In this document: positions 1 to 64,000 of the stretch, piece after piece | Layout of the letters: every line of letters starts with the position of its first letter | Numbering within the stretch: the stretch's first letter is position 1 | Made by a program: the position numbers and the translations under genes | Notes under the pieces: model-generated | The model's input: the letters and a program-made list of their open reading frames with translations, nothing else | Database searches by the model: none | Told to the model about the DNA's origin: nothing | Assembly (NCBI GenBank): GCA_016432365.1 | Contig: CP066686.1 | Coordinates: 273,771-337,770 of the forward strand | Length of the DNA: 64,000 bases | Origin: Candidatus Woesebacteria bacterium | GTDB lineage: Bacteria; Patescibacteriota; Microgenomatia; UBA8517 | Direction: 5' to 3'

Positions 1-180
1 TACTGGGTACACAACCTCAATGATGCGCTGGTTGCTTCCGGGTACGGCCATAGCAATGCAGGTTACGCTGCTCTGCGGAACCTTAAACTTTCTGGCGAAA
101 GTCGAAGCTATGAGCTCAGAATGAGCATTGATAGCTTTGGCAATGGCCTCAGATACAAAAAATTTAACTAAGTGTTGCAT
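1..180 (-). CDS. partial hypothetical CDS (N-terminal part; start ATG at 178-180, runs off window)
   Basis: Minus-strand ATG at 180 opens a frame reading MQHLVKFFVSEAIAKAINAHSELIAST... that is uninterrupted to the window edge. Sits just downstream of the 207-626 minus gene in an operon-like arrangement. Confidence 0.3.
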   Translation of the reverse strand, partial: MQHLVKFFVSEAIAKAINAHSELIASTFARKFKVPQSSVTCIAMAVPGSNQRIIEVVYPV

Positions 181-206
181 TGTAACTCCTTTTAGTTTCT
201 GTTTGG

Positions 207-626
207 TTAGCGCCAGTTCTGTTCTTCCAGAAACATCTTCGCGGCAAAAGCAGCGGTAGCGAAAGAACCTTTCGGCATGAGTGGCCAGATTTCGACCTTG
301 TCAAAAGGAAATCTGGATGTAAGCTCTCTGCCAAATACTTCATCGGACAAAATGATCCCCCACGCCCTTCCAAGGCGGTTTCGCCAACCTTCAAGCTCTC
401 TTTCTCTTTGCTCGTTCCAGCTAGCGAGGCCGATGATTTGAAGGGGAGGTATATTGTCTCCACCTTGGTGGGTCAGAATGTACACAGACACTTTTTCAGG
501 ATCTTTTTTAAGGTCCTCGAAAGAGTTTGCTGTGGCCTGGCGGAGAGCTGGGCCAATGATCGTTTTAATGTGCTTTTTCAAAACTTCTGCATCCTCTTGG
601 GACGCAATCAAAAATAGGTCGGGCAT
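207..626 (-). CDS. hypothetical protein (139 aa)
   Basis: Complete ORF with native codon composition. No recognisable motif. Confidence 0.5.
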   Translation of the reverse strand: MPDLFLIASQEDAEVLKKHIKTIIGPALRQATANSFEDLKKDPEKVSVYILTHQGGDNIPPLQIIGLASWNEQRERELEGWRNRLGRAWGIILSDEVFGRELTSRFPFDKVEIWPLMPKGSFATAAFAAKMFLEEQNWR

Positions 627-724
627 AACTAACTCCTTTCTGGGATTTACTGCCTATTTATAGCCAGGAGTATATCCTATAGATTCAGAGAATGCAACCC
701 AACTTCAACTGATATAATTAATGA

Positions 725-1204
725 ATGAAGATTTTGATTATTTCTGATTCTCACGGCCATATTGCCAATCTTAAGGCCGTGATGGAAATCGGCAAAAAAG
801 CCAAGATTGGTGTCGTCATCCATTGCGGTGATTGGGACAACATTGAATCAATTAAAGCCGTTCTTGATTTCGGGATTCCTCTCTTTGCAGTAATGGGGAA
901 CGCCGATGTTGAAGAAGGAATTGAAGAATATCTGAAATTTAATGCCCAAAAGTTTGACCAACACCTTCTTAAACTGGATGTCGACGGGTTAAAAATTGGA
1001 ATAATCCACAGAGCCAGCCTGAAAGACGAAAAGTTATATGAATTTAAGACAGTTTTTTCGGGACACTACCATTCAAAAGAAGAAAAAACCATAAATTGGA
1101 CAAAGTTTGTTCGCCCCGGAGCATTAATAAACGGTATAAATTTTGCTCTCTATGAGACAATCAATAACACGGTAGAATTTTTTGAAGAAGACGAAAATGG
1201 ATAA
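725..1204 (+). CDS. metallophosphoesterase, YfcE/MJ0936-like phosphodiesterase
   Basis: N-terminal ILIISDSHGH and GDWD metal-binding motifs typical of the calcineurin-like phosphoesterase family. A -10 box TATAAT lies 6 nt before the ATG. Confidence 0.8.
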   Translation: MKILIISDSHGHIANLKAVMEIGKKAKIGVVIHCGDWDNIESIKAVLDFGIPLFAVMGNADVEEGIEEYLKFNAQKFDQHLLKLDVDGLKIGIIHRASLKDEKLYEFKTVFSGHYHSKEEKTINWTKFVRPGALINGINFALYETINNTVEFFEEDENG

Positions 1205-1775
1205 ATATACGCAATTACATAAATTGAAAGACGACATGGAAAAAGATGACTTGCTTCCTCTCAAGAAAGGCGCGAGTAAGTTGGTTTTTGGATCGGGAAA
1301 CACTAAAGCCTCAATCCTTTGTATCGGAGAGGGCCCCGGGAGAACGGAGGATGCTACCGGGCTTCCATTTGTAGGACAGGCTGGTAAACTTTTGGATAAA
1401 CTGTTGCTCCTGGCCGGACTCGAAAGAAAAAAGGTGTTTATAACGAATATTGTCCATCATAGACCCCCTGAAAACCGCGACCCACTCCCCGGGGAAATAT
1501 CGGCCTATGGAAAGTATCTGGACAAAATAATTGAAATTATCAATCCAAGGGTGGTAATTACATTGGGTAGATATTCAATGGCTAAATTTTTGCCAGATGT
1601 TTTCATTAGTGGAGTTCACGGAAAAAAATTTGATATCAAGTGGAAGGGTAAAAATATCATAGTTATCCCTATGTACCACCCGGCTGCATCTTTAAGGAAC
1701 GGGAAAGTGCTGGAGGCAGAAAAAGCCGATTTCGTGCAATTGGGAGAAATATTGAGTAAAATGAAAACTGCATAA
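1197..1775 (+). CDS. uracil-DNA glycosylase, family 4
   Basis: GEGPG...ED..G.PFVG.AG.LL motif characteristic of family-4 UDG. Start taken at the second Met to limit overlap with the upstream gene. Confidence 0.8.
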   Translation: MDKYTQLHKLKDDMEKDDLLPLKKGASKLVFGSGNTKASILCIGEGPGRTEDATGLPFVGQAGKLLDKLLLLAGLERKKVFITNIVHHRPPENRDPLPGEISAYGKYLDKIIEIINPRVVITLGRYSMAKFLPDVFISGVHGKKFDIKWKGKNIIVIPMYHPAASLRNGKVLEAEKADFVQLGEILSKMKTA

Positions 1776-3427
1776 TGAATAGTTTGAAATTTATTGCCCT
1801 TTCGGGTACCACAGGGGTCACAGAAAATCTTTACGTCTACGAATATGGAAACGACATGATTGTCGTTGATTGTGGCGTCGGATTTCCCGATTCCGAAATG
1901 TTTGGTGTGGATCTTGTGATTCCCGATTTTACTTATGTAGTTCAGAATAAGCATAAGCTTCGCGGGGTTCTAATCTCCCACGGACACGAGGATCATTTGG
2001 GTGCCATCCCCTTTTTGCTTAAAGAAGTTGACACGCCTGTCTACGCGACAAAATTGGTTGCAGGTTTTATTCAAGAAAAGTTGATAGATTCCGGAATGGA
2101 TACTAAAAATGTTAAAGTTTTCGATCCGGACCATGATGTTTTAACCCTTGGAGTATTTAAAGTGACTCCTTTTCGCGTTGCCCATTCTGTTCCTGACGGA
2201 GTTGGTTTTTGTATAGATTCACCGGAAGGGAAGCTTTTCCATGTTCCCGATTACAAATTTGATTGGACTCCGGTAGACGGACGCCCTTTTGATGCAGCCA
2301 AAGTGGCGACGCTCGCCTCTGGTGGCGCGCTCGCCCTTGCATCGGACTCACTTGGTGCCACATCTCCGGGATATACCGAAAGCGAAAAGGCGATTGAAGG
2401 AAGAATTGAGGCGGCAGGGAGAGAAGCGACGGGAAAAATTTATTTAACGACAATATCGTCAAATATCTCGAGAATGCAGCAAACCATTAATGCCGCAGCA
2501 AAACTTGGAAGGAAAGTGGTGCTGATTGGACGATCAATTGAAAGAAAGGCAGAGATTGCGAGGCAATTGGGCTATATATTTTATCCGCAAGGGGTTGTAA
2601 TTCGTTCAAAACAAGCTGCAAAACTTCCTCCAAATAAAGTTCTATATATTATATCCGGCTGTTATGGGCAGCCCGGAAGCGCACTTTACCGTTTAGCAAC
2701 CGGCGAGCATGATTTTTTGACGATAAATAAAGGTGATATGGTAATTTTTTCGGCTGACCCCGGGCCTCCGGGAAGCGCAGGTGGAATAAATTTCTTAGTC
2801 GATAAATTTATCGAAGGCGAGATCGACGTTCACTATTATGATATGCAGGAGGATCTCCATGTCTCAGGGCATGGAAGCATTAAAGATATCGAGATGCTTT
2901 TTGCTCTCGTCAAACCCAAGTATTATATTCCCATCGGAGGAACTATTCGCCACATGAGGGCATATGGACTAATTGCTCAAAGTATGGGTGCAAAAGAAAA
3001 AGAAGTTCTGGAACTTACTCCCGGACAGATTGTGGAATATTCAGGTCAGAACGCAAGAATTGCGGGCAGAGTTCCTGTTAAAGAAGTTTTAATCGACGGA
3101 CTTGGGGTTGGAGATGTTGGAAATACAGTGCTTCGGGACCGACATATTCTTTCCAAAGAAGGGATTGTCATAACGATAATTCATTTTGATAGAAATAATG
3201 GGAGGCTTCTTTCTCCGCCGGAGATATTAAGCCGCGGGTTTGTTTTTGAACAAAAATACGGTAGGGTTTTGGATGAAGCCTCGCGTGATCTATCCCGTGA
3301 GCTTCAAAAGAAGAAATCGGTTAATTCAACATTTGCCAGAAATACCACAATAGACTTTTTGGAAAAATACTTCGCTCAAAAAACCGGCAGACGCCCCATG
3401 GTATTACCTGTCATAGTTGAAGTTTAA
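1775..3427 (+). CDS. rnj: ribonuclease J (metallo-beta-lactamase/beta-CASP)
   Basis: HGHEDH zinc motif, MBL fold followed by a beta-CASP region, about 550 aa. Confidence 0.9.
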   Translation: MNSLKFIALSGTTGVTENLYVYEYGNDMIVVDCGVGFPDSEMFGVDLVIPDFTYVVQNKHKLRGVLISHGHEDHLGAIPFLLKEVDTPVYATKLVAGFIQEKLIDSGMDTKNVKVFDPDHDVLTLGVFKVTPFRVAHSVPDGVGFCIDSPEGKLFHVPDYKFDWTPVDGRPFDAAKVATLASGGALALASDSLGATSPGYTESEKAIEGRIEAAGREATGKIYLTTISSNISRMQQTINAAAKLGRKVVLIGRSIERKAEIARQLGYIFYPQGVVIRSKQAAKLPPNKVLYIISGCYGQPGSALYRLATGEHDFLTINKGDMVIFSADPGPPGSAGGINFLVDKFIEGEIDVHYYDMQEDLHVSGHGSIKDIEMLFALVKPKYYIPIGGTIRHMRAYGLIAQSMGAKEKEVLELTPGQIVEYSGQNARIAGRVPVKEVLIDGLGVGDVGNTVLRDRHILSKEGIVITIIHFDRNNGRLLSPPEILSRGFVFEQKYGRVLDEASRDLSRELQKKKSVNSTFARNTTIDFLEKYFAQKTGRRPMVLPVIVEV

Positions 3428-4884
3428 TCACAGGCTTTAAGTGCGCTAATTGAGATATAGCTAATATTTTCCGGTTTATAGTATCGTTTTTCTTCCACAA
3501 AGAACTTATCCAGCCCCGCCAAGTTTCCATCTCGGGCAACAAAATAGACAGGAATAGGGCTTGTTAGACAACTCAGGTTTAATACAGATCGGTCGAGATT
3601 TCTCGAGTCGATGTAAGTGGGCTTTACCCAGGCCGAATTATTAAAATATGCAAATACCGCGCTTTCGGGGTTACCTGCATCAATCCGGACCCCGGCAATT
3701 ATTTTTTTATCTTTCCCTTTTTGATTCAAATAATCAACCACCTCCGGAATGCCGTAGCCCGATGTCCACCCGGTTAGATATTCGGATTTTTGTGAAAATA
3801 CTGTCATCTTGTCCATGACATTGAAATATGTAATAGGGGAAATAACTAGGAGGTAGGTAATCATGATCGTGGGTATTGTCGAAACACTTCCAATCAAAAT
3901 CGCATGTGCTTTCCTAAAGTTAAAAAGGGTGTATGCGCAAAAGACGGAGATAAGTGGAAAAAAGGCGGATAAATATCTAGGGTTAAGCGACTTGCCCGAA
4001 AATAAGACAAGGATAAAACCTGTCAAAAAAAAGGTTGGGAGAATTCTATCCTTTCTCTTTAATAAAAAATATATTCCACAAATTGACAATATAAAAACAA
4101 AAGGGGTTAAATAAAAAAAAGATATATTGACGGCAGTTGAAAAATTTCTTATCCACAAAGAAAACGGAAAACTTAACAGTTCTGGAATAGATAGCATAAA
4201 CCGGTTATTGGTGTTCAATGAGGTCCAGAATATTTTTTGAAAAAAAAGTGGGGAGACGATAATCAGACTGGAAATAGCAGACAAGGCGAATTCTTTAAAA
4301 TGTTTTTTGTAAATCAAAATTAAACTCACCGAAATTAAAAAAACAAATGCTGAAAGTTTTATAAAGATACCTATACCCAAGATGAGTCCAAGACAAACCG
4401 CGTATTTAGTTTTTTTGGTTTCAAGTATTCTTAGTAGAAAATAAAAACTCCAGATGCCACACCCGGCGATTGCCGATTCCATTAATGCTTGGCGATCAAA
4501 AAAGGCGAAAAGAGGAACAATAATGTAAACAATCGAAGATAAACGCGCAAGCCTTTCATCTCCTAAGTTTTTCGCGATTTTATAAATTCCGGCCAATGTT
4601 AAAAATCCAAACATAACGGATACAATCCTGCCCGCCAAAAGAGGCGAATTAAAAATGTTTTCAAATACTCCAAAAATCCAAATAAGGAGTGGAGGCTTGG
4701 CATCATATAGCGAATAAAATAATCCAGCACTGGTATAGAGAGATTTCCATCCCCAATCCAAATAAATTGCTTCGTCGTTAAAAATTGGGAGTTTGGTTAA
4801 GTTAACTATTCTCGACAAAAAATATATTACGGAAAGCGTAGCTAAGGAATGATTGTGAATAAACTGTGTGATTGTTTTTTTCAT
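3424..4884 (-). CDS. GT-C glycosyltransferase family 39 (ArnT/PMT-like) membrane protein
   Basis: Polytopic membrane protein with an N-terminal DEaiY-type loop (FNDEAIYLDWGW) typical of ArnT/PMT-family glycosyltransferases. Confidence 0.7.
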   Translation of the reverse strand: MKKTITQFIHNHSLATLSVIYFLSRIVNLTKLPIFNDEAIYLDWGWKSLYTSAGLFYSLYDAKPPLLIWIFGVFENIFNSPLLAGRIVSVMFGFLTLAGIYKIAKNLGDERLARLSSIVYIIVPLFAFFDRQALMESAIAGCGIWSFYFLLRILETKKTKYAVCLGLILGIGIFIKLSAFVFLISVSLILIYKKHFKEFALSAISSLIIVSPLFFQKIFWTSLNTNNRFMLSIPELLSFPFSLWIRNFSTAVNISFFYLTPFVFILSICGIYFLLKRKDRILPTFFLTGFILVLFSGKSLNPRYLSAFFPLISVFCAYTLFNFRKAHAILIGSVSTIPTIMITYLLVISPITYFNVMDKMTVFSQKSEYLTGWTSGYGIPEVVDYLNQKGKDKKIIAGVRIDAGNPESAVFAYFNNSAWVKPTYIDSRNLDRSVLNLSCLTSPIPVYFVARDGNLAGLDKFFVEEKRYYKPENISYISISALKACD

Positions 4885-4956
4885 TGAGTAATTTTAACAG
4901 GTTTTAAAAAGCACCTATCTCCTGTTGAGGTTTAGCTTCCGTTCGTTATACAATGA

Positions 4957-7083
4957 TTGGCGATGATAAAAAAGCACAAAAGAAGAATAGATAAACGCGG
5001 TTTCAAATTAAAGATTAAGAGGGACACCTCTTTTTCTATCGCCAAAATTTTCTTTTTTGCACTGGCCGCATTAGTTCTTCTTTCTTTTTCTCGGCAGGGG
5101 GCGATACTACTCAAGTTTAACGATCTTCTTGTAGCTTATTTTTCCTGGTCATCATTTTTTTTACCATTTCTCTTTTTGGCTTTTGCATTTTTGATGTCTA
5201 GGGCCAAGTTTCCTATGGCTCAACCGAATGTTATTGTTGGTGGAATCCTTTTCTTTATTTCCATTGTGACTTTGACCAGAGCTGGGATTTTGGGAAATTC
5301 TGCATGGGATGGAATGAGCGCCTTAATTACAGGAATAGGTGCGGCGATTGTATTAATTGGGACCAGTTTTGTCGGTTTGATAGTCCTTTTTAATACTTCA
5401 ATTGACCAGGTTTTTAAATACGTCGCCGGACTACTTGTGCAGGTCGGGGGTTTTATCAAAAGCCCGGCTCCTATTAAAATTGGTGGCATACAGATGAGTA
5501 AAGGGCCAATGAAAGTTTCCGGTGGGGGTAACTTCAAACAACAGGTAAATATAAATCAAGCAAAACTCCCGATATCGGTAGCTGATAATAAACCCAAAGA
5601 GCCATTGGAGCAGAAACTTGTAAGCAATATTCCCGGCGAAGAAAAAATATGGAAATATCCAAGCTTTGATCTATTGAGTGATGCTGGGATAGGAAAGGCA
5701 GACAGAGGAGATATAAAAGGCAACGCGGCAGTCATCGAAAAAACACTTGAATCTTTTGGGATTACCGCAAGGGTGGTTGAGGTGAATCTTGGTCCGGCGG
5801 TGACTCAGTATGCAATTGAGGTTGCACTCGGTACAAAACTCTCCAAGATTACATCTTTGGAAAGGGATTTGGCTTTGGCTTTGGCAGCCCCAACCGGTAC
5901 AATTAGAATTGAAGCCCCGATCCCAGGAAGATCTTTGGTTGGTATCGAACTGCCAAATAGAGCAGCCGAATTCGTAACACTTAAGAGAATGATGGAGTCG
6001 GACGAGATGCTGGCGGCAAGATCAAAATTGGCGGTATCTTTAGGGTTTGATGTTTCAGGTAAACCCGTTGTCGCCGATATCGCCAGAATGCCCCATGTAC
6101 TTATCGCAGGACAAACCGGAAGCGGTAAATCGGTTTGTATTAACGCCTTTCTTGCATCTATCCTTTTTAGGGCAGCTCCAACCGAAGTAAAACTAATTTT
6201 AGTCGATCCCAAACGAGTTGAGCTAACGGGTTATAACGGTATTCCGCATCTACTTTCTCCCGTTATTGTAGAACCGGAAAAGGTAATATCTGCTCTCAGG
6301 TGGGTTATGGCCGAAATGGATAGAAGATATAAACTTTTTGCAGAAGCCGGGGCTAGGAATATTGACGGTTACAACGAAATGAGCGGGTTTCAAGCCCTGC
6401 CCTTTATTGTTCTTTTTATCGATGAACTTGCTGATATTATGCTTTTCTCTCCTGTTGAAGTCGAAGATGCAATTACTAGGATTGCGCAAATGTCACGAGC
6501 TACAGGAATTCATATGGTTTTGGCCACTCAAAGGCCATCGGTAGATGTCATTACGGGTTTAATTAAAGCTAACGTTCCTTCCCGTATCGCTTTTGCCGTC
6601 GCCTCTCAGGTCGATTCTCGCGTTATTCTTGACACACAAGGAGCAGAGAAACTGCTGGGTAAAGGAGATATGTTATATCTTCCACCCGAACAGGCAAAAC
6701 CACTTAGAATTCAAGGCGCGTTTGTCAACGATAAAGAAATTGAGGCGTTGGTGGCTTTCGTTAAAAACCAGGGAATTCCAACTCAATATACTGACGAAGT
6801 GACAACTATGAGCAAGGCCGGATCAGTTTCGGTTCCGGGGGTCGAAGGTGATACAGACAATTTGTTTAAGGAAGCGGTTAAGGTTGTTTGTCAGTACGAT
6901 AGAGCTTCGGCATCACTTTTGCAAAGAAGGCTGTCAATTGGTTATGCGAGAGCTGCCAGAATTGTAGATCAACTTGAGGCGGCGGGGGTTATCTCTACTT
7001 CAGATGGAAGTAGCAAGCCCAGGGAAGTGCTGGTCCAAAATGCAGATGAGTTTCTTGCCTCGTTTGGGGGTGGCGGTCAATGA
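4957..7083 (+). CDS. ftsK: DNA translocase FtsK/SpoIIIE
   Basis: N-terminal TM segments, Walker A GQTGSGKS, ATQRPS motif and a C-terminal gamma-like domain. Confidence 0.9.
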   Translation: MAMIKKHKRRIDKRGFKLKIKRDTSFSIAKIFFFALAALVLLSFSRQGAILLKFNDLLVAYFSWSSFFLPFLFLAFAFLMSRAKFPMAQPNVIVGGILFFISIVTLTRAGILGNSAWDGMSALITGIGAAIVLIGTSFVGLIVLFNTSIDQVFKYVAGLLVQVGGFIKSPAPIKIGGIQMSKGPMKVSGGGNFKQQVNINQAKLPISVADNKPKEPLEQKLVSNIPGEEKIWKYPSFDLLSDAGIGKADRGDIKGNAAVIEKTLESFGITARVVEVNLGPAVTQYAIEVALGTKLSKITSLERDLALALAAPTGTIRIEAPIPGRSLVGIELPNRAAEFVTLKRMMESDEMLAARSKLAVSLGFDVSGKPVVADIARMPHVLIAGQTGSGKSVCINAFLASILFRAAPTEVKLILVDPKRVELTGYNGIPHLLSPVIVEPEKVISALRWVMAEMDRRYKLFAEAGARNIDGYNEMSGFQALPFIVLFIDELADIMLFSPVEVEDAITRIAQMSRATGIHMVLATQRPSVDVITGLIKANVPSRIAFAVASQVDSRVILDTQGAEKLLGKGDMLYLPPEQAKPLRIQGAFVNDKEIEALVAFVKNQGIPTQYTDEVTTMSKAGSVSVPGVEGDTDNLFKEAVKVVCQYDRASASLLQRRLSIGYARAARIVDQLEAAGVISTSDGSSKPREVLVQNADEFLASFGGGGQ

Positions 7084-7706
7084 ATACGATTGGTCAAATC
7101 ATAAAAAATGCCCGTGTCGTAAAAGAATATTCTTTGAGCCGCCTCGAGGAAATTACAAAAATTAAAAAAGGCTTCATTTCTTCAATTGAAGAGGAAAATT
7201 GGGAGGAACTTCCCCCTTTCCCGACAGTGTTGGGATTCGTGAAGAGTATTGCCGGAGCACTTGAAGTGGACGAAAGAACTGCGGTGGCAACTTTAAAGAG
7301 GGACTATCCGCCAAAAAAATTGAGGATCAATCCTAAACCGGATGTTTCTCGGAAGTTTGTCTGGAGTCCAAAGTTGACTTTTATTATAGGTGTTGGACTT
7401 GTCTTTACAGTAATATTTGGATATTTGGCATTTCAATATACCAGATTTATTTCACCTCCGGCACTAAGTGTAGATAGTCCTGTTGAAGATCAAATTGTGT
7501 CAGGAAATAACGTGTTAGTTTTTGGTAATACGGATGTAGATGTAAAAATAACTGTCAATAATCAGCCGGTATTGGTTGACAATGATGGAAAATTCTCTGT
7601 AAGTATGGAAGTTGTGCCCGATACAAAAGAGATTGTAATTCAAGCAGTTTCAAGATCTGGTAAAATGAATGAAGTAAGGCGAAAGATACTAGTTACTAGT
7701 AACTAG
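7080..7706 (+). CDS. RodZ-like HTH membrane protein
   Basis: N-terminal HTH (XRE-like) segment, single TM and a C-terminal beta-rich domain. Overlaps the ftsK stop codon. Confidence 0.6.
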   Translation: MNTIGQIIKNARVVKEYSLSRLEEITKIKKGFISSIEEENWEELPPFPTVLGFVKSIAGALEVDERTAVATLKRDYPPKKLRINPKPDVSRKFVWSPKLTFIIGVGLVFTVIFGYLAFQYTRFISPPALSVDSPVEDQIVSGNNVLVFGNTDVDVKITVNNQPVLVDNDGKFSVSMEVVPDTKEIVIQAVSRSGKMNEVRRKILVTSN

Positions 7707-7724
7707 ATACTAATTTCTAAATAC

Positions 7725-7958
7725 GTGGATAACATTCAGACACTTTTAATAGTTGTAGTAGTAAGTTTGACCTTGCTTCTGGTCATTGTCGGAGTGCAGG
7801 TTATGTTAATTATTATCGATCTTCGGCGTGCCATTAAAAGATTAAATTCTATTTTGGAAGACGCGATTTTGGGCGGAGGACTAATTCGTCCGGAGCGACT
7901 TAGTTCTGTCTTGGAGCTTCTGCATAAAAACAAAAAACTGGAAACCCATGGAGGTTAG
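7725..7958 (+). CDS. small hypothetical membrane protein (GTG start)
   Basis: 77-aa ORF with one strong TM helix. No RBS. Weak support. Confidence 0.3.
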   Translation: MDNIQTLLIVVVVSLTLLLVIVGVQVMLIIIDLRRAIKRLNSILEDAILGGGLIRPERLSSVLELLHKNKKLETHGG

Positions 7959-8158
7959 TGCCACTCAAGTTTTTGAGCAAGCTTTCTTAAGTCCAATTTT
8001 GGAAGTTTGTCTGTTTCGACCAAGTATTCCTCAAGACCAATTTTTTCTGTAAGGTAGTCGGCAGTTAGCTCTTTTAGTCTCTTTTCTCCAGAATTTACTT
8101 CTTCAGCTGTAAACTGATGTTTTAATAAACCAATTCTTTCTAAAAATCTTTCTTGCAT
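7955..8158 (-). CDS. small hypothetical protein (67 aa)
   Basis: ORF only. Convergent with the preceding small ORF. No other signals. Confidence 0.2.
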   Translation of the reverse strand: MQERFLERIGLLKHQFTAEEVNSGEKRLKELTADYLTEKIGLEEYLVETDKLPKLDLRKLAQKLEWH

Positions 8159-8216
8159 CGTAGGTTGATTCTAACACAAGCTGGATTACAGTCAAATTTG
8201 AGGTTATACTTTAGCC

Positions 8217-10022
8217 ATGACGACAAAAGAGATCCGCGAAAAATATATAGCTTTTTTTAAAGCCAGGGGACACAAAGAAATTGCTCCGTCTCCACTCGTT
8301 CTGGAAAACGATCCGACTACCCTGTTTACCTCTTCCGGAATGCAACAAATGATACCTTTTCTTAAAGGTGAAAAACATCCATTAGGAACTCGGCTGGTTG
8401 ATTCTCAACCATCACTCCGGCTTCAAGATATTGAAGAGGTTGGAGACAATCGACATACGACATTTTTTGAAATGCTTGGCAACTGGTCACTCGGGGATTA
8501 TTTTAAAAAAGACCAATTGCTTTGGGTTTGGGAATTCATGACCAAGGAAATTGGGCTTGACCCAAAAAGGCTTTACGTAAGTTGTTTTGTTGGTAACGAC
8601 GAGGTTGGAAAGGATACGGAGTCGTATGATATTTGGAAAAAAATTGGAGTAGATGACGGGCATATTCATTTTTACGATGCCAAGAAGAATTGGTGGAGTC
8701 GTGCAGGTGAGCCCTCCAAAATGCCTGCAGGTGAAATTGGAGGTCCAGACTCTGAAATATTTTTTGAATTTGAAAATGTATCCCACTACCCCGCATTTGG
8801 GAAGTTTTGTCATCCGAATTGTGATTGTGGAAAATTTTTAGAAATCGGGAACTCCGTTTTCATGCAATTTATGAAAAATGAAGACGGTACGCTTTCAGAA
8901 TTGCCTCAAAAAAATGTCGATTTCGGTGGAGGACTAGAGCGAATCGCTGCCGCATTAAATAATGACCCAGATGTGTTTAAAATCGATATTTTTAAGTCCA
9001 TAATCAACAAAGTCGAAAAGGAAGTCGGTTTTAATTATGGAACAGATACAAAAAAGACGAAAAGTTTCAGAATAGTTGCAGACCATCTTAGGGCTTCGTG
9101 TAATTTACTTGCCGAAGGCGTTCTCCCATCAAATAAACTTCAAGGATACGTTCTTCGCCGTCTAATCAGGAGAGCGATGTTCCATTTTCATTTACTCGGT
9201 GCAGGAATTTCCGGCAGTGGAGTGTCACATGTTGCGGAAAGTTTAAGGCGGGAGTACACGAGCATAGATAAAAACTGGGATTTCGTAGAGGAGAACCTAA
9301 ATGTTGAAGCAACAAGATTTGAGTCGGCCCTAAAACGTGGTCTGGCCAAGCTAACACGTGCAGTATCCGATGGAGTCAAAATCGACGGTAAGGTTGCTTT
9401 TGATCTTTATCAAAACGACGGCTTCCCCTTGGAACTTACAATGGAAATTTTGAGCCAGAATGGTATGAATTTTTCTGCCGAAGAGAAAAATTTATTTGAG
9501 AGTGAATTTGAAAAGCACAAAGAAAATTCAAGAAGTATGTCAGCAGGAATTTTCAAAGGAGGACTGGAAAACAAATCAGACGAAACAATAACTAAACTTC
9601 ATACGGCTACTCATCTGCTTCACGCCGCGCTACGGGAGATCTTGGGTGAACATGTCGGTCAAAAAGGAAGCCATATAACGAATGAGAGATTGCGCTTCGA
9701 TTTTTCTTATCCGCAAAAATTAACAGACGACGAAATTAAAAAAGTTGAAAACTTGATCAATGAAAAAATAAAAGAAGATTTGCCGGTAACTTTTTCTGAA
9801 ATGAGTTTAGATGAAGCAATTAAAACCGGAGCCCTCCATTTCTTTGCAGAAAAATATGGAAAAAAAGTAAAAGTGTACACAATGGGGTCTTTTAGTCGCG
9901 AGATATGTGGTGGCCCTCATGTAACACACACAAAAGATGTTGGTGGTGTTAATATTATTAAGCAAGAGAAAATAGGAGCGGGAATTGTTAGACTTTATGC
10001 ATCATTAGAAGGCAAAAGTTAA
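8217..10022 (+). CDS. alaS: alanyl-tRNA synthetase, short form lacking the C-Ala domain
   Basis: Class II AlaRS catalytic core at the N-terminus (FTSSGM..., NWS(L)GDYFK). Editing-domain HxxxH...CGG(P)H zinc motif near the C-terminus. Only 601 aa. Confidence 0.85.
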   Translation: MTTKEIREKYIAFFKARGHKEIAPSPLVLENDPTTLFTSSGMQQMIPFLKGEKHPLGTRLVDSQPSLRLQDIEEVGDNRHTTFFEMLGNWSLGDYFKKDQLLWVWEFMTKEIGLDPKRLYVSCFVGNDEVGKDTESYDIWKKIGVDDGHIHFYDAKKNWWSRAGEPSKMPAGEIGGPDSEIFFEFENVSHYPAFGKFCHPNCDCGKFLEIGNSVFMQFMKNEDGTLSELPQKNVDFGGGLERIAAALNNDPDVFKIDIFKSIINKVEKEVGFNYGTDTKKTKSFRIVADHLRASCNLLAEGVLPSNKLQGYVLRRLIRRAMFHFHLLGAGISGSGVSHVAESLRREYTSIDKNWDFVEENLNVEATRFESALKRGLAKLTRAVSDGVKIDGKVAFDLYQNDGFPLELTMEILSQNGMNFSAEEKNLFESEFEKHKENSRSMSAGIFKGGLENKSDETITKLHTATHLLHAALREILGEHVGQKGSHITNERLRFDFSYPQKLTDDEIKKVENLINEKIKEDLPVTFSEMSLDEAIKTGALHFFAEKYGKKVKVYTMGSFSREICGGPHVTHTKDVGGVNIIKQEKIGAGIVRLYASLEGKS

Positions 10023-10123
10023 AATTTAGAAGTTAAAAATACAAGTTAAAAATCAAAAGTCGCTATTTTTATTTTTGAATTGCAATTTTGACTTTTGCAT
10101 TTTGAGTTTTAAATTATCACTTT

Positions 10124-12283
10124 ATGAATTTAAAAGATTTTTTGAACGTACGCGACAAGCCACCCGAACTTTTTTGGTCGGTTGTACTCGAACCGGGATG
10201 GGTGCAAGCGGGTATTTGGTATGTGGAAGCCGGAAGTGCAAATATGGTCAACATTGGTCCCGGAGCTGCTTGGGAAGTTGACGACGAACTGGTTGGTGCG
10301 GCTGATGCAGCATTATCTTCTACAGTACAAAAACTCCCCGAAAATTATCCGGAACCGACAAAAACCGTTTTTGGAGTTCCTTCAGCTTGGGTGAAAAGTG
10401 GAGAGATAGTCGAAGAACATTTGGCAAAAATTAAAAAGATTTGCGCAGATTTATCTTTGAACCCGGCGGGATTCGTTGTTATAAACGAAGCAATTGCCCA
10501 TTTCTACAAATCTGAGGAAGGGTCTCCGGTTAACGCAATTATTGTTGGGTTGGGCAATAGTTATTTGGAATTATCTGTTTTTAAACTCGGAAATTTGGTT
10601 GGTTCTACTTCGGTAGCCAGAAGCGTTTCTTTAATAGAGGATATAACTGAAGGTCTCTCCAGGTTCGATCAGGCCGCCCCCCTACCTTCCAGATTTATAA
10701 TTTTTGACGGAAAAGGCGGGGAACTTGAGGAGGCAAAAGAAACAATTTTACAAGCTTCTTGGATAGAAGAAGATAAAATCAAATTTTTGCATGCACCAAA
10801 AGTTGAAACTTTATCTTCGGACAGAAAAATATTAGCAACCAGTCTTGCTGGAGCGAGTGAAATAGGCCAGGTGTCCCAGATAAAGTCTGAGATTGAAACA
10901 GAACAGCCTACACAGGAAGAAATTAGAGAAGAAAGCAATGTCGCCCCTCCCGAAGAAGGCCTTACTCCCGAGGCTCTGGGTTTTTCAATCGGACAAGATG
11001 TTACCGTATCGGCCCCTTCGGAAGTTGTGTCTCAACCTCCACCCGTTAAGGAGCCCCCATCTCCGGCGCCTATCTCCCACGTTGCCCCCGAAAGACGGGG
11101 AATGAGCGAGTATATTAAGAAGACAAAAAGTCTTTTTCGTAAACCTCCGATTCTTCCTGGTAGATTCGCTATGGTTTCCGGAGTATTCCTGGTGATTTTT
11201 CTCTTAGTTTTAGGTTTAGGGTGGTGGTTCTTCCCTAAAGCGCATGTAGTAATTTATGTGACACCAAAAACTTTTCAGGAGGAATCAGAAATAACACTTA
11301 ATACCGGCGGGTCAGATTCGGGGACGAATAGCGTACCGGCAGCTAAGATATCAGTCCAAGTTTCCGGAGAAAAAACAAAGGCCACATCCGGTTTTAAGTT
11401 AATTGGAGACAAGGCCAAAGGAACTGTCCAGATAGCCAACGGTAATAGTAGTCCGATTGATTTGGCGGCAGGCACTATTCTTTTGTCTTCAGGAGGGCTT
11501 AAATTTGTCACCAACAGTGAGGCCTCTGTTTCTTCACAGCTTTTACCCGGCTCCCCGGGAACGGCAATGGTAGATGTTACCGCCGGCGACATCGGATCTC
11601 AATACAATTTACCCAAAGGTGAGGTTTTTAAGGTTGGGAACTTTTCAAAATCCTTAGTTGCCGGTACTTCTACAGGGGACTTTTCTGGAGGGAGTAGTCA
11701 ACAGATTGCTGCAGTTAGTAAAGATGACCAAAACGCGCTTGAAACTCAATTAAAAGATGAACTAACCGCCAAAGGGAAGGTGGAACTTTCTACAAAAGTG
11801 ACCGACAACCAGATTTTGATAGACGCCTTTTCCGGCGTTGATACAATAACCGAGAATTATGATCATAAGGTTGGAGATGCAGCTGATAGTCTAAAATTGT
11901 CTTTGTTGTTGTCGCTTTCCACAGTTGCTGTTGATAAACAGAAACTATTGGAGTACGCCCGAAACAACCTGAAGGATAAAGTGCCATCGGGGTTTGTACT
12001 ACGCGACTCGCAGATTGACTTTAAATTTACGTTTGTTTCACAAAAAGACGATAATTATGTTTATAAAGTGGCCATAGGAGCAAATTTTTTGCCGCAAGTA
12101 AATACAGACGCGATCGCCAAACAAATATCCGGTAGAAGCATATCTGTTTCAGAAAGTTATTTAACTTCAACTCCCGGGTTTTCCCGTGCAGACATAACCC
12201 TGAATCCACGCTTCCCGGGTCCATTTGGGGTGATACCCAGAGTCCTTAAGAATATTAAGATAGAAGTGGTGGCAGACAAATAA
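10124..12283 (+). CDS. hypothetical membrane protein: possible actin-like (FtsA/PilM-like) N-domain, Pro-rich linker, TM, large extracytoplasmic domain
   Basis: 719-aa ORF. A central hydrophobic helix (VSGVFLVIFLLVLGLGWWFF) is preceded by a PPxP-rich linker. The fold assignment of the N-domain is an inference. Confidence 0.6.
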   Translation: MNLKDFLNVRDKPPELFWSVVLEPGWVQAGIWYVEAGSANMVNIGPGAAWEVDDELVGAADAALSSTVQKLPENYPEPTKTVFGVPSAWVKSGEIVEEHLAKIKKICADLSLNPAGFVVINEAIAHFYKSEEGSPVNAIIVGLGNSYLELSVFKLGNLVGSTSVARSVSLIEDITEGLSRFDQAAPLPSRFIIFDGKGGELEEAKETILQASWIEEDKIKFLHAPKVETLSSDRKILATSLAGASEIGQVSQIKSEIETEQPTQEEIREESNVAPPEEGLTPEALGFSIGQDVTVSAPSEVVSQPPPVKEPPSPAPISHVAPERRGMSEYIKKTKSLFRKPPILPGRFAMVSGVFLVIFLLVLGLGWWFFPKAHVVIYVTPKTFQEESEITLNTGGSDSGTNSVPAAKISVQVSGEKTKATSGFKLIGDKAKGTVQIANGNSSPIDLAAGTILLSSGGLKFVTNSEASVSSQLLPGSPGTAMVDVTAGDIGSQYNLPKGEVFKVGNFSKSLVAGTSTGDFSGGSSQQIAAVSKDDQNALETQLKDELTAKGKVELSTKVTDNQILIDAFSGVDTITENYDHKVGDAADSLKLSLLLSLSTVAVDKQKLLEYARNNLKDKVPSGFVLRDSQIDFKFTFVSQKDDNYVYKVAIGANFLPQVNTDAIAKQISGRSISVSESYLTSTPGFSRADITLNPRFPGPFGVIPRVLKNIKIEVVADK

Positions 12284-12402
12284 ATCAAGACTCCAGAAAG
12301 TCGGAAGACTCAGAATACTCGGTTGATCGGTGCGTCAGAATCTCTGGTTTCTGATTTTCTGAGTCTCTGAGTTATCTGAGTTTTCTGATAGACTGTTTTG
12401 GT

Positions 12403-13083
12403 ATGTCTCAAAAAACAATATTACGTATCGCAGCAGTTGTTTCCGGAATATCAGGAATAATAATTCTTATCGGGGTAATTTACCCGATAGTTGCCTATGA
12501 CGCCACGTATTCCAAAAACTTTCAAAAAATAGTTTCTCCGGTTTCAGATACCGCCGGAAGTGTGGTTGCAGGGGTAAGTACCTCAGGCTCCGTTGATTAT
12601 ACCCAAGCGAGCAATTGGTTTACGGGGGGTGCAGTAAAATCCGACTTCACCAATTCAAAAGTTGAGTATTATACAATTTCTATTCCCAAAATTAAGGTTA
12701 TAGATGCTACGGTAGCAATCGGAGGAGAGGATTTGAGTCAACATATTATTCAATACCCGGGCACAGCACTTCCGGGTAAAAGGGGCAACTCCGTTCTTTT
12801 TGGTCATTCAATTCTTCCCATTTTTTATAACCCCAAAAACTATCTTGCGATTTTTTCGATGCTGCCAACATTGAAAATCGGGGATGAGATCGACGTTGAC
12901 TACGACGGTGTTTCGTATAAATACAGGGTTGAGTCAATGTTTGAGGTCAAACCCACAGATATTCAGGTATTGGATCAGGACTCGAGCGACTCATTTTTAA
13001 CTCTGGTAACTTGTGTACCGCCCGGGGACCCGACTCTTTCCAGGAGGTTGATAGTAAGGGCAAGGGTGGTTCCACCACAATAA
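12403..13083 (+). CDS. sortase family transpeptidase
   Basis: N-terminal TM anchor, LFGH motif and catalytic TLVTC motif. Confidence 0.8.
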   Translation: MSQKTILRIAAVVSGISGIIILIGVIYPIVAYDATYSKNFQKIVSPVSDTAGSVVAGVSTSGSVDYTQASNWFTGGAVKSDFTNSKVEYYTISIPKIKVIDATVAIGGEDLSQHIIQYPGTALPGKRGNSVLFGHSILPIFYNPKNYLAIFSMLPTLKIGDEIDVDYDGVSYKYRVESMFEVKPTDIQVLDQDSSDSFLTLVTCVPPGDPTLSRRLIVRARVVPPQ

Positions 13084-13127
13084 AAAAGAGACTAGATGCT
13101 AGAATCTAGTTACTAGTTTTTAAAAAT

Positions 13128-13514
13128 ATGAAAGTACTTGGAATTGATTATGGAAGAGCAAAAGTGGGATTGGCAATTGGTGTGGGAAGTTTTGCGGAGC
13201 CATATGACGTAATTCGCTATACAGACACAAACTCACTAATTGAAAAAATAGGGGAAATCGTTAAAGTGGAAAAGGTCGAAAAAATCGTCATTGGTTTATC
13301 GGAAAACGAAATAGGGGAAGCAACTAAAAAATTTGCGGAAGCTCTTCACTCTTCACTTTCCCCTCTTCCTTTTGAGTTCTTCGATGAAACTCTTACCTCA
13401 CAGGATGCTCAAAAGTTGAGCAGGGAAGCCGGAATGTCCCGTAAAAAAGCTCGCGGGATGGAAGACGCCTTCGCCGCCTCAATCATGCTTCAGAATTATT
13501 TGGATAGTAATTAA
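13128..13514 (+). CDS. ruvX: Holliday-junction resolvase-like RuvX/YqgF
   Basis: GIDYG..KVGLA N-terminus and a conserved acidic DE..T residue. About 128 aa. Confidence 0.85.
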   Translation: MKVLGIDYGRAKVGLAIGVGSFAEPYDVIRYTDTNSLIEKIGEIVKVEKVEKIVIGLSENEIGEATKKFAEALHSSLSPLPFEFFDETLTSQDAQKLSREAGMSRKKARGMEDAFAASIMLQNYLDSN

Positions 13515-13579
13515 AAAACTTGACCCACCTTCGCCAAGACTTCGTGGGGTCTGTATATTGCTTGTAGAGTCTATGGAAT

Positions 13580-13608
13580 TTGACTTTTAGCCTCAAATAT
13601 GCTACACT
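13580..13608 (+). promoter_or_regulatory. sigma70-like promoter TTGACT-17-TACACT
   Basis: Seen directly. Would give a roughly 350-nt leader before the cold-shock-domain gene. Confidence 0.4.
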
Positions 13609-13965
13609 ATCGGATACTTGAATTCCATATTTTGCTTGGGATTTAGGTTCAATTAGCTCATTAATCCCGTACAGAATTTACTTTGCGCCACGAACTACGT
13701 TTGTGCTCGCAAAGGGCTTTTTTACGGGATCTGCAGTGCTAGTCGCACTTTGACAAAAGAGAGATAAAGAACTCCTTTTAGCCTTGTTCCAGCAATAATT
13801 TCGCATTCGCCTTTTCAGCACTGTTCGTACACGGCTCTTGCCAAATTCTGACGGGACTTCGCTTCTGCATGCTTGAAGGCAGCACTCCGCGCATCTGTTA
13901 CAACTCGTGCTCGGAACGCTGCTCATTCAAGCGGCCTACCAATGGGTAGAAAAGGAGTGAGTGAT

Positions 13966-14583
13966 ATGGAAACCGGAACGGTAAAATGGTTCGACGCCCG
14001 GGAAGGTAAAAAGTTTGGCTTCGTGACGGCTGAGGATGGGAAAGAAATTTTCTTCCATTACAATGACGGAAGACCCATTCAGGTCAATGTCACAAAACGC
14101 CGAGTCGAGTTTTCCGACCAGCCTACGTTTCAGACCAAAGACGGAGTTCGCCGTCTTCGCGACCCCAAGCCCGGAGACAAAATCGTTTTTGTCAGGACGC
14201 AGGGTTACAAGGGTGATAAGGCATCGCCTTGGTCTTTCAAGTCGATCCACGACAAAGCAATCGACCAAATTGCCAAGTTGCCGGAACCGACTGTGTACCG
14301 AGCCCTCGAGACGATGAATAATGTCGGCGACGTGGCCGGTGAACCCAAGGTGTTGTGGGAAGGGTCCGATTTGGAAGCGCTCCTTGCCAAGTACCCAGTA
14401 CCTTCTGGTAGGCAGTCTCCCGGTTCCGATCCACTGATTCCGTATTATTCGGATTCAGACAATATCTTTGAGATTCGGCACTGGTTCGAGAAGAAGGTTG
14501 GAGAAATCTGGGAGCAATGCCCCGATCCACGCTTGCTGTCGGGAGCAAACCGACAGTTCGAACGTATCACCAACCGTTGGTAA
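13966..14583 (+). CDS. cold-shock domain (CspA-like) protein fused to an uncharacterised 140-aa C-terminal domain
   Basis: METGTVKWFD...KGFGFV RNP motifs of the CSD. Strong SD AAAAGGAGTGA 6 nt before the ATG. Locally GC-rich. Confidence 0.75.
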   Translation: METGTVKWFDAREGKKFGFVTAEDGKEIFFHYNDGRPIQVNVTKRRVEFSDQPTFQTKDGVRRLRDPKPGDKIVFVRTQGYKGDKASPWSFKSIHDKAIDQIAKLPEPTVYRALETMNNVGDVAGEPKVLWEGSDLEALLAKYPVPSGRQSPGSDPLIPYYSDSDNIFEIRHWFEKKVGEIWEQCPDPRLLSGANRQFERITNRW

Positions 14584-14698
14584 TCTCTCTTTAGAAATTT
14601 AAGTCTTGGGCCCTGGGGGTATTTTTTTTACTATACCTTCAGGGCCCGGTTTGTTTTATGAGGTTGACTTCCTGTTTCCCATGCTATACTTTAGATAC

Positions 14699-14893
14699 AT
14701 GTTTAAAAGCGTAATTGCACCAATGCAGGCCTGGCTACTTTCTCAGGGAAGATGTGTTGGTTGTGGTACAAATCTTTCTGAAGGCAAAAGTAAAAAAACA
14801 AAGTTTGGTGAACAAATTACATGCAAAAAATGCGGCAGAATCTTTATTAAAAAAGACAATAAATATAGAAGAGCTCTTCTAAACGAGGTTTAA
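14699..14893 (+). CDS. small zinc-ribbon protein (CxxC...CxxC)
   Basis: MFKSV... ORF with CVGCG...CKKCG. Promoter TTGACT-15-TGcTATACT sits directly upstream with its -10 box 8 nt before the ATG (leaderless). Confidence 0.45.
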   Translation: MFKSVIAPMQAWLLSQGRCVGCGTNLSEGKSKKTKFGEQITCKKCGRIFIKKDNKYRRALLNEV

Positions 14894-14918
14894 GTAAAAT
14901 TTGGTATACTAATCTTTC

Positions 14919-15869
14919 ATGAAAAAGTTATTTCTTTTGCTTCTAGTTCTAACTTTGGTTGCGGCAGCATCTATTGTTTGGTTTTACATCAATGTCCAAC
15001 CCGCAGGTACAAATAAAAACTTCAAAAATTTTCTTATCGAAAAAGGTGCTTCGGCTTCCAAAATTGGAACCAACCTAGAACAGGCGGGTTTTATTAAAAA
15101 TGCTTTGGCCTTTAAAATTTATGTAAAGTTCAGCGGACAGGATGGAAAAATTTTTCCCGGTGAATATAGACTTAATAGCGCCATGTCTATGTTCCAAATT
15201 GTCAGTCAACTGACCCGCGGACCGCTTGAGCTTTGGGTAACAATTCCTGAGGGGCTTAGACGAGAGGAGGTTGCTATGAGGTTTACAACAGGACTTGATC
15301 GGGATGCTGTGTTTACCAATGAATTTCTGCAAGCCTCGAAAAACTATGAGGGTAAACTCTTTCCTGACACCTATCTTTTTCCTAAAGACGCGAGCGCTTC
15401 TTCGATTGTAAACAAAATGACCAAGACCTTTGATTCAAAAACTTCAGGTCTTGTTGCGGGACCGGACTTAACATTCAATCAAAGAATTGTCTTGGCCTCA
15501 ATTCTTGAAAGAGAAACTAAAACCAGTGCAGAACGTCCAATTGTCGCCGGGATAATGATGAATAGAATTAGAGCGGGGATGCCTCTACAGGTAGACGCAG
15601 CAGTTCAATACGCTGTTGGAACATCCAAAAACTGGTGGCCTATATTGTCTCGAGATGACCTTCAAATCAATTCGCCTTTTAATACCTATAAATTTTCCGG
15701 ACTTCCCCCTGCCCCGATCGCAAGTCCGGGAATTTCAGCCCTTGAGGCGGCTTTTAGTCCGGCCTCTACCGAGTACTGGTACTATATACACGATAAAAGC
15801 GGAATAATTCATTACGCCGGGACTCTTCAGGAGCACAACGCAAACGTTGCGAAATATTTAGGAAAATGA
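14919..15869 (+). CDS. mltG: endolytic murein transglycosylase MltG (YceG-like)
   Basis: N-terminal TM followed by a YceG-like domain with the conserved acidic catalytic region. Confidence 0.85.
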   Translation: MKKLFLLLLVLTLVAAASIVWFYINVQPAGTNKNFKNFLIEKGASASKIGTNLEQAGFIKNALAFKIYVKFSGQDGKIFPGEYRLNSAMSMFQIVSQLTRGPLELWVTIPEGLRREEVAMRFTTGLDRDAVFTNEFLQASKNYEGKLFPDTYLFPKDASASSIVNKMTKTFDSKTSGLVAGPDLTFNQRIVLASILERETKTSAERPIVAGIMMNRIRAGMPLQVDAAVQYAVGTSKNWWPILSRDDLQINSPFNTYKFSGLPPAPIASPGISALEAAFSPASTEYWYYIHDKSGIIHYAGTLQEHNANVAKYLGK

Positions 15870-16118
15870 AGCTCTCAAACCTGACGGTCGGAGTATCTTC
15901 TCCCTAACTTCGTCGGGAGTGGAATCCCTTCGAAGCGGAACATTTTCGCTTATCCGCGGGCTAACGCCCGGGGTATTTGCGAAGGGGGATAAACCATATA
16001 TTTCCCCCTTGACCCTGCCACTACACTTACTTGCTCCCAAATACTACGTGTTTGCGTCGCAAGAGCGTGAGTGCGTGGTCTGCGCCCCAGCCAGAAACCT
16101 TGCAGTTCTAACTGGGGC

Positions 16119-16146
16119 TTGACATGAGGCTAAATACGGCTATAAT
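16119..16146 (+). promoter_or_regulatory. consensus promoter TTGACA-16-TATAAT for rpoBC
   Basis: Seen directly about 90 nt upstream of the rpoB ATG. Confidence 0.5.
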
Positions 16147-16234
16147 CCTCCCTAGGCGTACATGAATAGGTACGCTCGTCTCGCTTCGAATCTGCGGGCC
16201 TTTAGTGTTTAAAAATATAAAAATACCCACAAAA

Positions 16235-19200
16235 ATGACGTCAAAAAATATTCGCCGCAATTTCGGCAAGGATGAAAAAAACCTACCGATAATCAACCTA
16301 TCTGAAGTACAAACAGAAAGTTGGAAATTATTTTTGGGCGAGGGTATTAAAGAAGAGCTGATTCAAGTTTCCCCAATTGACGATTTTACAGGTAAAAATT
16401 GGCAACTCTCTCTTGGTGATCACTCCTTAGGTGCTCCGACAGTTTCTCCAATGACAGCCCAGAAAAAAGGAATCACTTATGCATGTCCTTTAAAAATCCG
16501 AGCTACCCTTGTAAATAAAAGAACAGGTAAAGAAGTAACCCAAGATGTGTTTTTGGGTGATATTCCTCAGATGACAACCCGTGGTACGTTTATAGTTAAC
16601 GGAATAGAACGTGCCGTTATCAATCAGATTGTAAGGTCCTCAGGAGCTTATTTTTCGGGCGAACTTGATCCATCAAGCGGCAGGGTGCTTTATAAGGCGG
16701 AGATTAGACCCTTACACGGCAGCTGGCTTGAGTTTGAAGTTACCAGAGGAGACTTGATTTACGCGAGAATTGACCGCAGGAGAAAAGTTTTAGCTACAGT
16801 ATTTTTGAGAGCTATAGGAGTCGAATCTGATCAAGACATTACCAACGCCTTTGAAGCGATGGATAAGAATCCGGATCATAAATATATTGCGGCAACACTT
16901 GCAAAAGATTCAACAAAGACCAGAGAAGAAGCTTTAATTGAGGTTTATAGAAAAATGAGACCCGGTGAACCCACAGTTTTGGAAAATGCTGAGGCTCTTT
17001 TCCAAACACTGTTTACAGACGGTAGAAGATATGATTTAGGAAAAGTTGGTAGATTTAAAATAAACAAGCGCTTGGGAGTTAACCTTCCAAACGACAAATC
17101 TACTTGGGTTCTTACCAAACAAGATGTAGTAGCTGCAATAAATTATCTTATCGGGCTTCAAAATGGAGTAGGAAAACTTGATGATATTGACCATTTGAGT
17201 AACCGAAGACTCAGGCGTGTCGGAGAGCTTGTGGCAGTAAACGCTTTCCGTGTCGGTCTTTTAAGACTCGAAAGATCGGTCAAAGAAAAGATGTCTTTGA
17301 TTTCACCCGACGATAAGCCCCTTCCCGCGAATCTTATTAATGCCCGTCCTTTGATAGCTTCACTTAACGAGTTTTTCAGAAGCAACCAGCTTTCAACAAT
17401 TTTAGATGACACGAATCCTTTGAGCGAGGTAGACAATCTTAGGCGTGTTTCCGTTCTTGGAACAGGTGGAATTAATCGTGAGCGCGCCAGCTTCTCTATT
17501 CGTGATGTCAACGCCTCACAATACGGCCGAATTGACCCGGTAAGATCACCTGAAGGACCAAACATCGGACTTGTTACTTACCTTGCTCTTTACGCCAAAG
17601 TTGACGAATTTGGTTTTATTCAAGCCCCGTATAGAAAAGTAGAGAAAGTGGGTAAAAAAGTAAAAGTAACAGACGAAGTTGTGTATCTTACTGCGGACGA
17701 TGAAGAAGATAAATATATAACTCACTCAGGAGTAAGTGTTGATAAAGATGGTTTTATCACAGATAGCAGAGTTCCGTTAAGATACATGGGTAAGTTTATT
17801 GAAGGCGCAGCGGAACTTGTTGATTATATTGACGTCACTCCAAGAGAGGTAGTCGGAGCCTCAGCCTCACTAATTCCTTTCTTGGCAAATGACGAGGGAA
17901 ACCGCGCCCTTATGGGAAGTAACATGCAATGTCAGAGCGTCCCGCTAGTTAACCCCGAGTCCCCAATTGTCGGAACAGGAATGGAAAGGACAATTTCTGA
18001 AGGTATGCAAAGAGTTATCCGCGCGAAACATGCCGGAGTTGTTGAATACATTGACGGTGAAAAGGTAATCGTTAAACTGGATAAAAAAGCTGAAACAGAT
18101 ACGACAGTTGATATTGAAGACACCGAAATTATCGATGGAGGCAAGAAAGAAGTCTACCATTTAACCAAATTTAAACGTACAGCCCACTCCACTGCATATA
18201 ATCAAATCTCCCGAGCTGTCCCTGATCAAAGAGTTGAGGTCGGAGATTTGTTGGTTGACGGTCCTGCAAGCCAGGATGGTGAGCTTGGACTTGGCCGCAA
18301 TCTTGTTGTCGCTTACGCCAACTTTGGTGGTTATGGTTTTGAGGACGCCATATTAATTTCAGAAAGACTTGTTAAAGAAGATTTGCTGACTTCAATTCAC
18401 ATCGAAGAATATGAGGCAGAGGTCGTTGATACAAAACTTGGTCCCGAAGAGATTACAAACGATATTCCTAATGTTTCTGAATCCGAACTGGCCAATCTGG
18501 CCGGAGATGGAATAGTAATGATTGGGGCGCAAGTTGGGCCGAATGACATTTTGGTCGGTAAAATAGCTCCCAAGGGTGAAACAGAACTTACTTCAGAAGA
18601 AAGACTTCTTAGAGCAATTTTTGGTGAGAAGGCCCGCGAAGTGCGAGATACCTCTCTCCGTGTTCCCCATGGCGAAAAAGGAATAGTGGTTGATGTCCAA
18701 ACACTTGATCGTGATAAAGGCGACGAGCTTGGGCCGGGGGTAATACAAAAAGTAATAGTCAGGGTTGCTCAAATCAGAAAAATTACAGTTGGAGATAAGG
18801 TGGCCGGACGCCATGGTAACAAAGGAGTTGTTGCCAAAATGATGCCTGTTGCAGACATGCCCCATCTTGCCGACGGAACTCCCGTCGATGTAGTTATTTC
18901 TCCTCTTTCTGTTATTTCCCGTATGAACCTTGGTCAGTTGATGGAGACACATCTTGGTTGGGCTTTGTACAAAAAAGGTGAAAAAGCAGCCCTTCCCGTT
19001 TTTGACAAAATTGGCGGGGACGCGATAGCCAAGGAATTGGAAAGCGCAGGTCTTGCGGTAAACGGTAAGTCACGTCTCTATGACGGTAGGACAGGTGAGG
19101 CTTTTAAGGAAGATACGGTAGTTGGAGTTGGATACATAATGAAGCTTATCCACATGGTGGAGGACAAGACACACGCCCGTTCAACCGGTCCATACTCGCT

Positions 19201-19603
19201 TGTTACACAACAGCCTCTTGGAGGAAAAGCTCAAATGGGAGGTCAGAGACTCGGAGAGATGGAGGTCTGGGCACTTGAAGCGCATCGTGCAAGTCACACC
19301 TTGCAGGAAATGCTTACTATTAAATCCGACGATGTTTTGGGGAGAGCCAAAGCTTTTGAGGCAATAGTTAAGGGAGTAGAAATTCCTGAGTCAACCATCC
19401 CTGAATCATTCAAAGTACTTGTTCGTGAACTTAATTCTCTTAGCCTTGCAATCGACCCCAAAGGGGTGAGTCTTGCCACGGTTGACGAGAATTCTGATGC
19501 TGAGGGTATGGAACTTGCAAAAGCGGCTGGAGCAGAAATGGTTGCAACAGATGAATTGGTCGCAGATAAAGGTCCGATGGAAGTAGAGGAAGTTATAGTT
19601 TAA
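16235..19603 (+). CDS. rpoB: DNA-directed RNA polymerase beta subunit
   Basis: MTSKNIRRNFGK N-terminus and conserved beta-subunit blocks throughout. The ORF track's extension to 16205 uses a GTG, judged less likely. Confidence 0.95.
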   Translation: MTSKNIRRNFGKDEKNLPIINLSEVQTESWKLFLGEGIKEELIQVSPIDDFTGKNWQLSLGDHSLGAPTVSPMTAQKKGITYACPLKIRATLVNKRTGKEVTQDVFLGDIPQMTTRGTFIVNGIERAVINQIVRSSGAYFSGELDPSSGRVLYKAEIRPLHGSWLEFEVTRGDLIYARIDRRRKVLATVFLRAIGVESDQDITNAFEAMDKNPDHKYIAATLAKDSTKTREEALIEVYRKMRPGEPTVLENAEALFQTLFTDGRRYDLGKVGRFKINKRLGVNLPNDKSTWVLTKQDVVAAINYLIGLQNGVGKLDDIDHLSNRRLRRVGELVAVNAFRVGLLRLERSVKEKMSLISPDDKPLPANLINARPLIASLNEFFRSNQLSTILDDTNPLSEVDNLRRVSVLGTGGINRERASFSIRDVNASQYGRIDPVRSPEGPNIGLVTYLALYAKVDEFGFIQAPYRKVEKVGKKVKVTDEVVYLTADDEEDKYITHSGVSVDKDGFITDSRVPLRYMGKFIEGAAELVDYIDVTPREVVGASASLIPFLANDEGNRALMGSNMQCQSVPLVNPESPIVGTGMERTISEGMQRVIRAKHAGVVEYIDGEKVIVKLDKKAETDTTVDIEDTEIIDGGKKEVYHLTKFKRTAHSTAYNQISRAVPDQRVEVGDLLVDGPASQDGELGLGRNLVVAYANFGGYGFEDAILISERLVKEDLLTSIHIEEYEAEVVDTKLGPEEITNDIPNVSESELANLAGDGIVMIGAQVGPNDILVGKIAPKGETELTSEERLLRAIFGEKAREVRDTSLRVPHGEKGIVVDVQTLDRDKGDELGPGVIQKVIVRVAQIRKITVGDKVAGRHGNKGVVAKMMPVADMPHLADGTPVDVVISPLSVISRMNLGQLMETHLGWALYKKGEKAALPVFDKIGGDAIAKELESAGLAVNGKSRLYDGRTGEAFKEDTVVGVGYIMKLIHMVEDKTHARSTGPYSLVTQQPLGGKAQMGGQRLGEMEVWALEAHRASHTLQEMLTIKSDDVLGRAKAFEAIVKGVEIPESTIPESFKVLVRELNSLSLAIDPKGVSLATVDENSDAEGMELAKAAGAEMVATDELVADKGPMEVEEVIV

Positions 19604-19615
19604 AATCAAACACTT

Positions 19616-22600
19616 ATGGAACAATTAGCCGATCTAAAAAATTTAGCAGATTTCAAGAGTCTATTAATAAGATTTGCGTCACCTGACGAAATCAGAGCCT
19701 GGTCCCGTGGAGAAATCACCAAACCTGAGACAATTAACTATAGAACCCTCAAACCAGAAAAGGACGGACTTTTTGACGAAAGAATTTTTGGTCCTACAAA
19801 AGATTGGGAGTGTTACTGTGGAAAGTATAAGAGAATCAGATATAAAGGTGTTATCTGCGACAAATGTGGAGTTGAAGTCACTCAAGCCAGAGTAAGGCGC
19901 GAAAGAATGGGGCACATCACATTAGCTTCCCCCGTTGCCCATGTCTGGTTTTTTAAAGGAGCACCAAGCAAAATTTCACTTCTTTTGGGAGTAGCGCCAC
20001 GCGGTGTTGAACAAGTAGTCTACTTTGCCAGATATTTAGTTACCGAAGTAGATGAGGCAAAACGAAAAGATGCAATTGCCAATATTGAAAAGGCTAAAGA
20101 CGCAAGACTAAGCGAAATTGTTGAAGATTTTAAATCAAGACACGACGCTTTAAAAATTGAAGAAAAAGAGGCTAAAGAAAAGATTGCAAACAAAATTAAA
20201 GATAAAGAACAAGCTTCCTTAGCGATTTCTGAAGTCGAACTTAATCTTCGCAAAAAAGAGGCTGCAATCAGCGAAGAGGAAAGAGGAACTGTCACAAAAA
20301 CAGAACAGCTCTTTAACGATCTTTCATCTGTTATAAAAGGGTTGAAGACCTTGAGTATTTTGAGCGAAGAAGAATATGATGAACTTTATGCCCACGACGC
20401 TTCCGAATTTTTCACCGCCAAGATGGGAGCGGACGCAGTTCTTTCCGCAATTGAAAAAATCAATTTGGAAGAAATAACAAAAACTCTTCGCGAAGAAATA
20501 AATCTAATCAAAAGCGGCAGTTCAAAATATGTAAAATTAGTTAAAAGACTCAAACTTGTTGAAGGACTAAGACGAGCTAAAGTTAATCCGTCATGGATGG
20601 TTCTTAAAGTTTTACCGGTTCTTCCTCCCGACCTTCGCCCCATGGTTCAACTTTCAGGTGGACGTTTTGCTACAAGTGATTTGAACGATCTTTATAGAAG
20701 GGTAATAAACAGAAACAATAGACTTAAACACTTAATTGGGCTTGGCGCTCCTGAAATTATCTTGAGAAACGAAAAAAGAATGCTTCAGGAAGCGGTCGAT
20801 TCGTTAATTGATGCATCTCAGAGGAAAGCCACCAGGAAATCTCGTGGTAGACAACCACTACGAAGTTTAAGCGACATGCTTCGTGGAAAACAAGGAAGAT
20901 TCAGACAAAATCTTTTGGGTAAGCGTGTTGATTATTCAGGCCGAAGTGTTGTTATTGTAGGCCCAGAACTTAAACTTACCCAGTGTGGACTTCCCAAAGA
21001 TATGGCTCTTGAGATGTTCAAACCTTTCGTTTTGCGTGAGATGATCGCAAGGGGAATTGCCCCCAACGTTAAAAGTGCTAAGAATATGCTTGATAGGCGT
21101 CCTCCCGAGGTTTTTGATATTTTGGAAGAGATTACTAAGAATCACCCGGTTCTTCTAAATCGTGCTCCTACGTTGCACAAACTTTCTATCCAGGCCTTTT
21201 ACCCGGTTCTTATTGAGGGAAGTGCTATAAGACTTCACCCCGCAGTCTGCGCAGGATTTAATGCTGACTTTGACGGAGACCAAATGGCTGTTCACGTTCC
21301 TTTGAGCGAAAAAGCAATCGAAGAGGCCAGGACTCTTATGCTTCCATCCAATAATCTTTTGCGCCCCTCAGATGGCTCTCCTGTAGCAACTCCTTCAAGC
21401 AAGGAAATTGCCTTGGGTGCTTACTATCTGACAAGTTTGGATGATAGGATTCCTGCACTTAATACGATTTTTGCTGACAAAGATGAAGCCATTTATGCCT
21501 ATCAGGCGGGAATAGTAGAAGTAAGACAGAAAATAACCGTCAGAATCGGTGATAAGATGGTTGAGACAACCGCAGGAAGACTTCTTGTCAACGAAGTTCT
21601 TCCCGAGAACTTTGAGTTCTTTAACGAAGCTGCGACTTCATCTGCAATAAAGAGCCTTTTTGTAAAAGCCTACGCAACAGTTTCTAAAGAACGTGTTGTA
21701 CAAATGGTTGACGATATTAAAGATTTGGGATTTTTCGGAGGAACAATTTCCGGAATTTCGTTCGGTATTTTTGATGCTAAGGTTTACCCCGGCAAGGCAA
21801 AGGTACTTGAGGCGGCTGACGCTCGAGTTTCTGAGATTGAAGATAATTTTGCCGGAGGCCTTATTACGGCAGAGGAAAAGCGACGTCTGACACAGGAAGT
21901 TTGGATAGAAACCTCAGAAGATTTGGCTGACAAAACATGGGCCCTTTTGGAACCCACAAACCCAATCCGTGTTGTAATTGACGCTAAAGTCGGACGTGCT
22001 TCCCGTGACCAAGTTAAACAGCTTGCGGCCATTAGAGGTTTGGTTGTCGATCCGCTCGGGAAAATTGTTGATCTTCCCATTAAGTCCAACTTCAGGGAAG
22101 GACTTTCCATTTTCGAATACGTAACATCATCCCGTGGATCCAGAAAAGGACTTACAGACACTGCCATTAAAACTGCAGATGCAGGATACCTTACAAGGCG
22201 TTTGGTTGATGTTGCCCACGATGTATTGGTCAGACTCGAAGACTGTGGAGCTAAAGATGGTTATACGATTATGAAAGATGTTCGTACACAAGCCTTTTAT
22301 GCTAGGATTTTGGGAAGAATTGCGGCTAAAGACGTATTAGGTAAAAATGGTAAAACAGTTTTGGCAGCCGCTGGAGATTTAATCGATGAAGAAAAGGCCA
22401 AGAAAATCGACGAAGACGGAGTATCTATGGTTGAGGTTAGATCAGCTCTTACTTGCAAGGCCAGATATGGAATTTGTCAGAAATGTTATGGTTGGGATCT
22501 TAGTACCAAAAAGATTGTCGATATAGGAATGCCTGTTGGAGTTGTCGCAGCCCAATCCATCGGAGAACCAGGAACTCAGCTTACACTTCGTACAAAGCAC

Positions 22601-23338
22601 GCAGCCGGAGTAGTCGGAGTCGATGTCACACAAGGACTTCCGAGGGTAGAAGAATTGGTTGAATCCCGCATTCCTAAGGTTGTTTCTGCTCTATCTGAAA
22701 TTAATGGAAAAGTTCGCGTCGGGGAGAGTGAAGAAGGTTGGAAAGTTACAATTACATCAAAAGGTACACCCAAAGAAGAAAAAGAATATATTATTCCCAA
22801 AACCCTACAGCTTGCGGTAGAAGATGGGCAGTTGATTGAGGCTGGTGCAGCGCTTGCCAAAGGACCATTGGACATTAAAGATATACTTTCCATAAGAGGA
22901 CTTAGGGCGGCTCAGGAATATTTAGTTCACGAAATTCAAAAAGTCTATGAGTCTCAGGGGATTCCTATAAACGACAAGCATTTTGAAGTCATTGTTAGAA
23001 AGATGAGTGACGAAGTCAGGGTCGTAACAACCGGAAACACACCATTCCTTCCGGGGGAACTTACAAGTCGGGCCTCATTTGAGGAAGAAAACGAGAAAGT
23101 CTTGGCTGCGGGTGGAGAGCCTTCAAGCGCTCAACAGGTAGTTTTGGGTATTACCCGCCGCGCGCTTTATACCGAAAGTTGGTTGTCAGCGGCATCTTTC
23201 GAGCAGACTACAGATGTTTTGACTGAGGCGGCACTTTTGGGACGCGAAGACAAATTGGTCGGGCTTAAGGAGAACGTTATAATCGGAAGATTGATTCCGG
23301 TAAGTATTGAAAGGGCGACGATGTCTGAAAATAACTAA
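19616..23338 (+). CDS. rpoC: DNA-directed RNA polymerase beta' subunit
   Basis: Zinc-binding CxxC...C motifs, NADFDGD catalytic motif. 1240 aa. Confidence 0.95.
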
Positions 23339-23339
23339 T

Positions 23340-23786
23340 ATGCCGACGATTAATCAACTGACAAGGAAGGGAAGGAAAAGGAACATCAAGAAAGTTAAGA
23401 CGACTTCTTTAAAAAGATGGTTTAACGCAAAAGATAGAACTTTCAAAGAAACTCCGTCATCCTTTAAAAGAGGTGTTGTTTTGGCGGTTCGCACAATGAC
23501 TCCCAGAAAGCCGAACTCAGCTCTTCGAAAAGTAGCCAGAGTCCGCCTTTCCAATAAACAAGAGATTACGGCTTATATTCCAGGGGAAGGACATGAGCTT
23601 GCTGAGCATTCAATTGTTTTGGTTCGAGGAGGTCGTGTAAAAGATTTGGGTGGAGTAAAATATCATATAGTTCGTGGCAAGTTTGATACCACGGGGGTAT
23701 CGGGACGTCTTACAGGCAGAAGCAAGTATGGCGCCAAGAAAAGTGGACAGGTGAAAGCAGGAGCAAAACCTGCACCGGCAGCCTAA
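23340..23786 (+). CDS. rpsL: 30S ribosomal protein S12 (with about 20-aa internal insertion)
   Basis: MPTINQL..., PNSALRK and GGRVKDL motifs. Confidence 0.9.
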
Positions 23787-23796
23787 TTAAAAAAGT

Positions 23797-24276
23797 ATGG
23801 CAAGAAAAGGACAAATCAAAATTAAAGTAGCAGACGTTGACCCGATTTACGGGAGTAGGCTCGTGACAAAATTAATAAACAGGAGTATGAAGGATGGTAA
23901 GAAATCCGTTTCCCGTAGAGAAGTTTACGAGGCGATGGAACTAATTAGAGAAAAAGCCGGTGAAGACCCCGTCATTATTTTTGACAGGGCAATGGAAAAC
24001 ATCAAGCCGACAATGGAAGTTCGTCCCCGCCGTGTTGGAGGTGCAGCTTACCAAGTACCTCAGCAAGTCCGCGGTCCCAGGCGCGAATCCCTTGGAATTA
24101 GATGGCTTGTTGCGGCGGCAAATTCTAAATCCAATACAGAATTCCATACCTATGCGGAAAAATTAGCATCAGAAATTATGGATGCAGCTAAAGGTGAGGG
24201 AGTTTCTGTTAAAAAGAGAACAGATGTAGAAAAAGTAGCAGAAGCAAACAAGGCATTTTCCCACTTTAGATGGTAA
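23797..24276 (+). CDS. rpsG: 30S ribosomal protein S7
   Basis: Typical S7 sequence ending ...AFSHFRW. Confidence 0.9.
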   Translation: MARKGQIKIKVADVDPIYGSRLVTKLINRSMKDGKKSVSRREVYEAMELIREKAGEDPVIIFDRAMENIKPTMEVRPRRVGGAAYQVPQQVRGPRRESLGIRWLVAAANSKSNTEFHTYAEKLASEIMDAAKGEGVSVKKRTDVEKVAEANKAFSHFRW

Positions 24277-24290
24277 TATAGACTATTTTT

Positions 24291-24812
24291 ATGCCTGAAC
24301 AACAGGAATTTGGACCTGACACATTCGAAGTTTATACAGAAAAAACTCTTCAAAAACTATCTTCGTTTAATTTTAAAGATTTAACCAGATATTTAAACAC
24401 AGATAAAATAGGATCGTATTCATTCAATATACCCACGGATAAGGCGGAGAATGAAAAGTTAACGGATTTTGTTACAACGGTTTTGGAATTATCGAGACTC
24501 GCAGGCATTAAGGAGAACGGTGTGGCTAGAAAAGACGTTGAAGACGTATTGGAAAAAGTTAAAAAAGGTGATTTTTTGTTACTGAAAAGTCACGCCTCAG
24601 AGGAAGGTGCTATTGTAGATGTCTGCCTCTCACTGGCAAGAGACAAAAAAACACCTCAAGGGAGAATCCCCCTTCCGTTTACAGGTGGAAACCTTGGTAT
24701 TTGGGTAAACGCTAACAAAAGCATTTCTTTTACAGGAAATAGACGTTATGATCATGCTGCGATCATGCTTACAAGTGTTTCAAAAAAAATGAATCTCAAG
24801 ATTTCTGATTGA
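24291..24812 (+). CDS. hypothetical protein inserted between rpsG and fusA
   Basis: Only long ORF in a 640-nt gap of the otherwise conserved str operon. Native-like composition, no motif. Confidence 0.5.
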   Translation: MPEQQEFGPDTFEVYTEKTLQKLSSFNFKDLTRYLNTDKIGSYSFNIPTDKAENEKLTDFVTTVLELSRLAGIKENGVARKDVEDVLEKVKKGDFLLLKSHASEEGAIVDVCLSLARDKKTPQGRIPLPFTGGNLGIWVNANKSISFTGNRRYDHAAIMLTSVSKKMNLKISD

Positions 24813-24915
24813 ATTGAGGTGTTTGTCCTGTTACAATCACACTTGCTCCTAATTGGAGCTTTTCTGTGTCTGGTGTTTTCTAATCACTATTCACTAATAA
24901 CTATTAACTATTTTT

Positions 24916-27084
24916 ATGGCTGAGGTTGCAAAGAAAAAAGCGGCGATAGTAACAACTGCGACAAAAGATCGCAATGTTTCCTATGAGAAAATCAGAAATA
25001 TCGGTATTATTGCCCATATCGATGCCGGTAAAACCACGACAACAGAAAGACTCCTATTCGAAACAGGCAGAACTTACAAACAAGGTTCGGTTGATGACGG
25101 TACAACAGTCACAGACTGGATGGCTCAGGAACGTGAGCGTGGAATCACTATTGTCTCTGCCGCAATTACCGCTTTTTGGGATCTCAAAACTGCCTCTTCC
25201 GTCGAAGCTGGTCATTATCGTATCAATTTAATTGATACACCCGGCCACATTGATTTTACCGCAGAAGTTGAACGATCTCTCCGTGTTTTGGACGGCGCTC
25301 TTATGGTCTTTGACGGTAGAACAGGGGTCGAATCTCAATCCGAAACAGTTTGGAGACAAGCTGACAAATACAACGTACCCAGAATTTGTGTTTTAAATAA
25401 ATTGAATTTGATCGGGGCGGACTTTGAGGCTTCAATAAAATCTATCAGGGAAAGACTTAAGGCCAATGCTTCTCCCGTAACCATTCCAATAGGGCAGGAA
25501 CATGAACATAGAGGTGTAGTAAACCTGATTTCGATGAAGGCCCTTACTTATAAGGCGGTTGAGGATCACGCACTAACCGAAGAAGAAATTCCGGCGGAAC
25601 TATTGGATATGGCTAAAAAATATAGGGGTGAGCTCATAGAAAAAGTTTCTGAATTTGACGACGAGGCTTTGAATCTGTTCTTGGAAGGCAAAGAACCTGA
25701 TGAGAATATTCTCAAAAGAGCCATCAGAAAAGGTGTAATTTCCGGAAAGTTCTTCCCGGTTTTTGGAGGGGACAATAGGACCGCCGAGAGCCAACTTCTA
25801 CTTAATGGTGTAGTTGAATATCTTCCTTCTCCAATCGACCTTCCGCCCGTTGCCGGAACAAACCCCAAAACAGGTGAAGAAGAAAAGAGAGAAAGAAGAA
25901 ACGAAGCTCCGATGAGCGCTTTGGCATTCAAAGTTATGACCGACCCACACGTGGGTCGCCTTGTCTACATGAGGGTTTATTCAGGTTCAATCAAGTCGGG
26001 ACAGGAGGTTTACAATTCCACAAAACAGAAATACGAGAGAATTGGTAAGTTGGTTCTACTTCACGCCGATCAACGTGAGCTTATTGAAGAAGCGTTTGCA
26101 GGAGAAATTGTGGCTGTGGTAGGTGTGAAAGAAACCTCTACTGGGGACACGGTTTGTGATTCAGCCCATCCAATAGTACTTGAGTCAATTAGCTTTCCCG
26201 AGCCTGTTATTTCGTTGGCAATTGAGCCTGCTACCAAGAGCGACCAGGAAAAGATGGGCAATGCCCTAAGTAAACTTTCGGACGAAGATCCAACATTCAG
26301 AATTAAATCGAATCCCGAAACCGGACAAACCATTATTTCAGGAATGGGAGAGTTGCAGCTGGAAGTGCTTGTAGACCGTATGAAGCGCGAATTTAACGTT
26401 GTTGCAACCACGGGTGCACCTCAGGTGGCGTATAAAGAAACAATCAAGAAAATAGGCGAGGGTGAAGGTAAATATATCAGGCAAACCGGAGGCCGTGGAC
26501 AATACGGACACTGTTTACTTAGACTTGAGCCTCTTGGCCGCGGGGAAGGATTTGAATTTAAGAGTGAAATAAAAGGAGGCGCAATTCCATTGGAATATAT
26601 AGGCCCGATCGAAAAAGGTGTCAAAGAAAAGATGGAAAATGGAGTTATGGCAGGTTTCCCCATGGTGGACATGAGGGTAGTAGTATTTGACGGAAGTTTC
26701 CACGACGTAGATTCTTCAGAAATGTCGTTTAAGATTGCGGGTTCAATGGCCTTGGAAGACGCTTTTAAGCATTCTGATCCCGCTCTTCTTGAGCCTATCA
26801 TGAAAATTGAAGTCTTTACCCCGGGAGAATATATGGGAGACGTTATAGGAGATCTTTCGTCAAAACGTGCTCAAATATCAGGAAGCGAAGAAAAGGCGGG
26901 CGAAACTGTAATTTACGGTGTTGTTCCTCTTTCGGAGCTTTCCGGTTATGCCACGAAACTAAGGTCCCTTACCCAAGGCCGTGCCAGGGCTTATGTTGAG
27001 CCTTCCCACTACGACGAAGTCCCAAGTCACATTACAGCTCAGATTGTAGCTAAAGCAGGCAAGGTGGTAATGGCAAGAGGGTAA
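24916..27084 (+). CDS. fusA: elongation factor G
   Basis: G-domain AHIDAGKTT, DTPGHIDF, NKLD. Confidence 0.95.
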   Translation: MAEVAKKKAAIVTTATKDRNVSYEKIRNIGIIAHIDAGKTTTTERLLFETGRTYKQGSVDDGTTVTDWMAQERERGITIVSAAITAFWDLKTASSVEAGHYRINLIDTPGHIDFTAEVERSLRVLDGALMVFDGRTGVESQSETVWRQADKYNVPRICVLNKLNLIGADFEASIKSIRERLKANASPVTIPIGQEHEHRGVVNLISMKALTYKAVEDHALTEEEIPAELLDMAKKYRGELIEKVSEFDDEALNLFLEGKEPDENILKRAIRKGVISGKFFPVFGGDNRTAESQLLLNGVVEYLPSPIDLPPVAGTNPKTGEEEKRERRNEAPMSALAFKVMTDPHVGRLVYMRVYSGSIKSGQEVYNSTKQKYERIGKLVLLHADQRELIEEAFAGEIVAVVGVKETSTGDTVCDSAHPIVLESISFPEPVISLAIEPATKSDQEKMGNALSKLSDEDPTFRIKSNPETGQTIISGMGELQLEVLVDRMKREFNVVATTGAPQVAYKETIKKIGEGEGKYIRQTGGRGQYGHCLLRLEPLGRGEGFEFKSEIKGGAIPLEYIGPIEKGVKEKMENGVMAGFPMVDMRVVVFDGSFHDVDSSEMSFKIAGSMALEDAFKHSDPALLEPIMKIEVFTPGEYMGDVIGDLSSKRAQISGSEEKAGETVIYGVVPLSELSGYATKLRSLTQGRARAYVEPSHYDEVPSHITAQIVAKAGKVVMARG

Positions 27085-27193
27085 AGTGTATTTGGGTGTT
27101 GACACCCCTATTTAGCCTCGGATATAATTCAACCTAACGAGCGTTAATTCGCTCTTGTTTCTTGAAAAAGGAACTTATATAATAAGCACTTGA

Positions 27194-28384
27194 ATGGCAG
27201 ACGCAAAACAACATTACGACAGAAGTAAACCACATGTAAATATTGGTACCATTGGTCATGTTGACCACGGTAAAACCACACTTACCTCAGCCATTACCAT
27301 GGTTCTTGCCAAGCAAGGTTTAGCCAAGGCTAAGAAATATGAAGATATTGATTCAGCTCCCGAGGAAAGAGAGCGTGGAGTCACTATCAATCTTTCTCAT
27401 CAGGAATACGAAACAGCAAAAAGGCACTATGCCCACATCGATGCTCCAGGCCATGCTGACTATATTAAGAACATGATTACCGGTGCTGCTCAAATGGACG
27501 GTGCTATTTTGGTAGTCTCAGCAGCGGACGGTCCTATGCCTCAGACAAGAGAGCATGTAATTTTGGCCAGACAGGTTAATGTTCCTGCACTTGTAGTATT
27601 CCTTAACAAGTGCGATACGGTCGATGATCCTGAAATCATTGATTTGGTTGAAGCAGATGTGCGTGAACTCCTTAAGAAATATGAATATCCAGGAGATGAG
27701 GTCCCTGTAATTCGTGGAAGCGCTCTTAAGGCTACAGAGGGTGACGCTGAAGCAGAAAAGAAGATTGTCGAACTTATGGATGCGGTTGATAACTATATTC
27801 CTGATCCTGTTCGTCAGACCGACAAGCCTTTTCTTATGCCTGTCGAGGACGTATTTACGATCTCTGGACGTGGAACAGTTGTTACAGGACGTGTTGAGCG
27901 CGGAATTATTAAAGTTAACGAGGAAATCGAAATAGTTGGGCTCAAAGATACTCAAAAATCGGTTGTAACAGGTCTTGAAATGTTCAGAAAGACACTTGAT
28001 GATGCCCAAGCCGGAGACAATGTTGGAATACTTCTTCGCGGAGTTGAAAAAGATCAGGTCGAGCGCGGTCAGGTTCTTGCAAAATCAGGGAGTGTTACAC
28101 CTCACACCGAATTTGATGCAGAAGTTTACATTCTTTCCAAAGAAGAGGGTGGACGCCATACACCATTCTTTACAGGCTACAAACCTCAGTTCTACATTCG
28201 TACAGCGGATGTTACGGGTGAGGCCACTCTTCCGGAAGGAATCGAAATGGTTATGCCTGGAGATAACGCCAAAATGCACGTCAAACTTATACAGCCGGTA
28301 GCCTTGGAAGATGGTCTTAGATTCGCAATTCGTGAAGGTGGCCACACAGTTGGTGCCGGAGTTATAACAAAAGTAACAGTTTAG
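27194..28384 (+). CDS. tuf: elongation factor Tu
   Basis: [22 protein letters not shown]. Confidence 0.95.
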
Positions 28385-28400
28385 TTTGTAGCACATTCGT

Positions 28401-28709
28401 ATGGCAACAGGAAGACTAAGGGTAAAACTCAAAAGTTATGACCACAGGGTCTTAGATGAGGCGGCTTCAAAGATAATTGATACCGCTTTAGCTACTGGTG
28501 CCAAAATTGTAGGTCCAATTCCTCTCCCCACAGACCGCTCCATGATGGCCATTAAAGAGTCTCCTTTTACTGATAAAGATGCTCAAGAGCACTATGAAGT
28601 TTTAACCCACAAACGATTAATCGATATAATTGACCCATCCCCGCGTACGGTTGATTCCCTAGGGAATCTGGATCTCCCTGCAGGCGTAAGTATCGAAATC
28701 AAAATGTAA
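28401..28709 (+). CDS. rpsJ: 30S ribosomal protein S10
   Basis: Typical S10 ([10 protein letters not shown]..). Confidence 0.9.
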
Positions 28710-28720
28710 GCCCCATAGTC

Positions 28721-28749
28721 TTGACTCTTGGCCTCATTTGTGTTATCAT
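28721..28749 (+). promoter_or_regulatory. promoter TTGACT-17-TATCAT of inserted mini-gene
   Basis: Seen directly. Precedes an SD-ATG at 28795. Confidence 0.4.
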
Positions 28750-28794
28750 TCCCCAACTTACATTCTGTAAGAATCTTGCACTTTGGAGGCATAA

Positions 28795-29094
28795 ATGATT
28801 TCTGTTAAACCTATCAACAATGCGCAATCGTTGGAAGTTAGGAAAAAGAAGTTCGGTCTGGAAATTGAATTGACTGCCATTTTTGGTCTCGGTATCACGA
28901 CCAAGGCGAAAATTTCCACGAGAGATTTGAAAGCCAGCCTTGAACAGCCGATTGGCGAACATCGTGATTTCGACGGATCTCTAAGGCGAGTGGTTCGGAC
29001 CGGTTTCAATCACACCCATCTTTTTTTCAAACCGAACAGCAATAACGACCTAGTTGTGGTCGAAACATCGGATCTACTGATCGCAATAAGTTAA
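28795..29094 (+). CDS. hypothetical 99-aa protein (autonomous inserted gene)
   Basis: GGAGG SD 7 nt upstream of the ATG, with its own promoter and intrinsic terminator. Locally about 48% GC. Confidence 0.55.
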
Positions 29095-29117
29095 GCATCA
29101 TTGAAATACAAGTCAGT

Positions 29118-29158
29118 AGCCCTGAACAATCAGCAATACGTTCAGGGCTATTTTTTTG
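29118..29158 (+). terminator. Rho-independent terminator (10-bp stem AGCCCTGAAC/GTTCAGGGCT plus T7)
   Basis: Perfect inverted repeat followed by ATTTTTTTG. Confidence 0.65.
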
Positions 29159-29199
29159 TCCTTCGACTTCGCTCAGGATCTTCGAGTCATCGAGCCTGA

Positions 29200-29228
29200 T
29201 TGACGTTCGTCTCAGGATGATATATAAT
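29200..29228 (+). promoter_or_regulatory. promoter TTGACG-17-TATAAT for rplC and downstream S10-operon genes, followed by a roughly 160-nt structured leader
   Basis: Seen directly. The leader contains GCGCC-TTCGG-AGGCGC tetraloop hairpins. Confidence 0.45.
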
Positions 29229-29394
29229 TCCCCTCATGACATCCTCATCGGATGAATAGATAGTCTTCGTAAGATGCCTTCGGGCGCCTTCGGAGGCGCT
29301 CGTTTAATGACGGTTGGAATCACCAGCTGGTTTCAGAACATATGATAAGTGAACTTCGCTTTAAGCGTAAGCCCGCCTTGTCATTCGCAGACTC

Positions 29395-30189
29395 ATGATT
29401 AATACAATTTTAGGTTCAAAAGGAGTAAATTCTCAAACCTTTATACAAGGGTTCAGAATTCCCGTTACAAAGGTAACAGCGGGTCCTTGTGTCGTGACTC
29501 AAATTAAAAAAACCGATAAGGACGGCTATTGGGCAATTCAACTCGGCTTTTCAGCCAAATCCGGCAAAAATACTTCAAAATCACTTCAAGGTCACCTCAA
29601 AGAAAGTCAAAAGTCAGAAGTCAAAAGTCAAAATTTTCCAAGATATCTCAGAGAAGTTAGAGTAGACAGCGAGCCGGAATATAAAGTCGGGGACACAGTA
29701 AACGCCTCCGACATTTTTCATCCCGGGGATATTGTTTCCGTCATGGGTGTAAGTAAAGGCAAAGGCTTTGCTGGAGTAGTTAAGAGGCATGGTTTCCGCG
29801 GTGGCCCAAGAACTCACGGTCAATCTGATCGCGAACGCGCTCCCGGATCAATCGGTCAAACTACAACTCCGGGAAGAGTTTACAGGGGTAAAAGAATGGC
29901 GGGGAGAATGGGGGGAGAGCAAGTAACAGTAGAAAATCTTCATATAATTAGTATAAATGCAGAAAAAAACGAGCTGGAAGTTTCAGGACAAATTCCGGGA
30001 ACAGTTGGCTCTCTGGTTACAATAAACAAGATCAAATCAGGAAGCCTTAAAGAACTTGAACACGAAGTAGTGGCGCAAATGGTAGAGGGTGAAGGAGCAG
30101 CGGAAGAATCAAAAACAGGAGATGATAAGGCCGAATCCGCCCCAGCCCAGCCGACAGCTTCGGCACCCGAAGGAGGAGCTAAAGAATAA
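29395..30189 (+). CDS. rplC: 50S ribosomal protein L3
   Basis: Typical L3 blocks. Contains a KESQKSEVKSQNF insertion and an acidic C-terminal tail. Confidence 0.9.
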   Translation: MINTILGSKGVNSQTFIQGFRIPVTKVTAGPCVVTQIKKTDKDGYWAIQLGFSAKSGKNTSKSLQGHLKESQKSEVKSQNFPRYLREVRVDSEPEYKVGDTVNASDIFHPGDIVSVMGVSKGKGFAGVVKRHGFRGGPRTHGQSDRERAPGSIGQTTTPGRVYRGKRMAGRMGGEQVTVENLHIISINAEKNELEVSGQIPGTVGSLVTINKIKSGSLKELEHEVVAQMVEGEGAAEESKTGDDKAESAPAQPTASAPEGGAKE

Positions 30190-30191
30190 AT

Positions 30192-30890
30192 ATGGCAAAA
30201 ATAGATCTATACACAATAAAAGGGGTTAAAAGCGGGGATATGGTTCTTCCCAAGTCTTTTGATGAAGAAATAAATATGAATACGCTTGCCCAGGCTCTAA
30301 GAATTTATGAAGAAAATGCTCATCCGGGGCTTAGGAATACCAAAACAAGATCTGAGGTCAATAGAACAACCAAAAAAGTTTATAAACAAAAAGGAACGGG
30401 TGGCGCGCGCCATGGTTCACGCCGTGCCAACTTATTTGTCGGTGGTGGAATCATTTTCGGACCGCGTCCTGAGCGTCGCATTTTGAACATTTCGGATAAG
30501 CTAAAAATTAAAGCAAAATTAATGGCCTTTGCATATAAATTGGACAAAAAGGAAATTGTTGCAGTAACCGGCATTTCTAAAATCACAAAAACAAAAGAGC
30601 CCGCAGGGCTTTTGAATAAGTTGGGGGCGGAGATAAAGGCAAAAAGATTTACTTTTGTTCTTTCGGAGGGAGCAGTGGCAGTAAACAAGTTTTTAAGGAA
30701 TCTGAAGGATGCGAACTTTGTTTTGTATAAAGATGTCAACGCTCTAGACATCTATTACGGTGGGACAATAATTATGGACGACGGAATTTTTGGGAATGAA
30801 CAAAAGGAAGTCAAAAGTCAAAATTCGAAGGTCAAAAATGCAAATAAAAAGGAAAAAGTAACGAAAGTTAAAAAAACTGAGAAAAAATAA
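30192..30890 (+). CDS. rplD: 50S ribosomal protein L4
   Basis: Typical L4 with a Lys-rich C-terminal extension. Confidence 0.9.
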   Translation: MAKIDLYTIKGVKSGDMVLPKSFDEEINMNTLAQALRIYEENAHPGLRNTKTRSEVNRTTKKVYKQKGTGGARHGSRRANLFVGGGIIFGPRPERRILNISDKLKIKAKLMAFAYKLDKKEIVAVTGISKITKTKEPAGLLNKLGAEIKAKRFTFVLSEGAVAVNKFLRNLKDANFVLYKDVNALDIYYGGTIIMDDGIFGNEQKEVKSQNSKVKNANKKEKVTKVKKTEKK

Positions 30891-30893
30891 GCC

Positions 30894-31169
30894 ATGATAA
30901 CACCCGTTTTTACAGAAAAAAGTTTAAAATTAGCCAAAGAAGGTAAATATACTTTTTGGGTTAATGTTAAGCAAGACAAAATGTCGCTTAAGGCCCTAAT
31001 TGCCAAACTTTTTGGAGTACACGTAATCGATATCAAAACAGTTACGACTTCGGGGGAAACCAAAAAGAACAATCGGGGAGTGAAAGTTACAACATTAAGA
31101 GGTAAAAAGGCGATAGTTACCTTAAAAGAAGGTGAAAAAATAGATTTATTTGAAGAAAACAAAAAATGA
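30894..31169 (+). CDS. rplW: 50S ribosomal protein L23
   Basis: Typical L23. Confidence 0.9.
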   Translation: MITPVFTEKSLKLAKEGKYTFWVNVKQDKMSLKALIAKLFGVHVIDIKTVTTSGETKKNNRGVKVTTLRGKKAIVTLKEGEKIDLFEENKK

Positions 31170-31918
31170 GAAGATTAAAATCAATATTACAAAAACGATC
31201 CGGACGAGCTCACGGCAAAGTTGTGGTTAGGCACCAGGGCGGTGGAGAAAAACGCTTTATGCGTGAAGTGGATTTTAAGAGATCTAAATTGGATATCTGG
31301 GGAAAAGTTGAAGGAGTTGAATACGATCCGAATAGAAATGCACTTCTTGCAGTAGTTTTGTATACCGACGGAACAAGGGTTTACATTTTGGCCCCCGTTG
31401 GGCTTAAAATTGGTGATAAAATAATCGCTTCGGAAGCGGCTCCGGTTACTCCGGGGAACGCCCTTCCTTTGAAGAACATTCCGGTTGGGGCATTAGTGCA
31501 CAATATAGAGATTACCAGAGGTAAAGGTGGACAAATTGTAAAAGGGGCCGGAAGCGCAGCCACCATTTTCGGGAAAGAGGATGCCTGGGTTTTGGTCAAG
31601 CTTCCCTCCGGAGAAATCAGAAGATTTGACCCCGAGTGCTATGCGAGTATTGGACAGGTGGGTAATGTTGATGCTAAGAACGAGGTTTTAGGCAAAGCTG
31701 GAAGAGTGCGTCACATGGGAATTAGACCAAGCGTCCGCGGAGTTGCAATGAATCCCGATTCTCATCCTCATGGAGGAGGAGAAGGAAGAAGTGGAATTGG
31801 TATGAAACATCCTAAGACTGTTTACGGTAGGAGCGCGGTTGGTAAGACCCGCAACAAGAAGAAGTATTCTAATCGGATGATAGTTCAAAGAAAAGGAGGC
31901 AAGTCGCTCTTAGGCTGA
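31166..31918 (+). CDS. rplB: 50S ribosomal protein L2
   Basis: GRNxxGxITxRHxGGG-like block and SHPHGGGEG motif. Confidence 0.9.
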
Positions 31919-31919
31919 T

Positions 31920-32201
31920 ATGTCAAGAAGTTCTAAAAAGGGGCCGTTTATAGACCCAATACTAGTCAAAAAAGTGGAAAGTGGAAAAGGGGAAAAAGAG
32001 ACCCCGATAAAAACGTGGTCGAGGAAATGCCGAATTGCACCCACATTTATCGGTAAATATTTTCAGGTTCACAACGGACATGTATTCATCGATGTTTTTA
32101 TAACCGAAGACATGGTTGGGCACGCTTTAGGTGAATTTGCTCCCACAAGAACATTCAGAGGCCACGGAGAGATTGTAAAGCGCACTCTAGAAAAGACCTA
32201 A
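31920..32201 (+). CDS. rpsS: 30S ribosomal protein S19
   Basis: Typical S19. Confidence 0.9.
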
Positions 32202-32202
32202 C

Positions 32203-32664
32203 ATGGAGAAAACATATACATCAACACAAAAATATTTGATTATGAGTCCTAGAAAAATAAGACTTGTGACCGATCTTATAAAAAAACTTAAGCCGGTTGA
32301 TGCTGTTGCCCGGCTTCCGTTTGTACAAAAGAGAGCGGGGGAAGTTGTTGCAAAAGTAATTAAAAGCGCCATAGCTGATGCTAAAAATCAGGGGGCCAGT
32401 GATACGGATTTGATTTTCAAAGAGATTCAGGTAGGAGAAGGACCAAGATTAAAAAGAGGACGCGCGGCAAGCCGTGGAAGATGGCATCCAGTCAAAAAGA
32501 GAATGGCCCACATCCGAGTTGTGTTAACAACCAGAGCAAAAAAATCCGAAGTACGAAATCCTAAATCCGAAACAAAAACTGAAAATTCAAAAGTCAAAAA
32601 TCTAAAGGCAAAAGTGCAAGTTAAAAGTGAAGATAAGAGCAAGAAGAAGGAGGAGGAAAAATAA
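32203..32664 (+). CDS. rplV: 50S ribosomal protein L22 (Lys-rich C-terminal extension)
   Basis: Typical L22 core. Confidence 0.9.
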   Translation: MEKTYTSTQKYLIMSPRKIRLVTDLIKKLKPVDAVARLPFVQKRAGEVVAKVIKSAIADAKNQGASDTDLIFKEIQVGEGPRLKRGRAASRGRWHPVKKRMAHIRVVLTTRAKKSEVRNPKSETKTENSKVKNLKAKVQVKSEDKSKKKEEEK

Positions 32665-32665
32665 A

Positions 32666-33316
32666 ATGGGACAAAAAGTTAACCCGATAGGTATAAGAAT
32701 AGGTTCGTTTTTACCTTGGAAATCAAGGTGGTTTGCCGACGACGGACTATTTAAAGATTTTTTACTGGAGGATATAAAGATCCGAAAGGGTCTTATGGAA
32801 AAACTTAAACTTGCAGGCATTACGGAAGTTGAGATCGAAAGACTTCCCAAAAGCATGACAGTTACAATTACGGTCAGTAGACCGGGTGTTGTAATTGGTC
32901 GGGGTGGAACCGGAATTGAAGATGTTAAAAAATATATTTTAGGTGCCGTAAACGAAGTCCGTACTAAAAAGGTAAAAGATTTAAAAATTGATATTAGAAT
33001 TAATGAGGTCAAAAATCCCGAACTTTCGGCACATTTGGTTGCCGGAAGAATTGCCGGAGAGTTGGAGCGCAGAATTCCCCATAGGAGGGTTGTTCAAAAA
33101 GCGTTGGAGAGAGTTATGGCATCGGGTGCTCTTGGGGCCAAAGTAGTACTCGCTGGGCGTATTAACGGTATAGAAATTTCAAGAGTAGAAAAATTTCATA
33201 TGGGCAGTGTCCCGGCCCAAACCTTAAGAGAAAGCATTGATTACTCTCAAGTTCCGGCGCTTTTGAAGAGAGGTTATGTTGGAGTAAAGGTGTGGATACA
33301 CAAAAAACAGGAGTAA
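32666..33316 (+). CDS. rpsC: 30S ribosomal protein S3
   Basis: MGQKVNPIGIR... with KH and S3-C domains. Start chosen at the internal Met right after the rplV stop. Confidence 0.9.
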   Translation: MGQKVNPIGIRIGSFLPWKSRWFADDGLFKDFLLEDIKIRKGLMEKLKLAGITEVEIERLPKSMTVTITVSRPGVVIGRGGTGIEDVKKYILGAVNEVRTKKVKDLKIDIRINEVKNPELSAHLVAGRIAGELERRIPHRRVVQKALERVMASGALGAKVVLAGRINGIEISRVEKFHMGSVPAQTLRESIDYSQVPALLKRGYVGVKVWIHKKQE

Positions 33317-33420
33317 AATTCAAAAATCAAAATGCAAAAATCAAAAATTCAAATCAAAATTAAAAATTTCCAAATTTTGACTTTTAACTTTTAAATTTTA
33401 AATTTGAGCAAAGCGAACAT

Positions 33421-33831
33421 ATGTTACAACCAAAAAGAAGAAAATTCATAAAAGATTTTAGAGGCCGAAGGCGAGGATTGGCAACTCGTGGTAGTGAAAT
33501 CTCTTTCGGGGATTTTGCGATGAAAGCCCAGGAAGTAGCCTGGGTGACCAGCGCGCAAATTGAGTCAGCAAGGCGTACAATAACACACAACCTTAAAAAA
33601 GGCGGAAGAGTTTGGGTTAGGGTTTTCCCGGATAAACCAATTACAAGTAGACCGGCCGGAAAAAGAATGGGAGGCGGAAAAGGAGACATTTCAACGTATG
33701 TAGCAGTAGTTAAACCGGGAATGATCCTTTTTGAAGTAGCGGGAGCGGCCGAGGCCATTGTCCGTGAGGCCATGAGAAGAGCGTCAGCAAAATTGCCGAT
33801 AGATATAAAGATAATTAGTAGGGAGGACTAA
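33421..33831 (+). CDS. rplP: 50S ribosomal protein L16
   Basis: Typical L16. Confidence 0.9.
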   Translation: MLQPKRRKFIKDFRGRRRGLATRGSEISFGDFAMKAQEVAWVTSAQIESARRTITHNLKKGGRVWVRVFPDKPITSRPAGKRMGGGKGDISTYVAVVKPGMILFEVAGAAEAIVREAMRRASAKLPIDIKIISRED

Positions 33832-33834
33832 AAT

Positions 33835-34074
33835 ATGAAAAGAAAAGAATTTACAGGTTTAAAAAATAAGTCGATCAAAGATCTGGAAAAGCTTGTCAGA
33901 GAGAAAAAGGAAGAATCTCTCAAGAAAAAAATGGAAGGAATCTCGGGTAAAGACAAAAATCTAAAGAATTACAGAAACCTGAGGCGCGAAATTGCACAGG
34001 CTTTAACTTTGATTAAAGAGAAGCAGATAATTGAGGAGCTAAAAAGCAAAAGCGAAGAAGTCAAAACTAAATAA
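33835..34074 (+). CDS. rpmC: 50S ribosomal protein L29
   Basis: Typical L29. Confidence 0.85.
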   Translation: MKRKEFTGLKNKSIKDLEKLVREKKEESLKKKMEGISGKDKNLKNYRNLRREIAQALTLIKEKQIIEELKSKSEEVKTK

Positions 34075-34077
34075 ACT

Positions 34078-34326
34078 ATGAAAGTATTTACAGGAAGAGT
34101 AATCGCAACAAAAATGGCCAAAACAGCAACGGTCGCCGTGGAGCGTGTTGTAATACACCCTTTGTACAAGAAAAGGTTTATGAGGGATACAAAATATCAG
34201 GTTCATGATGAGAGTGGGGTAAAAATCGGAGATGTTGTTAAATTCACGGCCAGTAAGCCTTACTCAAAGACAAAGAAATGGAAAGTTTTGGAAGTAGTTA
34301 ATCGGAAAGGAGAAGCTAGTAGCTAG
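34078..34326 (+). CDS. rpsQ: 30S ribosomal protein S17
   Basis: Typical S17. Confidence 0.9.
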   Translation: MKVFTGRVIATKMAKTATVAVERVVIHPLYKKRFMRDTKYQVHDESGVKIGDVVKFTASKPYSKTKKWKVLEVVNRKGEASS

Positions 34327-34350
34327 ATTCTAGTAACTAGTGACTAAAGT

Positions 34351-34716
34351 ATGGTTCAATTACGCACAATGTTAGTTTCGGCAGATAATAGCGGGGCCAA
34401 AAGACTCATGATCATTGGGGTTCCGGGAAGAGTTGGTAAATTCGCGACTCTCGGAGATGTTGTTCTTTGTGTAGTCAAGGGGGCTGACGCGGCGGGAATA
34501 GTCACTGACCATGAAAAAGTTAGAGTTTTAATAGTACGCACACGAAAAGAAGTCGGTAGAAGTGACGGGACCTACATCCGCTTTGACGATAATGCCGGGG
34601 TTGTGATTGATAAGCAAGGCCTCCCCAGGGGCACAAGAATTTTGGGTCCGGTTGCCAGAGAAATTAAGGATGTCGGATATAACAAGATTGCGTCGTTAGC
34701 TAGAGAAGTCATTTAA
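34351..34716 (+). CDS. rplN: 50S ribosomal protein L14
   Basis: Typical L14. Confidence 0.9.
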   Translation: MVQLRTMLVSADNSGAKRLMIIGVPGRVGKFATLGDVVLCVVKGADAAGIVTDHEKVRVLIVRTRKEVGRSDGTYIRFDDNAGVVIDKQGLPRGTRILGPVAREIKDVGYNKIASLAREVI

Positions 34717-34722
34717 TAATAT

Positions 34723-35037
34723 ATGTTGAAATTTAAAAAAGGAGATACAGTTAAAATAACAGCGGGTAAAGATAAAGGAAGAGAGGGGAAAATTGAGAAA
34801 ATTTTACCAGTCGAATCTAAAGCTTTAATCCCCGAGATCAATCTTTACAAAAAACACGTAAAAGGATTTGGAGACGTAAAAGGGGGAGTTTACCCACTTC
34901 CTCGTCCAATGAGTTTCGCCAAATTTGCTTTAATTTGCCCGAAATGTAAAAAGGTAACTCGAGTCGGATTCAAGTTTGCAGGGGACGAAAAAAACAGGAT
35001 TTGCAGGAAATGCGGAAAGGAAATTGACAATAAATAA
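34723..35037 (+). CDS. rplX: 50S ribosomal protein L24 with C-terminal zinc-ribbon extension
   Basis: KOW motif at the N-terminus. CPKC...CRKC at the C-terminus. Confidence 0.85.
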   Translation: MLKFKKGDTVKITAGKDKGREGKIEKILPVESKALIPEINLYKKHVKGFGDVKGGVYPLPRPMSFAKFALICPKCKKVTRVGFKFAGDEKNRICRKCGKEIDNK

Positions 35038-35038
35038 T

Positions 35039-35584
35039 ATGGATAAACAAAGATTGCAGGAAAAGTTTGAAAAAGAGGTCAAACCGGTATTGGCCAAAGA
35101 ATTTGGCATAGATAATTCTATGGCAATCCCGAGAATTAAGAAGATTGTTATCAATATGGGTGTGGGAGAAGCGGCCAAAAACCAAGCTCTAATGGATGGA
35201 TTAAGACGGGATATTGCTGCCATTTCCGGTCAATTTCCTTCGGTGAGGAATGCAAAGGTTTCAATTGCAAGCTTTTCGCTTCGTGCAGGGATGCCGGTTG
35301 GTTTGTCTGTAACTTTGAGAGGAAACAGAATGTATTCATTTTTAGACAGGCTCATGTCGACCACCTTGCCGCGTCTAAGAGATTTCAGAGGAACATCTAT
35401 AAAATCGTTTGATAAGTCGGGCAATTACACTTTAGGGTTTGTGGAGCACACTGTTTTTCCGGAAATTGATCCGGCAAAAAGCGCCGCCCCTCATGGGCTT
35501 GAAGTGACGGTCGTGATATCAGGTGGCGACGTGGTACAATCCAAAAGACTTTTGGAACTAATGGGGATGCCATTTCAAAAATAA
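35039..35584 (+). CDS. rplE: 50S ribosomal protein L5
   Basis: Typical L5. Start at the internal Met right after the rplX stop. Confidence 0.9.
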   Translation: MDKQRLQEKFEKEVKPVLAKEFGIDNSMAIPRIKKIVINMGVGEAAKNQALMDGLRRDIAAISGQFPSVRNAKVSIASFSLRAGMPVGLSVTLRGNRMYSFLDRLMSTTLPRLRDFRGTSIKSFDKSGNYTLGFVEHTVFPEIDPAKSAAPHGLEVTVVISGGDVVQSKRLLELMGMPFQK

Positions 35585-35587
35585 TAT

Positions 35588-35773
35588 ATGTCAACAACTG
35601 CAAAAGAAGTCAGAGAAACCAAAAAATTGAAGTTTAAAGTTAGATATCGAAACAGATGTAAAATCTGCGGGAGATCGCGTGGTTACATACGGAAGTTTGG
35701 AATTTGTAGGCTTTGTTTCAGAGAACATGCGTTAAGAGGTGAAATCCCTGGTGTCAGAAAAGCGAGTTGGTAA
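35588..35773 (+). CDS. rpsN: 30S ribosomal protein S14 type Z (zinc)
   Basis: 61 aa with CKICGR...CRLC. Confidence 0.9.
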
Positions 35774-35777
35774 TTAT

Positions 35778-36176
35778 ATGAAGAAAACAAAAAATAAAGT
35801 TACAAATTATTCGGTAGGAGACTTTTTAATAAAAGTTAAAAATACCGCCATGGCTAAGAATAAAAAACTTGAGGTACATGGCAATAACAAAATTGTGGCA
35901 ATAGCCGAGGCTCTCAAAAAGCTTGGTTATCTGGACGAAGTTAAAAAGGATAAAAACGATCTAAATATCTCCCTGGCATTCAAAAACAAGAAGCCGGTTT
36001 TAATGGATCTAAGGTTGATAAGCAAGCCGGGACTTAGAATCTACTTGGGAGTCGATGAAATTGGCGCCAAGAAAGGTCCATCAACTTTTATTATTTCGAC
36101 CCCGAAAGGAATCCTTTCGTCACGCGAATCGATAAAGTCCAGAACGGGCGGGGAAGTAATTGCGGAAATTTGGTAA
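35778..36176 (+). CDS. rpsH: 30S ribosomal protein S8
   Basis: Typical S8. Start at the internal Met after the rpsN stop. Confidence 0.85.
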   Translation: MKKTKNKVTNYSVGDFLIKVKNTAMAKNKKLEVHGNNKIVAIAEALKKLGYLDEVKKDKNDLNISLAFKNKKPVLMDLRLISKPGLRIYLGVDEIGAKKGPSTFIISTPKGILSSRESIKSRTGGEVIAEIW

Positions 36177-36177
36177 T

Positions 36178-36729
36178 ATGAGCAAAATCGGAAGACAACC
36201 AGTCAAAATTGTTTCGGGAGTAACAGTTGAAGTTACGGGCCAAACTGTTAAGACAACCGGTCCAAAAGGCGTCCTTACCAGACACCTACCTTATGGGGTC
36301 AAAGCAGAAGTCAAAGATGGAGAAGTTCTTGTAACGGTAAAAGGTTCGAGCAAATTAGCTAGTAGTTTGCACGGAACGTTCAGGTCGATAATAAACAACG
36401 ATGTCTTTGGAGTATCTACCGGATGGAGCAAAAAACTTGAACTGGTCGGGACCGGTTTTAGGGCAGAACTTACGGGAAAAACATTATCCCTAACCGTAGG
36501 CTATTCTCATCCTGTAAAAATTGAAGCACCGGTTGGGATTACTTTTAAAATTGAAAAAATGATAGTTACAGTAGATGGTTTTGATAAAGAAATTGTCGGA
36601 CAGGTTGCGGCAGACATCCGCGGAGTCAGGCCTCCGGAACCTTACAAAGGTAAGGGAATTAAATATGTAGATGAAGTTATCCGCAGGAAGCCAGGAAAGG
36701 CTGCAGCCAAAACGACAGGAGCGGCCTAA
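36178..36729 (+). CDS. rplF: 50S ribosomal protein L6
   Basis: MSKIGRQPV..., two L6 repeats. Confidence 0.9.
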   Translation: MSKIGRQPVKIVSGVTVEVTGQTVKTTGPKGVLTRHLPYGVKAEVKDGEVLVTVKGSSKLASSLHGTFRSIINNDVFGVSTGWSKKLELVGTGFRAELTGKTLSLTVGYSHPVKIEAPVGITFKIEKMIVTVDGFDKEIVGQVAADIRGVRPPEPYKGKGIKYVDEVIRRKPGKAAAKTTGAA

Positions 36730-36762
36730 CTAAAATTAATAATTAATAATTAAAAATTAAAA

Positions 36763-37083
36763 ATGGAAATCAAACAAAAAAGATATCAACAAAGAAAAAG
36801 AAGGGTTAAAGCAAAAATTTTTGGTACTAAAGCTCGCCCAAGACTTAGTGTTTTTCGTTCAAATAAATATTTGTATTCTCAGGTAATTGACGATGAAGCC
36901 CAAGTGACTTTAGTTTCCGCCAAGGGACCTAAAAATGATGGTGCAAAAGTTGGAGAAGAATTGGCAAAAAAGGCGATGAGTAAGAAAATCAAAAAGGTTA
37001 CTTTTGACAGAAATGGATTTATTTACCACGGCAAAGTTAAGGCTTTGGCAGATGGAGCAAGAAAAGGAGGACTTGAATTCTAG
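36763..37083 (+). CDS. rplR: 50S ribosomal protein L18
   Basis: Typical L18. Confidence 0.85.
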
Positions 37084-37107
37084 TTTCTGAAACTAGTTCA
37101 GAATAAA

Positions 37108-37620
37108 ATGGCAAATTTTAATAGGAGGCAACAATACGATACAGGACCAAAAGAGTTCGAAGAAACAGTGGTCCAAATAAATAGGGTTTCCAAGAAGACA
37201 AAAGGTGGAAATCAGGCAAGATTCTCCGCACTTGTTGTTGTGGGAGATAAAAAGGGGAGAGTCGGAGTAGGGCTTGCCAAGGCCCATGACGTACGAAACG
37301 CGATCAGGAAATCAATTGAAGCAGCCAAGAGAAAATTAATCGTAGTCCCGCTCTCTGGTACCACAATACCATATTCGGTCAACGAGAAATTTTCGGCAGC
37401 AAAAATATTATTAAAACCAGCACCCCCAGGGAGTGGAATTATTGCGGGAGGCCCTATGAGAGTAGTTCTTGAGGCAGCCGGAATAAGAGATGCAGTAGGA
37501 AAGATTTTGGGAACTAAAAATAAAATCTCAAACGTTTATGCCACCCTTAAAGCCTTGGAACAAATTACCGGTATTGTAGAAATGAAGAAAAAGCCGGCAA
37601 AGGCAGAAACTAAAGAATAA
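37108..37620 (+). CDS. rpsE: 30S ribosomal protein S5
   Basis: Typical S5. Confidence 0.9.
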   Translation: MANFNRRQQYDTGPKEFEETVVQINRVSKKTKGGNQARFSALVVVGDKKGRVGVGLAKAHDVRNAIRKSIEAAKRKLIVVPLSGTTIPYSVNEKFSAAKILLKPAPPGSGIIAGGPMRVVLEAAGIRDAVGKILGTKNKISNVYATLKALEQITGIVEMKKKPAKAETKE

Positions 37621-37625
37621 TCAAA

Positions 37626-38039
37626 ATGGAAAAAAATAAACTACCAAAGATAGTTCAAAGACCAAAAAAACGTGTAGGACGTGGTGTTGGTTCGGGTAAA
37701 GGTAGTCATACTTCAGGACGTGGTCAAAAAGGACAAAAATCAAGAACTTCAAAAGGAATTCTTTTTGAAGGGCTTAAAATGAAGAAGTCCTTCCTCAAAA
37801 GGCTTCCGCTTCAAAGAGGGAAGGGAAAATTTAAGGCCGGTGGAAAACCGCTGACTCTCAATCTGAGAGACTTGGAAGTTCTCCCGACCGGATCAAAGAT
37901 TACAGTTGAACTTTTGGTGAAAGAAAAGCTAGTTGATGCAAAATTGGCCAAAAAATTTGGAGTAAAAATATTAGGCGGAGGCAAAACAACCAAAAAATTT
38001 ACGTTCGAAGTCCCAACCTCAAAAAGTGTAGTTAAATAA
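37626..38039 (+). CDS. rplO: 50S ribosomal protein L15
   Basis: Gly/Arg-rich N-terminus (GRGVGSGKGSHTSGRGQKGQ). Follows rpsE directly, so no L30 gene. Confidence 0.85.
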   Translation: MEKNKLPKIVQRPKKRVGRGVGSGKGSHTSGRGQKGQKSRTSKGILFEGLKMKKSFLKRLPLQRGKGKFKAGGKPLTLNLRDLEVLPTGSKITVELLVKEKLVDAKLAKKFGVKILGGGKTTKKFTFEVPTSKSVVK

Positions 38040-38080
38040 ATTTCCTTAAGTTTCTGTGATTTTCCCCAAATTCCTTTTTT

Positions 38081-38150
38081 TCAAAAAAAAGACACCCCCT
38101 TTATAATCCTTGCGGATAACCTTATTACAGGTTGGGGGTGTTGTTTTACA
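38081..38150. terminator. bidirectional intrinsic terminator (A-run, 8-bp GC stem ACACCCCC/GGGGGTGT, T-run)
   Basis: Seen directly. Serves rplO on the plus strand and the convergent 38179-38862 gene on the minus strand. Confidence 0.5.
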
Positions 38151-38178
38151 CTTTGCGGGTTTGTTGTGTTTGGTTTTA

Positions 38179-38862
38179 TTACTTGTTGGAAATGGCGATG
38201 TTGTTGCCGAAAACTTTCTTGAAAGCTTCAACAACGTTGTCTACAATCGACATGTGATTGTCGTCGAGTTCAGTCCAACTGAAGGCGTTTGCAATCTCGA
38301 CGCGCGCCTCGTAAGGCTGTATTGAAACTTGTGTGACGCCCGGGATCTGCATAACGATGCGGACAAATTCTCCGCCGCCATCAATGCCGACCTTGCGTAG
38401 ATACTCAAGGCTGGAAATCCGAAGTGGACGCTGGAAAGTCTCATAGCGTGTATTCGAGATTTCAAAGTTGGTGGCGAAACCCCGAAGCCGATCGTTTGGA
38501 TAAGTCTCAATGACAAGTCTTTTCCGGGGATGTAGCTCGTCATACCTTGCTTGAAATGCCTTTTTGACAATCTGGTCGATCTTTTCGTTCCAGAGCGTTC
38601 GACGTCCGAAGGAATCTTTCTCCTTCAGGTAGATCGCAACTTCATATGGTTCAACAAAAATATGGTCAACCCCATCGATCTGGCGCAGTTCCTGAACCAT
38701 CTCGGCTACGATACGGTCATGGTCGCGAAGAGCTTCGAGGTGCAAACTTCGAGCCGAACCATGGGACGTATAGAGCGAGATGTTTTGCTTGCCGATTTCC
38801 ACATTAGTTGAGAAAGTTCTCCCCAACGCGTGGTGCACACGAACATTGAATATCAGTTTCAT
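38179..38862 (-). CDS. hypothetical 228-aa protein with internal tandem duplication (two domains of about 110 aa), inserted on the opposite strand between rplO and secY
   Basis: SD GGAGAAAG before MKLIFNV.... Own promoter and terminator. Locally about 48-50% GC. Repeats aligned by eye (IFVEPYEVAIYL / VSIQPYEARVEI and others). Confidence 0.6.
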   Translation of the reverse strand: MKLIFNVRVHHALGRTFSTNVEIGKQNISLYTSHGSARSLHLEALRDHDRIVAEMVQELRQIDGVDHIFVEPYEVAIYLKEKDSFGRRTLWNEKIDQIVKKAFQARYDELHPRKRLVIETYPNDRLRGFATNFEISNTRYETFQRPLRISSLEYLRKVGIDGGGEFVRIVMQIPGVTQVSIQPYEARVEIANAFSWTELDDNHMSIVDNVVEAFKKVFGNNIAISNK

Positions 38863-38945
38863 AATCTTTCTCCGATTTCTCATCATCATCAGAATAGAAT
38901 TTCCGAAGCCAAAACCCGCAATTTCAACGTGCAAAACCGAACCGC

Positions 38946-38974
38946 ATTCTATAACAACCACACATCAAAGTCAA
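38946..38974 (-). promoter_or_regulatory. promoter TTGACT-17-TAGAAT (minus strand) for the inserted 228-aa gene
   Basis: Reverse complement read directly from the sequence. Confidence 0.45.
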
Positions 38975-39039
38975 GATTATGGGATATTGTGTAGAAAAAC
39001 CCTGTCTTTAGGATCAAAATTGGGATATAATTTACAAAC

Positions 39040-40323
39040 ATGTTTAATTCAATAATTCACTTTTTTGATAAAGCGGTCAAAACCCCCTCTATCAGGAGAA
39101 AATTACTAGTCACTGCCGGGGTCTTGATTATCTTTAGGCTTGCAGGGCATATTCCGGCAGCCGGTATAAACAGGGAAACTTTGACCGCTCTTTTTAACGG
39201 GAGTCCTCTTCTTTCGCTTTTAGATGTATTTTCAGGCGGAACTTTGGCCAACTTTTCCATTCTTGCACTGGGGCTTAACCCTTACATCAATGCCTCGATT
39301 ATTTTTCAGATGTTGGGCTATGTGATTCCGAGTCTGGAAGCACTTCAAAAAGAAGGGGAATTTGGTCAGGAAAAAATCAATCAATACACACGACTTTTAA
39401 CAGTCCCATTAGCCGCTCTTCAGGCTTTTGGAATGTATGCCCTTTTGAAGGGTCAGCAGGTTATCCCAAACTTGGAACCTGTAGCTCTTTTGTCATTAGT
39501 AATAACTATGACTGCAGGTACCGTTTTTGCTGTTTGGCTTGGAGAACTAATTAGCGAATACGGTTTTAAAAATGGAGTTTCCATTCTGATCTTCACCGGA
39601 ATTGTTGCGCGTTTACCCATCACTTTAGGGCAATCGGCTAGTGTTGTTCAGTCGCAAGACGTTCTCAAGGTGATAATTTTCTTGGCGGTTGCAGTTGTTA
39701 TTGTTGGACTTGTGATTTTCATCAGCGAAGCGGCACGTCAAATTCCGATTCACTATGCCAAAAGAAGGACAGAAAGCGGGCTTGCCTCAACTTCTTATCT
39801 TCCTCTTCGTCTTAATCAGGCCGGAGTAATCCCTATAATTTTTGCCGTATCTTTGGTTCTTTTACCCTCGCTCTTGGGTCAGTTTTTGGTAAATGTTCCC
39901 AACGCTGCGGTTGCCAATATTGCCCGAACGATCAGTACGGCTTTTAACCCCCAATCACTTACTTACAACTTGGTATATTTCTTTTTGGTTTTCGGATTTA
40001 CCTATTTTTATACGGCAGTTGTCTTTAACCCAGAAAAAATTTCTGAAGATTTGCAAAAAGGTGGAGGTTTTATCCCCGGAATTCGTCCCGGCAAGGAAAC
40101 GGCAAAGTATCTTTCTTTTGTTCTTGCCCGTTTAACTGTGGTGGGTGGGGCATTTTTGGGAATGGTGGCCATTTTGCCGTCATTTTTCCAGAGTTTTGTC
40201 GGAGTACAAAGCCTGGCCATTGGAGGAACTAGTATCTTGATTGTTGTTTCTGTAGCCCTAGAAGTAATTCGTGAGATTGAAGGTGAAATGGTTATGGGTA
40301 AATACGAAGGGCTAATACGATGA
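39040..40323 (+). CDS. secY: preprotein translocase SecY
   Basis: 10 TM segments and conserved SecY blocks. Confidence 0.9.
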   Translation: MFNSIIHFFDKAVKTPSIRRKLLVTAGVLIIFRLAGHIPAAGINRETLTALFNGSPLLSLLDVFSGGTLANFSILALGLNPYINASIIFQMLGYVIPSLEALQKEGEFGQEKINQYTRLLTVPLAALQAFGMYALLKGQQVIPNLEPVALLSLVITMTAGTVFAVWLGELISEYGFKNGVSILIFTGIVARLPITLGQSASVVQSQDVLKVIIFLAVAVVIVGLVIFISEAARQIPIHYAKRRTESGLASTSYLPLRLNQAGVIPIIFAVSLVLLPSLLGQFLVNVPNAAVANIARTISTAFNPQSLTYNLVYFFLVFGFTYFYTAVVFNPEKISEDLQKGGGFIPGIRPGKETAKYLSFVLARLTVVGGAFLGMVAILPSFFQSFVGVQSLAIGGTSILIVVSVALEVIREIEGEMVMGKYEGLIR

Positions 40324-40955
40324 ACATTTTACTAATGGGCCCTCAGGGATCGGGTAAAGGTACTCAGGCTGCAAAAATTTGTGAAGAATTCGGCTTTTTT
40401 TATTTTGAATCCGGCTCATATTTGAGAAGAATTGCGGAAACCGACCCCTGGCTTAAAGATTGGTTGAATACAGGAAAACTAGTACCTGACAAAGAATTAA
40501 CTTCCTATCTTTCTGCGTTCTTAGATAAAAACAACCTATATGATGATATAGTTTTTGATGGATTTCCTAGGACTGTTGTTCAATATCATTTTTGGAAAGA
40601 CTGGCTTAAAGACAAGGGTGTTAGTCTGGATCTTGTTTTTGTACTCAAGATAAGCAGCGAAGAAACTGTCAGAAGATTGTCAGCCAGAAGACAGGATCCA
40701 GAGAACGGAAAAATATATAACCTTATTACAGACCCACCGCCTGCAGATATAAATGTAAGTACATTGATTCAAAGAGAGGATGACAAACCGGAGGCTATCA
40801 AGGTGCGTCTGGCCTATTACCACAACATAACGGAGCCTTTAATAGCTGAATTAAAAAAGGATACAAAAGTTGTCGAGGTGGATGGTGAGCGCCCGATTGA
40901 CGCAATCTCCAAAGATCTAATAGAAATAATTAAAGAAAATGGCCATAAAAATTAA
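40320..40955 (+). CDS. adk: adenylate kinase
   Basis: GPQGSGKGTQ P-loop, LID and NMP-binding regions. Confidence 0.9.
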   Translation: MNILLMGPQGSGKGTQAAKICEEFGFFYFESGSYLRRIAETDPWLKDWLNTGKLVPDKELTSYLSAFLDKNNLYDDIVFDGFPRTVVQYHFWKDWLKDKGVSLDLVFVLKISSEETVRRLSARRQDPENGKIYNLITDPPPADINVSTLIQREDDKPEAIKVRLAYYHNITEPLIAELKKDTKVVEVDGERPIDAISKDLIEIIKENGHKN

Positions 40956-41691
40956 AACTCCGGAAGAAATTCAAATTATGGCCGAGGGGGGTAAAAAACT
41001 TGCTCGAGTAAAGAATGCCCTCAAAGAGGCTGTCAAAGCCGGGGTGCGCGCTTCAGATATCGAAAAACTTGCAATGGACTTGATCCACGCGGAAGGGGCT
41101 GAAGCCTCTTTTGCCAAGGTGCCTGGTTACTCCTGGGCCACTTGCATTAATGTTAACGAAGGCCTGGTTCACGGAATTCCGAGCCGGGACATGATTTTTA
41201 AGGACGGAGACCTTGTTAGCGTAGATGTTGGAGTCTATTTTAAAGGCTTCCACACGGACACCTCCACTTCTGTCGGAATAAATTTGAGCCCGGAAAATAA
41301 GAAATTTCTCAATATCGGCCAAAATGCCCTAGAAAAGGCAATCTCGAAGGTAAAGGTTGGTAACTATATTTATGATATCAGCCAGGCCATAGAGACGACT
41401 ATAGAGGCTGCAGGGTACACTACAATAAAGGCACTGGTAGGACACGGGGTGGGCCATGAACTTCACGAGGATCCCCAGATTCCCTGTTTTGTACCCGGTA
41501 AAGTTAGCGACAGCCCTGTTATAAAAGAAGGAATGGTCTTGGCGGTTGAGGTAATGTATGCTCAGGGGAAGGATAAAGTGGAGATTTTAGAAGACGGGTG
41601 GACAATAGCCATGACTGATGGTAAAATAGCAGGACTTTTTGAAGAGACCGTTGCGGTGACCGGGAAAGGAGCATTAGTTCTCACTCGATGA
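40939..41691 (+). CDS. map: methionine aminopeptidase type I
   Basis: Pita-bread fold with metal ligands D, D, H, E, E. Confidence 0.9.
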   Translation: MAIKIKTPEEIQIMAEGGKKLARVKNALKEAVKAGVRASDIEKLAMDLIHAEGAEASFAKVPGYSWATCINVNEGLVHGIPSRDMIFKDGDLVSVDVGVYFKGFHTDTSTSVGINLSPENKKFLNIGQNALEKAISKVKVGNYIYDISQAIETTIEAAGYTTIKALVGHGVGHELHEDPQIPCFVPGKVSDSPVIKEGMVLAVEVMYAQGKDKVEILEDGWTIAMTDGKIAGLFEETVAVTGKGALVLTR

Positions 41692-41903
41692 AAAACCAAA
41701 GTACAGTTGAAGTTGATGGGGCCGTTTTGCAAGCATTGCCCAATACGATGTTCCGGGTACAGCTTACAGATGGCAGACTCATCCTGGTAACTTTGAAGGG
41801 GAAAATGAGGAGGGCTTATGTTAGAATATTCCCCGGCGATAGAGTGAAGGTGGAAATGACGCCGTACGACGAGAACAGGGGAAGGATAATATACAAATAT
41901 TAA
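41688..41903 (+). CDS. infA: translation initiation factor IF-1
   Basis: S1-like OB fold, 71 aa. Confidence 0.9.
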   Translation: MKNQSTVEVDGAVLQALPNTMFRVQLTDGRLILVTLKGKMRRAYVRIFPGDRVKVEMTPYDENRGRIIYKY

Positions 41904-41964
41904 AAATCAAAAATAAAAAAGTAAAAATATTTTTGATATTTGATATTTAATTTTTAATATTACG

Positions 41965-42078
41965 ATGAAGGTTATTAGTTCGATTAAAGCACGATGTAAA
42001 GATTGTAAGATTGTTAAGCGCCACGGGGTGCTTTACATCGTTTGTAAAAACCCGAGGCACAAACAACGCCAGGGATAG
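41965..42078 (+). CDS. rpmJ: 50S ribosomal protein L36 (C4 zinc type)
   Basis: [37 protein letters not shown]. Missed by the ORF track because it is under 60 aa. Confidence 0.85.
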
Positions 42079-42150
42079 TAACTAGAAATTAGAAACTAGA
42101 CACTAGTTAAAAACTAGCTTCTAGCTTCTAGCATCTAATAGCTAGAATTT

Positions 42151-42564
42151 ATGGCTAGAATTGCAGGAATTGAATTACAAGATAATTGGAAAGTTGATTA
42201 CGCTCTGACGAAGATCAAAGGGTTGGGGTGGTCGTTGTCAAAGAAAATAATGGAGACTGCCGGGATTGATCCTAAAAAGAGAATTTCCGAACTTTCTGCT
42301 GATGAGGTCACAAAGATATCTACCGAACTTGAAAAATATTCGATAGAGGGAGACCTTTTCAGAATGGTTAGGGGAAACATTCAAAGGTTACAGGTTATTG
42401 GTTCTTACCGTGGGACCAGGCATACAAAAAATCTTCCCGTAAGAGGACAGAGAACTAAGACAAATGCCCGCACAAAGCGCGGTAAGCGAAAGACAGTCGG
42501 AGCTTTCAAAAAAGAAATGTTAAGCAAGATGACAGCCGGTAAGACTGAGGAGGCTAAAAAATAA
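42151..42564 (+). CDS. rpsM: 30S ribosomal protein S13
   Basis: MARIAGI... typical S13. Confidence 0.9.
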   Translation: MARIAGIELQDNWKVDYALTKIKGLGWSLSKKIMETAGIDPKKRISELSADEVTKISTELEKYSIEGDLFRMVRGNIQRLQVIGSYRGTRHTKNLPVRGQRTKTNARTKRGKRKTVGAFKKEMLSKMTAGKTEEAKK

Positions 42565-42569
42565 ATTGA

Positions 42570-42977
42570 ATGGCGACAAAAATAAAAGCTAAAACAAAGG
42601 CAAAAGGAAAAAATGCGGTCTCAAGTGAGGCTCAACTGGGCAAGATATTTATATCTGCCTCGTTTAATAATACCCTGGTGACTGTGACCAATGCCCGAGG
42701 AGAAACTTTAGCTTGGGGTTCATCGGGTGCATCTGGTTTTAAAGGAACCAGGAAATCAACACCTTATGCCGCAACGACTGCTGTTGAAAAAGTACTCGGT
42801 AAAGCCAAAAACGAACACGGAGTTGATGAAGTCGAGGTTTATGTTAAAGGTCCGGGGCCGGGACGCGATGCCGCTCTTCGCGCAATTCGTGCCACGGGGG
42901 TTAAAATATCTTTAATTGCAGACGTTACACCGGTTCCGCACAACGGACCAAGACCGAAGAAGAAGCGCAGAGTATAA
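42570..42977 (+). CDS. rpsK: 30S ribosomal protein S11
   Basis: Typical S11. Confidence 0.9.
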   Translation: MATKIKAKTKAKGKNAVSSEAQLGKIFISASFNNTLVTVTNARGETLAWGSSGASGFKGTRKSTPYAATTAVEKVLGKAKNEHGVDEVEVYVKGPGPGRDAALRAIRATGVKISLIADVTPVPHNGPRPKKKRRV

Positions 42978-42989
42978 AAACTAAATAAA

Positions 42990-43589
42990 ATGGCAAGATA
43001 TACAGGACCAAAAGACAGATTATCAAGACGCGAAAACTTTGATATTTTTAGTGCCGGTACAAAACTTACCAGGCTCAACGTGGTTCCGGGTGTTCATGGG
43101 GCTAAAGGAACTCGAGGATCCTCTCAGTTTGGCAGGCAGCTTAGAGAAAAACAAAAAGTCAAAAGGATTTACGGACTAATGGAGGCTCAGTTCAGAAGAT
43201 ACGTCGACGAGGCATCTAAGACCAGGGGAAATACAGGTGAAGCTCTTTTGGTTAGCCTTGAAGAACGTTTAGACAATGTGGTATTCAGACTTGGATTTGC
43301 CCCGAGCCGCCCTGCAGCCAGACAGCTTGTGTCTCATAGGCACGTTTTAGTCAATGGTAAAAAATTGAACATTCCTTCTTATAAAGTCAGAGTTGGAGAA
43401 ACCATCGGAATTGATGCCAAGGCTATTGCTATTCCCGAAGTCAAGCGAAGCCTAGACAAAGAAGATTTTACACCGCCAGCTTGGCTTGAAAGAAAAGCAG
43501 CTATCGGCAAAATGGCCAAAGCGCCTGTCAGAGCAGATATAGTGGAAGCTATTAGCGAACAGGATATAGTTGAGTTCTACTCGCGTTAG
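42990..43589 (+). CDS. rpsD: 30S ribosomal protein S4
   Basis: MARYTGPK... typical S4. Confidence 0.9.
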   Translation: MARYTGPKDRLSRRENFDIFSAGTKLTRLNVVPGVHGAKGTRGSSQFGRQLREKQKVKRIYGLMEAQFRRYVDEASKTRGNTGEALLVSLEERLDNVVFRLGFAPSRPAARQLVSHRHVLVNGKKLNIPSYKVRVGETIGIDAKAIAIPEVKRSLDKEDFTPPAWLERKAAIGKMAKAPVRADIVEAISEQDIVEFYSR

Positions 43590-43629
43590 ACGCGAGGTTT
43601 GAGGCCAGGCCGAAAACACAGCCACCTTA

Positions 43630-43720
43630 TTGCCAAAGTTTCTCATAGATACTTTGGCAAGCGAGAAGAAAGCGGGCGTTCTCTATCCTTGTTGAAAAAG
43701 TTCCGTAGGTACTTTTTCAA
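43630..43720 (+). promoter_or_regulatory. two related 10-bp-stem hairpins (TTGCCAAAGT..ACTTTGGCAA; TTGAAAAAGT..ACTTTTTCAA) between rpsD and the rpoA promoter
   Basis: Seen directly. Likely an attenuator or terminator pair. Confidence 0.4.
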
Positions 43721-43736
43721 GCAATAGAAGTCATGC

Positions 43737-43765
43737 TTGATTCCTGTTTGATCCTGGGTTATAAT
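43737..43765 (+). promoter_or_regulatory. promoter TTGATT-17-TATAAT upstream of rpoA
   Basis: Seen directly. Confidence 0.45.
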
Positions 43766-43806
43766 ACTCCCTAGTCTCTGATTGGGGACTATATTTTGAA
43801 AGAAAA

Positions 43807-44724
43807 ATGAACGAACCAATGTTTGAAATTAAAGAAGAAGAAAAGAGTGCGGGTTATGGAAAATTCGTAATCACCCCCTTGGAGAGAGGCTATGGCTTGA
43901 CCGTAGGGAACTCTCTTCGCCGCGTTCTTTTGACTTCTCTTTCCGGAATTGCCGCAACTTCAGTCAAGATCGCTGGTGTTAAACATCAGTTTTCCACACT
44001 CCAGGGAATGAAAGAAGATATTGTCGAATTTGTACTTAATCTCAAGAAGGTCAGGTTTTCAGGAGACTTGGACAAACCCGTTAAAGCCACTTTAGAAGTG
44101 TCCAAAAGTGGTGAATTTACAGCAAAAGAAATCAAAGTCGGGTCAGGAATAACCATAGCCAATCCGGATCAGATATTAGGTACTCTTAACAAGGGATCTA
44201 AAATTCAGGCTGATATAACGATCGAAAAAGGGGTAGGATATTCGCTTGCTGATGAGCGCCCTTCAGAGACAATCGGCATGATCCCGGTTGATGCTTCTTT
44301 CTCTCCTGTCAAGCGTGTTAGTTATAAAATTGAAGAAACCCGTGTTGGACGTCTTACAAATTACGATAAACTTATTTTAGAAATTTGGACTGACGGAACA
44401 ATGGATCCTGAAGTCGCCTTGACCGAATCTGCCAAGATCCTGCTTTCATACTTTGGTCAGATTCTTAACCCTAAAAAGGTTGAAAAGGCAGAGATCGAAA
44501 AGAAGGATGATTTGGGCTTGGTTGGCAAACTCTCCGTAGAGGAAATCGGTCTTCCTACAAGAGTGGCAAATGCTCTTATAAAAGCAGGGTTTGAAACAGT
44601 TGAAGAACTCGCCTATGCCAAAAAAGAAGATCTTGTAAATGTCAGGAACTTGGGTGAAAAGTCCCTCAAAATAATTGCAGCCGCACTCGGAACCAAGGGA
44701 GTCGAGTTTCTCGCAATCAAGTAA
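43807..44724 (+). CDS. rpoA: DNA-directed RNA polymerase alpha subunit
   Basis: N-terminal dimerisation domain and C-terminal alpha-CTD. Confidence 0.9.
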   Translation: MNEPMFEIKEEEKSAGYGKFVITPLERGYGLTVGNSLRRVLLTSLSGIAATSVKIAGVKHQFSTLQGMKEDIVEFVLNLKKVRFSGDLDKPVKATLEVSKSGEFTAKEIKVGSGITIANPDQILGTLNKGSKIQADITIEKGVGYSLADERPSETIGMIPVDASFSPVKRVSYKIEETRVGRLTNYDKLILEIWTDGTMDPEVALTESAKILLSYFGQILNPKKVEKAEIEKKDDLGLVGKLSVEEIGLPTRVANALIKAGFETVEELAYAKKEDLVNVRNLGEKSLKIIAAALGTKGVEFLAIK

Positions 44725-44730
44725 CACAAT

Positions 44731-45189
44731 ATGAACAAAAAGGTGTTCGGAAGAAAGCTTTCCCGAAGTAGGCCAGCTCGTGAAGCATTGTTTGCTTCCC
44801 TTGCGCGGGCCATGATGTTGAGTGGAAAAATAGTGACTACCAGAGCAAAAGCGAAGGCGGTTCAACCTGATTTGGAAAAATTTGTTACACTGGCAAAAAG
44901 GGGTGATCTTTCAGGAAGGCGCAGGATTTTGGCAAGTTTGGATAATTCCAAAGATGCTTTGGAAGCATTGTATAAAAAAATAGTACCGGTTTTTTCGGCA
45001 AGGACATCCGGGTTTACAAGAATAATTTCTCTTCCAAGACGTAAAGGGGATAATGCGCAAGTGGTTAGAATGGAATGGACAGAGACTATAATTAAAAATG
45101 AAGAATTAAAAATTAAGAATAAAAAAGCGCCAAAAAAAGAGGAAAAAGTTAAAAAGACAGTAAAAGGAAAGGGAAAAATTGAAAAATGA
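44731..45189 (+). CDS. rplQ: 50S ribosomal protein L17
   Basis: Typical L17 with a Lys-rich tail. Confidence 0.85.
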   Translation: MNKKVFGRKLSRSRPAREALFASLARAMMLSGKIVTTRAKAKAVQPDLEKFVTLAKRGDLSGRRRILASLDNSKDALEALYKKIVPVFSARTSGFTRIISLPRRKGDNAQVVRMEWTETIIKNEELKIKNKKAPKKEEKVKKTVKGKGKIEK

Positions 45190-45578
45190 AAACATATCAA
45201 CCCATAAAAAAAGAAGTAAAAAGAGATACGCGCACGATTGATGCCGGTGGGCGCGTTTTGGGTAGAGTAGCAACCGAAATTGCTACAGGACTCATGGGTA
45301 AAGATAAAGTTACATATAGCCGTCATATGGACTCAGGAGACAAGGTGATTGTAACAAATGCAGATAAAGTGGTTATAACAGGCAGAAAGGCCCAGCAAAA
45401 GGTTTATCAAAGCCACTCAGGTTACCCGGGCGGTTTCAAAGAGGTAAAATACGAAAGAATGATGGAAGTTCATCCTGAGCGCGTGCTTGAGCACGCTGTC
45501 GAAGGGATGCTCCCCGACAATAAGTTGAAAGCACAAAGGATGAAGAGGCTTACAGTAGTAACAGGAGATAAAAAATAA
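45186..45578 (+). CDS. rplM: 50S ribosomal protein L13
   Basis: Typical L13. Confidence 0.9.
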   Translation: MKTYQPIKKEVKRDTRTIDAGGRVLGRVATEIATGLMGKDKVTYSRHMDSGDKVIVTNADKVVITGRKAQQKVYQSHSGYPGGFKEVKYERMMEVHPERVLEHAVEGMLPDNKLKAQRMKRLTVVTGDKK

Positions 45579-45579
45579 A

Positions 45580-45990
45580 ATGGCAAAAACTAAAAAAATT
45601 GATTATTTGTACGGAGTGGGAAGAAGAAAGACTTCTCAGGCGAGAGTCAGAGTTTACCATGGAAAAGGTGAAAATACTGTTAACGGAAAACCAACAAATA
45701 AATATTTTGAGGGAGACGTACAGACAAAGGCATTAGCAAAGCCTTTTGGGGCAACCGAAACTTCCGATAAATATTATTACTCCGGCCGTGTTACGGGTGG
45801 TGGTAAAGAAGGTCAACTTTCAGCCCTTGTACTTGCTCTCTCCCGCGCTTTACTTAAAATTGCTCCCGAAAAGAACAGAGTAGTTCTTAGAAAACTCAAA
45901 TTGTTAACCCGCGACTCTCGTGTCCGCCAACGCAGAATGGTTGGAATGGGTGGTAAAAGCAGGAGGAAAAGACAGTCCCCTAAGCGTTAA
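45580..45990 (+). CDS. rpsI: 30S ribosomal protein S9
   Basis: Ends ...GKSRRKRQSPKR. Confidence 0.9.
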   Translation: MAKTKKIDYLYGVGRRKTSQARVRVYHGKGENTVNGKPTNKYFEGDVQTKALAKPFGATETSDKYYYSGRVTGGGKEGQLSALVLALSRALLKIAPEKNRVVLRKLKLLTRDSRVRQRRMVGMGGKSRRKRQSPKR

Positions 45991-46024
45991 AGTACGGCAA
46001 CTTCTTTGTTATACTGTTTTAAGC

Positions 46025-47086
46025 ATGGAAAAAACCAGTAGTTTAAAGTTGAAAGAAGCGTGCGTCATTGGAAGTATATACTACAACGATTATCAAACCG
46101 AAGGTTCTATAGGAAATGTCAGGGGAAAAGCGGCCATTAATTCGCTTATAAACATTCTGGAAAAAGGTTGTAAAGTTGCAATTATTATTGCCAAAGAGAC
46201 AGATCCAAAGTTTGTAGACGATTTAAAGGAGAAATTGTCGATTTTGGGTAATAAAAGTGAAAACATTGTTTGGAATTTTGAAAGAGAGAGCGGTTATAGT
46301 GAGGCAAGAAGAGAAGCGATTTCACTTGCAAGGTCAAAATATACTGAACCTCCCCCAAGAGTCTTCATAATGCAAGAAATTGAGAAAAACCTTTCGGAAA
46401 ATTATGAAGATTTTTTGAATACTTTGTCAAAAGATCGGGTATTGGTAATGATGGATAGAGGAATAAATATTTCCAACAATCAAGATTTATGGCCGGAACC
46501 GGATCATTCGGACGTCAATTTACCCAAGGACCAACTTTGGGGAGAGAGAAGTCAAAATATTAAAATGGCACGCCAGGAAGAAGTTTTTGGTTTGACCGAC
46601 AAAACGAAGGGTAATCATCTTTGGGACAGACTAAATGGAGTCAGAATTATAAGAAATGAATTAATGAAGACCGGAAATGTGGAGATAAATCCAAGTGACT
46701 TAATACTTTTAAAATACGAATATTCTGACGGATATACCGAAGAAGACAGGAGATTTAAAATGGATGGTTACTCAGCCAGTGTTTACAATCCAATTCCAAT
46801 TTTGGAAGCTTTGGGGGCGGAGAATCAAATGGCCCAAGTATCAGTAAATTATTTACACCCTGAAGAACAAAGGCAGCAGGAAGAAAATGACCCCAATTTT
46901 AGAGAAAAAAGATTAAGACAAAAAACCGATCTTCCGGCAAATAATTTTGAAATTGTGGCAAATATTAAAAAGTGGCAAAAAGAAGGTAGGTGGCCACAGG
47001 TTTTACTCGAAGCATTAAAGGGGGATAAAGTACTACATATAGTTCATCTTAAGGAAGACGAATACTTCTACGGATATAGCAACTAA
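46025..47086 (+). CDS. hypothetical protein (353 aa)
   Basis: Start set at the internal ATG after the rpsI stop. N-terminal region may be a nucleotide-binding alpha/beta fold (inference only). Confidence 0.5.
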   Translation: MEKTSSLKLKEACVIGSIYYNDYQTEGSIGNVRGKAAINSLINILEKGCKVAIIIAKETDPKFVDDLKEKLSILGNKSENIVWNFERESGYSEARREAISLARSKYTEPPPRVFIMQEIEKNLSENYEDFLNTLSKDRVLVMMDRGINISNNQDLWPEPDHSDVNLPKDQLWGERSQNIKMARQEEVFGLTDKTKGNHLWDRLNGVRIIRNELMKTGNVEINPSDLILLKYEYSDGYTEEDRRFKMDGYSASVYNPIPILEALGAENQMAQVSVNYLHPEEQRQQEENDPNFREKRLRQKTDLPANNFEIVANIKKWQKEGRWPQVLLEALKGDKVLHIVHLKEDEYFYGYSN

Positions 47087-47128
47087 GTTAATCCTGCAAA
47101 ATAATTGTTTTTATGATATTAATTAACA

Positions 47129-47641
47129 ATGGAGATCGGATTGATAAGCTCTTCAGATATGATGGACCTCCCCGACTACTGGGAGAAAAGACGTGAACTA
47201 TACATCAAGATATCGGACAACTCTAAATTTCAGGAAAATATGAAGAATAATAAAGAAAAGTGGACTCAAGAATTACTGAAAAGATACCCAAACCTTACAT
47301 CTAGTAAAGACAGTTTAGAAGAATCGATAAGAAGTGTAACCTTTATCGACTATTTGGTAAGAAACGAACTTCATACGGCAGATGCTCCATTTTTGCAACC
47401 TCGAGATGCAAATTCAAGTGACCCGATGCAAAAAACAGGGATTGAAGATTTGGTTGAAAAGTTCGTAAATGGTGACTTTGCCGCTGCAAGTGAGCAAGTT
47501 CAAAATGGCATTGAACTTATTGATAACAGCGCATTTTCTGTTGGACACAATATTCATATGGGTTTATTGGCACTTCACATTCTCCGAGAGGAGGCTGTGG
47601 GACTTCGCGGACATTTAAAAGCTTTAGAAAAGTCTAAATAA
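47129..47641 (+). CDS. hypothetical protein (170 aa)
   Basis: ORF only. Confidence 0.45.
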   Translation: MEIGLISSSDMMDLPDYWEKRRELYIKISDNSKFQENMKNNKEKWTQELLKRYPNLTSSKDSLEESIRSVTFIDYLVRNELHTADAPFLQPRDANSSDPMQKTGIEDLVEKFVNGDFAAASEQVQNGIELIDNSAFSVGHNIHMGLLALHILREEAVGLRGHLKALEKSK

Positions 47642-47691
47642 TTTCTTTCTGGGCACCGTGATGACCTTAAAATATTTGGTATACTTCAGAC

Positions 47692-48135
47692 ATGTCAGGT
47701 GAAAGGTTTACATTAAGAGTGGCGGTCTATCTTGTTTTGATTAAGAATGGTAAAACACTTCTTTCCAGGAGATTTAACACCGGCTGGATGGATGGAAAAT
47801 ATAGTTTAATAGCTGGCCACATTGACGGGAAAGAGTCGGTTTTTGGTGCTATGATCCGCGAAGCATTCGAGGAGGCGGGGATAAAAGTTTTAAAAAGCGA
47901 CGTGAAACCGTTGAAAGTGCTTCATAGAATGTCCGATGATGGTATGGAATATATGGACTTCTTTTTTATTGCCGAAAGATGGGAAAGGGAGCCAATAATT
48001 AAGGAACCAGATAAATGTGACGATATGGGTTGGTTTCCGGTTAACAATCTGCCTGACAATACTTTGCCGTACGTTAGATATGTGATTGAAAATTTCGAGG
48101 ATGGAGTTTCTTTCGTAGAATTTGGCTGGGATTAG
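47692..48135 (+). CDS. NUDIX hydrolase
   Basis: Nudix box GHIDGKESVFGAMIREAFEEAGI. A -10 box TATACT lies 6 nt before the ATG. Confidence 0.85.
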   Translation: MSGERFTLRVAVYLVLIKNGKTLLSRRFNTGWMDGKYSLIAGHIDGKESVFGAMIREAFEEAGIKVLKSDVKPLKVLHRMSDDGMEYMDFFFIAERWEREPIIKEPDKCDDMGWFPVNNLPDNTLPYVRYVIENFEDGVSFVEFGWD

Positions 48136-48166
48136 TTATCCTCAAATTAATCTGTTAAAATACGCA

Positions 48167-48189
48167 TGAGCGGTGTAGTTTTACCGGTA
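48167..48189 (+). repeat. direct repeat of the tRNA-Pro 5' end (GCGGTGTAGTTTTACCGGTAAG) within the tRNA leader
   Basis: Matches positions 3-24 of the downstream tRNA. Followed by GATGGGT/ACCCATC and GGTGC/GCACC hairpins but no T-arm. Confidence 0.4.
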
Positions 48190-48264
48190 AGCTTCGATGG
48201 GTCCCCACCCATCTCAGGTGCTTCGCACCAAGCTTGGCCGCTAAACTCCACCCCTCGTATAACT

Positions 48265-48335
48265 CGGGGTGTAGTTTACCGGTAGAATGGGCGCATGGGG
48301 TGCGTCCGGACTGAGTTCAATTCTCAGCACCCCGA
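48265..48335 (+). tRNA. tRNA-Pro (anticodon GGG), 71 nt, CCA not encoded
   Basis: Hand-folded cloverleaf. 7-bp acceptor stem with C1:G72, U8, D-loop ACCGGUA, anticodon stem GGCGC/GCGUC with loop AUGGGGU (U33, G37), 4-nt variable loop, T-arm CUGAG-UUCAAUU-CUCAG, discriminator A. Confidence 0.6.
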
Positions 48336-48337
48336 CT

Positions 48338-49390
48338 ATGTTTGCAGACTCTTTCGGTTTTGAAAATTTGGTGGCTGGTAGCCATGTAGTTTTTAAGGAA
48401 AGAGCACTTCAACTTACCCAAGCGGAGCGTGAAGTCAAAATAGACAATGCACGAAAACTCTACGCGGGAGTAGAGGTTCTTCGGAGATTTAGAAACGAAG
48501 CGCTATCAGAACAGGGTTCAAATCGACAAAAGGTGTTATCTGAGGCACACAAGTTTTCAGAATATATGGCAGGGACAATTTTAGATCTGTCATTACCAGA
48601 AAAGCCAATTTCTTGCAGTCCTCAGGTTCTAAAAAATATTCAAGATGTTCAAGGGAGGCTTCAAAATAAAAATGCAAGTTCTTATCATTCTAACCCGCCT
48701 TCAACTGTCGTACACAATTTATTCAGAGCTACCGAAGACATGCTTGTCAGGATAGAAGAAAAAGCCGGATCCGTTGTCAGTCCAGATCATAAATTATCAG
48801 CCGACGAGCTAAAATATGTACTTGTCGAATTTCTTTCAGGGACAAATATGTTGCCGAGAGATGCTATTGGAAAGTTTTTTAACAAATCCTCAAAAATCGG
48901 TGGAATTTTAAGTGGGGGGAGTGTTTACCTGGAAATTGTCAAAAAGGTTGTAGAAAAGTATGGGAATGGTTTTACAATCAAGACATTTGTTATTGCTGTA
49001 GATAAAGAAAAAAAGGTGGTGGCTTATGAGCAGGGGTCGAATGATGACAAGGTCGCTGACGTAATCTTAACCGACGATATGATTGATAGAGGGGGGACAA
49101 TGACCACGGCGCTTCAAAATGCCGGCGGAACTTTTCAAAACGCTACAATCTATTCGGGTAATGGTCGTGAACTGCCCGGGGAATTTCAGAAAAGGCAAAC
49201 TCAAAAACGAATGGGTCATTTAACAATACTATTTCAGGATTATGCAGATCTATCTATGGCAGGTAAATATGTCGATGCAGATAGGATTTTTGAGCAGGCG
49301 AATTCTTATGCTAAAGATAACGGAGTAGAGCTTCAGCCTGGTTGGTATATAAGAAAGGCAAAGATTGACGAACTTCGCAAGAGAAAGTAA
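48338..49390 (+). CDS. hypothetical protein with C-terminal type-I phosphoribosyltransferase (PRTase) domain
   Basis: PRPP-binding motif VILTDDMIDRGGTMTTA and a preceding GGILSGG PPi loop. Start moved to 48338 because the ORF-track start lies inside the tRNA. Confidence 0.6.
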   Translation: MFADSFGFENLVAGSHVVFKERALQLTQAEREVKIDNARKLYAGVEVLRRFRNEALSEQGSNRQKVLSEAHKFSEYMAGTILDLSLPEKPISCSPQVLKNIQDVQGRLQNKNASSYHSNPPSTVVHNLFRATEDMLVRIEEKAGSVVSPDHKLSADELKYVLVEFLSGTNMLPRDAIGKFFNKSSKIGGILSGGSVYLEIVKKVVEKYGNGFTIKTFVIAVDKEKKVVAYEQGSNDDKVADVILTDDMIDRGGTMTTALQNAGGTFQNATIYSGNGRELPGEFQKRQTQKRMGHLTILFQDYADLSMAGKYVDADRIFEQANSYAKDNGVELQPGWYIRKAKIDELRKRK

Positions 49391-49446
49391 TGAGTTGAGT
49401 TTTCCTTCTTGCATTTTGTTTGGTGCCATAGTACAAATGTAGCGTA

Positions 49447-50532
49447 ATGGTGAAACACAAAAAACCCGAAACTGAGGCTCCAACTAAACAAGAAGGTGGC
49501 GCACAAAAATTGGCTGCAATCCGACTTGCGATGGACCAAATCGAAAAACAATACGGTAAGGGAAGTATAATGCGCCTCGGTGGAGACAGCGGTGAGAAAT
49601 TTAAGTTTGATGTAATTTCCACGGGCTCCATAGCGGTTGATTTGGCACTTGGAGTGGGTGGTTTCCCAAGAGGCCGAATTATAGAAATCTATGGCCCTGA
49701 AGCTTCGGGCAAAACCACATTGGCTCTTTCTGTTATTGCTGAAGCTCAAAAAATGGGCGGACAATGCGCTTTTGTAGACGCAGAACACGCCTTGGATCCT
49801 ACACGTGCGGAAATTTTGGGGGTGGATCTGGATAATCTTTTAATGTCCCAACCGGACACTGGTGAACAAGCTTTGGAAATCACGGAAACTTTAATTCGTT
49901 CAGGTGCGATAGATGTGGTTGTAGTTGATTCGGTTGCCGCACTTGTGCCGAGAGCGGAACTTGAAGGAGAAATGGGTGACAGTGTTATGGGAATGCAGGC
50001 CCGTTTAATGTCTCAAGCCTTGAGAAAACTTACCGGTGCAATTTCAAAATCAAAAACGGTTTTGATATTCACCAACCAACTTCGCCAAAAAATCGGTGTT
50101 ATGTTTGGCAACCCGGAAACAACCCCCGGAGGACTTGCGCTTAAATTCTATTCGTCAGTTCGCATAGATCTAAGAAGAATTGAAGTTCTTAAAGATGGGG
50201 AAAAAGTGATTGGTTCAAGACATCGTGCAAGGATAGTCAAAAATAAATGCGCCCCTCCCCTTAGGGTTGCCGAGTTTGACATAATGGAAACAGAGGGAAT
50301 AAGTAGATTTGGTGGAATTCTGGATGTGGGTCTTGAGTTGGGGCTAATCGGCAAAAACGGATCTTTCTTTAATTACGATGGCAAGCCAATAGCTCAAGGC
50401 AAAGAAGCGGCAAAATTGTACTTAAAAGATAACTCTAAAGTGGCTGACGAAATTGACAAAAAGATTCGCGACCTAGTTGCTTCCGGTAAACCTCTGCCAA
50501 AAGAAATTGGTGAAGAAAATAAAGAAGAATAA
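49447..50532 (+). CDS. recA: recombinase RecA
   Basis: Walker [10 protein letters not shown] and L1/L2 loops. Short N-terminal extension. Confidence 0.95.
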
Positions 50533-50539
50533 TTTTTAA

Positions 50540-51217
50540 TCAGATTCTGTTGTATTGGTGAAACCTTGGTGATTGTGGACAGTTTTTGGCCCCGCCCAGC
50601 CCACTGAATGTAGCTGGTTTATAGCCGGTAACTCTCTCCAAAGCCCCGATAAAATCTTTCACTTTGCCAATTATCTCTTCAAACGGAATGTCTTCTGGTT
50701 TATCGAATTGTCTAAAGTGGGGATTGGGCTCGTCACCTTTTTCGGAAAAAGAGATTTTAAACATGGTTTTCCTCCACCGTTCAATTGTGTCCTCCCGCTT
50801 TTGATAATTCCCCATTTTTTCGGCAAACTTATCGCTTATTGCCGCCTTTTCCCTTGAACTAACAGCTGTTTCAAGTTCCATTTCGAACTCTTTGATGTTT
50901 GGTTCTTCAATACTCTGTTCAACGAGCTGTACCTGATCAAGTAGTGCGACATGGACATCTTTACAAGAAGTCGTCGGATAATATGTTGCTGCTTCTAGGT
51001 AGTGGATTACTCCATCTGAATAATGCGTGTTTGTCATTTTCTCGCCGCAAAAAGTATTTGGATCTAAATCAATTCCTGCAAGCGACGCTCCAATTTGAAT
51101 AAGTTTTGTATGGGGACACCAAGGTTTTTCCCCGTGGCCTTCCGGGAAATTAACAGGAATAATCGGTTCAAACTCCAACATACTGGCGATTGTAGTTTTT
51201 AGTGAATATAATGTCAA
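50540..51217 (-). CDS. hypothetical protein (possible LAS/M15-like zinc hydrolase; weak)
   Basis: PHT...GASLAGIDLD and IHY segments faintly resemble the VanY/M15 SxHxxGxAxD and ExxH motifs. Inference only. Confidence 0.45.
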   Translation of the reverse strand: MTLYSLKTTIASMLEFEPIIPVNFPEGHGEKPWCPHTKLIQIGASLAGIDLDPNTFCGEKMTNTHYSDGVIHYLEAATYYPTTSCKDVHVALLDQVQLVEQSIEEPNIKEFEMELETAVSSREKAAISDKFAEKMGNYQKREDTIERWRKTMFKISFSEKGDEPNPHFRQFDKPEDIPFEEIIGKVKDFIGALERVTGYKPATFSGLGGAKNCPQSPRFHQYNRI

Positions 51218-51852
51218 GCATGCCGCAAATAACTTCTATCAAACAACAAAAAGCTAAAAATAGAGTCAATGTGTATTTGGACGACAAATTTGGGTTTGGA
51301 ATAGATCTCGATAATTTTGTGTTGCTTCACCTCAAAATTAATCAGGAACTGACGGATGAAGAAGTCGTGGAAATTGTTAAAAAAGCCGAATTTCAAAAGA
51401 CATTGGATAAGCTTCTCCGTTTTGCGACCCTCAGACCAAGAAGTGAAAAAGAAGTGAATGATTATTTTCGGCGTAAAAAAGTCCACGAGAGTATGTGGGA
51501 ACCACTTTTTGAAAAACTTAAACACTTTGAACTTATAGACGACCTTAAATTTGCCAAGTGGTGGGTAGATCAACGCCAAAATTTTAAACCCAAACCAACC
51601 AGAATTTTGAAGATCGAACTTACTCAAAAAGGCATAGTCAAAGAAATTATAGAAAATGTACTGGGGGAAACAAAAGTTGATGAAGAAAAAATGGCACGAG
51701 AACTTCTGACTCGAAAGGCGTACAAATGGAAAGGTTTAGAACCGCGTTTAACGCGGCAAAAAATGTCGCAGTATTTGGCAGGAAAAGGGTTTGGATGGGA
51801 TTTAATTGAGAAGATTGTAAAAATTGCAGTGGGTGACAAACATCTTTTGTGA
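51202..51852 (+). CDS. recX: RecA regulator RecX
   Basis: Three-helix repeat architecture (NVYLDD.F.F..., FAKWWVDQR). Start ambiguous between 51202, 51211 and 51220. Confidence 0.8.
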   Translation: MNIMSSMPQITSIKQQKAKNRVNVYLDDKFGFGIDLDNFVLLHLKINQELTDEEVVEIVKKAEFQKTLDKLLRFATLRPRSEKEVNDYFRRKKVHESMWEPLFEKLKHFELIDDLKFAKWWVDQRQNFKPKPTRILKIELTQKGIVKEIIENVLGETKVDEEKMARELLTRKAYKWKGLEPRLTRQKMSQYLAGKGFGWDLIEKIVKIAVGDKHLL

Positions 51853-51885
51853 CGTTGTCACCCACTTTGTTGCTAAATTTTTTCG

Positions 51886-52215
51886 TTAAACCAGCTCAGG
51901 TTTGAAATAGTCGTCGGTGTGTGGAAAAGTGTATCCTGCCCACTCATCGGACGCTGTTTCCAAGGATGCCGAAAATGGCAACCAACCAACTCTTGTGTCG
52001 CCCATCACGATATCCATAACTCTGGACGTTCCCGGGTTGTTGTTTAACCAAAAGGTCAGCCTCATTTCTACCAAAGCCCCTGCCTCGTGGTGTTTTGGAT
52101 CGACCTTTCGCAAGAACCTCATTGGGTCCTCGATGCCTCTTGAAAGAAGCACCCGTACGAAAGCAGCCTGGGCAGCACCAACACTTGCGGTAATCTCTAT
52201 CGCTATCGCTGACAT
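51886..52215 (-). CDS. hypothetical 109-aa protein, GC-rich with SD
   Basis: About 50% GC. AAGAGGAG SD before the ATG. No motif recognised. Confidence 0.45.
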   Translation of the reverse strand: MSAIAIEITASVGAAQAAFVRVLLSRGIEDPMRFLRKVDPKHHEAGALVEMRLTFWLNNNPGTSRVMDIVMGDTRVGWLPFSASLETASDEWAGYTFPHTDDYFKPELV

Positions 52216-52385
52216 TGTAAAACTCCTCTTCCCGTCTCGGGAAATTGTGAGACTCGTCTCGAGTCTAGGGTGTGCGAGTGGCGTCGATTTCAGCCAAACT
52301 TAGGCAGTATAGCACAATCAGCCTCAAAAGTCAATAATTATGGGGTACGATTGAAACCATATTTTGGATATGTTATATTGGCGTT

Positions 52386-52775
52386 ATGGAACAAACGAAC
52401 AGCTTTAGGTGGTATTATTCAATCGTTGAACAGGCTCACGATCGAATTCAAGATCCAGATTTTGACTATATTGATTTTGCCAGGCAGAATATGGACGAAT
52501 TTAGAAGAGACAATACAACACCGGACAAGCGTCAAGAAATTGCAGTTCAAGTTTCAGAGACATTAAGTCAGAAAATGAATCAGGTAGATACAATGGATAC
52601 ATTGTATAAGTATCTTGATTTCAAAAAAGTTTTAGGTGCCGCCGATCCAACGCTGAAATCGTTTATGAGAACATGTTTACGTATGGGTGATTTTGTTGCT
52701 GCTGATATTTTAACCCCAAAGGAGAACTTGGAGGCTTCTATTTCTGGTGCTCAGTTAATGTCTCTTCTGGCTTAG
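52386..52775 (+). CDS. hypothetical protein (129 aa)
   Basis: Promoter TTGAAA-17-TATATT with its -10 box 6 nt before the ATG (leaderless). Confidence 0.5.
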   Translation: MEQTNSFRWYYSIVEQAHDRIQDPDFDYIDFARQNMDEFRRDNTTPDKRQEIAVQVSETLSQKMNQVDTMDTLYKYLDFKKVLGAADPTLKSFMRTCLRMGDFVAADILTPKENLEASISGAQLMSLLA

Positions 52776-52938
52776 AGCAAAAGTTGTGCACTTGTTATTA
52801 ATCTGCTAAAATACTCCCTAGAGTCAAAGAAAATGGTACAAAGAGCCTCACAAATAGCTTCTTTCGCCACTCAGGCCATCTGAGATTTCTTTCTTTGCTC
52901 TACTAGTGCCTAATGCCTAGTTTCTAATTACTAATTTT

Positions 52939-54102
52939 ATGACCGCGCAAGACGATTACAAAGATAAACTGGCCAAGGTTGCCAAGATGACAGTTGATGA
53001 GGCTAAAAAGGCCCTTTTGGATGAAGTTCAAAAGGAGCTCACCGGGGAGATTGCCAAAAAAATCAGGGCTGCCGAAGAAAAGATCAAAGAGGAAGCCCAC
53101 GAAAAATCTCTCGAAATTCTCCTGGATGCCATGAAGCAAGGCGCTACCGGTTACGTTGCCGAATATACGGTTTCTTCAGTTACCGTGCCTAACGAAGACG
53201 CCAAAGGCCGAATTATCGGCGCGGGAGGACGTAACATCCGTACTTTTGAAAAAGAGGCGGGGGTTGAAATCGAAATCGACGAAACAAACGATATCAGGCT
53301 TTCTTCGTTTGATGCTGTTCGTCGCGAAATTGCCAGGCGTGCTCTTGAAATCCTTATCAAAGACGCCAGAATTCAGCCTTCCAGGATTGAAGAAGTTGTC
53401 CGCCAGGTGAAAGCCAGCATGGAAGAAGTCCTTTTAGAGGAAGGAAAGAAAATTACTCACGAATGCGGAGTCTACAACTTGCCGGTAGAATTAATGAGAC
53501 TTATCGGCCGTTTCAGATTTAGGACCTCTTATGGACAAAACTTAGGAATCCACACCATAGAAGAAACAAAAATGGGAATCGCGATTGCCCAGGAGGTTGG
53601 AGCAAATGCAGATGTGGTGCGGCTCGGATGCTTATTGCACGATGTTGGTAAAATCGTAACCGATGAAGAGGGGAATCATATTGAGCTTGGTGTCAATCTT
53701 CTTAAAAAATATGGACTACCCAAAGAAGTTGTTGCTTGTGTAGCAGAACACCATGAGGATAGGCCTTTTTCATCCAACGAATCCGTAATTGTTTGGATGG
53801 CTGATGCAATTTCCGGTTCACGCCCCGGGGCCAGATACGAACCACACGAAGGATATGTTAAAAGAATGACCAAAATTGAAGAAGTTTCAAAAGGTTTCCC
53901 CGGAGTGGACCAGGTATTTGCATTCCAGGCAGGACGTGATGTCCGCGTGATAGTCAATCCCGACGAAGTAGATGATGACAAACTTACGGTTTTGGCTCAT
54001 GACATAGCAAGGAAACTTGAAAAAGAAGCAGAATATGCAGGACAAATTAAAGTCTCCGTTATTCGCGAAGTTCGCGCCACAGAAACAACTTCAGCTAAAT
54101 AG
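52939..54102 (+). CDS. rny: ribonuclease Y
   Basis: Coiled-coil N-terminus, KH domain (GRIIGAGGRNIR), HD domain (HDVGK...). Confidence 0.9.
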   Translation: MTAQDDYKDKLAKVAKMTVDEAKKALLDEVQKELTGEIAKKIRAAEEKIKEEAHEKSLEILLDAMKQGATGYVAEYTVSSVTVPNEDAKGRIIGAGGRNIRTFEKEAGVEIEIDETNDIRLSSFDAVRREIARRALEILIKDARIQPSRIEEVVRQVKASMEEVLLEEGKKITHECGVYNLPVELMRLIGRFRFRTSYGQNLGIHTIEETKMGIAIAQEVGANADVVRLGCLLHDVGKIVTDEEGNHIELGVNLLKKYGLPKEVVACVAEHHEDRPFSSNESVIVWMADAISGSRPGARYEPHEGYVKRMTKIEEVSKGFPGVDQVFAFQAGRDVRVIVNPDEVDDDKLTVLAHDIARKLEKEAEYAGQIKVSVIREVRATETTSAK

Positions 54103-54184
54103 TTTTGAAGTTGACAGTCTTCGATGATTTTTGCATAATCTAATCCCAGGGGAGTATTAATGTTTAACCTGGAATTACACAACA

Positions 54185-54215
54185 ATTTAAAACGACCGAC
54201 CCGGTCGTTTTTTTT
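54185..54215 (+). terminator. Rho-independent terminator (ACGACCG-ACCC-GGTCGT plus T8)
   Basis: Seen directly after rny. Confidence 0.6.
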
Positions 54216-54245
54216 GCGGCTAAAGAAAGGAAGGAGGTGATTTAG

Positions 54246-54446
54246 ATGGCAGAAAGGTTTGTGCTTAACAAAGAAGGGGAGTTGTTGGCGACCATCGAAG
54301 AAGACGAAAATTCAAAAACAACAACCGTGATGGATTGGAGGGGAAAAGAAGCATTTAAAATAGAAGAAAGAAAAGATATTCACGGAAAAACCTTTACAAA
54401 GGCGGTAGATCCCTTGAGTGGTTACGGTAACGAAAGTTACGAATAA
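54246..54446 (+). CDS. small hypothetical protein (66 aa)
   Basis: Strong SD AAGGAGGTGA 7 nt before the ATG. Confidence 0.5.
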   Translation: MAERFVLNKEGELLATIEEDENSKTTTVMDWRGKEAFKIEERKDIHGKTFTKAVDPLSGYGNESYE

Positions 54447-54542
54447 TCATTTTACTTGACCCCAGTCACAATTTCGCATTCGCCTTTTTAATTCTATTCG
54501 AATACGGCTTATGCCAAATTATAACGGGGCACGGCAATTCAC

Positions 54543-54571
54543 TTGACAATAATTGATATTTGCCGTATTCT
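54543..54571 (+). promoter_or_regulatory. promoter TTGACA-17-TATTCT for hup; -10 box 10 nt before the ATG
   Basis: Seen directly. Confidence 0.45.
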
Positions 54572-54581
54572 TGACACGAAT

Positions 54582-54857
54582 ATGACAAAAGGTGACTTGA
54601 TTGATCAAGTGGCAAGAAAAGCACATCTTACAAAAAAAGCTGCAGAAGAAGCTGTTGAGGTTTTTCTTAATGAAATCGGACGCATTTTATCTAAAGGCGA
54701 GAAAGTTGTTCTTTCCGGATTTGGAACTTTCAGAGTAATTTCGATGAAAGGTAAAACCGTTAAGATTCCAAAAACAGAAAAAATGGTTACAATTAAATCT
54801 CACAGATCTCCCCGTTTTACTCCAGGAAAGAAACTCAAACGCCAAGTGGCGAGGTAA
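54582..54857 (+). CDS. hup: HU-family DNA-binding protein
   Basis: MTKGDLIDQVA..., the GFGTF beta-arm motif and RSPRF motif. Confidence 0.85.
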   Translation: MTKGDLIDQVARKAHLTKKAAEEAVEVFLNEIGRILSKGEKVVLSGFGTFRVISMKGKTVKIPKTEKMVTIKSHRSPRFTPGKKLKRQVAR

Positions 54858-55003
54858 ATTCGAAATACGAAGCTTCAAACGCGAAACAATATTTGAATTC
54901 TAAATCCGAATGTTTAAAACATTAGAATTTATGATTTTGAATTTGTTTAGAATTTCGCGCTTCGAATTTCGGATTTGGAAAGTATACGTAGTATACTTGA
55001 CGT

Positions 55004-55993
55004 ATGGACCGAGCGATTATTGTAGACCACCTCGTAAAAAATTTTGAAGTTGTTCAAAAGGACCCGGGTTTGACGGGAGCTGTAAAGTCTCTTTTTTCCC
55101 CGAAGAAAAAACAAGTGCATGCTCTGCGGGGAGTTTCTTTTTCTATTCAAACAGGTGAACTTGTTGGGTTTATTGGACCAAATGGTGCAGGTAAAACCAC
55201 AACTCTGAAAACTTTATCCGGACTTCTGTATCCGACCAGTGGTTTTGTCAGCGTAATGGAACATGATCCTTGGGAGAGGAAACCTGAATTTTTAAAACAG
55301 ATTGCACTAGTCATGGGTCAAAAGAATCAACTTTGGTGGGACCTTCCGGCTATTGAGACTTTTGAATTAAACCGCGCAATTTATGAACTAAGTACCAGGG
55401 AATATGAAGAAAACCTCAAGGAGCTGGTTGAACTTTTGGAAATTGGAAAACTTATTAATACTCCTGTCAGAAAACTTTCGTTGGGACAACGTATGCGGAT
55501 GGAGCTTACTGCGGCGCTTCTTCATAAACCAAAGGTTTTATTTTTGGATGAACCGACGATTGGCTTGGATCTTGTCGCTCAGCAAAAAATGCGCGATTTC
55601 ATCTATGAATACAATAGAAAAAATCAGGCCACAATAATTTTAACTTCGCACAACATGGACGATTTGGTTGACCTCGCAAGGCGGGTAATTGTTGTTGACG
55701 AAGGAAAAGTTTTGTTTGATGGAGCGTTTGAAGAACTAGTTGAAAAGTTTGCCAAGGAAAAAATTATTAAGGCGACTCTAGCAAAAGATGACGGAATTGC
55801 AGACCTTGAAAAAATCGGAAAGGTAAGAAAACTCACTTTTCCGCAAGTGGTTATTGAAGTACCTAGGAATGCTATTGCAGTTGCGGCTGCCGAGCTTTTA
55901 CAAAATTTTCCGGTTGATGATTTGACGATAGAGGAAATTCCGATAGAGGATGTGATTCGCAAAGTTTTTAGAGACGGTATTTCCGGAAAATGA
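55004..55993 (+). CDS. ABC transporter ATP-binding protein
   Basis: Walker A GPNGAGKTT, signature LSLGQRMR, Walker B LFLDEPT. Confidence 0.9.
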   Translation: MDRAIIVDHLVKNFEVVQKDPGLTGAVKSLFSPKKKQVHALRGVSFSIQTGELVGFIGPNGAGKTTTLKTLSGLLYPTSGFVSVMEHDPWERKPEFLKQIALVMGQKNQLWWDLPAIETFELNRAIYELSTREYEENLKELVELLEIGKLINTPVRKLSLGQRMRMELTAALLHKPKVLFLDEPTIGLDLVAQQKMRDFIYEYNRKNQATIILTSHNMDDLVDLARRVIVVDEGKVLFDGAFEELVEKFAKEKIIKATLAKDDGIADLEKIGKVRKLTFPQVVIEVPRNAIAVAAAELLQNFPVDDLTIEEIPIEDVIRKVFRDGISGK

Positions 55994-56793
55994 ATAAATA
56001 TTTTCAGATCTTCAAAATTTCCTTTCAGGAAGAATTTGCTTATAAAATCAACTTCGTGATGTGGAGGGTACGAAATGTTTTTCAGATAATTGTCACATAT
56101 TATCTTTGGGATACTATTTTTTCCTCTCCGGGGAGACAGGTTTTTGGTTATGACAGGGCAAAAATCATGACATATATTTTTGCTCTGATGATAGTTCGTT
56201 CAATAGTTCTCTCTGCACGGGCGGTAGACGTTTCAAGCGACGTTGCCGAAGGGAACCTTTCGAATTATCTTATTCGTCCGATGAGTTATTTTAAATATTG
56301 GTTTACCCGGGACGTTGCCAGCAAGGTTTTGAATTTGTTTTTTGCCGCCGGTGAGTTTATGATTCTTTTTATAATTTTAAGACCTCCGTTCTTTTTTCAA
56401 ACAAATATTTATGTTTTTCTGTCATTCCTAATCGCAATAGTTCTAGCGGTACTGATATATTTTTCACTACTTTTTATAATTTCAGCTGTCCCTTTTTGGG
56501 CGCCCGAGCTCGGATGGGGGTCTCAATTTTTAGTAATTATTGTAATGCTGGAATTTTTATCAGGGGCTGTATTTCCGATAGATATTTTACCCGGCATTTA
56601 CCAAAAAATTATAATGTCCCTGCCGTTTCCTTATATGATATTTTTTCCTGTCCAGGTTTACTTGGGTAAAATCACGGGGATGCCACTAATACAGGGATTT
56701 GTGATATCGACAGCTTGGGCAGTGGCACTCTATTTGGCTATGCGATATGTTTGGGGCAAAGGCCTAAAGGAGTATCAGGCATTCGGAAGGTAA
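55990..56793 (+). CDS. ABC-2 family transporter permease
   Basis: 6-TM hydrophobic protein, overlapping the ATPase stop. Confidence 0.75.
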   Translation: MNKYFQIFKISFQEEFAYKINFVMWRVRNVFQIIVTYYLWDTIFSSPGRQVFGYDRAKIMTYIFALMIVRSIVLSARAVDVSSDVAEGNLSNYLIRPMSYFKYWFTRDVASKVLNLFFAAGEFMILFIILRPPFFFQTNIYVFLSFLIAIVLAVLIYFSLLFIISAVPFWAPELGWGSQFLVIIVMLEFLSGAVFPIDILPGIYQKIIMSLPFPYMIFFPVQVYLGKITGMPLIQGFVISTAWAVALYLAMRYVWGKGLKEYQAFGR

Positions 56794-56815
56794 TTATGGT
56801 GAGCGGAGTCGAACC

Positions 56816-57604
56816 ATGAAAAAATTACGATATTATTTTAAAATTTGGTGGTTACTAACCAGAAATTCATTTTCTATTGTATTGGGGCAAAGAGTTGCTC
56901 TATTGTTTTTTTTGACAGGTAAAGTACTTAGATTTTCTTTGTTTATTGGCTTTCTGTATTTTTTAATACAAGGGACAAGCGGTCTTGCCGGGTATTCAGG
57001 TAATCAAGCAGTTTTCTTCTTTCTTGTTTTCAATTTGGTAGACGTAATATCCCAGTTTTTCTTTAGGGAGGTTTACCGTTTTAGGCCGAAAATTATTTCC
57101 GGTGATTTTGATCTAACTTTGGTTAAACCAACAAATACATTATTTGTTTCGCTTTTGGGCGGAGCAGATGTGATAGATTTTTTTACGATTCCTCCACTTA
57201 TTGTCGCCGTTTTTTATGTTGGTTCCCAGTTTCACCCCTCCGTACTAAGTATTTTGTACTTTGTGCTGCTTATTGTGAATGGTTTTCTAATTGCGGCGGC
57301 TTTCCATATAACCGTCCTCGCTTTGGGAATAATTACACTTGAAATCGATCATACAATAATGATTTATCGGGACCTGACTTCCTTCGGACGATTTCCGGTA
57401 GATATTTATAAACAGCCGATTCAAGGACTTTTAACATATTTAATTCCGGTCGGAATTATGATAACCTTTCCGGCAAAAGCGTTGATGGGACTTATTAGTG
57501 GAAGTGGAGTCTTGATATCTATGTCTATCGGAATTTTGGCTTTACTTATTTCGTTCAGATTTTGGAATTTTGCCTTGAAAAAATACGCCAGCGCGAGTAG
57601 CTAA
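56816..57604 (+). CDS. ABC-2 family transporter permease
   Basis: Polytopic membrane protein in the same operon. Confidence 0.75.
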   Translation: MKKLRYYFKIWWLLTRNSFSIVLGQRVALLFFLTGKVLRFSLFIGFLYFLIQGTSGLAGYSGNQAVFFFLVFNLVDVISQFFFREVYRFRPKIISGDFDLTLVKPTNTLFVSLLGGADVIDFFTIPPLIVAVFYVGSQFHPSVLSILYFVLLIVNGFLIAAAFHITVLALGIITLEIDHTIMIYRDLTSFGRFPVDIYKQPIQGLLTYLIPVGIMITFPAKALMGLISGSGVLISMSIGILALLISFRFWNFALKKYASASS

Positions 57605-57609
57605 CAAAT

Positions 57610-58578
57610 ATGAAGAAACTTCTAGTAATTTGCGGTCCAACCTCCACTGGCAAAACTTCACTGGCTATCAAAATTGCCAATAAGTTGAATGGGGAAATTG
57701 TTTCTGCTGATTCACGTCAAGTTTACAAGATGATGAATATAGGAACGGGTAAAGATTTGCCCGTTAATTCAAAATTAATAATTAATAATTTAAAATTGGG
57801 CGGCTTCTATAAAATAGAAGACGTTCCTGTATGGGGATATGACCTTGCAGACCCAAAGGGGGAGTTCAGTGTTGCCCAATATCTCAAAATTGCACATCGT
57901 ATTATTGATGATATTTCCATAAGAGGTAAACTTCCGATATTGGTCGGTGGAACCGGCCTTTATATAAAAGGAGTCATCGACGGAATTGGTACGGCGTCTG
58001 TGCCAAAGAATAATAAACTTCGAAAGAACTTGGAAGGGAAAACCGCGGATGAACTTTACGAAAATCTTTCTCAACTAGATTCTCTTAAAGCGGGTTCGTT
58101 AAACTCTTCCGATAAAAGAAACCCTAGACGTTTAATACGAGCTATCGAAATCGCGCAATACCAACTAACAAAAAAAACCCCACCTTCCGCCCATCACACG
58201 ATCGGAAATAATTTTGATGTTATGTATGTCGGTTTGACTGCTCCCAAGGAATTTGTAGATAGAAAAATAGTGAAGAGGGTAATAGATAGGGTAGACAAGG
58301 GGATAAAAACGGAGATCGAGAATTTGTTAAAGAACGGTGTCAGTTGGGATGATCAGGCTATGATGGCCATGGGATATGGGTTGTGGCGGGACTATTTTGA
58401 AGGAGATGTGTCTGAAGACACCATACTTACAGAGTGGGCCAGGGACGAGGTGCAGTATGCCAAACGGCAGATGGTTTGGTTCAAAAAAGACGATAGAATA
58501 AAATGGTTCGATATAACTGATCCCGAATATCCAAATAATGTGGAAAATTTGATCCAAAAATGGTATAATCAGGCATAA
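57610..58578 (+). CDS. miaA: tRNA dimethylallyltransferase
   Basis: GPTSTGKT P-loop and DSRQVYK motif. Confidence 0.9.
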   Translation: MKKLLVICGPTSTGKTSLAIKIANKLNGEIVSADSRQVYKMMNIGTGKDLPVNSKLIINNLKLGGFYKIEDVPVWGYDLADPKGEFSVAQYLKIAHRIIDDISIRGKLPILVGGTGLYIKGVIDGIGTASVPKNNKLRKNLEGKTADELYENLSQLDSLKAGSLNSSDKRNPRRLIRAIEIAQYQLTKKTPPSAHHTIGNNFDVMYVGLTAPKEFVDRKIVKRVIDRVDKGIKTEIENLLKNGVSWDDQAMMAMGYGLWRDYFEGDVSEDTILTEWARDEVQYAKRQMVWFKKDDRIKWFDITDPEYPNNVENLIQKWYNQA

Positions 58579-58579
58579 T

Positions 58580-59554
58580 ATGCCACGTAAAATCGAGATC
58601 TCTCATAAAACAATAATTTTTTCAGTTTTCTTTCTGATTTTTTTGTGGTTTCTTTTTTACATTAAAGATCTGCTTTTACAGCTTTTTATCGCGCTCCTCT
58701 TTACTACAATTCTTGACCCTTTTGTTACCAGATTGGCGTCTTTCAAGATTCCAAGAGGTATCGCTATTCTTTCATCTTATGTTTTGATCTTGGGGCTTTT
58801 AGGTGGAATTATTGCACTCCTGGCCCCGCCGCTTGTAGAGCAGACAACGAATTTTGCAAATTCGCTTCCGGGCTATATTTCTCAATTGGGTATACCTCCA
58901 GTGGTTAGTTCAGAAGTAAATCGCGAGTTTTTGACGAGGGTGGGCAGTATTCCGGGACAGCTTCTTGTATTTGGGGCAAGCCTTTTGGCGAATGTAGTAT
59001 CAGTTTTGGCAGTGTTAGTTTTTACTTTTTATCTGCTTCTTTCCAGAAACAAGCTGGATGAGCAACTTGGACTTTTCTTTGGCACAGAGAAAGCAGGGAA
59101 GCTGGTTGATCTTTTGGCTAGGCTTGAAGGAAAGTTGGGAGGCTGGGCCAGGGGTGAGCTCACTTTAATGTTCCTTGTTGGTTTGCTTAATTATATTGGG
59201 TTAACAATTTTAGGAATGCCTTTTGCACTGCCGTTGGCAATTCTTGCAGGTTTATTCGAAGTTATCCCTTATTTAGGGCCACTTGTTGCGGCAATCCCCG
59301 GAGTTTTAATTGGTTTTGGGATTTCCCCTGTTACGGGTTTTGGTGTTGTGATCATGGCGATACTAGTTCAACAACTTGAAAATTATGTATTTGTTCCGAA
59401 AATAATGGGAAAGTCAGTTGGGGTTTCTCCGATTATTATTCTTTTGGCGTTTGCGATAGGAGAAAGACTGGCTGGTGTAGTGGGAATGATAATCTCCGTA
59501 CCTTTTGTAATCACGCTTCAGGTTTTGGCACAAGAGTATCTTGTGAAAGATTAG
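58580..59554 (+). CDS. AI-2E family transporter (PerM/UPF0118)
   Basis: 8-TM protein with conserved QLENYVF.P motif. Confidence 0.85.
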   Translation: MPRKIEISHKTIIFSVFFLIFLWFLFYIKDLLLQLFIALLFTTILDPFVTRLASFKIPRGIAILSSYVLILGLLGGIIALLAPPLVEQTTNFANSLPGYISQLGIPPVVSSEVNREFLTRVGSIPGQLLVFGASLLANVVSVLAVLVFTFYLLLSRNKLDEQLGLFFGTEKAGKLVDLLARLEGKLGGWARGELTLMFLVGLLNYIGLTILGMPFALPLAILAGLFEVIPYLGPLVAAIPGVLIGFGISPVTGFGVVIMAILVQQLENYVFVPKIMGKSVGVSPIIILLAFAIGERLAGVVGMIISVPFVITLQVLAQEYLVKD

Positions 59555-59562
59555 ATATCCAC

Positions 59563-59781
59563 AAAAAATCCCGCATGTGCGGGATTTTTGTACTCTAGAG
59601 AGTAGTAAGCCATTTTCGCTACGCTCAAATGTCTTGGCTTCTCTCTAGTGCACGATACGAAAAACCCCTCCTTATGGAGGGGTAAATCGTACTCTAGAGA
59701 GTAGTAAGCAAATCTTGCTACTCGTTATCCATAAAAAATCCCACGAAAGTGGGATTTTATATACTCTAGAGAGTAGTAAGC
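59563..59781 (-). repeat. three tandem modules of (rnpB 3'-terminal 21-mer GCTTACTACTCTCTAGAGTAC plus intrinsic-terminator hairpin)
   Basis: The antisense 20-mer TACTCTAGAGAGTAGTAAGC occurs identically at 59591-59610, 59690-59709 and 59762-59781. Each copy is flanked by a hairpin of different sequence that conserves the stem (ATCCCGCA/TGCGGGAT; CCCCTCC/GGAGGGG; ATCCCAC/GTGGGAT) next to a T-run. Confidence 0.7.
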
Positions 59782-60115
59782 CAGGTTCTGTTAGGCCCTG
59801 AACAAATTTCAGGGTTTGACGATCATCCATCTAACGCCCTCGAACTTCGGAACGTGGCTCGATTACTCGAGCCGTTGGTAAAGCTCCTGTAACGTTCCTT
59901 TCGGAGGTTGCAGCGGGGAGGATTGCCTCTTTTCACTCGTTTTTCCCTACCTTTAGGGTAAGAAAATCGACATAGTCTCTGTGGCTCTAACTGGCTACAT
60001 TCCTTGCGGAACATATCCCAGGCTTACGCCTGGCACCCTGCTTTTCTGCTGCCTGGACTTTCCTCCCCTCATAGCCTTGCGGCGACGTGGGGCGATCATC
60101 CTTTCTCTAGAGTGA
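59762..60115 (-). ncRNA. rnpB: RNase P RNA (bacterial type A)
   Basis: The reverse complement carries GAGGGGAGGAAAGUCCAGGC (P4 5' strand, CR-I) and AGCAGGGUGCCAGGCGUAAGCCUGGG (the P10-P12 region). It also has AGGUAGGG.AAAA.GAGUGAAAAG (CR-II-like) and a P18 hairpin followed by ACAGAACCUGGCUUAC (CR-V, P4 3' strand). P1 pairs ACUCUAGAGA with UCUCUAGAGU. Confidence 0.8.
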
Positions 60116-60124
60116 AACTAGTAT

Positions 60125-60153
60125 AGCAGAATAACCCCAAAGAATCAATGGTA
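60125..60153 (-). promoter_or_regulatory. promoter TTGATT-17-TATACT (minus strand) for rnpB, overlapping the pyrH 3' end
   Basis: Reverse complement read directly. The -10 box lies about 7 nt before the P1 5' strand. Confidence 0.4.
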
Positions 60154-60178
60154 TTATAGGCTATTCTACTATAACCAT

Positions 60179-60895
60179 CTAGGAAACTAAAGTTCCCGTT
60201 TTTTCTCCCTGAAGAATTTTGTCGAGATTTTTCAATTCTTTAATATTGAAGACTATTATTGGCATGTTATGTTTTTGGCATAATGCAAAAGCTGTCGCGT
60301 CCATCACCTTTAGATTTTTCTCTATTGCCTCTTGGTATGTTAATTTATCGTAAAATGTTGCGTTTGGATTAATTTTTGGATCTTCCGAATATACTCCGTC
60401 GACATTTGTGGCCTTTAAAATTACGTTGCAGTGCATTTCTATTGCACGTAGGGCAGCCCCACTGTCTGTGGTGAAGAATGGATTTCCGGTTCCGGCCGTG
60501 AATATCACAATTCTCCCCTTGTCGATGTGTCTCATGGCACGCCTTCTAATATATGGTTCGGCCACCGACTTGATCTCAAAGGCTGTCATCATTCTGGTTG
60601 GTGCACCGGTTCGCTCCAATGCGTCCTGAAGAGCAATACCGTTTATTATTGTTCCCAACATCCCAATATAGTCCGCGGCAGCTTCATCCACATTTGTCGA
60701 CCTTTCTCTGCCTCTGAAAATATTTCCGCCACCTACAACTATTGTCAGTTCAACACCGGTCTTTTTCCAAATGTCACATATTTGTAGAGCTATCCTTTCG
60801 AAGTTTTCAAAGCCAATCCCTTTTCCGTCTTTTTCACCAAACAATTCTCCGGAAAGTTTCAGAAGCACTCTTTTGTATTTGAGTTTTTTCTTCAA
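60179..60895 (-). CDS. pyrH: UMP kinase
   Basis: Amino-acid kinase fold (KLSGE..., VVGGGN, TAGTGNPFF). Confidence 0.9.
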   Translation of the reverse strand: MKKKLKYKRVLLKLSGELFGEKDGKGIGFENFERIALQICDIWKKTGVELTIVVGGGNIFRGRERSTNVDEAAADYIGMLGTIINGIALQDALERTGAPTRMMTAFEIKSVAEPYIRRRAMRHIDKGRIVIFTAGTGNPFFTTDSGAALRAIEMHCNVILKATNVDGVYSEDPKINPNATFYDKLTYQEAIEKNLKVMDATAFALCQKHNMPIIVFNIKELKNLDKILQGEKTGTLVS

Positions 60896-60950
60896 ATGCC
60901 TAAGTGTATTGTATCACTGAGTTCTGATATATTGATACTAATACACCACA

Positions 60951-62480
60951 ATGCTTGCCAAAATTACTTCCGGCGCAACCGTAGGTCTTACCGCTACACT
61001 AGTTGATGTTGAGGTTGACGTTGCGGAACAAGGGCTTCCAAGTTTTACTATTGTTGGTCTGCCGGATAAAGCTGTTGAGGAATCCAAAGAAAGAGTAAGG
61101 AGCGCGATAAAAAATTCAGGTGCAGATTTTCCTATAAATAGAATTACGGTAAATTTGGCTCCTGCAGACTTGCCAAAAGCCGGACCTGCATATGATCTCC
61201 CAATTGCGCTTGGAATTTTAGTTGCCTCAGGCCAAATTGCCCCTGAAATTGACGATGCATTATTTTTTGGTGAACTGTCTCTTGATGGAAGCCTGCGTCA
61301 TACAAACGGAATTTTACCTATGACGTATTTGGCCAGAATTAAAGAAATGAAGCGTGTTTTTGTTCCAAAAGTAAATGAAACTGAGGCGGCGGTTGTGCCG
61401 GGAGTTGAAGTTTATGCAATTGATTCACTTTTGACATTGGTACGTTACTTTCATAAGACAGTTGAAATCGATCCAGCACCAAAAATTAGTCTTAAAAAAC
61501 TTCTGGTCGTAAGAGAGGCGGAATTTGATTTTTCCGAAGTTGTAGGACAAGAACAAGCCAAAAGAGCGATGGAAATAGCGGCTGCAGGAAATCACAATTT
61601 ATTTATGAAAGGTACACCGGGATCAGGTAAAACAATGCTGGCACGCGCCTTACCCGGGATTTTGCCAACCCTAACGGAAGACGAAGCTTTGGAAGTAACA
61701 AAAATTTATTCTATAACCGGAAATCTTCCCGAAGGTGAATCGATAATTACAAAACGTCCTTTTAGAAGTCCGCACCACACTACAAGCCGGATTGGTTTAA
61801 TCGGAGGGGGGACAAATCCCATGCCAGGAGAGATTTCTTTGGCCCACCGTGGAGTTTTATTTTTGGACGAATTTCCCGAATTTCCCAGAAACGTTTTGGA
61901 GTCGCTCCGACAACCAATGGAAGATTCAGTTGTGTCAATCTCTAGGGCCAAGGGAAGCGTAACTTATCCTGCCAATTTTCTTCTGGTTGCCGCCAGTAAT
62001 CCCTGCCCATGTGGATATTTTGGCGACACTAAGCGCGCGTGTACTTGTTTGCCGGGGAACATCTCACGCTATCAACACAGAATTTCCGGCCCGATTTTAG
62101 ATAGAATTGATATTCACATAGATGTTCCGTCGGTAGAAACACAAAAGCTAATATCGAAAAGTGAAAAAGGAAAAGCTGAGTGTTCAAAAGAGATACAAAA
62201 ACGGGTACAAAAAGCACGCGATATGCAGTTGAAACGCTTTGAAGGAACCAAATTAAAATCCAATTCAGAGATGAGTACGCGCAATGTTAAAGAATTTTGT
62301 GATTTATCGGAAGATTGTCGTGTAATTCTCACCAGTGCTGTTGCAACAATGGACCTCTCCGCCCGCAGTTATTTCAAAGTTATCAAAATTGCTAGGACTA
62401 TAGCTGACCTGGCAGGGAAAAAAGAGATCTCCTCAACCCACATAGCAGAAGCGCTTCAATACAGACCAAAAACTGAATAA
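60951..62480 (+). CDS. comM: YifB/ComM family Mg-chelatase-like AAA+ ATPase
   Basis: N-terminal ChlI-like domain, Walker A GTPGSGKT, C-terminal Mg-chelatase ChlI motifs. Confidence 0.85.
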   Translation: MLAKITSGATVGLTATLVDVEVDVAEQGLPSFTIVGLPDKAVEESKERVRSAIKNSGADFPINRITVNLAPADLPKAGPAYDLPIALGILVASGQIAPEIDDALFFGELSLDGSLRHTNGILPMTYLARIKEMKRVFVPKVNETEAAVVPGVEVYAIDSLLTLVRYFHKTVEIDPAPKISLKKLLVVREAEFDFSEVVGQEQAKRAMEIAAAGNHNLFMKGTPGSGKTMLARALPGILPTLTEDEALEVTKIYSITGNLPEGESIITKRPFRSPHHTTSRIGLIGGGTNPMPGEISLAHRGVLFLDEFPEFPRNVLESLRQPMEDSVVSISRAKGSVTYPANFLLVAASNPCPCGYFGDTKRACTCLPGNISRYQHRISGPILDRIDIHIDVPSVETQKLISKSEKGKAECSKEIQKRVQKARDMQLKRFEGTKLKSNSEMSTRNVKEFCDLSEDCRVILTSAVATMDLSARSYFKVIKIARTIADLAGKKEISSTHIAEALQYRPKTE

Positions 62481-62524
62481 ATAATGTTGACTTTTACAAT
62501 CTCCACGAATAGACTGCAAACTAT

Positions 62525-63136
62525 ATGACTTCTGAAATAGAAATTCCTCAATGGATGTCAAGAACAAGTAGAGCGTTGACGGGCAGAGAACACAGAGCGA
62601 TCTTTTCAAGAGATCGAAAAGCAGGAGTGGAAGTGAAAAAAGAAACACTTATTAAAACATTGGATAGATGTTTGTATTATTGGAATTTTTTAAAAATTGA
62701 TAATGCTTTGGAGGGTGTTGCAAAAGCGTTTGATCTGAGGATTGCTTATAAACTTGTAAGAGGTTACAACGCAAGTATCCCTGTAGAAAAACATGATACC
62801 GCAGAAGCACTTGGCAAAAAAATATTGTCTGCTGTTAGTTTAAAAGATGAAGATGTTAGAACGATTGTTAATACGGGTATAGAAACAAGACTTGTTTCCG
62901 AGGACGATTCTCAGAGGTTCACAGAATTTAGCTTAGCCCTATATAACGATTCAATCTTTGTAGGTTCTACACAACCCGAGCCGAGTAAAAACGACACCAG
63001 TTATTTGGTTAGTGTTACCCAGGATTTAGGAAATCCAGTCAATATTAAGAGTTCGGAGGTTTTCAGATATGGACTGGATGGATATTTGGCGGACCTTGTA
63101 GCAAACTATCCGACCTTTTTTCCAAAGAAAAGTTAA
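62525..63136 (+). CDS. hypothetical protein (203 aa)
   Basis: ORF with promoter TTGACT-17-TAGACT 8 nt upstream. Confidence 0.5.
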   Translation: MTSEIEIPQWMSRTSRALTGREHRAIFSRDRKAGVEVKKETLIKTLDRCLYYWNFLKIDNALEGVAKAFDLRIAYKLVRGYNASIPVEKHDTAEALGKKILSAVSLKDEDVRTIVNTGIETRLVSEDDSQRFTEFSLALYNDSIFVGSTQPEPSKNDTSYLVSVTQDLGNPVNIKSSEVFRYGLDGYLADLVANYPTFFPKKS

Positions 63137-63218
63137 CAGACTTCAATATAGTTCCCACTTTCGCAGGGACGACACCGTTATGTTTAACTAAACTGCGAAA
63201 CTCGTGTAAAATATCAAT

Positions 63219-63662
63219 ATGAAATTAGTAGTTCAAAGAGTTAAAAAAGCTAAGGTTGTTCGCGTGTCTGATAAAAAAACAGTTGGGGAGATTGGATTAG
63301 GTTTATTTGTACTTGTGGGCTTTAAAAAAGGGGATACAAACGAAGCTGTTAAACTGCTGGCCGATAAACTGTCAAAATTAAGAGTAATGAGCGACGATCA
63401 AGAGAAAATGAATAAATCGATAAACGAAGTCGGAGGCAAGATTCTGGTTGTTTCCCAATTTACGCTATATGCCGACACCAAAGGTGGAAACAGGCCGTCA
63501 TTTATCAATGCCGAAGAGCCAGAGAAGGCCAAAAAATTATATGAATACCTCATTTCAAAATTGCGCGAACTTAGTGTCGATGTAGAGACCGGGAGTTTTG
63601 GGGATTACATGCAAATAGAAGCACTGTTAGACGGACCTGTGACTATTCTGTTTTCAGAATAA
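63219..63662 (+). CDS. dtd: D-aminoacyl-tRNA deacylase
   Basis: VVQRV N-terminus and conserved SQFTL motif. Confidence 0.85.
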   Translation: MKLVVQRVKKAKVVRVSDKKTVGEIGLGLFVLVGFKKGDTNEAVKLLADKLSKLRVMSDDQEKMNKSINEVGGKILVVSQFTLYADTKGGNRPSFINAEEPEKAKKLYEYLISKLRELSVDVETGSFGDYMQIEALLDGPVTILFSE

Positions 63663-63698
63663 GAATCCTGAGCGTAGTCGAATGGATGACTATTCTAT

Positions 63699-64000
63699 AT
63701 GACTAAAGCAGCGTTAATCATCGCCAAAGTTTTTAGCAATATTGTTTTGGTTTTTACATTCCTTGTTGTTATGCTAACCGTATTTTTGACCGGTTATGCT
63801 CAAGGATATGGCTATGGTTGGAATGGTGCAGTTGAAGAGTATCAAAAATTATTGTCGGACAAAGTTTCCTCGACCTCCAAGCCATCAGCAACAACCTCTC
63901 CGGTTCATCGAACTCAACCAGCTCCTATTGCCTGGGGTGGCCCCCAACTTTGGGACGCAGTTAATAAAAGCAGAGTCGAACACGGTGTTAACCCTCTAAA
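63699..64000 (+). CDS. partial hypothetical membrane-anchored protein (runs off the 3' end of the window)
   Basis: ATG at 63699, TM helix, then a hydrophilic domain (possibly CAP/YkwD-like) open to the end of the window. Not in the ORF track because no stop lies in the window. Confidence 0.4.
   Translation, partial: MTKAALIIAKVFSNIVLVFTFLVVMLTVFLTGYAQGYGYGWNGAVEEYQKLLSDKVSSTSKPSATTSPVHRTQPAPIAWGGPQLWDAVNKSRVEHGVNPL

Follow-up and report, generated by a model that had tools for sequence, protein, structure and literature searches.

A small gene with its own transcription signals between rpsJ and rplC in a Candidatus Woesebacteria genome

We propose that the 685 bp between the rpsJ stop and the rplC start in this Candidatus Woesebacteria genome are one filling of an accessory-gene slot, which lies at a transcription-unit boundary that predates the insert and is found across the clade, and we consider this reading of the locus probable. 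In outline, rpsJ would be transcribed together with tuf, and rplC, rplD and the later genes would be transcribed from their own promoter (P2) through a conserved leader, in which a GC hairpin and a U-run would form an attenuator. Between the rpsJ stop and P2 the DNA would be free to vary, with relatives carrying nothing or unrelated genes there. In the window, that is, the whole stretch of 64,000 nt analysed here, the slot would contain a monocistronic unit. A sigma-70-like promoter (P1) with a clade-specific CCCATA-TTGACT motif would fire a conserved 5'UTR of about 40 nt, a GGAGG Shine-Dalgarno (SD) sequence, exceptional in an almost SD-less genome, would drive translation of a basic protein of 99 amino acids (ORF99), the terminator T1 would end the ORF99 transcript and P2 would restart transcription for rplC. 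We infer the boundaries of the ORF99 transcript from these signals, and the cargo of the slot would be exchanged by way of homologous recombination in the conserved flanks.

The gene order of the S10 cluster is among the most conserved in prokaryotes. The recurrent use of the cut between rpsJ and rplC as a landing place suggests that even this cluster can be reshaped in the small genomes of CPR bacteria. The locus overturns no paradigm, and the function proposed below for ORF99 is a predicted one.

A sequence-only reading of the same DNA had described P1, the GGAGG sequence, the 99-aa ORF, the terminator, P2 and a long rplC leader, and all of these were found where it had placed them (Table 1). 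Its observations stand in part, as does its interpretation. We agree that the spacer contains a real gene equipped with a promoter, SD and terminator of its own, P1 and the SD being kept in two genomes with a homologue in the same place, and the second promoter and leader that it assigned to rplC are also borne out.

Table 1. Features of the rpsJ-rplC region, in window positions
Feature	Position	Strand	Basis and remarks
rpsJ (S10)	28401..28709	+	Pfam Ribosomal_S10, E = 1e-29; ORF list; left border of slot
Promoter P1	28711..28749	+	CCCCATAG motif; -35 TTGACT 28721-28726; 17-nt spacer; -10 TATCAT 28744-28749
-10-to-ATG spacer	28750..28794	+	Predicted first transcribed bases, then ~40-nt 5'UTR; conserved in L085, L087
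ORF99	28795..29094	+	99-aa basic protein, pI 9.5; predicted PC4-like/Whirly (ββββα)×2 fold
Intrinsic terminator T1	29115..29157	+	Stem 29115-29127 / 29140-29152, 13 bp; 12-nt loop
Promoter P2 (rplC operon)	29200..29228	+	TTGACG 29200-29205; 17-nt spacer; TATAAT 29223-29228
rplC leader, 166 nt	29229..29394	+	Alignments and folds; hairpin H1 29240-29254
Conserved box AGTCTTCG	29262-29269	+	rplC leader alignment
GC hairpin	29283-29299	+	Attenuator-type hairpin in relatives; U-run missing in window copy
Candidate upstream ORF, 18 codons	29342..29398	+	Read from sequence; leader alignment
rplC (L3)	29395..30189	+	Pfam Ribosomal_L3; tblastn to relatives; right border of slot

The rpsJ-rplC junction in relatives

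The rpsJ gene starts only 16 nt past the end of tuf and is therefore probably co-transcribed with it, and rplC heads the downstream transcription unit. In most bacteria sampled the gap between the two genes is 30-100 bp. Among genomes with 95-97% identical S10 (related loci are given throughout as L numbers) we found at least eight different states of the junction, one of which is empty. The empty site measures 161-182 bp and occurs in L090, L091, L094, L095, L097, L102 and L103. The sequence-only reading had noted that L3 normally follows S10 directly and had taken the insert to split rpsJ from rplC. Close relatives do have the two genes only 161-182 bp apart, but the empty sites already bear a promoter and an attenuator-type leader before rplC, which indicates that the operon boundary is older than the insert.

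The filled sites vary in length and content. A 940-bp state containing His_Phos_1 (a histidine phosphatase) is found together with an S10 protein identical to that of the empty L090 type, and spacers of 1760 bp, 2877 bp and more than 4 kb are also found in close relatives, with a zeta-toxin-like gene and ORFans among the other fillings. In more distantly related genomes the site is occupied by DUF7736, an FtsJ methyltransferase, an AAA_14/DUF4143 ATPase (PADLOC PDC-S01) or a matrixin. In L104 an unrelated 91-aa ORF lies between homologues of P1, T1 and P2, which suggests that T1 and P2 are features of the locus and not of ORF99, and that the same holds, less strongly, for P1. The window, L085, L098 and L104 also have in common an AGT/AAA codon variant at the 3' end of rpsJ.

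In comparative genomics, integration hotspots are places where variable accessory genes lie between conserved core genes. The junction has the same flanking core genes, differing content and empty sites, and like known hotspots its cargo is enriched in ORFans and toxin- or defence-like genes. It is unlike them in lying inside the S10/spc ribosomal protein cluster, in having nearby neither an integrase, as judged with one recombinase query, nor a tRNA gene, and in retaining the promoter and terminator of the slot while the ORF changes.

Transcription signals, the rplC leader and the origin of the insert

P1 matches the consensus at 10 of 12 positions and has a TG-extended -10 element. It is present at the same position in L085 and L087, two further genomes in which an ORF99 homologue directly follows rpsJ. 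Across P1 and the UTR 84 of 85 positions (L085) and 71 of 85 (L087) are identical to the window, whereas identity falls to 87% and 76%, respectively, at the rpsJ 3' ends and to about 60% in the DNA of the ORFs. As the identity of P1 and the UTR exceeds that of the adjoining rpsJ in both genomes, both are likely to be functional. Transcription of ORF99 probably starts near 28756. The 5'UTR stretch includes a palindrome, CTTACA-TTC-TGTAAG, at 28757-28771, and GGAGG at 28785-28789, 5 nt ahead of the ATG (28795). We rejected the 5'UTR as a stable RNA element (hairpin of -5.8 kcal/mol, z = 0.5). The motif CCCATA-N1-4-TTGACT has three occurrences in the window, where 0.03 would be expected, and each time precedes an ORFan gene; it also accompanies ORFan genes in several other genomes. 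It may be a promoter motif specific to accessory genes of the ORFan kind, in a phylum for which hardly any transcription signals have been described. A metagenome DNA-pattern scan for the rpsJ end plus the P1 motif returned a single chance match, in eukaryote-like DNA (L088).

T1 is a stable, GC-containing hairpin followed by a U-run, as in Rho-independent terminators, with an energy of -25.1 kcal/mol (z = -7.3 against shuffles). The run consists of seven T at 29151-29157, and its first two T also form the end of the stem. A generic terminator scan overlooked T1 because its loop is longer than 8 nt. The counterpart in L104, also a hairpin with a T-run, lies behind a different ORF, is 82% identical and has an insertion in both stem strands that preserves the pairing. 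P2 matches 11 of 12 consensus positions. Its -10 region (GATATATAAT/TGATATAAT) is homologous in L098, L104, L092, L090, L089 and L001-L003, and the P2 region is 91% identical in L098 over 29211-29299 and 84% identical in L104. Both P1 and P2 have hexamers 17 nt apart that are conserved at orthologous positions, as is typical of sigma-70-type promoters. The use of the promoters and of the terminator is predicted from this agreement with consensus and from conservation.

The leader of rplC contains a hairpin followed by a U-run in L098, L092, L090, L089, L102, L103 and L001-L003, and these leaders appear to be of attenuator type. The window copy retains the hairpin but not the U-run (GGAGGCGCTCGTTTAAT), and about 95 nt of extra sequence lie 3' of the hairpin. 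The sequence surrounding the start of the candidate upstream ORF resembles the region in which rplC begins in relatives, and the stop codon of this ORF overlaps the ATG of rplC (ATGA). The fold of the window leader is moderately more stable than those of shuffles (z = -2.4), and in relatives an alternative pairing overlaps the 3' strand of the leader terminator. In a long leader helix pairing extends to 93% of cells, compared with about 50% in slid controls, but the same is reached by 212 of 500 shuffles and there is too little sequence variation for covariation support, which we therefore do not claim. A suggestive likeness of the 30 nt after T1 to the post-attenuator hairpin of relatives' leaders (20 of 25 positions with L102) falls within the range of shuffles and was likewise dropped.

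In E. coli the S10 leader mediates attenuation and translational control by L4 (RF00140; PMC3616713), and an L4 leader candidate upstream of rplC has been described in Archaeoglobi (PMC7247131). Like the E. coli S10 leader, the leader of the relatives is structured, has a terminator hairpin with a U-run and precedes an operon encoding L3 and L4. It differs in lying upstream of rplC and not of rpsJ and in matching no Rfam model, and the window copy differs further in lacking the U-run and in having gained an upstream ORF. Rfam searches of the whole window at gathering score and of 28380-29500 at E up to 10 gave only chance-level matches in the spacer; RF00140 was unmatched in the window at E up to 10, and at gathering score nothing was found in L090 or L098. 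The rplC leader is a candidate ribosomal protein leader, of the attenuator kind, that is absent from Rfam.

The conservation of these signals allows a bolder reading, which we put forward tentatively and consider possible but doubtful. The junction may be a dedicated expression slot with a fixed P1, T1 and restart promoter P2, in which unrelated small ORFans are swapped in a cassette-like manner without a recognisable integrase. CCCATA-TTGACT may then mark a genome-wide class or regulon of captured accessory genes, and ORF99 may be a rapidly diversifying miniature PC4-like cargo.

A different explanation, which we regard as unlikely, is that the insert is itself a mobile cassette with its own promoter, integron-like or a small non-autonomous element, which targets the 3' end of rpsJ or the promoters of ribosomal protein genes. 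It would account for the ORF99 cassette of L081, which lies between 94-nt direct repeats of 91% identity and has another, partial repeat copy one gene further upstream, for the 27 nt of the rpsJ 3' end that recur in L098-L100 some 100 nt past the true stop, for the association of CCCATA-TTGACT with ORFan genes at three separate loci of the window and in other genomes, and for the sharp drop in identity to L085 at the ATG of the window copy. The atypical third-position GC of ORF99 (GC3) also fits. The window spacer has no remnant of the rpsJ 3' end, such a copy being restricted to L098-L100. Against the cassette, no target duplication was found around the insert, and flanking direct or inverted repeats are absent from 28300-29700 of the window except for the arms of the terminator. 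Nor did tblastn with one tyrosine recombinase query, from L082, find a match in the slot-bearing loci or in the window, where the best E was 1.2. Integron cassettes are characterised by an adjacent intI and by attC-type inverted repeats at their ends; neither was found in these searches of the window, and we saw no conserved attC-like site. T1 and P2 moreover stay in place under different cargo, so the flanks of the slot look host-owned.

The insert had been described as GC-rich, at about 48%, but its GC content is 44.5%, similar to that of tuf (44.6%) and rplC (44.3%), and we reject bulk GC as evidence of a foreign origin. ORF99 itself has 43.3% GC and the window averages 41.6%. The only outliers are the GC3 of ORF99, 0.47 against 0.33-0.39 in its neighbours, and the leader, with 49% GC.

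ORF99, its family and its predicted fold

An exhaustive HMMER search of 1.84 billion representative proteins identified nine homologues of ORF99 of similar size (87-115 aa), with 35-47% identity and a conserved motif, while a word-index protein search returned only ORF99 itself. In all 10 homologue pairs compared, identity at third codon positions has fallen to a nearly random level. The sequence-only reading had noted that a frameshift in a relative keeping the spacer would speak against a gene. The ORF of L085, a close relative in which the spacer is kept, does have a 1-nt frameshift, but that of L087 is intact and all homologue pairs are coding-like. The homologues, the decay at third codon positions and a confident structural model together indicate that ORF99 is a real gene. 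Between comparable genomes it has diverged more rapidly than either L4 or L23. The three copies adjacent to rpsJ are 37-44% identical at the amino acid level among themselves and 46% identical to the L081 copy, which is at another locus. As the rpsJ-adjacent copies are no closer to each other than to the L081 copy, simple vertical inheritance does not account for this pattern. The family is tiny, and those members with informative neighbourhoods are found in small-genome (CPR-like) contexts.

ORF99 might alternatively be a lineage-specific factor associated with translation or the ribosome, for example an RNA-binding regulator of the adjoining ribosomal protein operon with which it would be co-regulated. 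Of the eight contexts seen, four adjoin ribosomal protein genes: in the window, L085 and L087 the gene follows rpsJ, and in L081 it immediately precedes rpmB. ORF99 is also a small, basic protein with a predicted fold of RNA and single-stranded DNA binders, and the neighbouring rplC leader is a conserved structured RNA. We nevertheless find this role improbable. ORF99 is missing from most close relatives that keep the leader (L089, L090, L092, L098 and L102), other members of the family are found among toxin-antitoxin, Fic and integrase genes, and ORF99 has its own promoter and terminator outside the operon. Its divergence, faster than that of L4 or L23, also argues against such a role.

The 99-aa protein had been said to have no recognisable motif. 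This is correct at the sequence level: Pfam at E up to 10 gave nothing for ORF99 or any of the 10 family members, PADLOC at E up to 0.01 gave no defence-system match for ORF99, and a profile search of the family against PDB sequences found nothing relevant. ORF99 does, however, have a family and a known fold that is confidently predicted. The AF2 model has a pLDDT of 95, obtained from only 10 sequences, and DSSP assigns to it the elements E2-4, E12-18, E23-29, E35-41, H42-49, E56-58, E63-69, E73-81, E84-90 and H91-98. The PC4-like/Whirly fold consists of β-β-β-β-α, a linker and a second β-β-β-β-α in one domain (PMC7549692), and the model has this topology, with four strands and a helix in each half. 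It is similar in three dimensions to solved members of the PC4-like/Whirly superfamily, although the Foldseek E-values are weak (0.02-0.06). We therefore suggest from the predicted fold that ORF99 binds single-stranded RNA or DNA, and it may possibly bind its own conserved promoter or UTR. Indirect evidence for binding is that seven of the 10 family members have a pI of 9.2-9.95; against it, two members are acidic and no conserved aromatic or basic surface signature was established.

The type I members of this fold include the plant Whirly proteins PBF-2/WHY2, the trypanosome proteins MRP1/MRP2 and repeats I-II of Pur-alpha (PMC7549692). ORF99 differs from them in being bacterial and in having about 100 residues where a typical PC4-like/Whirly domain has about 150. 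No member of its family matches the sequence profiles of Whirly, PurA, MRP, PC4 or DUF2128. The family would represent an uncharacterised, minimal version of the PC4/Whirly fold of about 100 aa. Among the viral structures of BFVD there were just weak SsgA-like and uncharacterised phage matches, and a phage origin is unsupported.

The top fold match of ORF99 is SsgB, a protein-protein adaptor, and this counts against the nucleic-acid-binding reading. ORF99 could accordingly be an SsgB-like adaptor, acting for example on FtsZ in cell division, but we consider this very unlikely. SsgA-like proteins are not known outside actinomycetes. There the SsgA-like proteins, including SsgB (PDB 3cm1, 6slc), recruit FtsZ; ORF99 has 7-16% identity to them, only 7% to 3cm1, and matches no Pfam SsgA profile even at E up to 10. 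It also belongs to another taxon, its host being a Woesebacteria MAG, has no division genes beside its rpsJ-adjacent copies, and is distributed patchily, as expected of an accessory gene and not of a division factor.

That ORF99 is spurious and the spacer merely regulatory or non-coding DNA, as the solitary word-index match, the L085 frameshift and the empty Pfam result might suggest, is scarcely credible given nine full-length homologues with a coding substitution pattern in all pairs, a very confident fold prediction and a conserved SD and start context.

The insert had also been described as the only place in the ribosomal cluster with a canonical SD, and the rarity of such sites is essentially as claimed. 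GGAGG at working distance was found in only one of about 58 gene starts checked, that of ORF99, and many genes of the window look leaderless or SD-less. GGAGG precedes the start in every member of the ORF99 family with readable upstream sequence. SD-led accessory genes contrast with a genome that is otherwise SD-poor and partly leaderless.

The rpsJ–rplC junction in the window and in related genomes

The sequence-only reading had described the 685-nt interval between rpsJ and rplC in the window, whose host is Candidatus Woesebacteria (CPR), as an autonomous mini-gene that splits the two genes. Every element it named (the promoter P1, the GGAGG, the 99-codon ORF99, the promoter P2 of the rplC unit and the leader) is found in the sequence (see the table), and its terminator, T1, is stronger than described, with a 13-bp stem, an energy of -25.1 kcal/mol and z = -7.3 against dinucleotide shuffles. 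The high GC content given there (about 48%) is not borne out: the insert has 44.5% GC and ORF99 43.3%, compared with 41.6% for the window, 44.6% for tuf and 44.3% for rplC. Unusual composition is limited to the GC3 of ORF99 (0.47 versus 0.33-0.39).

Features of the window around the rpsJ–rplC interval and elsewhere
Feature	Position	Remarks
173-aa ORF	24291-24812	between rpsG (S7) and fusA; no significant Pfam match
fusA	24916-27084	
tuf	27194-28384	
rpsJ	28401-28709	S10 confirmed by Pfam
P1	28721-28726, 28744-28749	TTGACT, 17-nt spacer, TATCAT; TG ahead of TATCAT
SD of ORF99	28785-28789	GGAGG; 5 nt to ATG
ORF99	28795-29094	99 codons
T1, stem	29115-29127, 29140-29152	13 bp
T1, T-run	29151-29157	seven T in a row, the first two also closing the stem
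P2	29200-29228	TTGACG, 17-nt spacer, TATAAT; rplC leader 166 nt
Leader hairpin	29283-29299	
uORF	29342-29398	18 codons; stop overlaps rplC ATG (ATGA)
rplC	29395-30189	L3 confirmed by Pfam; rplD follows
260-aa ORFan	38179-38961	minus strand; between rplO (L15) and secY; region 38179-38983
109-aa ORFan	51886-52215	minus strand; region 51886-52344
RNase P RNA	59761-60111	minus strand; bacterial class A; 105.9 bits, gathering score 100

With S10 as probe, rpsJ and rplC lie 30-100 bp apart in most sampled bacteria. In the window's nearest relatives in a species-representative collection the distance is 682-2076 bp and the genes differ: a DUF7736 protein in locus L001, an FtsJ methyltransferase and others in L002 and L003, an AAA_14/DUF4143 ATPase in L007 (matching the PADLOC candidate PDC-S01, 3e-102) and a matrixin in L026. 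A finer survey covered loci whose S10 protein is 95-97% identical to that of the window, in genomes that are nevertheless not very close (L4 57-60%, L23 61-67% identical). The contiguity of the two genes in relatives, raised by the sequence-only reading, is found in seven of these loci (L090, L091, L094, L095, L097, L102 and L103), which are empty with an interval of 161-182 bp. L092, L093 and L096, whose S10 protein does not differ in sequence from that of the empty L090 type, carry a histidine phosphatase and a small ORF (940 bp in L092; the contigs of L093 and L096 stop short of rplC). Three ORFans occupy 1760 bp in L089; four genes, one of them zeta-toxin-like, occupy the junction in L098-L100 (2877 bp in L098; the contigs of L099 and L100 end first). 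The interval exceeds 4 kb in L101, where rplC is not reached, and holds a 91-aa ORFan in L104, where it is not fully covered.

Even at the empty sites a promoter (TATAAT) and some 130 nt of leader precede rplC, which suggests that a separate transcription unit begins with rplC in the whole clade. The window's insert therefore splits no operon, since the unit boundary was already there. The observation itself is confirmed and the mini-gene reading largely right; on these comparisons the locus would better be called a conserved, variable slot for accessory genes, located at an operon boundary, of which the window shows one filling, a gene for what is predicted to be a new miniature PC4-like protein.

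Directly upstream of P2, on the minus strand, L092 (about 4400-4510) and L098 (about 6430-6540) share a homologous small hydrophobic ORF (MAEYY.KGK...LILIY.VVG..VYY.VYYFF), while their other cargo differs. The 173-aa ORF of the window lies at rpsG-fusA, another usually tight junction, and the fusA/tuf junction of L098 holds a YecM-family gene.

ORF99, its family and its predicted fold

The only exact database match of ORF99 is the NCBI protein HYV90_01720, and a word-index protein search found nothing beyond ORF99 itself. Nine more proteins, of 87-115 aa and with 35-47% identity, came from an exhaustive HMMER search against 1.84 billion representative proteins; a tenth match, a 546-aa repeat protein whose similarity is limited to a 20-residue stretch, was excluded. 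All ten similar-sized proteins, including ORF99, align end to end and share the motif I.PTNNA..LEV...LTA.FG...DF...L.RV...LRLFF.P.N.DLVVV...DL.EAL. Identity at codon positions 1 and 2 is 0.45-0.65 in all 10 pairwise codon alignments, against 0.24-0.39 at position 3, a signature of selection on the protein. We regard ORF99 as a real gene.

The protein had been said to have no recognisable motif. This stands at the sequence level, where searches against Pfam, PDB sequences and PADLOC gave no match, and fails in that a family and a predicted fold were found. From just ten sequences AlphaFold2 gave a model with pLDDT 95.1, pTM 0.86 and the topology β4-α, β4-α, for which Foldseek placed PC4-like/Whirly/SsgB-fold families at the top, with weak E-values; the predicted fold is type I PC4-like/Whirly. 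Characterised members of this fold mostly bind single-stranded DNA or RNA (PMC7549692), SsgB being a protein-binding exception (PMC8061694). The pI is 9.2-9.95 in seven of the ten family members, and two are acidic. From predicted fold and charge together we infer that ORF99 may bind single-stranded nucleic acid.

A non-syntenic homologue in L082-L084 stands alone with long intergenic flanks on both sides, a HepT/MNT toxin-antitoxin pair to one side and GIY-YIG, RNHCP, integrase and PIN genes to the other, an accessory-island setting.

Conserved flanks and possible turnover of the cargo

The rpsJ 3' end of L104 is the AGT/AAA codon variant, as in the window, and is followed by a P1-like promoter (CCCATAGTTGGACT...TACTAT), a UTR, a GGAGG and the 91-aa ORF, which has no kinship to ORF99 (hhalign probability 0.3%). 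The hairpin and T-run behind this ORF are 82% identical to T1, with both strands of the stem extended by an insertion that keeps the pairing, and the P2 downstream is 84% identical to that of the window; P2 and leader of L098 match window positions 29211-29299 at 91% identity. With an unrelated ORF between them, T1 and P2 are thus kept, as is P1 more loosely, which argues that these elements belong to the locus and not to ORF99.

ORF99 homologues directly follow rpsJ in two further contigs, L085 and L087. The spacer from rpsJ stop to ATG is identical to the window's at 84 of 85 positions in L085 and 71 of 85 in L087, and the adjoining 117 nt of rpsJ at 87% and 76%; the ORFs are about 60% identical in DNA in both, and 44% and 37% in protein, no closer than the non-syntenic homologue of L081 (46%). 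Two readings may account for this pattern: promoter and UTR are under strong selection while the protein evolves fast, or alleles are swapped behind a promoter that stays in place. Within the conserved 5'UTR lies a palindrome, CTTACA-N3/4-TGTAAG, which is unstable as RNA (z = 0.5) and is therefore more likely a DNA or protein-binding site. The L085 homologue (421-719) lacks 1 nt near codon 12, with the conserved N-terminus MIRIKPTNNAQ in a different frame and a restart of the annotated ORF at TTG; as the contig is metagenomic and only 763 bp, this may be an assembly error. Another SD and ATG follow, not a terminator.

The cargo itself would be exchanged by homologous recombination through the conserved flanks, with occasional illegitimate events bringing in new cargo. 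In L098 (3911-3937), and also in L099 and L100, a perfect second 27-nt copy of the last nine rpsJ codons stands 102 nt beyond the real stop and is of the TCC/AAG codon type of other lineages. Such a second rpsJ 3' end of foreign type suggests that DNA from behind the rpsJ of a donor was imported, and the duplicate would be its footprint. Alternatively, a dedicated cassette mechanism may move the cargo. In L081 direct repeats of 94 nt (91% identical) enclose the cassette with the ORF99 homologue, which is found upstream of rpmB, and a third, partial copy lies one gene upstream; the copies (3657-3725, 4762-4891 and 5367-5460), each with the palindrome CTCCTTGCCAAGGAG, precede a 290-aa ORF, the ORF99 homologue and rpmB in turn. 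No repeats flank the window's insert, and a tyrosine-recombinase query matched neither the window nor any of the slot-bearing loci. We favour homologous recombination over a cassette mechanism.

A promoter motif, CCCATA-N1-4-TTGACT, occurs three times in the window (0.03 expected), before ORF99 and before the 260-aa and 109-aa ORFans, both blank in Pfam. The 260-aa ORFan, a second accessory gene inside the ribosomal protein cluster, has the promoter CCCATAATCTTGACT...TAGAAT and a terminator-like hairpin with T-run; the 109-aa ORFan has the promoter CCCCATAATTATTGACTTTTG...TATACT, a GAGGAG SD and a structured 5'UTR some 95 nt long. Outside the window, the motif stands ahead of cargo genes in L001, L081, L085, L087 and L089; L104 has the variant TTGGACT. 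The motif is absent from the tuf promoter and from P2.

Translation starts and the rplC leader

The rarity of canonical SDs that the sequence-only reading had remarked on essentially holds: GGAGG at functional spacing is found at one of about 58 inspected gene starts, that of ORF99, and almost no SD is present among them (for example 725, 14919, 27194, 39040, 47692 and 58580). In many genes of the window a TATAAT-like -10 box lies just 6-12 nt ahead of the start codon, which suggests that leaderless or very-short-leader mRNAs are widespread in the host organism.

In the relatives, the stretch from P2 to the rplC ATG holds four elements: a first hairpin, variable in sequence; the invariant box AGUCUUCG; a GC hairpin (GCGCC-loop-GGCGC) with U6-7 and GUUUAAUG behind it; and a last hairpin ahead of CAAAACAAG-AUG. 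Pairing is possible between the box and the 3' strand of the GC hairpin, and the resulting longer helix, 3 nt short of the U-run, is the minimum-free-energy structure in five of six close relatives; 93% of its cells are paired, where slid controls reach about 50%. The sequences vary too little for a covariation test; 212 of 500 shuffles do as well. The leader resembles a terminator/antiterminator attenuator. The L4-controlled S10 leader of E. coli is an analogue, unrelated in sequence; it precedes rpsJ, not rplC, and is confined to Gammaproteobacteria (PMC3616713). No Rfam model matches the rplC leader; an archaeal L4-leader candidate is known ahead of rplC (PMC7247131). In the window the leader has kept the GC hairpin, lost the U-run and gained about 53 nt that hold the uORF. 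The start context of this uORF (29331-29350) resembles the leader end and rplC start of the relatives, as if the 53 nt had been inserted directly after an older start.

Follow-up and report, generated by a model that had tools for sequence, protein, structure and literature searches.

Nfu_N domains (PF08712) are represented by the N-domain of NFU1/Nfu1 (PDB 2LTM, 2LTL), by SAV1430 of S. aureus (1PQX) and by SeR13 of S. epidermidis (2K1H). In the carriers NfuA, Nfu and NFU1, an adaptor domain of the Nfu_N or A-type is placed at the N-terminus and is combined with a NifU-C domain that bears a CXXC motif, and in SAV1430 no cluster-binding domain is attached. The role of the NFU1 N-domain has been described as 'still unknown', and the domain has been proposed to gate or modulate the transfer of clusters (PMC10388178). 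[quoted passage not shown] Here we describe a gene of a Candidatus Woesebacteria genome that can be compared with the first of these systems in its protein and, by analogy, with the second in the ends of its predicted transcript.

We analysed a 64-kb stretch of this genome, hereafter the window, in which a minus-strand gene lies between rplO and secY (Table 1). A preliminary description of this DNA had placed a 228-aa minus-strand gene in the rplO-secY junction; the gene, its strand and its position are borne out, and its length is corrected to 227 aa. The flanking genes encode L15 and SecY by Pfam, in agreement with that description, and the interruption of the junction is specific to the lineage. 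All the remaining real genes between 27 and 50 kb of the window are on the plus strand. The full minus-strand ORF extends from 38179 to 38961, with its conserved start at the ATG at 38862; a start at the upstream GTG at 38961, which would yield a 260-aa ORF, was ruled out because relatives carry an indel that puts the region upstream of the conserved ATG out of frame. The 227-aa protein is identical to the NCBI entry 'hypothetical protein HYV90_01820 [Candidatus Woesebacteria bacterium]'. The gene is genuine, monocistronic and under purifying selection, with dN/dS values of 0.14-0.24 in comparison with orthologues. That this is a real gene, and one that encodes a tandem Nfu_N-like protein, we regard as very probable.

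Table 1. Coordinates of the features of the rplO-secY junction in the window.
Feature	Position	Strand	Basis and details
rplO (L15), last gene of upstream transcription unit	37626..38039	+	Pfam PF00828
Terminator-like branched hairpin, U-runs on both strands	38083..38148	both	Stem 38091-38099 / 38134-38142; inverted repeat I3
3' box	38142..38174	-	Runs from 5 nt past the stop codon as far as the terminator's foot; inverted repeat I6
CDS of tandem Nfu_N-like protein	38179..38862	-	ORF and translation; 227 aa plus stop; no cysteine
C-terminal Nfu_N-like domain, ~aa 113-227	38182..38526	-	Retains PNxxxRxF and IPGV..V.I.PY...V.I..AF.W motifs
N-terminal Nfu_N-like domain, more degenerate, ~aa 1-110	38533..38862	-	AF2 secondary structure; hhalign against C-half profile
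Shine-Dalgarno GGAG	38870..38873	-	Sequence; 7 nt before the ATG
(GAU)n purine-rich leader tract (CUGAUGAUGAUGA)	38880..38892	-	Kept in homologue leaders down to 25-39% aa identity
5' box	38903..38938	-	Core TTGCACGTTGAAATTGCGG at 38916-38934; begins 8 nt downstream of the -10 hexamer, at about the nucleotide where transcription is predicted to start
Promoter	38946..38983	-	Promoter scan; CCCATAAT 38983-38976, -35 TTGACT 38974-38969, 17-nt spacer, -10 TAGAAT 38951-38946
Promoter element of secY (TGGGATATAAT)	39021..39031	+	Sequence; TATAAT 39026-39031, 8 nt before the ATG
secY, first gene of downstream unit (secY-adk-map...)	39040..40323	+	Pfam PF00344, E 2.3e-104

The internal tandem duplication suggested by the preliminary description is upheld by the comparison of the two halves of the protein, which match each other in BLASTP with E = 9e-6, and by the alignment of a profile of N-halves with a profile of C-halves in hhalign (probability 99.4%, E = 2.6e-21, 96 columns). 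The AlphaFold2 model (mean pLDDT 89.4), which was among the checks suggested earlier, shows two strand-strand-strand-helix-helix-strand-strand-helix domains, that is, an alpha/beta fold in tandem, and its specific structural matches are Nfu_N domains, so that the predicted fold appears to agree in three dimensions with that of the solved members. Similarity to PII, CutA or YbjN, on which it had been speculated, was sought in fold or sequence and was not found. Searching PDB sequences with family profile A7 returned, as the top four matches, 2LTM (1.7e-6), 1PQX (1.3e-4), 2K1H (1.5e-4) and 2LTL (1.3e-3). PF08712 is matched by 30 of 44 aligned family members (best 6.2e-11) and, in a smaller set, by 9 of 12 (best 1.9e-11), and single-domain homologues annotated with PF08712 align with the C-terminal half. 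The 227-aa protein itself has no PF08712 match in hmmscan even at E <= 10; its membership is transitive and structural, established via family profiles and intermediate sequences. Scans of the protein with Pfam, NCBIfam and PADLOC gave nothing usable, and weak NCBIfam matches to phage BC1881 and to BasE were dismissed, as they cover 20-50 residues and are far under the cut-offs.

The protein thus consists of two tandem Nfu_N-like domains and contains no cysteine. It shares with Nfu_N domains the motif PNxxx[KR]xF and the motif [IL].GV..V......[IV]....W followed by a C-terminal helix, and it resembles SAV1430 in having no attached cluster-binding domain. Unlike the known Nfu_N proteins, it carries the domain in tandem in one chain, with a degenerate N-terminal copy, and ahead of its main helix it has an additional helix and an RPLRxSS motif. 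The domain type of a gene that had been described as of uncharacterised function is now known, and homology points to a putative biochemical role. Since the adaptor domain type is shared with NfuA, Nfu and NFU1, we tentatively assign the protein to an Fe-S pathway, in which it may be a protein-protein interaction or 'gate' module of cluster trafficking that acts in trans. In contrast to these three proteins, it has neither a NifU-C domain, for which a search of the protein gave no match, nor CXXC, nor any cysteine, and therefore cannot be a carrier itself; it would be unable to ligate a cluster. No genomic association with ISC/SUF was seen either: no Fe-S assembly gene was present among the called neighbours of 12 loci, and no Fe-S neighbour was conserved at any locus. 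Because of this, and because the role proposed for the Nfu N-domain is itself tentative, the biochemical function is weakly grounded, and a role as Fe-S adaptor is in our view possible, at somewhat less than an even chance.

At E <= 1e-3, 275 cluster representatives match the family, about 30 of them with two domains; a profile search with a 28-sequence alignment returned few proteins, and a metagenome search with alignment A3 returned four loci. All the subfamily members with a named source belong to bacteria of the Candidate Phyla Radiation (CPR), and among named sources the subfamily is apparently restricted to them. In one Woesebacteria clade rplO and secY are separated by the gene, which runs on the opposite strand: Woesebacteria GW2011_GWB1_39_10 (82% aa) has it at this site, as does a lineage with 72% identity (loci L004, L003, L015 and L016, 82% aa; L002, 72%). 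Homologues with 25-57% identity are found in unrelated contexts, away from ribosomal or sec genes, and the surroundings of some of these distant loci look accessory (an Erm-like methyltransferase plus a tRNA, an APH kinase, ABC exporters). Only about 6 proteins among the 5.8 billion searched are more than 50% identical, and the rplO/secY placement is hence confined to a narrow clade.

The scattered contexts of the distant homologues and the small number of close relatives in a narrow clade would be expected if the gene had been acquired recently from an unlike donor, as the preliminary description proposed, with the GC-rich composition, the SD and the sigma-70-type promoter betraying its origin. 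The raised local GC is confirmed (48.0% in the gene, or 0.480, against 41.6%, or 0.416, in the rest of the window; about 48-50% and 40% in the earlier estimate), and the GC3 of 0.548 stands well above the mean of 0.370 +/- 0.058 for the genes of the window. The GGAG ribosome-binding site is also present as described, and SD use is rare in this host: a genuine well-spaced SD precedes 4 of the 59 genes in the window, these four being exactly the four with the highest GC3, and most genes lack an SD and have their -10 element within a few bases of the start codon. However, orthologues at this site in two or more further lineages, 82% and 72% identical, argue against a recent insertion, as do the dN/dS values given above and the divergence of the gene, which for one genome pair is within the range of the host genes (it falls between SecY at 96% and Adk at 65%, with L15 at 94%). 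Moreover, the compositional signals are traits of the family across hosts of 32-49% GC: the gene exceeds its flanks by 2 or more GC points in 15 of 17 homologous loci, GC3 reaches an extreme of 0.90 against 0.49 in the flanks, and an SD was found in every family leader examined. Promoters of the same general type (TTGAC-17-TAnnAT) also precede rpoB, tuf and rplC in the window. Integrase, transposase and flanking direct repeats were not seen at the locus, and no relative of the protein was found in viral contigs. As GC-richness and the SD accompany the family in most hosts examined, they are a weak sign of foreignness and are better explained as selected features of the expression module of the gene than as a result of transfer. 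A recent acquisition thus seems quite unlikely to us, and we consider it likely that the gene is an old, clade-specific insertion with its own transcription unit.

The TTGACT-17-TAGAAT promoter of the preliminary description was recovered at 38974-38946 on the minus strand. It belongs to an arrangement, CCCATA[AG]T followed by TTGACT, that occurs three times in the window and is also present upstream of family genes at other CPR loci; promoters and leaders of the family can be aligned from locus to locus. The consensus for sigma-54 is TGGCAC-N5-TTGC, and a sigma-54-like reading of a TTGCAC-N7-TTGC sequence was dropped, as the spacing and the GG dinucleotide are wrong. At the other end of the gene, the intrinsic terminator that had been described as bidirectional is supported by a GC stem with U-runs on both strands, which encloses two small hairpins and has a fold z-score of -3.5 on the minus strand; it was overlooked by a simple terminator scan because of its long loop. 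This terminator-like hairpin is common to the minus-strand gene and to the convergent rplO transcript. Downstream of it, secY has its own TATAAT, which is kept in the same position, 8-10 nt before the ATG, in two of the other occupied loci (L003 and L004), and a -10 element close to the ATG is the layout of many genes in the window. With this conserved -10 element, secY need not rely on read-through from rplO; the collision of antisense transcription with read-through into secY, which had been thought inevitable, is not supported, and the hairpin and U-runs after rplO also count against it. From these sequence elements it appears that the spc cluster is divided here into two transcription units.

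The rplO-secY position inside the spc cluster, shared by three or more lineages, might be taken to indicate a ribosome- or secretion-related role, and another small orphan gene, whose promoter is of the same class, does lie between rpsJ and rplC. Yet the homologues at 25-57% identity do not adjoin ribosomal or sec genes, the gene itself is on the opposite strand with a promoter and a terminator of its own, and the specific structural matches of its product are Nfu_N domains; we regard such a role as highly improbable.

The leader between promoter and start codon contains the (GAU)n tract, whose AUG triplets are in frame with the gene at some loci and at others form a short ORF that ends in AUGA at the start codon. 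The frame of the tract relative to the main ORF thus differs among loci, and the tract was ruled out as a conserved N-terminal extension or a conserved upstream ORF. A riboswitch-like structured leader was also rejected, since RNAalifold finds no pairs and single folds are no more stable than shuffled sequences; a hairpin presenting a GCGR loop is significant at only one of 12 loci. Rfam 15 gives no match at E <= 1 for positions 37900-39200. In the window as a whole, the only Rfam match at the gathering level is RNase P RNA.

The 5' box upstream of this tract is complementary to the 3' box that follows the stop codon, in the segment pairs UUUUGCAC/GUGUAAAA and UUGCGGGUUU/AAACCCGCAA. The full 5' box occurs once in the window; in viral contigs its exact sequence has one match, which falls within a coding region on the wrong strand and which we attribute to chance. 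Upstream of family genes the 5' box is kept in at least 12 loci, and at every locus with a 5' box the inverted box is found after the stop codon. For the window by itself, the pairing has a z-score of -2.55. The sequences of the boxes differ widely among lineages, and across 11 lineages they co-vary: the duplex energies of cognate boxes sum to -288.0 kcal/mol, compared with -186.1 +/- 11.2 for derangements (minimum -236.3), none of 7,297 derangements reaching the cognate value. In helix B, 87.5% of the cells are paired, versus 74.9% in shuffles (0 of 500 shuffles) and 31-45% in slid controls, and 6 of the 10 base pairs show compensatory changes on both sides (2 of 500 shuffles). As expected of an interaction of the hbs type, the complementarity is beyond chance and is maintained in evolution. 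Among the other GC-rich genes (orf99, orf109 and orf139), pairing between the 5' and 3' regions does not rise above shuffles.

Complementary and co-varying boxes could arise at the level of DNA or of RNA. The energies of sense and antisense duplexes are equal (-26.2 vs -26.8 kcal/mol, p = 0.59) and thermodynamics cannot, for this reason, separate RNA pairing from inverted repeats in DNA; G.U pairs exceed A.C pairs in the duplexes by 15 to 3, a count that is biased by the folding algorithm. The boxes may be inverted repeats that terminate a small mobile gene cassette, or may give it a recombination or cruciform site; this would explain the scattered and often accessory-looking contexts, and the arms would co-vary as two element ends recognised by one enzyme. 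Like MITE-like elements and integron cassettes with attC, the locus is a short unit present in many contexts, with an ORF flanked by imperfect, co-varying inverted repeats. Unlike in those elements, at every locus the promoter lies outside the 5' arm and the terminator, a hairpin plus T-run, lies 3' of the 3' box, both being conserved, so that the conserved unit is the transcript and not the segment from repeat to repeat; the layout also differs from an integron cassette in that attC lies only at the 3' end of the cassette. In addition, the 5' arm starts at about the predicted first transcribed nucleotide at each locus, neither a recombinase or transposase gene around any locus nor a target-site duplication was found, and for sites that a conserved enzyme reads, the wide divergence of the arm sequences would be unusual. 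We consider a mobile cassette unlikely.

Alternatively, a regulator, possibly the Nfu_N protein itself, could recognise the 5' box as an operator or as a site in RNA, and the box would define a small regulon, with the complementarity to the 3' UTR being secondary. The short box TTGCACNTTNRA occurs exactly only twice in the window, in the leaders of this gene and of orf99 (at 28776), both behind promoters of the CCCATA[AG]T-TTGACT class, and the third promoter of this class drives orf109. The orf99 cassette, with the same promoter and 5' box, has no significant 3' complement, which indicates that the 5' box may have a second role, and the lack of intrinsic structure in the leader also suits a site of this kind. 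When one mismatch is allowed, however, the short box is no commoner than expected by chance (13 found, 14.2 expected), and the lineage-variable parts of the box are matched by changes in the 3' box, which a site bound purely by protein does not predict. A regulator site as the main function is somewhat unlikely, and pairing of the two boxes in the RNA is, in our judgement, moderately probable.

We propose, from its sequence features, that the family keeps a complete expression module wherever it is found. The parts of this module are a strong -35/-10 promoter with the CCCATAAT extension, a 5' box with which the transcript would begin, a purine-rich (GAU)n leader containing a strong SD, a coding sequence enriched in GC3, a 3' box close behind the stop codon and an intrinsic terminator. 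The ends of the mRNA, as predicted from the position of the -10 element and the terminator, would pair to form a panhandle that conceals the 5' end. This panhandle, together with a ribosome held at the strong SD, may protect the message from 5'-dependent and endonucleolytic decay, as in the hbs mRNA, and the outcome would be a stable, highly expressed message for the putative Fe-S adaptor. The 5'/3'-UTR interaction of hbs is the closest known analogue of the presumed pairing: in both systems a monocistronic mRNA encodes a small and presumably abundant protein, the SD is strong and an intrinsic terminator directly follows the 3' partner. They differ in that the interaction in the window family, known here from sequence, would comprise 17-25 bp at the extreme predicted 5' end, is kept with compensatory changes over a whole gene family in several CPR phyla, and is accompanied by a conserved promoter extension and a GC3-enriched ORF. 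As an assessment blended over its steps, this is the best overall explanation and a reasonably probable one.

These results turn a 'mystery gene' of the spc operon into a known domain type in an undescribed form, which is tandem, cysteine-free and apparently restricted to CPR bacteria, and the protein may serve as a simple system in which to study what the Nfu N-domain does. They also bring out, in an SD-poor genome, a handful of GC3-rich genes with full promoters, leaders and strong SDs, and they call for caution in genome scans, as a GC excess and an SD had here been read as horizontal transfer. If the boxes do pair in the mRNA, this family-wide interaction of 5' UTR with 3' UTR, supported by covariation, would be among the clearest comparative cases of end-pairing in bacterial mRNA and would provide a handle on post-transcriptional control in uncultivated CPR organisms. 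More speculatively, and short of being probable, CPR bacteria may hold a conserved, portable 'stable-message' module, made up of the CCCATAAT-extended promoter, the co-varying panhandle, a strong SD in genomes that are otherwise SD-poor and leaderless-like, and the GC3-enriched ORF, that accompanies the Nfu_N-like family across phyla and whose promoter and 5'-box part is common to other small orphan genes that punctuate ribosomal-protein operons. The genes with such a module would then make up a regulon not recognised before, of small proteins expressed highly or conditionally, in organisms about whose gene regulation very little is known.

The gap between rplO and secY holds an open reading frame on the minus strand, while all other real genes between 27 and 50 kb lie on the plus strand, the usual arrangement for the S10-spc-alpha supercluster. 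The preliminary description had placed a 228-aa minus-strand gene inside this junction; the reading frame and the Pfam assignments of both neighbours agree with that strand and position, but the product is 227 aa long when counted from the conserved ATG at 38862. A longer, GTG-initiated frame was rejected as the gene: it is not conserved, and a 1-nt indel in relatives alters the upstream frame. NCBI lists an identical protein, 'hypothetical protein HYV90_01820 [Candidatus Woesebacteria bacterium]', encoded by a contig of 1.08 Mb, and dN/dS against four orthologues is 0.14-0.24. Upstream, rpsE runs straight into rplO (37620-37626) with no rpmD (L30) in between; L30 is commonly missing from CPR bacteria. 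Apart from the genes for RNase P RNA and tRNA-Pro(GGG), no RNA gene was detected in the window.

Positions of the features discussed, in window coordinates
Feature	Position	Strand	Remarks
139-aa orphan gene	207-626	-	top-GC3/SD set
Full TTGACT-17-TAGAAT promoter	8168-8195	-	within intergenic region 7706-8217, divergent from gene at 8217
CSD protein gene	13966-14583		top-GC3/SD set
rpsJ	28401-28709
99-aa orphan cassette	28712-29156	+	
99-aa orphan gene	28795-29094	+	between rpsJ and rplC
Terminator of 99-aa orphan	~29117-29156		
rplC promoter and leader	29200-29394	+	
rplC	29395-30189		
rplO (L15)	37626-38039	+	Pfam
Terminator stem	38091-38099 with 38134-38142		
3' box	38142-38174	-	
Nfu_N gene	38179-38862	-	top-GC3/SD set
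(GAU)n tract	38880-38892	-	
5' box	38903-38938	-	
Nfu_N promoter	38974-38946	-	TTGACT-17-TAGAAT
secY (SecY)	39040-40323	+	Pfam
tRNA-Pro(GGG)	48265-48336	+	
109-aa orphan gene	51886-52215	-	top-GC3/SD set; GC 0.50, GC3 0.54
109-aa orphan with promoter and leader	51886-52344	-	
RNase P RNA	59761-60111	-	class A, 105.9 bits

The two halves of the protein match each other by BLASTP (9e-6) and in profile-profile comparison (probability 99.4%, E 2.6e-21), in agreement with the internal tandem duplication proposed earlier. Direct Pfam and NCBIfam scans of the 227-aa protein matched nothing. A profile search recovered single-domain homologues of 125-131 aa that carry PF08712 (Nfu_N), one of them named 'NifU N-terminal domain-containing protein [Candidatus Dojkabacteria]', and that align with the C-terminal half. 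PF08712 was matched by 9 of 12 and then by 30 of 44 aligned family members, and the top four PDB matches of the C-terminal-domain family profile are the four solved Nfu_N structures (2LTM, 1.7e-6; 1PQX, 1.3e-4; 2K1H, 1.5e-4; 2LTL, 1.3e-3). The AlphaFold2 model has two strand-strand-strand-helix-helix-strand-strand-helix domains (pLDDT 89.4), whose relative orientation is uncertain at a pTM of 0.57. The duplicated alpha/beta protein envisaged at first stands, but the PII/CutA-like or YbjN-like fold, put forward as a speculation, gives way to Nfu_N on the PF08712 and PDB profile matches. We regard the protein as an undescribed form of a known domain family. An exhaustive HMM search at E <= 1e-3 found 275 cluster representatives, of which some 30 have the two-domain architecture, and the named sources are all CPR/Patescibacteria (Woesebacteria, Saccharibacteria, Dojkabacteria and 'Patescibacteria group').

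Homology makes the 227-aa protein a module of the Nfu N-domain type. What this domain does in NFU1 'is still unknown' according to the literature, which proposes that it gates or modulates [4Fe-4S] transfer (PMC10388178). The protein contains no cysteine and therefore cannot ligate an Fe-S cluster. Such a cysteine-free tandem form would most plausibly serve Fe-S trafficking in trans, either as an adaptor or as an escort, a suggestion that we hold with less than even confidence; its neighbourhoods lend no support, as no Fe-S assembly gene lies near the homologues in the loci examined.

The same placement, with the gene transcribed away from secY and towards rplO, is found in Woesebacteria GW2011_GWB1_39_10 (82% aa identity) and in metagenome contigs L003, L015 and L016, which are identical to it; lineage L002, at 72% identity, has the gene there too, as seen on the rplO side. 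Between the window and GW2011_GWB1_39_10, identities are 96% for SecY, 95% for S5, 94% for L15, 82% for the Nfu_N protein and 65% for Adk, a pattern that fits vertical co-inheritance. Homologues at 57% identity or less occur elsewhere: after gyrB, after alaS, next to ABC exporters, beside a kinase of the APH type, or alongside a tRNA together with an Erm-like methyltransferase. No recurrent partner gene was found across these distant loci, and no relatives were found in viral contigs. The interruption of rplO-secY is thus lineage-specific, as had been proposed. The horizontal acquisition also proposed is not supported as a recent event, given the shared site in the 82% and 72% lineages and a divergence within the SecY-Adk range. 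Sharing of the site by close relatives, with distant homologues located elsewhere, points to an insertion that is old and limited to a narrow clade rather than a strain-level acquisition.

In GW2011_GWB1_39_10 (L004, 1377-5406) a TrpR-family (PF01371) gene sits between rplO and the Nfu_N gene, and the secY-adk gap holds a retropepsin-like aspartyl protease-like gene and a 156-aa membrane-like ORF; intergenic junctions of the spc cluster seem permissive in this Woesebacteria clade. Single-domain homologues of Saccharibacteria/Dojkabacteria (L005, 1-1860; L007, 1-2615; L006, 3700-4309) lie directly downstream of a tRNA 3' end, with an Erm/KsgA-like rRNA adenine methyltransferase gene nearby in two of the three loci. 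At another locus (L011, 5-1264) the gyrB upstream of the homologue seems to be interrupted by an intein, which ends in the motif ...VFVHNS before GyrB sequence resumes.

The expression signals read from the sequence at the outset are present: the gene's own TTGACT-17-TAGAAT promoter, GGAG 7 nt upstream of the ATG, and a bidirectional terminator-like hairpin, whose GC-rich stem encloses two small hairpins and is flanked by U-runs on both strands. Full TTGAC-17-TAnnAT promoters are over-represented in the window (7 found vs 1.9 expected) and also precede rpoB, tuf and rplC. The gene had been expected to be transcribed against read-through into secY. However, secY has a TATAAT of its own 8 nt before its ATG, kept in relatives, and rplO is followed by the hairpin and its U-run. 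Two transcription units are then the simplest reading of the cluster, and the supposed collision would disappear. The rplC promoter, TTGACG-17-TATAAT, precedes a leader some 165 nt long that contains GC-rich hairpins (e.g. GCCTTCGGGCGCCTTCGGAGGCGC); this leader matches no Rfam family at gathering score and may be an undescribed ribosomal-protein leader.

The raised local GC noted previously is confirmed (0.480 vs 0.416 in the rest of the window), and GC3 is 0.548 vs a gene mean of 0.370 +/- 0.058. Across hosts of 32-49% GC, the family gene lies at least 2 GC points above its flanks in 15 of 17 loci, and a strong SD is present in every family leader examined, so that GC excess and expression signals appear to be traits of the family. 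Its extreme is a single-domain gene of a Patescibacteria MAG (L023, 4001-4324; GC3 0.90, GC 0.63, flank GC 0.49). A typical window gene lacks an SD and has a TATAAT-like hexamer 8-12 nt before its ATG, a leaderless-like layout; the four genes of highest GC3 among 59 (marked in the table) are exactly the four with a leader and a well-spaced strong SD.

The window has three CCCATA[AG]T-TTGACT promoters, one at the Nfu_N gene and the others at two orphans. The 99-aa orphan forms a second small cassette that breaks a conserved ribosomal junction, with the promoter CCCATAGT-CTTGACT-17-TATCAT, a leader that includes TCTTGCACTTTGGAGG, where the CTTGCACTTTG box of the Nfu_N gene recurs together with an SD, and a clean terminator downstream. 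The third member of the class, the 109-aa orphan, has CCCATAAT-TA-TTGACT-17-TATACT ahead of a leader some 85 nt long, and its SD is GAGGAG. Both orphans are unrelated to Nfu_N, match nothing in Pfam, PADLOC or PDB, and show no significant 5'/3' complementarity. The shared promoters suggest a promoter subclass or small regulon.

Four upstream elements are common to the family, even where aa identity falls to about 25-39%, and also in single-domain forms from other phyla: CCyATAA adjoining the -35 TTGACT; a box, yTTGCAC-N-TTgAAA-TTGCGGr, whose start lies near predicted +1 to +9; a purine-rich (GAU)n tract; and the SD. In the (GAU)n tract, 2-6 AUGs follow one another and lead into Arg/Lys codons. 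At some loci these AUGs share the frame of the gene, but the frame is not conserved; at five loci they open a short ORF that ends in a UGA overlapping the start codon (AUGA). The leader alone yields no consensus structure and no Rfam match. The full 5' box occurs once in the window, and a repeat search showed its second half recurring, inverted, directly after the stop codon (repeat I6). All loci with the 5' box have a matching inverted box between stop codon and terminator. The window pairs are UUUUGCAC/GUGUAAAA and UUGCGGGUUU/AAACCCGCAA, and in L019, L020 and L021 the duplex is near-continuous over 20-25 bp. Arm sequences vary among lineages yet match within each (GCGGAAU/AUUCCGC in L020, GCGAUUUGU/ACAAAUCGC in L005, GCUGCGGAG/CUCCGCAGC in L024, CGCUUGGG/CCCUCAAGCG in L008).

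Three tests support pairing of the boxes, as predicted from sequence. Cognate duplex energies over 11 lineages sum to -288.0 kcal/mol, a value reached by none of 7,297 deranged pairings (mean -186.1 +/- 11.2, minimum -236.3). With the GCG helix aligned without gaps, pairing holds in 87.5% of cells vs 74.9 +/- 2.3 in shuffles (0 of 500 as high), both sides change in 6 of 10 pairs (2 of 500 shuffles), and the covariation score is 0.330 vs 0.125 (0 of 500); slid registers pair at 31-45%. The window locus alone gives z = -2.55.

Sense and antisense duplex energies are equal, and so favour neither RNA nor DNA. Pairing at the RNA rather than the DNA level is favoured because, in all loci, transcription signals enclose the arms, with the conserved promoter beyond the 5' arm and the terminator beyond the 3' arm, and because the 5' arm begins at about the first predicted transcribed nucleotides; neither a recombinase gene nor a target duplication was found at the locus in the window. 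[quoted passage not shown] The arm placement, the lack of a recombinase and this analogue lead us to propose that the mRNA ends form a panhandle. We consider the co-varying 5'/3' boxes the most interesting result. The module would give rise to a stable, strongly translated monocistronic mRNA with its ends paired, and GC3 enrichment would, speculatively, fit through the removal of AU-rich cleavage sites.

Follow-up and report, generated by a model that had tools for sequence, protein, structure and literature searches.

The tRNA-Pro(GGG) gene of the window, the 64,000-nt stretch of Candidatus Woesebacteria DNA analysed here, is an ordinary, conserved and syntenic gene of a Woesebacteria-type genome of the Candidate Phyla Radiation (CPR). 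The long sequence in front of it is probably the lineage-specific scar of a quasi-palindromic duplication, in which a direct copy and an inverted copy of the 5′ half of the tRNA precede the intact gene at an otherwise normal, syntenic tRNA-Pro locus. The data are explained without any dedicated function of this leader.

A single tRNA was called by ARAGORN in the 64-kb window, tRNA-Pro(GGG) at 48265–48336 on the + strand. The Rfam tRNA model (RF00005) matched 48265–48335 end to end with 47.6 bits (gathering score 29, E = 9e-9). In the Rfam alignment C1 pairs with G72, the discriminator is A73, and the anticodon loop AUGGGGU provides G37. C1:G72, A73 and G37 are features tied to recognition by ProRS and to m1G37 methylation by TrmD. 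The original prediction of a genuine bacterial-type tRNA-Pro(GGG) with these features was confirmed by the ARAGORN call and the Rfam score. It had named the D-stem as a possible reason for tRNA finders to reject the fold. The D-stem is indeed weak and rich in G.U and A.U pairs (GUUU/GAAU), and it caused no rejection by either ARAGORN or the Rfam model. When the whole window was searched against Rfam with default filters the gene was missed, so it can be overlooked, though not by ARAGORN; the sole match listed in that run was the bacterial class A RNase P RNA at 59761–60111 on the − strand (105.9 bits).

Compared with bacterial tRNA-Pro(GGG) genes such as E. coli proL, the window gene has the same cloverleaf, GGG anticodon, C1:G72 pair, A73 and G37, and it differs in nothing essential. 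Its D-stem is G.U/A.U-rich, its 5′ leader of about 96 nt is unusually long, and CCA is not encoded, whereas it is encoded in two relatives: the 3′ end reads ...CCCCGA-CTATG in the window and ...CCCCGA-CCA in loci L012 and L014.

The relatives were obtained through RecA homologues (92–93% identity) and comprise three independent loci, L012, L013 and L014, with L015 and L016 as near-duplicates. The gene order rpoA-L17-L13-S9-(variable genes)-tRNA-Pro(GGG)-recA-recX-rny-HU is shared by L012–L016. In the window recA is located at 49447–50532 on the + strand (Pfam RecA, E = 7e-131) and serves as the conserved downstream anchor of the tRNA-Pro locus. The tRNA is 100% identical to that at 3821–3892 of L012, and those of L013 and L014 differ at a few positions with pairing kept, as in the change of U13 to C13 opposite G22. 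In L014–L016 the orthologous tRNA-Pro(GGG) (3879–3952) is inverted relative to recA and its promoter is divergent from recA. The interval between S9 and the tRNA is occupied in the window (45920–48135) by three genes, encoding a 388-aa protein and a 170-aa protein of unknown family and a Nudix hydrolase; in the relatives it contains a glycosyltransferase and a Nudix gene, or an acetyltransferase and a PNPOx gene, or is empty.

An extended −10 promoter upstream of the tRNA copy had been predicted, and TGTTAAAAT was read from the sequence at 48153–48161 (+ strand). A TGnTAAAAT box also precedes the orthologous tRNA in all three relatives, 12 nt upstream in L012, 21 nt in L013 and 14 nt in L014, which identifies it as the ancestral tRNA-Pro promoter. 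In the alignment of the locus with its relatives the window box TGTTAAAATACGC corresponds to TGATAAAATACGC of L013. Directly 5′ of the tRNA stands a native-type proximal leader, TCGTATAACT (48255–48264, + strand), which overlaps the end of the 3′ arm described below and resembles TCGGATAAAACT at the equivalent position of L013. Between the −10 box and the tRNA the window contains an extra 80–90 nt that are absent from L012, L013 and L014 (alignment A2). The tRNA leaders of the relatives are roughly 5–14 nt long, and in each of them the −10 box, 12–21 nt upstream, is followed by no other element before the tRNA. The fact that the relatives have the box and the tRNA without the block indicates that the leader is a derived insertion between the ancestral promoter and the ancestral tRNA.

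The inserted sequence consists of two arms and a core. The 5′ arm (48166–48194, + strand) is a direct copy, made up of a few native leader bases followed by tRNA positions 1–21. Between 48172–48189 and 48268–48284 of the tRNA 18 positions match with one 1-nt gap, and the score of the arm against the tRNA was reached by none of 5000 shuffles. The start-to-start spacing is 95–96 nt, in agreement with the predicted copy of the tRNA 5′ end about 95 nt upstream, and about 73 nt separate the tRNA-derived direct copy from the intact tRNA. A 21-mer of the arm had no other match in the 64 kb at up to 3 mismatches (0 expected). The core (48195–48229, + strand) is 35 nt long and forms the two hairpins that had been predicted to follow the copy: GATGGGT-CCCC-ACCCATC with 7 bp at 48196–48213 and GGTGC-TTC-GCACC with 5 bp at 48217–48229. 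A T-arm is absent, also as predicted. The similarity of the core to the middle of the tRNA was not significant (369 of 2000 shuffles reached the score, p ~0.18), and no sequence similar to the core was found elsewhere in the window or in loci L001–L016. The 3′ arm (48230–48258, + strand) pairs with the 5′ arm and is an inverted copy of the 5′ half of the tRNA. Its reverse complement matches that half at 15 of 17 positions, a result reached by 2 of 5000 shuffles. With the 3′ end of the tRNA the arm has only CACCCC in common, and that score was reached by 1554 of 5000 shuffles. Because the 3′ arm is an inverted 5′ half, the apparent acceptor stem of the leader is an arm of the palindrome and not a retained 3′ strand of a tRNA.

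Folding of the leader gave −42.3 kcal/mol (z = −5.8). The 93-nt unit 48166–48258 folds on the + strand into a rod of about 36 bp at −41.5 kcal/mol (z = −6.2), and its complementary (−) strand folds as well or better, at −44.3 kcal/mol. Since both strands fold about equally, the leader is a DNA palindrome without a strand bias pointing to selection at the RNA level. The three copies have diverged from each other (GCGGTG versus GGGGTG; TTTT versus TTT), and in the acceptor-like stem of the leader a C1:G72 to A:U difference keeps the pairing. TCGT belongs both to the inverted arm, at its end, and to the native leader, and the junctions of the core are obscured by divergence. The whole unit is single-copy in the 64-kb window and absent from loci L001–L016, and a search of 47600–48900 revealed no Rfam family match to the leader at E ≤ 10. 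Other intergenic inverted repeats occur in the window at 41895–41961 (an AT-rich 33-nt palindrome), at 54856–54969 (25-nt arms 64 nt apart) and at 59590–59704, where several nested inverted repeats lie just beside the RNase P RNA gene; none of them resembles the tRNA leader.

The leader had been proposed to be either a tRNA-like element or the scar of an integration at the tRNA gene. Its derivation from the tRNA was well supported, by the direct copy in the 5′ arm (0 of 5000 shuffles) and the inverted copy in the 3′ arm (2 of 5000). The description as tRNA-like was not supported. ARAGORN made no call in the leader, and no second match to the tRNA clan at E ≤ 10 was obtained in the 1.3 kb from 47600 to 48900. 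At minimum energy the leader folds into a rod that ends in two hairpins and has neither an anticodon loop nor a T-arm; because the 3′ arm inverts the 5′ half of the tRNA, this fold is palindromic and rod-like, not a cloverleaf. Several other candidates were rejected. Drawn by hand as a type-II-like tRNA, the leader has a D-arm and a poor T-arm, but it lacks a 7-nt anticodon loop and finds no support from the models. Homology to the tRNA over the whole length fails in the middle, where similarity was not significant. A 39-codon ORF running from ATG 48166 through the palindrome to TAG 48285 was unsupported and runs into the tRNA, and a self-cleaving ribozyme was dismissed as no Rfam matches were found. 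A search of the literature gave nothing relevant on tRNA-like elements of CPR bacteria.

The arrangement of a direct copy, an inverted copy and an intact original is what would be expected of a fold-back or template-switch error of replication or repair, and not of site-specific integration. Taken together, the order of the copies, the absence of the block from the relatives and the equal folding of both strands favour a duplication by fold-back or template switch close to the 5′ part of the tRNA gene. Judged from the arrangement, such an error would have added the 80–90 nt between the ancestral promoter and the tRNA. Transcription would then start around 48167–48169 and give a 5′ leader of about 96 nt, which would fold co-transcriptionally into the stable rod before the tRNA is transcribed. 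RNase P, whose RNA gene lies in the window, would cut at C1 and discard the leader, and CCA would be added to tRNA-Pro enzymatically, as the insertion of the downstream gene replaced the encoded CCA with CTA. The locus is like known quasi-palindrome and inverted-triplication rearrangements in its copy order, in the absence of the block from relatives and possibly in the short junction overlap TCGT. It differs from them in its 35-nt two-hairpin core and in the divergence of the copies, for which one clean event does not account. Two further observations count against a scar. The divergence of the three copies means that some time has passed without loss of the palindrome from a streamlined genome of 1.08 Mb, so that the palindrome could be tolerated or useful. 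The pairing is also strong (about 36 bp in 93 nt, z ~ −6), and the C1:G72 to A:U change preserved it.

Of the proposed integration scar, one part stood: the leader is a lineage-specific scar, absent from three relatives. The marks of site-specific integration were lacking. Classic att duplications repeat the 3′ part of a tRNA and flank an element with an integrase. The window resembles att sites in tRNA genes in having a partial tRNA copy beside an intact tRNA and in the variable gene content of the relatives, but the part repeated here is the 5′ half, in one case in inverted form, at a distance of 96 nt and without cargo or integrase. No copy of the tRNA 3′ part was found within 1.5 kb on either side of tRNA-Pro(GGG). 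The proteins encoded nearby (RecA, RecX, the PRTase-like protein, the Nudix hydrolase and unknowns of 388, 170 and 225 aa) were compared with at least one library each among Pfam, NCBIfam, PHROGs and PADLOC, and no match to an integrase, recombinase or mobile-element family was obtained. The suggested integrase or attL/attR-like arrangement was thus not recovered, there being no integrase, no 3′ repeat and no cargo between the copies, and for the same reasons, together with the repetition of the 5′ half, site-specific integration is the weaker explanation.

A broader version of this idea, in which the leader is left from a mobile element by site-specific integration, by a homing-endonuclease event or by the decay of a miniature inverted-repeat element with ends like the tRNA 5′ half, is unlikely, and it is nevertheless the alternative that survives best. 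Both flanks of the tRNA are variable hot spots, with three accessory genes upstream and a single-gene PRTase cassette exactly after C74, and the leader arms are inverted terminal arms. In other CPR loci (L008 and L004) 5′ tRNA fragments were displaced upstream by inserted genes. A nuclease of the GIY-YIG type, SegB of phage T4, cuts in a tRNA gene cluster (PMC2330249). Against such an origin, searches around the tRNA found no gene for an integrase, a nuclease or a transposase, the copies enclose no cargo, and there is neither a 3′ att repeat nor an evident target-site duplication. Miniature inverted-repeat elements are marked by multiple copies and a target-site duplication; the unit is single-copy in the 64 kb and no duplication was seen to flank it. 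Integration leaves the inverted copy unexplained.

The loci concerned show what insertions beside CPR tRNA genes look like. In L008 two small hairpins and then an 83-aa GIY-YIG ORF (Pfam E = 7e-17) come after an exact 14-nt copy of the 5′ end of tRNA-Ser(GGA) (1977–2295 in all), and the stop codon of the ORF lies inside the intact tRNA-Ser at 2281–2366. On sequence grounds this looks like the insertion of a nuclease gene that duplicated the 5′ end of the tRNA, and it shows that the insertion of a nuclease gene at a CPR tRNA gene can go along with duplication on the 5′ side. As with the free-standing GIY-YIG homing endonucleases of tRNA gene regions such as T4 SegB (PMC2330249), L008 has a GIY-YIG ORF between fragment and tRNA-Ser; the window differs in having no GIY-YIG ORF and only about 73 nt between the copies. 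In L004 a 16-nt fragment of the 5′ end of tRNA-Ser(UGA) (1912–1927) stands about 950 nt upstream of the intact tRNA (2866–2955), and genes for a HEAT-like protein of unknown function and an Imm5-like immunity protein lie between the two.

Fragments of tRNA 3′ ends, from the T-loop to the discriminator, are repeated downstream of intact tRNAs like att debris in L001 (2711–2729, 2869–2881, 2928–2941), L010 (about 2887–2904) and L008 (2513–2531). The downstream copy in L008 carries CCA, although none is encoded in the L008 tRNA gene. Two homologous units, each structured and about 120 nt long, are located directly downstream of the tRNA in L001 (2612–2730, tRNA-Pro-CGG) and L008 (2413–2533, tRNA-Ser-GGA). 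Each reuses the acceptor strands and the T-stem and 3′ end of its own tRNA, the two share the hairpin AGCAAACTGCTTTGCT and other blocks, and both stand upstream of PRTase-like genes. Thirteen of 33 consensus pairs were kept by changes on both sides. Neither unit matched Rfam at E ≤ 10, and covariance model R1, built from the two, had no match in the window at E ≤ 10. The units may represent an undescribed tRNA-flanking element or small RNA of CPR bacteria. A scan of viral contigs for a shared 5′-half pattern gave nothing; the 16-mer of the L001/L008 hairpin had 51 matches in viral contigs, about the number expected by chance, and these look unrelated. Taken from sequence comparison, the flanking rearrangements suggest that tRNA flanks are active rearrangement sites in these genomes, which fits the reading of the window leader as a scar.

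Less likely still is selection on the leader as an RNA element, in which a structured 5′ leader derived from the tRNA would tune the maturation or expression of tRNA-Pro(GGG) and the co-transcribed PRTase-like gene. In such an element the inverted arm could possibly pair with the upstream copy, acting as a decoy, or with the 5′ half of the tRNA itself. The strong fold of the leader (z = −5.8 and −6.2) is consistent with this, as are its start almost exactly at the predicted transcription start and the two mismatches of the arms that are G.U on the + strand. Fold prediction also indicated that the 3′ arm can alternatively form a hairpin of about 12 bp with the 5′ half of the real tRNA, and a terminator-like match lies at 48253–48269, where the 3′ arm meets the tRNA. 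However, the element is absent from all three relatives, which manage with their short leaders, the minus strand folds at least as well, and neither homologues nor an Rfam match were found. A more specific model is highly doubtful, namely that the leader would act as a folding or processing switch in which the inverted anti-5′-half traps the acceptor/D region in the 12-bp hairpin, the upstream copy, being transcribed first, serves as decoy, and the stability or cleavage of the leader would set the release of mature tRNA-Pro(GGG) and of the PRTase mRNA. Were conservation and processing of the leader to be shown, it would represent an unusual regulator of tRNA maturation derived from the tRNA itself; the data so far do not argue for this.

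It is very improbable that a second gene is present in the leader, whether a tandem tRNA-Pro that decayed to a pseudogene or a small RNA in its own right. The leader opens with acceptor-plus-D-arm sequence, closes with CACCCC pairing to it, and its similarity reaches a few bases upstream of tRNA position 1. Against this, neither ARAGORN nor the covariance model calls a tRNA, similarity to the tRNA is not significant in the middle (p ~0.18), the 3′ arm corresponds to the inverted 5′ half and not to a T-arm or 3′ end, and there is no promoter separate from that of the tRNA.

With a duplication scar as the preferred account of the 5′ side, the 3′ side of the tRNA is occupied by a lineage-specific single-gene insertion between the tRNA and recA, the 350-aa phosphoribosyltransferase (PRTase)-like gene at 48338–49390 (+ strand). 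The ORF track starts a 367-aa ORF at ATG 48287, and ORF callers thus run straight through tRNA-Pro(GGG). The N-termini of 25 homologues (42–52% identity, alignment A1) line up with ATG 48338, and the NCBI protein QQG42048.1 (‘phosphoribosyltransferase’, Candidatus Woesebacteria) is 350 aa long and 100% identical to the product of that start; the 367-aa version comes from another, public gene call. From 48338 the protein begins MFADSFGFENL, compared with a consensus of MxFxPxxFExxLxGSHV. Translation from 48287 is therefore not supported, and the suspicion that this start is spurious proved justified. The upstream ATG had been placed in the anticodon loop, and this was incorrect. It occupies linear tRNA positions 23–25, in the 3′ strand of the D-stem, and the ATG within the anticodon loop is 48295, out of frame with the PRTase-like ORF. 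The gene begins 3 nt past the tRNA, as had been stated (ATG 48338, A73 at 48335).

Only 7 of the 43 long ORFs of the window are preceded by an SD-like 4-mer. The missing Shine-Dalgarno sequence at the PRTase-like gene is thus unremarkable, and a leaderless or otherwise special mode of translation, considered for this reason, was rejected. The match of the protein to PF00156 is weak (20.6 bits), and its PRPP-loop region matches PRTases in the PDB weakly. The gene is absent between the tRNA and recA in L012–L016. The cassette begins after C74 of the tRNA, inside the former CCA, with A76 becoming the A of the start codon, and homology to the relatives resumes no more than about 15 nt past the stop codon, in the approximately 55 nt proximal to recA. 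The locus has little import for biology at large, as its tRNA is standard and conserved. It is a clean example of tRNA flanks as hot spots of rearrangement and insertion in a streamlined CPR genome, with a quasi-palindromic duplication on the 5′ side and a single-gene cassette starting in the former CCA on the 3′ side.

Genes of the PRTase-like family were found directly downstream of a same-strand tRNA in 4 of 10 distinct loci: the window (48338, Pro-GGG), L001 (about 2971, Pro-CGG), L004 (3001, Ser-UGA) and L010 (3001, Ser-UGA). In L008 one HTH gene separates the PRTase-like gene at 3001 from tRNA-Ser-GGA. At an estimated density of roughly 45 tRNA genes per 1000 genes, at least 4 of 10 loci beside a tRNA would be expected about once in a thousand. 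No relatives were recovered from genome contigs with either the PRTase protein or the alignment of its family as query, and a metagenome scan for the family returned one short contig, L007.

A near-copy of the tRNA promoter region was noticed elsewhere in the window. The 18-mer ATTAATCTGCTAAAATAC at 52797–52814 is nearly identical to ATTAATCTGTTAAAATAC (48146–48163) and stands upstream of a 387-aa ORF (52939–54102) that occupies the position of the RNase Y gene of the relatives. Strong extended −10 promoters of this type probably recur in the genome. In L011 a PRTase homologue lies among several Nudix and MazG genes, a context which hints at a role in nucleotide house-cleaning or salvage.
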